From Elainellaceae cyanobacterium (GTDB lineage: Bacteria > Cyanobacteriota > Cyanobacteriia > CAZCXK01), in the NCBI GenBank assembly GCA_051117555.1, contig JBNPEG010000016.1:67315-83090 (forward strand): 15,776 bases of DNA. The letters run 5' to 3'. Shown here one piece after another: positions 1 to 15,776 of this stretch (position 1 is its first letter; every line of letters starts with the position of its first letter). Below the pieces are notes generated by a model. That model saw only the letters and a list, made by a program, of their open reading frames with translations. It made no database searches and had not been told where the DNA came from. The translations under genes were made by a program, and so were the position numbers.

Positions 1-1812
1 ACGTTTCCACCGAGGCGGAATCTTAATGCGAATGAGCTGATAAGACCCGGCTTCATCCAAGACTTGAATTTGTCGAGGACGCAAGGGAGCCTCTTGAATT
101 TCTTGGGGATGTCCTAGCATCAGCGCAGATTGGGCGGTGGTTTCAGATGCACCCTCACGGATATGCTCGACGGCGCGCTTAGGGTTAGATCGATAGGTAA
201 CGGGGCTCTGAGAATAAAAGACGACGCTGGGTTTTTCAAAGCCAATCATGAGAATTTCTTCGTCGGGCGCTTGCACGCGCATAATCGTTTGTGATAGCTG
301 GCGGAGGGGACGCTGCCGCTGAGAATCGCTGATGACTGCCGCAGGCATCAGAACAAGGACGAAAAAGGCGACAAACCCCACCAGACTAACGCTCCATAGC
401 CAGTGCCCGCGCCTGCGAATCAGCAGCAGTGCGCTCAACAGGGCGACGCTCGTCCAAATCAGACTGCCCCAAACTAAGACCCGGGATTCGTAGAGGAGAT
501 CTCGAAAATCATTCATTGCTGGGTCACGACCTATCCAGTTTGGGCTGTAGACCACAATGCCCGCCAGCAGCAAGCAAAAGACAATCTGAACAAGGCTGCT
601 AATCCAGACGCCTCGACTCATCTGTCGCAGATTGATCTGTTCGCTCCACAAGAGAGCAATCAAGATGGCAGCAGCGGGCAAGAGCGGCAGCACATAGCTA
701 GGGAGTTTAGTTGCTGCAATCGAAAAAAATCCAAAAATAACGATAAACCACGCGAGCGCAAATACGGTGAGGTGGGCTGGCCGGGGCTGTAGTTGCCAGT
801 GTTGCCGTTCCCAGAAGCGAGTCCGAGCGATCGCCGCTGGCAGATAAATTGACCAGGGAATAAACCCGACTAAGACAACGAGAAAATAAAAATACCAGGG
901 AGCGGCATGGTGATTGACGACGCTCGTAAACCGCTCGAAGTTGTGATATCCAAAAAAGTCATCGATGTAATTTTGACCATTTTGCCAAATTACCGCGATA
1001 TACCAGGGCAGAGTAATGACTAAAAACACCGCTGCACCTCGAAGCAGCCGAATTTCTTGCAGGACTTGCCAGAGGTTGCCCATGTAGGCCAAAAACGCGC
1101 CGATAATCAGCACGGGCAGCACAACACCAACTGGTCCTTTTGTCAGGACTGCCAGAGCGCTGAAGACATAAAACGCCATATACCAGCGCTGGGCGGACGG
1201 GCGATCGCCACTGGCATAGCCCCAAAAGAATGACAGCAAGGCTGCGCCCATACATGCGCTAAGAAGCATGTCAGATACCCCGCTGCGCCCCCAGACAATC
1301 GTTTGGATATTCAGGGCGATCGCCGCCGCGCCAATCCATGCAGATACCCAGAGCCGAGCATCCTGTTGATAGTCTTGTTGGTCTTCATTAACCCCTCGAT
1401 TGACCGAAGGCACTTCTCCTGGAGTTGGAAATCCAAAGAATCGCAGCGTATAAAACCCAAATGCAGTCAGGGCGATCGCTGAAAGAGCCGATGGTAGGCG
1501 TGCCGCAAATTCATTAACGCCAAATAGACGATAGGCGATCGCCATCAGCCAATAGATTAAGGGCGGTTTGTCAAAACGAGTCTCTTCATTGAAGTATGGA
1601 GTGATCCAATCGCCTGTTATAGTCATTTGGCGAGCCGCTTCAGCAAAGAGCGGTTCTGTCTCATCAACCAGACCGATTTCTCCCAAATTCCAAATAAATG
1701 CTAGCCAGCCAATGGCAAGAATCCACACAACTGACAAGGCCCATGCAACTGCACGCTGCTTTTTGAAGGGACGGAGAAGTTGCTGAATCAATTGATTGGC
1801 TTTGGCGTCCAT
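1..1812 (-). CDS. Glycosyltransferase family 39 / ArnT-like (PMT_2) membrane glycosyltransferase, 3'-truncated by the window edge
   Basis: Absent from the ORF track, presumably because there is no stop codon inside the window. Manual translation from ATG at 1812 (GGAG upstream) gives MDAKANQLIQQ...WNLGEIGLVDETEPLFAEAARQMTITGDWITPYFNEETRFDKPPLIYWLMAIAYRLFGVNEFAARLPSAL. The DE, RFDKPPL and AARLPS motifs are typical of ArnT/GT39. The same frame reads ...YQLIRIKIPPRWKR at position 1. Confidence 0.9.
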   Translation of the reverse strand, partial: MDAKANQLIQQLLRPFKKQRAVAWALSVVWILAIGWLAFIWNLGEIGLVDETEPLFAEAARQMTITGDWITPYFNEETRFDKPPLIYWLMAIAYRLFGVNEFAARLPSALSAIALTAFGFYTLRFFGFPTPGEVPSVNRGVNEDQQDYQQDARLWVSAWIGAAAIALNIQTIVWGRSGVSDMLLSACMGAALLSFFWGYASGDRPSAQRWYMAFYVFSALAVLTKGPVGVVLPVLIIGAFLAYMGNLWQVLQEIRLLRGAAVFLVITLPWYIAVIWQNGQNYIDDFFGYHNFERFTSVVNHHAAPWYFYFLVVLVGFIPWSIYLPAAIARTRFWERQHWQLQPRPAHLTVFALAWFIVIFGFFSIAATKLPSYVLPLLPAAAILIALLWSEQINLRQMSRGVWISSLVQIVFCLLLAGIVVYSPNWIGRDPAMNDFRDLLYESRVLVWGSLIWTSVALLSALLLIRRRGHWLWSVSLVGFVAFFVLVLMPAAVISDSQRQRPLRQLSQTIMRVQAPDEEILMIGFEKPSVVFYSQSPVTYRSNPKRAVEHIREGASETTAQSALMLGHPQEIQEAPLRPRQIQVLDEAGSYQLIRIKIPPRWKR

Positions 1813-1942
1813 CGAATCTCCACTCTTCTGGCTTTTGTAACCTAACGGATCGGTCGGCTAGGCTCACACTCAGACCCTACTTTAACCGGAAACCCATACA
1901 TTTCGGCATCCGAATGGGATTGCAATTTTATGCGTATCCTCG

Positions 1943-2650
1943 TCAGGGTTGGAGGATAAGCTGCCATTCTTGTGTTTCTGAATTCCAAGTAGGCATTGCG
2001 GTCTTGCCAACGACGTAAGGCCCCCAATAGCGGCGTGAACCGTCTTGCGCAAAAGCCGTCAGAATATCCCCCCCGTGAAGTTGCAGATCACCGTCGGGCA
2101 ACGAAAGAAGTAGCCCTTTAGCACTGCCTTCCTCCGGGGCAAAATCCCAATGAACGGGCTCTTCATAAGGAGGGGCCGTCTCGTCAGCGGGAGTCTCCGA
2201 TGACTGCGTTTGATTATCAATTTCCGTTGATTGGGGTAAGAGCGCAATTCGAACAGGATGAATCGTCTGATTGCTGACCCGAAGAGTGCCTTGGGGAACC
2301 GCATCTGGCGAAAATGCTGACGGTTGAGACGCGAGTGGTGTTTCTATGTTTTGAGGTGGCAACGAGTTTGATGGAGAAACGGTCGGAGATGGCAGTGGAG
2401 TCGGCTCAACAGAGGGCGACGAGTTAATATCGCCGTCGACTGGGATAGAATCCTGAGTTGATTGAGGAGACACCCATAGGCTAGATCGGATCACAAAAAA
2501 TCCAAGCAAGCCTAACGCCAAGACTCCTCCTAAAATTCCGGCAAGCCAATACCGAAACGTTTCGCCTTTCGTCGTATCTTTGGTCAACTGACCCCGCCCC
2601 CTGACATGTTCTTCTATCTTTAATGTAGTGAGGAACCTACGAATGATCAC
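1943..2650 (-). CDS. Conserved cyanobacterial hypothetical protein (single TM segment, Pro/Ser-rich linker, C-terminal globular domain)
   Basis: 235-aa ORF with one hydrophobic helix (WLAGILGGVLALGLLGFFVI), a P/S/T-rich linker and a C-terminal HWDFAPEEGS...AFAQDGSRRYWGPYVVG block. The start is uncertain; an in-frame TTG at 2587 after a G-rich stretch is an alternative. Confidence 0.8.
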   Translation of the reverse strand: MIIRRFLTTLKIEEHVRGRGQLTKDTTKGETFRYWLAGILGGVLALGLLGFFVIRSSLWVSPQSTQDSIPVDGDINSSPSVEPTPLPSPTVSPSNSLPPQNIETPLASQPSAFSPDAVPQGTLRVSNQTIHPVRIALLPQSTEIDNQTQSSETPADETAPPYEEPVHWDFAPEEGSAKGLLLSLPDGDLQLHGGDILTAFAQDGSRRYWGPYVVGKTAMPTWNSETQEWQLILQP

Positions 2651-2739
2651 GAAAAGGTGTGATTTGAGATACTCTAATGGGTGAAATCATACGATTAATT
2701 AAACCGTAACTAGCGCGAACCAGGGAGTCGTCGGACGTC

Positions 2740-3096
2740 GTGCAGAACACTCGCTTAAACAGCCTCATCACAGTCTCGTCAGATCGCCTGATCCAATGGT
2801 TACGCAATCCGTGGCGTCGCATTTCGCTCTTGATTATTAGCTTGCTGTTTGGCAATTTCCTGGCGACAGTAATCGCGACGACAACCGGACAGACGGCTGA
2901 TTGGGATGTATTCGTTGCCTTAATTCTAGTCGGGTTTACAGAACTCAGTAACTGGTTTTTCTATGGTCGGGCTCAGCGACGTCGCGACCCGAACCGTGGG
3001 CTTCAATCGCGATCGCTCATTGTAGAGCTATTAAATGGAGTCAAACTCGGACTGCTCTATGGCTTATTTGTCGAGGCATTCAAACTAGGGAGCTGA
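2740..3096 (+). CDS. ycf20: Ycf20 / DUF565 family membrane protein
   Basis: GTG start. MQNTRL...NPWRR...WDV...GLFVEAFKLGS, with three hydrophobic segments and the C-terminal FKLGS signature of Ycf20. Confidence 0.88.
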   Translation: MQNTRLNSLITVSSDRLIQWLRNPWRRISLLIISLLFGNFLATVIATTTGQTADWDVFVALILVGFTELSNWFFYGRAQRRRDPNRGLQSRSLIVELLNGVKLGLLYGLFVEAFKLGS

Positions 3097-3103
3097 TACA
3101 ACC

Positions 3104-4180
3104 ATGACGGATCGGCAATGGGCTGGGCTCAATCAGCTTTTAGAGGCTTGTGTATCCGGAACGGCATTAACCGGGACAGAGTTACGGCAGCTTGAGGAGC
3201 TAACGTTGAGCGATCGCCATGCCTGCCACGCCTTTTTTGACTCTAAAAACGCCAGTCAAGCCATCCAAGCCCGATTAGACCTGTTGCAAGATCTGTTCCC
3301 CCAGCTTGATGAATCTTGCGGTGCGACGCTGGGCTGGTCAACGATGCCGCTGCATACCTGCTGGCGTTTGTGGTTACCCCTTGCTATGCAGCTTGCTGAG
3401 GCGTATCGACAGTTGGGGCGTCCGCTCGTCCAAGGAATTTTAGGAGGGCAGGGAACGGGCAAAACGACTCTCACAACCCTTCTGTCGCTTATTCTCAATC
3501 ATCTGGGGTATTGTGTTTGCGGCATTTCAATTGATGATATTTACAAAACCTATGCCGATCGGCTTAAACTCCAGGCTGAGGATGCCCGGCTGAAATGGCG
3601 AGGTCCGCCAGGCACCCACGATATTGACTTGGGAATTGAGGTGCTTCGACAATTGCGGACTGCTACACCCGACGAAGCGATCAAAGTTCCTCGCTTTGAT
3701 AAGTCAGCTCATCAAGGCGCGGGCGATCGCACCGATCCTGACATTGTTAGCGGCATTGATATCGTTTTGTTTGAGGGCTGGTTTGTGGGAGAACGTCCCC
3801 TCGATCCGGCCACATTTGATCAGGCTCCGTCTCCGATTGACACCGATGCCGATCGCGCGTTTGCGCGAGACATGAATGAACGCTTGCATGATTACTTACC
3901 GCTTTGGCAAGAACTCGATCGCCTGTTAGTGCTGTACCCCACAGACTATCGCCTGAGCCAAACCTGGCGACAAGATGCCGAACGGCAGATGAAAGCATCC
4001 GGCAAATCAGGTATGAGTGACGAGGACATTCAGCAATTTGTCACATACTTCTGGAGAGCGCTACATCCCGAGTTATTTATCCCCCCTTTACTAGAGGATG
4101 CCCATCATGTGGATTTAGTCGTTGAGGTTCATCCTGACCACACTCCCGGAAAGGTCTACTGTCCGTCTACTGTCCGGTAG
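3104..4180 (+). CDS. D-glycerate 3-kinase (plant/cyanobacterial GLYK type, P-loop kinase)
   Basis: Walker A GGQGTGKT, SIDDIY, RGPPGTHD, PRFDKS..G.GDR and LFEGWFVG motifs. Starts 7 nt after ycf20, so probably co-transcribed. Confidence 0.88.
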   Translation: MTDRQWAGLNQLLEACVSGTALTGTELRQLEELTLSDRHACHAFFDSKNASQAIQARLDLLQDLFPQLDESCGATLGWSTMPLHTCWRLWLPLAMQLAEAYRQLGRPLVQGILGGQGTGKTTLTTLLSLILNHLGYCVCGISIDDIYKTYADRLKLQAEDARLKWRGPPGTHDIDLGIEVLRQLRTATPDEAIKVPRFDKSAHQGAGDRTDPDIVSGIDIVLFEGWFVGERPLDPATFDQAPSPIDTDADRAFARDMNERLHDYLPLWQELDRLLVLYPTDYRLSQTWRQDAERQMKASGKSGMSDEDIQQFVTYFWRALHPELFIPPLLEDAHHVDLVVEVHPDHTPGKVYCPSTVR

Positions 4181-4860
4181 GGCCGCCTCGACGAAGCACC
4201 CTGAGTCGAGCCCTGAGAGCCGCGATGCGACACATTTTGAAGCAGCGTCTGAGTGCGGCGGGTGATGAGTTCCCAGTCGCGAGTGGCGATCGCCTGGTTA
4301 GGAAAAAGCTGGCTTGATAACCCCACCGCGATCGCACCCGCTTCGATAAACTGTCCTGCGTTTTGAATGGTGACTCCTCCGGTTGGAATCATCGGAATAT
4401 GCCCCAGAGGTCCTTGTAAGCTGCGAATATAATTGACCCCACCGACGGCCTCCACCGGAAAAATTTTGACGCTCGGCGCGCCTGCTTGCCAGGCCGTTAC
4501 AATTTCTGTCGGTGAAAACGCTCCTGGAATAATCGGAATATTTTGGCTCGCTGCTCGATCAATTAAAGCGGTATTGACGTGGGGAGTAAAGACAAACTGC
4601 GCCCCAGAGGCGATCGCCTCGTCGAGGTGCTCCAGGGTCAAAATAGTGCCAGCGCCAATCGTGCAGTAGGGCAATTCATTGCGGAGTTGCTGAATCTGAG
4701 ACGCCGCTGATGCGCTGTTCCAGGTAATTTCAATCAGTTTCATCCCGGCTTTGGCGACCGCTTTTGCCATCTTTATCCCAACGACATCATGGGTAGACCG
4801 AATGACGGCGATCGCCCGGTGTTGGGTGAGTAGAGATATCCAAGAGGTGGAGGTAACCAT
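4156..4860 (-). CDS. eda: Bifunctional KHG/KDPG aldolase
   Basis: AIAVIR, IEIT, IGAGT, GAQFVFTP, PGAFSPTE, Schiff-base Lys in VKIFP, and PTGGV motifs of the class I KDPG aldolase family. Confidence 0.92.
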   Translation of the reverse strand: MVTSTSWISLLTQHRAIAVIRSTHDVVGIKMAKAVAKAGMKLIEITWNSASAASQIQQLRNELPYCTIGAGTILTLEHLDEAIASGAQFVFTPHVNTALIDRAASQNIPIIPGAFSPTEIVTAWQAGAPSVKIFPVEAVGGVNYIRSLQGPLGHIPMIPTGGVTIQNAGQFIEAGAIAVGLSSQLFPNQAIATRDWELITRRTQTLLQNVSHRGSQGSTQGASSRRPYRTVDGQ

Positions 4861-4899
4861 ATAAACGATTCAAGCCAAGGAACGCGAAAAAGTAAATAG

Positions 4900-4926
4900 A
4901 ACAAAAGGGGCGCTCAATGCGCCCCT
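4900..4926 (-). terminator. Rho-independent terminator downstream of ftsH3
   Basis: On the minus strand, AGGGGCGC-ATTGA-GCGCCCCT forms a perfect 8-bp stem (4906-4913 / 4919-4926) followed by TTTGTT, about 50 nt after the ftsH stop. Confidence 0.75.
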
Positions 4927-4974
4927 CGAAGCCTAGATGTCAAAAATCTAGTGATGTTGGATTTGGGAACGATG

Positions 4975-6813
4975 CTAGGCGATCGCTGCCACCTTCACAT
5001 CGTTGGTGGCCAAAAGCTCTTGCAACTCTTCTGCATCAACCGTTTCTCTCTCAATGAGAACGCCTGCAAGCTGATCAAGAACATGACGGTTTTCTGTCAA
5101 TACCGCCTTGGCACGGCGATAGGCTTGTTCAACCAGGTTGCGAACTTCATCATCAACCGTGGCAGCCGTCTCTTCAGAGAAATCACGCTCTGACGCAATA
5201 TCTCTGCCTAGAAACATATTGCCCTGCTGACGACCTAAGGCGACAGGCCCCAGGCGATCGCTCATGCCAAATCGCATAATCATCTGCCGGGCAACTCGCG
5301 CAACTTGCTGCAGGTCATTAGATGCTCCGGTGGTCACTTCTTCTTCACCAAAGATAATCTCTTCAGCAATTCGACCCCCTAGGGCAACCGCCATCTGATT
5401 TTGCAAATAGGAGCGAGAGTAAAGCCCAGAATCCATCCGGTCTTCGCTAGGAGTAAACCAGGTCAAACCGCCTGCGCGACCGCGAGGAATAATGCTAATT
5501 TTCTGCACGGGGTCATAATCAGGCATCAACGCCCCCACGAGGGCATGTCCTGCTTCGTGATAGGCCACAAGCTGCTTGCGCTTCTCACTCATGACTCGAT
5601 CCTTCTTCTCTGGACCTGCCAAAACCCGGTCAATCGCGTCATTGACTTCATCCATCGAAATTTCGGTCAAATTTCGACGAGCTGCCAAAATTGCCGCCTC
5701 GTTTAGAAGGTTTGACAAATCAGCGCCGGTAAAGCCGGGCGTCCGACGTGCGATTTTCTCTAAATCGACATCTTTAGAGAGAGTTTTGCCACGGGCGTGA
5801 ACATTGAGGATCTCGAAGCGTCCAGCATAGTCTGGGCGATCGACGACCACCTGACGATCAAATCGACCTGGACGAAGAAGCGCGGCATCGAGTACATCAG
5901 GACGGTTGGTGGCCGCGATGATAATGATGCCTGTATTTCCCTCGAATCCATCCATCTCTGTCAAGAGCTGGTTGAGGGTCTGCTCACGCTCATCGTTGCC
6001 GCCGCCAAGACCAGCGCCCCGCTGGCGACCAACGGCGTCAATCTCGTCGATAAACACGATACAAGGAGCATTTGACTTCGCTTGCTCGAATAGATCGCGG
6101 ACGCGAGATGCGCCTACACCGACAAACATTTCGACAAACTCCGACCCTGAAATCGAGAAGAACGGAACTCCCGCTTCACCTGCAACCGCACGAGCAAGCA
6201 GAGTTTTACCCGTTCCAGGAGGACCCACAAGCAGCACGCCCTTAGGAATTTTGGCTCCGATGGCGGTGAAACGATCGGCGTTCTTCAGGAAATCCACAAC
6301 TTCGGCAAGTTCGAGCTTAGCCTGCTCAATTCCGGCAACATCCCCAAATGTTACCTGCGTCTGAGGTTCCATTTGAACTCTGGCTTTCGACTTGCCAAAA
6401 TTCATGGCCTGACTACCTGGACCACTCTGCGCTCGTCGTAAGACAAAAAACAGAACAACGAGCAATAAAAACGGGATGAGCAGGGTACTCAATACCCGAA
6501 CGATCACATTGTCGTCAGTCTGCGGGGTGACTGCAATATCGACATTATGCTCTTGCAAAATATTCAGCAGGTCAGGGTCGTTTGGCAAGTTGACTGCAAT
6601 CTTTTCGCCATCCTGTGCCGTCACTAGAGCTTTCGAGCGATCAGCGCTGAGGCTGACCTTCTCAACTCGATTCTGCTGAACTTCTTGAACGAATTGGCTG
6701 TAGCGCCACTGAGAACGATTTTGAGGCTGCCGCTCCAGTAGGGCTGTTGCTAAAAACACAACCACTACGACGAGAAGAGCGTACAGTCCTGCATTTCTCC
6801 ACCGTTTATTCAC
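4975..6813 (-). CDS. ftsH3: ATP-dependent zinc metalloprotease FtsH (cyanobacterial FtsH3 type)
   Basis: GTG start with a GGAGG RBS. Two TM helices, Walker A GPPGTGKT, Walker [12 protein letters not shown] ([20 protein letters not shown]) and HEAGH zinc motif. The N-terminus [13 protein letters not shown] is characteristic of FtsH3. Confidence 0.96.
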
Positions 6814-6847
6814 CGAGAAAAATCCTCCTGAATTTCGAGTTTGAGGA

Positions 6848-6890
6848 CATTTATAATGCGTCTTGTTGTAATTGTTAACTAATATTAACG
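6848..6890 (-). promoter_or_regulatory. Putative ftsH3 promoter region with an HLR1(RpaB)-like direct repeat
   Basis: The minus strand reads GTTAATAT-TA-GTTAACAA-TTACAAC (10-nt-period repeat resembling the HLR1 element), then an AT-rich -10-like CATTATAAAT, 35-75 nt upstream of the start codon. The match to consensus is imperfect. Confidence 0.35.
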
Positions 6891-7103
6891 CATCTCAGAA
6901 ACCTTTAGAAGGGTGTACCCCCGTCAGAGCGGAATCAAGTGCGCTCGGCGGATGGGCATAATCCACGAATATCAATGAATTCGGTATTCTTTTGATGTAA
7001 GCGAATATCTTTATTCTGCCATCTGACTTTTGAAATGACTCGTCGTTGGGGCATATTCTGAAAATTTATTACTTCTGAGGACGAAGCTCCACTACCTATA
7101 TCT

Positions 7104-8933
7104 TTAAAAGGGGGTGTAGGTAACTGAAAAATAAAATCCATTTTCTTGAAGACTATCGCCGTCTCGATCAACGTCTACTAAGGGAAGTCCGTAGTCGAGT
7201 CGAATACTAAGGCGATCGCCCTGCTGCCAGAGTAGGCCAACTCCCAACGCTGCCAGTGTTGCTGGATCAGGATCAGGCGCGTCCAAATTCCAGCCTCGCC
7301 CTACATCTATAAACGGCGCGATTTGGAAGATGCCGTCAATGCGTCGAGCCCGCACGAGAGGCAATCGGGCTTCAGTTGAAAATAAAAGACCGTTATCGGT
7401 CAGCAGTTCATCTTGACGATAGGCGCGAACGGTTTGCTGACCGCCCAATCCAAACTGCTCTAGGGGCACTAATGGACCATCCGCCAACTGGAGATCGCCC
7501 CGCACGAGCAACAGCGTGTCTGGAGCCAGCAGCCGCACCCACTGCGCCTGACCTCGCCATGCAAAGAAGCGGCTATCAGGGCCGTTTTCATTAATGGTTG
7601 AATTGAAGGCGTCAAACCCAATGCTGAATTGCGATCGCGCTGCGATGACCTGACGACGACCTTGCTGGGTCCATTCTTGAGCAAATCGCAGGGCTGAAAT
7701 GCGGGTGCGCCCCTCTTCATCAGCGCCCATTGACGGGAATGGAATCGGTTCGCCCAATATCTCTTCTAGAAACTCGCTTTCGCTCTCTCGGCGGGATGCC
7801 GTTAGACTAAGCGCCAATTCTCGCGTTGGAGTTTCAATCACCGGTTGGCGCACCGTAAATTCATAAAACCGCGACTCAGATTGAATGTCTAGAAAATTAA
7901 ACGGATCTTCAATCACTTCGCTATCGGTTGTCCCATAACTAAAGGCAACCGTACCGTTTCGCGGATTTACGGGCATCGTATAACTCAAATCGAGGGTATC
8001 GCTCCCATCTGTATTGCGGTATCCGACGCTGAGTTCATCGCCTAGACCCAATAGATTGGCGTGAGTCGCTTGAACGCCGCGTCTAAAACTGCCCACACTG
8101 GGCGATCGCCCATTATCTAACACGATATCTACGTCAAATGCATCGGCTTGCACGACATCCACATCAAGGATGCTCGTTCCGGGGCGTGCCCCCGCCGCCA
8201 GCTCTGCGGAAATCGTTTGCACTAGTGGGTCAAGCTGGAGAAGCTGCAAGCCTTCCAGCAAGCGATCTACGTTGAGAGGAGGTCTAGAAAATCGCCGGAG
8301 TCGGCTTCTCACATATCCGGGGATGAGACGCCCCTCAACGCTGACATCAATGTCTTCGAGCCGTCCTTCGATGACTTGAATGATTACAACGCCTGAATCT
8401 AGAACCTGGGGCGGAATGAACGCCCCCGATGTGATGTAGCCCCGATCGGTGTAATACTGCGTGACTGCTGACCGAGCCTGGAGTAACTGGGCAAAGCTCA
8501 ACGACTGATTAATCATAGGATCTGAGCCGTCCACCTCGGCGGGGGCTGCCGGGGTTTCGATCACGGCACGCTTAGCGACCTCAGCCAATAGGTCAGGGTT
8601 AAAAATGGTGCTGCCTTCGACCTGAAATCGCTCCACCAGAATCGTATCTGGAACCTCACCAGGCACCGTTTCAGGTGACTCGTCGGAAGGTTCGGGAGGG
8701 CGAAGCAATTCCTCTGGAGGGGGGAGGGGCCGGGGGGCGTCGGGTTCGGGGAGAGGCTCGGTAGAGGGGGGCTCCGCCACCTGAGCAAGTTCTGTCTGGG
8801 CTTGAGCCGGATAGCTCCAGAATGGATTCATACCGATGCCCACGGCAATGGTGATGGCGTGGAGATGAAATGAATTCAGGGTGAGCGTCATGGGATGAAA
8901 ACCGGACGTGTGGGAATTTATTCGGATGCACAA
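7104..8933 (-). CDS. ShlB/FhaC/HecB (TpsB) family outer-membrane secretion/activation protein
   Basis: Signal-like N-terminus ending AQA, Pro-rich linker, POTRA region (YYTDRGYITSGA...IQVIEG), beta-barrel with a VRAY (VRGY-type) motif and a C-terminal Phe. The start may be the in-frame ATG at 8891. Confidence 0.92.
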   Translation of the reverse strand: MCIRINSHTSGFHPMTLTLNSFHLHAITIAVGIGMNPFWSYPAQAQTELAQVAEPPSTEPLPEPDAPRPLPPPEELLRPPEPSDESPETVPGEVPDTILVERFQVEGSTIFNPDLLAEVAKRAVIETPAAPAEVDGSDPMINQSLSFAQLLQARSAVTQYYTDRGYITSGAFIPPQVLDSGVVIIQVIEGRLEDIDVSVEGRLIPGYVRSRLRRFSRPPLNVDRLLEGLQLLQLDPLVQTISAELAAGARPGTSILDVDVVQADAFDVDIVLDNGRSPSVGSFRRGVQATHANLLGLGDELSVGYRNTDGSDTLDLSYTMPVNPRNGTVAFSYGTTDSEVIEDPFNFLDIQSESRFYEFTVRQPVIETPTRELALSLTASRRESESEFLEEILGEPIPFPSMGADEEGRTRISALRFAQEWTQQGRRQVIAARSQFSIGFDAFNSTINENGPDSRFFAWRGQAQWVRLLAPDTLLLVRGDLQLADGPLVPLEQFGLGGQQTVRAYRQDELLTDNGLLFSTEARLPLVRARRIDGIFQIAPFIDVGRGWNLDAPDPDPATLAALGVGLLWQQGDRLSIRLDYGLPLVDVDRDGDSLQENGFYFSVTYTPF

Positions 8934-9015
8934 AATTAGCTTACTTGCCGAGCGACACGATAAGCGGTGGACATCGATGATAATTTTCTCACACGAAAAA
9001 TCAGACGTTCGTCGT

Positions 9016-9050
9016 TGGGTCTGCGTTCGCTGATGGGTCTGCGTTCGCTG
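9016..9050. repeat. Short direct tandem repeat, 18-bp period, 2 copies
   Basis: TGGGTCTGCGTTCGCTG at 9016-9032 and 9034-9050, in the intergenic region between the serine hydrolase and tpsB. Confidence 0.85.
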
Positions 9051-9068
9051 TTGGATTAGGCAGACAGC

Positions 9069-10385
9069 CTAGAACCCGTCGTGTTCGATAATGTGTTGGG
9101 CGATCGCCCTGACCATATCTCGAATGGCTCCTTCCCAAGCGCTGTGGTCAATCGTAATGCTGATGACATAGCGCTGGTCTTCAATCTTGGCAGCCACCGT
9201 TGTGCCCAACACCTTCGAATTTTGCCCCGTCTTTTCGCCAATCCAGAAAGTGTCTGGTAGCCCTTTAAGCCCTGCATAGCCGAGCTTCCAATCCCACTGC
9301 TCAACCAGCGAATCGAGCAAGATATCGTCGCCGGGATGCTCAAAGTTATAAATCTTCACCATCATATCGGTGAGTTCATCCGTGGTAGTTCGATTCGTGC
9401 CCGATGCACCAAAGTTGGATGGATAGGTGCTCTCACCGACGAGTTTGTGCCCGACGTGGGTTGCTGTGTAGCCGCGTTCATCTAGCACCTGGTTGATGTA
9501 GCCGAGACCCGCGAAGTCAATGAGCTGATTCGTCGCAATGTTGCTGCTGTCATTAATCATGCGGCGCAACACTTTGCGAAGCGGATATTCGACCCCAGCG
9601 CGAATATCTGATGCGTCTTCGGTGTAGTTGCTGCGCTCGACTAGCATCGGCCTGTCGAGGTCAATGTTTTCATCGACGATTTTTTGAACCACGGCGATGC
9701 CAATTGGAAGCTTAATCAAACTGGCCGGGCTTGCAGGGGGTTGATTGCCGTTGAGGCGACGACATTCACCTGTTTCTACATGGCATACCGTAATGTGAAC
9801 CCGGGATTGGCCCAGCGTGCTTTCTGCAATTGGGATTAGGAAATCAGAGCGAGCCGTATCGTAGTTGTAGGAAGCTTTTTCGAGATGAGCGGTGTAATCG
9901 CCCATTTTTTGAGCGGCTGCGTCGTAGTGGAATGAGCCTTCTGGAATTTCTCCTAAGGCGTCGACGGCTGCCTGCCATGCCTCATAGATGCGTTGATAGG
10001 TCTCGGTTGTTGGATTGGGCTGTTGGGATAGCTCTAGACCCTGTGTTGCCAATTCTTGCGCAGCTTGCCAGTTTTCTTTTCCAGTTTCTTCAACCTGGAT
10101 GCGAATCTCGACAGCCTGCAACTGTTGCAGTAGCTCGGTGGGCGTTGAAAATATCCCCTGAGAAATGAGCTTCTGCTTGGCTACGGGTTCTTCGAGCTTT
10201 GCCATGAGGCGATCGCGCATGGCATATAAATCGTCAAGCGAATCAGCCTCTGGAACGTTGGGCAGATCTGAATAGGGCGTTTCAATTTGGGGTGCCAACA
10301 TTGCCGGAGCATAGAGTGCGCTCCCCCCTGCGACCAGGCCGAGGGTTGCAACCGGAACTGCAAGTATGCGCAAAAGCCAATGCAT
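9069..10385 (-). CDS. Serine hydrolase, class A beta-lactamase-like (Beta-lactamase2 / PBP-A type), with an N-terminal helical domain
   Basis: Signal/anchor N-terminus, then SxxK (PASLIK), SxN (DSSNIATN) and KTG (GEKTGQ) motifs in the expected order. Confidence 0.88.
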   Translation of the reverse strand: MHWLLRILAVPVATLGLVAGGSALYAPAMLAPQIETPYSDLPNVPEADSLDDLYAMRDRLMAKLEEPVAKQKLISQGIFSTPTELLQQLQAVEIRIQVEETGKENWQAAQELATQGLELSQQPNPTTETYQRIYEAWQAAVDALGEIPEGSFHYDAAAQKMGDYTAHLEKASYNYDTARSDFLIPIAESTLGQSRVHITVCHVETGECRRLNGNQPPASPASLIKLPIGIAVVQKIVDENIDLDRPMLVERSNYTEDASDIRAGVEYPLRKVLRRMINDSSNIATNQLIDFAGLGYINQVLDERGYTATHVGHKLVGESTYPSNFGASGTNRTTTDELTDMMVKIYNFEHPGDDILLDSLVEQWDWKLGYAGLKGLPDTFWIGEKTGQNSKVLGTTVAAKIEDQRYVISITIDHSAWEGAIRDMVRAIAQHIIEHDGF

Positions 10386-10480
10386 GAACTGTCCTCACAC
10401 CGAATCGTGCGATCGCGACTGGAATCGACACGAAAGAATCCACACCAACTATAAGACTACAGGTGATATTTGCAATGTAA

Positions 10481-10638
10481 CTGCTATGAGGAATACAACG
10501 TCCTCGTGGTGGCTGATAAACTGAACCTGTGCAGTATTTGGAAAACGTAATGAGGATAGCAGTAAACCAATCCTCATCATTACACTAAGCTCTAGTGAGA
10601 CGAATTAGGAAATACCTGAACAGGCTCAGTTCATTAGC
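10481..10638. other. Self-complementary intergenic element (candidate structured RNA leader or MITE-like element)
   Basis: Hairpin 10481-10512 (12 pairs including 4 G-U). Long imperfect inverted repeat 10512-10539 / 10610-10638 (24 of 28 positions complementary, one 1-nt gap) enclosing hairpins 10550-10577 and 10583-10597. Confidence 0.5.
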
Positions 10639-10652
10639 GTACATTTCTTGAT

Positions 10653-12080
10653 ATGAGCGTTGATTCCCTGTCGCTAGCAACATCCCTAGATGATATTCAT
10701 CTCACTCTCTCACCTGAACCGTTAGAAACTAGAGAGGAGATTGAGGCATTCTATCGGGATGAGCTGAACCAGGTGAGAGGTGGAGATAAGACTCAGCGAC
10801 TGAAATTAGGTCTGAGACGGGCAATCCAGGGAAAGTATTTCTATAAAGCCTGTTTGATGGGTCATCAGGGAGTCGGAAAGTCTACAGAATTGACTCGCTT
10901 AATTAATGACGAAGCGGTGCAACAGCAGTTTTGCGCCGTTCGCTTCAGCGTGACCACCGACCTCGATCCAGGGAATTTCAATCCTCTTGATGTGCTGCTG
11001 TTGATGATGGCTGAAGTGGTTCAACACACGGCTCAGCCGATTGACCAGGGAGGCGCTGGACAAGTTCCAGATCAGGCGCGTTTGCAGGAAGTATGGAATT
11101 GGTTTGCTAGCGAGAAAACGCTACGGGAGCAAGCGACGGAAGGAGTCTTGGGTGTTGAAGCCGGTGCCGGAGTGCAGGGCGATTCGCTTTTGGGAAAAGT
11201 GCTGGGATTGTTTGCCTCACTCAAGAGCGAATTGAGGTTTGCTTCGACACGCAAAAAAGAAATTGTTGAGTACCGCTTGTCTCGGCTGAATACGCTGATT
11301 GAAGTGGCCAATCGTATCCTGATAGACTGTAACCAAAAATTGCAGCAAGCGCGAGGATGTCAGTGGCTCTTTATCGGCGAGGACTTTGATAAAGCGGGCA
11401 TTCCGTCCGATGCCATTGAGAACCTCTTCATTACCTATGCCAATATTTTTAGTGAATTAGAGACCCATTTAATTTTCAACTTACCGATCGGGCTCTATAA
11501 CTCTTCCCCGGCGATTCGATTGTCCTTTCCGCCAGAACGGAGTCTGGTTATCCCAGATACTCCGGTGTTTCACCCCGACCACAGCCCAAATGAGCTGGGG
11601 CGAAAGGCGGTACGTTCTGTATTGGAAGCTCGGATATCAACCAATTTGTTTGAGCCGGGTCAGATGGAACGGCTGATTGTGGCGTCTGGGGGCAATTTGA
11701 GAGACTTGTTTGCGCTGGTGAACTATGCGGCAGATACGGCGACGTTGCGGAACGAGACCCGTCAAATTAATCAAGATGATGCGAACAGTGCGATTCGCAA
11801 TTTACGCAGTGAATATGAGCGGCGGTTGGGCCAAAATCCCTATGACAAAGACGAAATCACCTATGAGAAAAAAGCTGAACTGCTGAAGCGGATCTACGAT
11901 GGAGACAAGGAGGCCCAAATTCCGAACCCGGTACTCTATGCATTGCTAAACGATCGGGCTGTGCAGGAGTTTAACGGCGAACGATGGTTTGGAGTGCATC
12001 CACTCGTGGTTGATTTGCTCAATGTCCAGGGTCGAATTCCATTTGCGCCAAGCGGGGGAGTACCCGGTGGCACTCGATGA
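10653..12080 (+). CDS. P-loop ATPase (AAA+/STAND-related ATP-binding protein)
   Basis: 475 aa. Walker A GHQGVGKS (10860-10883), Walker B-like FIGEDFDK (11370-11393), ASGGNLRDL helical-domain motif and a C-terminal WFGVHP motif. Confidence 0.88.
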   Translation: MSVDSLSLATSLDDIHLTLSPEPLETREEIEAFYRDELNQVRGGDKTQRLKLGLRRAIQGKYFYKACLMGHQGVGKSTELTRLINDEAVQQQFCAVRFSVTTDLDPGNFNPLDVLLLMMAEVVQHTAQPIDQGGAGQVPDQARLQEVWNWFASEKTLREQATEGVLGVEAGAGVQGDSLLGKVLGLFASLKSELRFASTRKKEIVEYRLSRLNTLIEVANRILIDCNQKLQQARGCQWLFIGEDFDKAGIPSDAIENLFITYANIFSELETHLIFNLPIGLYNSSPAIRLSFPPERSLVIPDTPVFHPDHSPNELGRKAVRSVLEARISTNLFEPGQMERLIVASGGNLRDLFALVNYAADTATLRNETRQINQDDANSAIRNLRSEYERRLGQNPYDKDEITYEKKAELLKRIYDGDKEAQIPNPVLYALLNDRAVQEFNGERWFGVHPLVVDLLNVQGRIPFAPSGGVPGGTR

Positions 12081-14739
12081 ACCTAAAACACGTGTTGACG
12101 GTAGTGTCAGTGATGTCTATGCGCGACTGTTGTTGTGGTGTCGCCGTCGTCGCCGGGGCTTGGCTCGGGTTGAGTTCTCGTCTGAGTTTGCGCGCCAACG
12201 CGTTGTCGAACAACTCTATCGGGATTTGAGGGAACTAGATATCCCAATTCATACGCTCGAACTGCCCAAGTGGAGTTCCCCGAGGCAGGTGCTTCATTAC
12301 CTGCTAGAGTCCTTAGACCAGATTGAACCGGGAGTGGTTTCCATCAGCGGGTTCGCAACCGCTTTTGATAGAGACATTCCGCTGACCGATGCGCTGAGGG
12401 TTATTAACTTTAACCGGGAAAACCTTGTCAAGCCCCACCTCTCTCAAATCTGGTGGATGACGCGGAGCTTTACAGATAAAGCGCTCCATGCCATGCCCGA
12501 TTTGAATTCCTGGTTTACATTGCGGTTGTTTCTCACCGAAAGCATCCGGTCAGACAGGCAGATCTTCCGCGATCAGGAACCCAATCGAACTCTAGCCATC
12601 CCCATCGAGCAGGATGCAGAGCGTAGCGGGAATTTGGCAACAATCCACAACCTGCCGAGGGAGATTTCTCCGCGGTTTGTCGGGCGCGAAGCAGAACTCG
12701 TTCAGTTACACGCGCAACTCCAGCAATCCGGCAAAATGGCGATCGCGGCTATTGCTGGCATGGGCGGCATTGGGAAAACGGAGCTAGCCCTGCACTATGC
12801 GACAGCCTATCAAGCCGACTATCGGGGAGGGATTTGCTGGATCAGAGCACGGGATATGGATATCGGGACGCAAGTGATTGCCTTTGCTCAAGATCGGTTG
12901 AGTCTTTCCCCGCCAGATGGGCTAGACATGGTGCAGCAGACCCACTGGTGTTGGCAACACTGGCCCCGTCCCGATCAGGACGTGCTGCTGATTGTGGATG
13001 ATGTCAACGACTATGAGCGGATTGTGCCCTATTTGCCGAGTTCCAACCGCTTTAAGGTCTTGATCACCACCCGTCTCCAGACTCTCGGGACCGCCGTTAC
13101 CCTATTCAGCTTAGATTTGCTATCCCCAGAGGCAGCTCAGGCGTTGCTCGCCCTACTCATTGGGGAAGAGCGCGTATCGGCAGAGCCTGAGATGGCACAT
13201 GAACTCTGTGCTTGGTTGGGCTACCTGCCCCTCGGCATCGAGTTGATCGGCACCGATCTCCAGCGCCACCCGGATCGGTCTCTGAAAACCTTCTATCAAA
13301 CCCTGCAAGACAGACAGGCAGACTATAGCGCCACCCGACGCTTGCCGCCCGGTGTAACCGCACAGATACCCCTCGCCGTTGCCTTTGGAACCACCTGGCA
13401 AAGCCTTCCGGTCGATGCCCAACGGCTCGCCTGTCTGTTGAGTTGTTTTGCCCTTGCCCCTATCCCCTGGGCGCTCGTCGACGGTTGTTTCCCCAACCAA
13501 GACCCTGATGAGTTAACGACAATCCGTGACTCAGAGTTAGTCTCTCGGAGCTTGCTTCAACAGGCCGGGGATAGCCTCTATCAACTGCACCCGCTAATCT
13601 ATCAATTTATCGGAATGCAGCGGGAGCAGAGTGAGTGGGGCGATGAGCTGAAACGGGTGTTTTGCCAAGAGATGGTGACTATTGCAAAGACGATTCCCGA
13701 AACGCCCGTGCGAACCCAAATCTTGGAACTGACTCCAGTGATTCCCCATCTTGCCGAAGCCGCAACCACCTGGCAAACCTGGCTCGCCGATGAAGACCTA
13801 ATCTGGCCCTTTCTTGGGTTAGGGCGTTTTTATGCAGGCCAAGGAGCCTATAGTGAGGCGGAACCCTGGTATGAAATGTGTCTAGAAGTAGTCAGCGATC
13901 GCCTGGGCGACGAGCATCCTTATGTGGCAACTAGCCTCAACAATCTGGCGGCACTCTACGACAATCAAGGGCGCTACAGCGAGGCCGAACCCCTTTACCA
14001 GCAGGCGCTGGCGATGAGCCAACGGCTCTTGGGCGATGAGCATCCCGATGTGGCAACTAGCCTCAACAATCTGGCGGCACTCTACGACAATCAAGGGCGC
14101 TACAGCGAGGCCGAACCCCTTTACCAGCAGGCGCTGGCGATGAGACAACGGCTCTTGGGCGACGAGCATCCCGATGTGGCAACTAGCCTCAACAATCTGG
14201 CGGCACTCTGCCGAAATCAAGGGCGCTACAGCGAGGCCGAACCCCTCTACCAGCAGGCGCTGGCGATGAGACAACGGCTCTTGGGCGATGAGCATCCCGC
14301 TGTGGCGAGTAGCCTCAACAATCTGGCGGCACTCTACGACGATCAAGGGCGCTACAGTGAGGCCGAACCCCTCTACCAGCAGGCGCTGGCGATGAGCCAA
14401 CGGCTCTTGGGCGAGGAGCATCCCGATGTGGCGCAAAGCCTCAACAATCTGGCGGCACTCTACGACAATCAAGGGCGCTACAGTGAGGCCGAACCCCTCT
14501 ACCAGCAGGCGCTGGCGATATATCAACGGCTCTTGGGCGAGGAGCATCCCAATGTGGCAACTAGCCTATGGAACCTTGGAGCACTTCGATATAACCAGGG
14601 ACGATTAGAAGAAGCACAATCACTCCTCCTGCGAGCCCTGCCTATTTATGAAGCACAACTAGGCTCTGACCATCCCAATACAAGAAATCTAAAGAGTTGG
14701 ATTGATGGGGTTCAAACAGCTTTGAGCAATTCTAAGTAA
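12067..14739 (+). CDS. NLR-like STAND protein: uncharacterised N-terminal domain + NB-ARC + TPR (42-aa kinesin-light-chain-type) repeats
   Basis: The start is reassigned from 11989 to GTG 12067 (GGGGGAG RBS 6 nt upstream, 14-nt overlap with the ATPase gene), giving 890 aa. NB-ARC motifs: HNLP..FVGRE, GMGGIGKT (12757-12780), LLIVDDV, LITTR, GYLPL, LHPLI. C-terminal LGDEHPxVAxSLNNLAxLY..QGRYSEAEPLYQQAL repeats. Confidence 0.92.
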   Translation: MALDEPKTRVDGSVSDVYARLLLWCRRRRRGLARVEFSSEFARQRVVEQLYRDLRELDIPIHTLELPKWSSPRQVLHYLLESLDQIEPGVVSISGFATAFDRDIPLTDALRVINFNRENLVKPHLSQIWWMTRSFTDKALHAMPDLNSWFTLRLFLTESIRSDRQIFRDQEPNRTLAIPIEQDAERSGNLATIHNLPREISPRFVGREAELVQLHAQLQQSGKMAIAAIAGMGGIGKTELALHYATAYQADYRGGICWIRARDMDIGTQVIAFAQDRLSLSPPDGLDMVQQTHWCWQHWPRPDQDVLLIVDDVNDYERIVPYLPSSNRFKVLITTRLQTLGTAVTLFSLDLLSPEAAQALLALLIGEERVSAEPEMAHELCAWLGYLPLGIELIGTDLQRHPDRSLKTFYQTLQDRQADYSATRRLPPGVTAQIPLAVAFGTTWQSLPVDAQRLACLLSCFALAPIPWALVDGCFPNQDPDELTTIRDSELVSRSLLQQAGDSLYQLHPLIYQFIGMQREQSEWGDELKRVFCQEMVTIAKTIPETPVRTQILELTPVIPHLAEAATTWQTWLADEDLIWPFLGLGRFYAGQGAYSEAEPWYEMCLEVVSDRLGDEHPYVATSLNNLAALYDNQGRYSEAEPLYQQALAMSQRLLGDEHPDVATSLNNLAALYDNQGRYSEAEPLYQQALAMRQRLLGDEHPDVATSLNNLAALCRNQGRYSEAEPLYQQALAMRQRLLGDEHPAVASSLNNLAALYDDQGRYSEAEPLYQQALAMSQRLLGEEHPDVAQSLNNLAALYDNQGRYSEAEPLYQQALAIYQRLLGEEHPNVATSLWNLGALRYNQGRLEEAQSLLLRALPIYEAQLGSDHPNTRNLKSWIDGVQTALSNSK
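13903..14568 (+). repeat. Intragenic tandem array of 126-bp TPR-encoding repeats (5 full units + partial sixth)
   Basis: Units start at 13903, 14029, 14155, 14281, 14407 and 14533. They are near-identical at the nucleotide level, including most synonymous sites. Confidence 0.97.
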
Positions 14740-14793
14740 TAGGTATACGGTGATTTCCCAACCCTGAGCGTTTCTAGCATCAATGTCTGTGAC

Positions 14794-14830
14794 TCCAAAA
14801 TCTAAAATCTAAAATCCAAAATCCAAAATC
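14794..14830. repeat. Heptamer tandem repeat (STRR-type), 5 copies of TC(C/T)AAAA
   Basis: TCCAAAA TCTAAAA TCTAAAA TCCAAAA TCCAAAA TC. Intergenic heptamer arrays are typical of filamentous cyanobacteria. Confidence 0.92.
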
Positions 14831-14950
14831 GACAAAGTCTTGATGATATCCCTCCAGCCTCACCGGGAATGTTAAGCAGATGAATTGGCCATAAGGCTTA
14901 CGCCATCAGCCTGTTCTAGTCATTTATGCATTCGGCAAAGGAGTTTGATT

Positions 14951-15430
14951 ATGCCTTACGAAAACATTAGTGCCACGATCTCAGACGAAAGCTTGAGCGA
15001 AATCAAAGGGGCGATCGCCACGATTCGCTCACATCTGTCCTTTTTGATTAGCCTGACCCCAGACGAACGCCGCAAGCGTTTCAAGATGGGCGACAAGAGC
15101 TTGGCATTTGTCAGAAATAGCGTGACCGTTACTCAAAACAACCCAGAGGTATTGCCTGGAAACTTTAACCGTGAAGAATTTGCCAAAGATTATCAACTGA
15201 CGGTCGCGCTGACCGAGATTCTCACTCTGCTCAATCAGTTGAGCGAAGAAGTAGACGACACACTCATCGCAGTCGGCAGCGAATCGATGGCAAGCAGTCT
15301 GCTGGTCTATGACTTTGTGAAAACGGCAGCCAAACATTCTCCCGGTCTTAAGAGCGTGGCTGACCAGTTGGGCGAACGGTTTAAGTCGATTAGCGGTCGT
15401 CGCCCCAAAGCAGACGCCACGACTGTTTGA
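14951..15430 (+). CDS. Hypothetical protein, 159 aa, probably mostly alpha-helical
   Basis: Start reassigned to ATG 14951 (AAAGGAG RBS 7 nt upstream). MPYENISATIS...FLISLTPDERRKRFKMGDKSLAFV...DDTLIAVGSESM...YDFVKTAAK...LGERFK has normal protein composition and a basic C-terminal tail. No catalytic motif recognised. Confidence 0.88.
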   Translation: MPYENISATISDESLSEIKGAIATIRSHLSFLISLTPDERRKRFKMGDKSLAFVRNSVTVTQNNPEVLPGNFNREEFAKDYQLTVALTEILTLLNQLSEEVDDTLIAVGSESMASSLLVYDFVKTAAKHSPGLKSVADQLGERFKSISGRRPKADATTV

Positions 15431-15744
15431 TCCGTTTTGATATGGCGTGCGATCGAGTCAACCCCCACTCGATCACGTCCAGAGGCTCTTTAAAGAGATG
15501 CAAACACTCTCTAGACACTCTCAGAGAGTCTTTAAAGAAGTTCCAAGACTCTCTAGACAATCCCAGAGAGTCTTTAAAGAAGTTCCAAGCTTCTCTAGAC
15601 AATCCCAGAGACTCTTTAAAGAGGTTCCGAGACTCTTTAAAGAGGTTCCGAGCCTCTCTAGACATTCTCAAAGACTCTTTAAAGAGGTTCCGCGGCTCGC
15701 CAGACATTCTCAGAGACTCTTTAAAGAGATTCCAAGCTGATTGA
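15427..15744 (+). CDS. Possible heptad-repeat protein encoded by the 21-bp array (reading frame uncertain; may be non-coding)
   Basis: TTG 15427 overlaps the upstream TGA (TTGA), with an in-frame ATG at 15442. It reads RDSLKRF / QDSLDNP heptads with 3-4 hydrophobic spacing. A second + frame (15447-15740) and a - frame (15390-15707) are also open, so coding status is unresolved. Confidence 0.3.
   Translation: MIRFDMACDRVNPHSITSRGSLKRCKHSLDTLRESLKKFQDSLDNPRESLKKFQASLDNPRDSLKRFRDSLKRFRASLDILKDSLKRFRGSPDILRDSLKRFQAD
15481..15732. repeat. Array of twelve 21-bp quasi-palindromic units of two alternating types (A B A B A B A A B A B A)
   Basis: Type A consensus AGAGACTCTTTAAAGAGGTTC (7 units; palindromic core CTCTTTAAAGAG or TCTTTAAAGA). 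Type B consensus CAAGACTCTCTAGACATTCTC (5 units; core TCTAGA in four). Exact 21-bp period with no indels. Confidence 0.96.
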
Positions 15745-15776
15745 CTGACAAAAGATTCTGCATTGGGCGAGGAAAC

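Follow-up and report, generated by a model that had tools for sequence, protein, structure and literature searches.

To our knowledge, the conserved pairings known between a protein gene and a dedicated repeat array are very few and comprise CRISPR-Cas, type III toxin-antitoxin systems, and the centromeres and iterons of plasmids. The mechanism is distinct in each of these cases. The centromere sopC of the F plasmid lies behind sopB and consists of a 43-bp unit in 12 tandem copies, every copy containing an inverted repeat that is bound by SopB, a plasmid-encoded helix-turn-helix protein of the ParB family (∼320 aa) whose partner is the ATPase SopA. Repeats of 11 bp and 20 bp make up parC of R1 and of pSK41, respectively, and the 19-bp incA iterons of P1 lie downstream of repA, about two helical turns apart. 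ParR and omega proteins are of the ribbon-helix-helix type, and Rep proteins are of the winged-helix type. In the type III toxin-antitoxin systems (ToxIN, CptIN, and TenpIN), tandem RNA repeats of 34 to 45 nt precede the toxin gene, a terminator lies between the two, and the toxin is an endoribonuclease of the ToxN/AbiQ type.

Here, we analyzed a stretch of 15,776 nucleotides from an Elainellaceae cyanobacterium (G000:C29:67315-83090), hereafter called the window, whose 3′ edge is the end of the contig. An earlier note, made from the letters of the window alone, had singled out a gene for a small hypothetical protein, here called P0002, and the array of 21-bp units behind it as a candidate gene-plus-array system. 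Our comparison of homologous loci indicates that the gene and the array are very probably a conserved, functionally linked module. A full-text literature search found no description of this gene-array pairing, which is undescribed as far as we found.

The locus in the window

Table 1. Coordinates of the features at the 3′ end of the window
Feature	Positions	Strand	Remarks
Gene for the 159-aa protein P0002 (predicted all-helical)	14951..15430	+	Translated ORF, TGA ending at 15430
Leader hairpin, GTGCGATCGAGT / loop / ACTCGATCAC	15447..15476	+	Between stop codon and array; T-run after it absent
Non-coding array, 12 x 21 bp	15481..15732		A-unit core CTCTTTAAAGAG, B-unit core CTCTCTAGACA; resumes on contig C137
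First 40 bp of a 240-bp MITE-like insertion	15737..15776		Splits the array

The start and the internal order of the array were reproduced exactly as first described: the first unit lies 50 nt past the stop codon of the P0002 gene, and 12 gap-free units of two types (7 A and 5 B) follow one another in the order ABABABAABABA with zero indels. Positions 7, 8, 12, 14, 16, and 21, which had been called invariant, were verified as identical in all 12 units, and positions 3, 4, 9, and 11 are constant in 11 of them. The A core CTCTTT/AAAGAG (the slash marks the dyad axis) has no mismatch in 5 A units and a single mismatch in units 3 and 5 (...AAAGAA), and the B core TCT/AGA is present in 4 of the 5 B units, unit 11 reading GCC/AGA. 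Tandem Repeats Finder (TRF) reported periods of 21, 42, 63, and 105 for this array, with scores of 117 to 294, and no period of 7. The units abut, spacers are absent, and there are two unit types only, in agreement with the earlier statement that the array is not CRISPR-like.

The 3′ end of the array had been placed too early. The array is interrupted at 15737 by the 240-bp element, which has 17-bp terminal inverted repeats (CTGATTGACTGACAAAA...) and a target duplication, TTCCAAG, at 15730-15736; the end sequence of this element gave 91 to 100% matches on at least 10 other contigs. The final 127 bases of the window are the start of contig C137, where ∼3.4 further units are found. Related insertions were seen in or at arrays on C132 and C22. 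In the orthologous locus L009 (97% protein identity), the flanks are the same and the array is uninterrupted, with ∼17 units in another order. Thus, the turnover of units is fast.

The leader hairpin between gene and array is kept in copies C47, C95, L009, L010, and L038, and in C95 it carries one compensatory change (GAGT...ACTC to GAGC...GCTC). We detected no terminator-like site on the + strand between the P0002 gene and the array; the sole + strand site of this kind lies after the array, at C137 479-491. The array is therefore probably cotranscribed with the gene. Both the position of the terminator-like site and the compensatory change speak for an RNA-level module, in which gene and array would form one transcript and the 21-nt units would be bound or cut by the protein. 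The array would then act as a 3′ UTR, or as a 5′ UTR at loci with an upstream array, whose units serve as small hairpins in series or as motifs in single-stranded form, in the manner of type III toxin-antitoxin pairs or of a protein-sponge RNA. Taking into account the array sequences described below, we consider this RNA-level explanation a serious rival, although rather unlikely.

P0002 belongs to a large family that consists almost entirely of stand-alone proteins of 150 to 170 aa. We collected 607 close homologues, named "hypothetical protein" or bearing sporadic automatic labels, and the family comprises at least 3456 clusters at 50% identity (E≤1e-3). A search of Pfam and NCBIfam with P0002 yielded nothing at E≤0.1, every family match being under its cut-off; no PHROGs match fell below an E value of 0.39, PADLOC gave zero matches, and a profile search of PDB sequences gave none under E 0.2. 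In particular, P0002 had no match of the ToxN/AbiQ type (Pfam, PADLOC), to a Rep or Par family (Pfam), or to PF05635 (Pfam). Fragments of PF05635 are present at other places in the same genome. By tblastn, the family was found in 1 of 72,556 plasmid records and in 0 of 50,697 phage records. Other arrays are flanked by a 119-aa family (MPRxKRSS...), and a remote kinship of P0002 with it was considered and rejected (hhalign probability, 2%).

The check by structure prediction and Foldseek that had been proposed gave a confident model and no relative. The AlphaFold2 model of P0002 (pLDDT 94.2, pTM 0.75) contains helices only and zero strands, with a central helix of 53 residues. Foldseek against the PDB returned no match at E≤1e-3, and VIA-align in its wide mode reached a top Z of 6.2, covering generic helical hairpins only, which is below the noise level given by the tool for helical models. 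Look-alikes in the ESM Atlas were unnamed clusters only, some of them in Bacteroidota. One look-alike carried the automatic name "putative methyl-accepting chemotaxis protein." No enzymatic fold or motif and no DNA-binding fold was recognized in P0002 (Pfam, Foldseek, VIA). Alignments of the family revealed conserved basic motifs, ERRK.FKMG.KS and GERFK, and a K/R-rich tail. When two copies of P0002 were modeled, an intertwined, two-fold symmetric homodimer was predicted with ipSAE values of 0.80, 0.81, and 0.79, the best value among the controls (n=3) being 0.00; at least 92% of the contacts agreed between runs, and the pLDDT of the partner was at least 83. Of the proteins with solved structures, 20 of 30 pairs and 1 of 23 single chains attained the mark used for a dimer, counts that are only rough here because our own alignment was supplied for the P0002 prediction. 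The modeling supports that P0002 forms a dimer.

Linkage of gene and array across genomes

We assembled a first sample of 51 homologue loci with their flanks and counted as an array any TRF period of 21, 42, 63, or 84. In 27 of 51 loci, an array was present in the 900 bp that follow the gene, compared with 1 of 50 loci when an equal length upstream was scanned. At identical settings, the next 2.1 kb downstream contained an array in 2 of 47 loci and the region further upstream in 3 of 43. Most loci of this sample that are devoid of an array come from a single clade, Nodosilinea and allies, where a strong hairpin-plus-T terminator takes the place of the array; the copy of the gene on a Thiodictyon plasmid is also without an array. 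Furthermore, of 301 cyanobacterial genomes drawn evenly, 21 had the family, with 1 to 7 copies each, and the array lay downstream at 24 of 27 loci and upstream at 0 of 27, two weak or partial loci having been excluded. The two samples overlap, as the array of L137 is that of L009.

The pairing extends beyond the cyanobacteria. In Pseudomonadota, we found the family in 3 of 401 genomes, and its 9 loci had an array downstream (6) or upstream (3). In a Thiosymbion-type gammaproteobacterium (G001), all four paralogues are followed by an array of 10.7 to 22.7 units, and the unit is different each time. G045 has two downstream arrays and one upstream, and G285 has two upstream; 200-kb samples of these two genomes contained no further 21-bp array of at least 3 copies. 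Metagenome loci of a distant subfamily had a period-21 array downstream in 6 of 10 cases, and one locus had a period of 22/66. Altogether, 57 of the 57 arrays counted downstream had a period of 21, 42, or 63, the exceptions being two additional metagenome loci, L090 (period 22/66) and L082 (period 20, 2 copies). Downstream arrays start 16 to 390 nt from the stop codon of the gene. The sequence of the units diverges among lineages and among paralogues, and the 21-bp period is constant.

As a control, we sampled likewise a 94-aa multicopy cyanobacterial gene family that shows a gene-hairpin-array layout in this genome. This family had a downstream array at 1 of 26 loci and short upstream arrays at 4 of 26; it was rejected as a second gene-array example, since its arrays are not kept in other genera. 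The proposal of a coupled gene and array, for which a survey of homologues had been suggested, is borne out by these counts: downstream of P0002 homologues the 21-bp period is conserved with divergent unit sequence. Together, these results establish that the linkage of gene and array is real, directional, and old.

Clustering of the ORFs in the 3-kb flanks of the 51 loci revealed no conserved neighbor gene beyond clade-level synteny. A role in defense had been suggested from an NLR-like neighbor in the window, and this hint is unsupported, because no neighbor gene is conserved over the 51 loci and PADLOC was blank. We also rejected a defense link via the NB-ARC/TPR neighbor, which is not conserved and which on C47 was merely coduplicated with a truncated module.

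The array also occurs without the gene, which counts in part against the proposal by a criterion that the earlier note had named itself. Clusters of the A/B core motif lie on nine contigs of this genome (C175, C22, C47, C95, C135, C132, C144, C29, and C137), and since C29 and C137 form one locus, there are eight loci with this array, i.e., seven orphan copies. On C47, a paralogue of the TPR gene of the window is followed by the 3′-terminal 49 codons of the P0002 gene (96% identity), the leader, and the array, so that this locus is a segmental duplication in which the gene is truncated. C95 retains 23 codons of the gene, C175 has only the last few codons with the leader and the array, and C22, C135, C132, and C144 have bare arrays adjoining unrelated genes. 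Five of the seven orphan loci are without any piece of the gene, and the neighbors of the orphans are unrelated genes of housekeeping type. The same repeat is thus dispersed to seven further loci in this genome, whereas the linkage across phyla stands.

The genome as a whole is rich in such repeats: it contains 126 repeat clusters of period 21, compared with 11 of period 20 and 9 of period 22. Its arrays of at least 84 bp number 93, of which 82 lie outside large ORFs, and ∼70 non-coding 21-bp arrays exist besides the orphan copies. The period-21 clusters fall into about a dozen multilocus families, mostly distant from the paralogues of P0002, of which there are five in this genome. Among these paralogues, C23 has its own array downstream, with the dyad TTCAC-CT-GTGAA, C248 and C200 have an array upstream, and C61 has none; the upstream array of C248 may belong to an adjacent copy of the control family. 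The orientation classes of the other arrays of the genome showed no strong bias relative to all intergenic gaps.

These repeats raise the question of a coincidental association, in which the 21-bp arrays would be selfish or structural repeats that tend to settle or be retained behind the gene, for example at the leader hairpin, and the protein would have an unrelated job. Intrinsically curved DNA that spreads by recombination would be one example. The 126 clusters and their distance from the paralogues, the seven orphans beside housekeeping-type genes, the rapid gain and loss of units between close relatives, the use of arrays as MITE insertion targets, and the existence in this genus of a second small-gene family with a gene-hairpin-array layout all agree with such a scenario. 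However, the linkage, with units that differ each time, is seen across orders of cyanobacteria, in two proteobacterial lineages, and in relatives from metagenomes, it is strongly one-sided (upstream, 1 of 50 and 0 of 27), the control family shows it at 1 of 26 loci only, and in the sampled proteobacterial genomes the long 21-bp arrays are the gene-linked ones only. We therefore judge both the general scenario and its curved-DNA variant improbable.

Another possibility is that the protein makes or maintains the arrays, as a cis-acting 21-bp "ruler" for tandem duplication or homogenization, so that they would originate beside its gene and now and then at other places. The constant period with free sequence, the arrays on either side of the gene in distant homologues, the fast turnover of units, and the richness of paralogue-rich genomes such as this one in unrelated 21-bp arrays would all be expected from such an activity. 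Nevertheless, no enzymatic fold or motif was recognized in the searches described above, arrays from related lineages have a core motif in common, which indicates descent from one another and not from local sequence, and the array families are dispersed as copies. We know of no precedent for a protein acting as a 21-bp ruler for arrays, and we regard this explanation as less probable still than a coincidental association.

Array sequences and candidate modes of action

The arrays are non-coding. Nine of 29 were stopped in all six frames, and the open frames, where there were any, lay on the + strand only in some loci and on the − strand only in others. This result leads us to reject the heptad-repeat model in the earlier note, in which the array would encode a fast-evolving peptide (21 bp being 7 codons): no strand or frame is consistently open, and a conserved start is absent. 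The window array is open in 3 of 6 frames, the +1 frame (...DSLKRFR/ASLDILK...) shows hydrophobic residues at a/d-type spacing, and weak subthreshold coiled-coil matches were obtained, but ∼71% of random 7-codon units are free of stops by chance, (61/64)^7. A peptide product is, in our view, highly improbable, more so than any of the other explanations.

A core, CTC-N6-GAG(T)(C/G)TT, is common to the arrays of many lineages across orders and is often extended to ACTCGT-NN-ACGAGT. Dyad arms of at least 4 bp were present in 27 of 40 consensus units (shuffles averaged 3.4), and the dyad was significant at the 5% level in 6 of 40 arrays, that of the window included. Hence, the dyads first described for the window hold there (5 of 7 A units perfect, 4 of 5 B units) but not as a property of the class. 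The spacing of the dyad arms ranges from 0 to 7 bp across arrays, and palindromes with centers of 0 to 2 bp occur in the window, C23, L075, L077, and L126-128. The motif GAGT[CG]TT occurs in sense orientation in 21 arrays and in antisense orientation in 9, with the clade of the window among the 9. Arm mismatches showed no G-U bias on either strand (71 versus 60 of 810 cells), and the arrays showed no strand composition skews. A comparison of the arrays with Rfam produced only subthreshold noise from eukaryotic miRNAs and snoRNAs. In a terminator scan of 63 arrays, a site was located before the array in 17, inside it in 26, and after it in 24; in several Nostocales-type arrays, each unit scores as a small hairpin plus T-run.

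We tentatively favor, at slightly less than an even chance, the explanation that P0002 dimers bind in phase on the double-stranded DNA of the array. The module has two parts, a gene for a protein of ∼160 aa that is predicted to be all-helical and, adjoining it, a tandem array that is non-coding and comprises ∼4 to 23 units of exactly 21 bp, nearly always starting no more than a few hundred bases past the gene. The dimer would recognize, on double-stranded DNA, the partly palindromic core of each unit, which would be the A core in the window and ACTC-N6-GAGT or the extended core above in many relatives. At 21 bp, or two helical turns, per unit, neighboring dimers would all face the same side of the helix, and they could build a cooperative nucleoprotein filament of 250 to 480 bp beside the gene of the protein itself. 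Paralogues with different units would represent separate cognate pairs, and orphan arrays could be extra stretches for binding or what is left of modules that have decayed. Candidate roles for the filament are autoregulation or titration, local silencing or insulation, and anchoring.

Three lines of evidence lead us to prefer binding to duplex DNA. First, the period corresponds to two helical turns and shows no drift; arrays growing by duplication of their units trivially keep a constant period as well. Second, palindromes with centers of 0 to 2 bp cannot make full hairpins, and they suit a dimer on duplex DNA. Third, the arrays appear strand neutral, given the missing G-U bias, the motif that is flipped in one clade, and the upstream arrays of distant homologues. 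The core common to arrays of different orders and the basic motifs and K/R-rich tail of the protein also fit recognition of DNA. Among the three models put forward in the earlier note, phased sites for a dimeric protein give the best fit, and the predicted symmetric homodimer agrees with this model; the dyad on which it was built is not general, and an arm spacing of 0 to 7 bp is odd for one conserved dimer geometry. Three other observations count against the DNA-binding model: no DNA-binding fold was recognized by Foldseek or VIA, the genome has 126 period-21 clusters versus 5 paralogues of the gene, and the Nodosilinea clade and the Thiodictyon plasmid copy have no array. Cotranscription, moreover, fits a role of the array as RNA equally well.

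The same sequences bear on the RNA-level module introduced above. The location of the array on the downstream side of the gene at nearly all loci, the hairpin plus T-run in every unit of several Nostocales-type arrays, an arm spacing that fits hairpins better than a rigid operator, and the patchy, multicopy distribution with paralogue-specific repeats that recalls type III systems (21 of 301 genomes, 1 to 7 copies) are what a transcribed array would be expected to show. In contrast, the absence of a G-U bias on both strands, stems that are mostly of 3 to 5 bp, the inability of palindromes with 0- to 2-nt centers to pair fully, the inversion of GAGT[CG]TT relative to the gene in one clade, the upstream position of the array in some distant homologues, and the presence of orphan arrays in intergenic regions of all orientation classes are at odds with an RNA role. 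In addition, no Rfam match came near a gathering score, ToxN/AbiQ-like and PADLOC matches were absent, and an antitoxin encoded after its toxin would be underproduced relative to it. On this balance, the binding of dimers to duplex DNA remains our preferred reading.

Thus, in cyanobacteria, in gammaproteobacteria, and in relatives from metagenomes, a family without a Pfam model or a recognizable fold is paired with a dedicated array. A "hypothetical protein" has thereby become the subject of a testable hypothesis, namely, that the array is bound by the dimer, as DNA or as RNA. Natural, orthogonal protein-array pairs would provide built-in specificity controls, and such pairs coexist: one Thiosymbion genome has four of them, and genomes of the Nostocales type have as many as seven copies of the gene. 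We find it conceivable, if a little short of probable, that the module stands for an unrecognized cross-phylum class, in which a dimeric protein of new fold is hard-wired to a fast-diversifying 21-bp array, with several orthogonal pairs in one genome. If true, it would constitute a self-contained nucleoprotein (or RNP) device, e.g., an addiction, exclusion, or chromosome-marking system. The module may also account for part of the abundant, unexplained 21-bp arrays in filamentous cyanobacteria.

Comparison with described systems

Short-period, non-coding tandem arrays are familiar from cyanobacteria as STRR and heptamer arrays, and heptamer repeats are the subject of PMC4692102 and PMC4679880. 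The arrays described here resemble these in being short-period and non-coding. They differ in their period of 21, in which TRF detected no 7-nt subperiod, and in their location on one side only.

With type III toxin-antitoxin systems, the module shares a small protein with an adjoining tandem array and a patchy, multicopy occurrence with paralogue-specific repeats. Unlike in those systems, the array follows the gene, the units are of 21 nt, and no ToxN/AbiQ match was found.

In the ParR/parC and iteron systems, too, short direct repeats at intervals of whole helical turns adjoin the gene of a small oligomeric binder (here, a predicted one), and their units likewise diverge between paralogous or incompatible systems. 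The period of 21 falls among the direct repeats of iteron replicons, which are of 17 to 22 bp, or about two helical turns. However, the N-terminal β-strand of ParR and omega proteins is absent from the model of P0002 (pLDDT 94.2), which is helical throughout, and we found neither a match to a Rep or Par family nor an origin or motor context.

The comparison with sopC/SopB involves both differences and likenesses. P0002, at 159 aa and all-helical in the model, is devoid of a ParB domain (Pfam, NCBIfam, and PDB profile searches), no ATPase of the ParA/SopA type or other conserved neighbor is encoded in the 3-kb flanks of the 51 loci, and the module is chromosomal (1 match in 72,556 plasmids), with a period of 21 and not 43. 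Nevertheless, in both cases an indel-free array of about a dozen dyad-bearing units lies directly downstream of the gene of a dimeric binder, putative in the case of P0002, and the cooperative binding over a few hundred base pairs that characterizes sopC/SopB is what we propose for the array described here.

Period-21 repeats across the genome

Period-21 tandem repeats are sharply over-represented in the Elainellaceae genome, with 126 clusters at this period genome-wide, whereas periods 20 and 22 account for 11 and 9, respectively. Arrays of at least 84 bp located outside large ORFs number 82. The period-21 arrays sort into ∼12 multi-locus unit families, the majority of which have no paralogue of P0002, the 159-aa protein predicted to be all-helical, nearby (examples in the table).

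Two further small-gene families in the same genome were observed beside 21-bp arrays. The first, of ∼95 aa with the motif ...LRHILLGS...LHVLxYxEQxxWS..., shares the layout of the P0002 module, in which the gene stop is followed by a hairpin and then by the array; at the C111 locus, a 3' fragment of such a gene was duplicated together with its array. Searches of Pfam and NCBIfam with this family gave no match. Among cyanobacteria, it was found in 53 of 201 genomes and is highly multi-copy, reaching at least 25 matches in one genome. The arrays are lacking in other genera, where a 21-bp array followed the gene at 1 of 26 loci. In the second family, of 119 aa (motif MPRxKRSS...GKDSxEYxxAGGxRxSERKRP), the array precedes the gene by 100 to 206 bp at each of the four loci. 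Comparison by hhalign gave no sign of kinship between this family and P0002 (probability, 2%).

Coordinates of the genes, repeats, and elements described (C, contig of the Elainellaceae genome; G001, Thiosymbion-type genome)
Feature	Location	Strand
NB-ARC + TPR (STAND/NLR-like) protein, 916 aa	window 11989-14739	+
Heptamer tandem repeat TCCAAAA, 5.3 copies, STRR-like	window 14794-14830	
MITE-like element sites	window 15737-15776 + C137:88-327; C132 ∼30400-30530; C22 ∼29990; C23 ∼11800-11950	
Example period-21 repeats	C86:58118-58467; C144:29402-29705; C21:6558-6743; C68:4267-4962	
∼95-aa family loci	C86:57728-58467; C111:39416-40023; C21:6558-7314; C116:45423-46402	
119-aa family loci	C208:17146-17850; C161:11365-12191; C203:21947-22681; C99:3842-4616	
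Orphan copy (L061) of one Thiosymbion array, 81% identical	G001:C1544:1065-1390	

Surroundings of the window module

The NB-ARC + TPR gene near the module contains a 126-bp TPR repeat in 5.3 copies (13904-14567), and the heptamer repeat sits within the 210-bp gap upstream of the P0002 gene. On C47, which holds a segmental duplicate of the module, a paralogue of the NB-ARC + TPR gene precedes the truncated module and a comparable AAATCCA run lies ahead of the truncated gene copy.

We also observed that a MITE-like element had inserted in or at three arrays of the module's array family; its terminal inverted repeats read CTGATTGACTGACAAAA..., and its target duplication spans 7 to 9 bp. The copy that splits the window array is composite and contains an internal duplication and a short piece of array. 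The end sequence of the element was also found on at least 10 contigs.

Thiosymbion arrays

The orphan array in the Thiosymbion-type genome precedes, at a distance of ∼110 bp, a small gene whose translation reads like a putative HigA/XRE-type antitoxin. Two P0002-family paralogues of this genome, L069 and L075, have differing arrays and nonetheless share the post-array sequence, a GC-rich hairpin followed by ...CTTGTCCCGACGGAGGAGGG, suggesting that the gene-array module may have a conserved 3' end.
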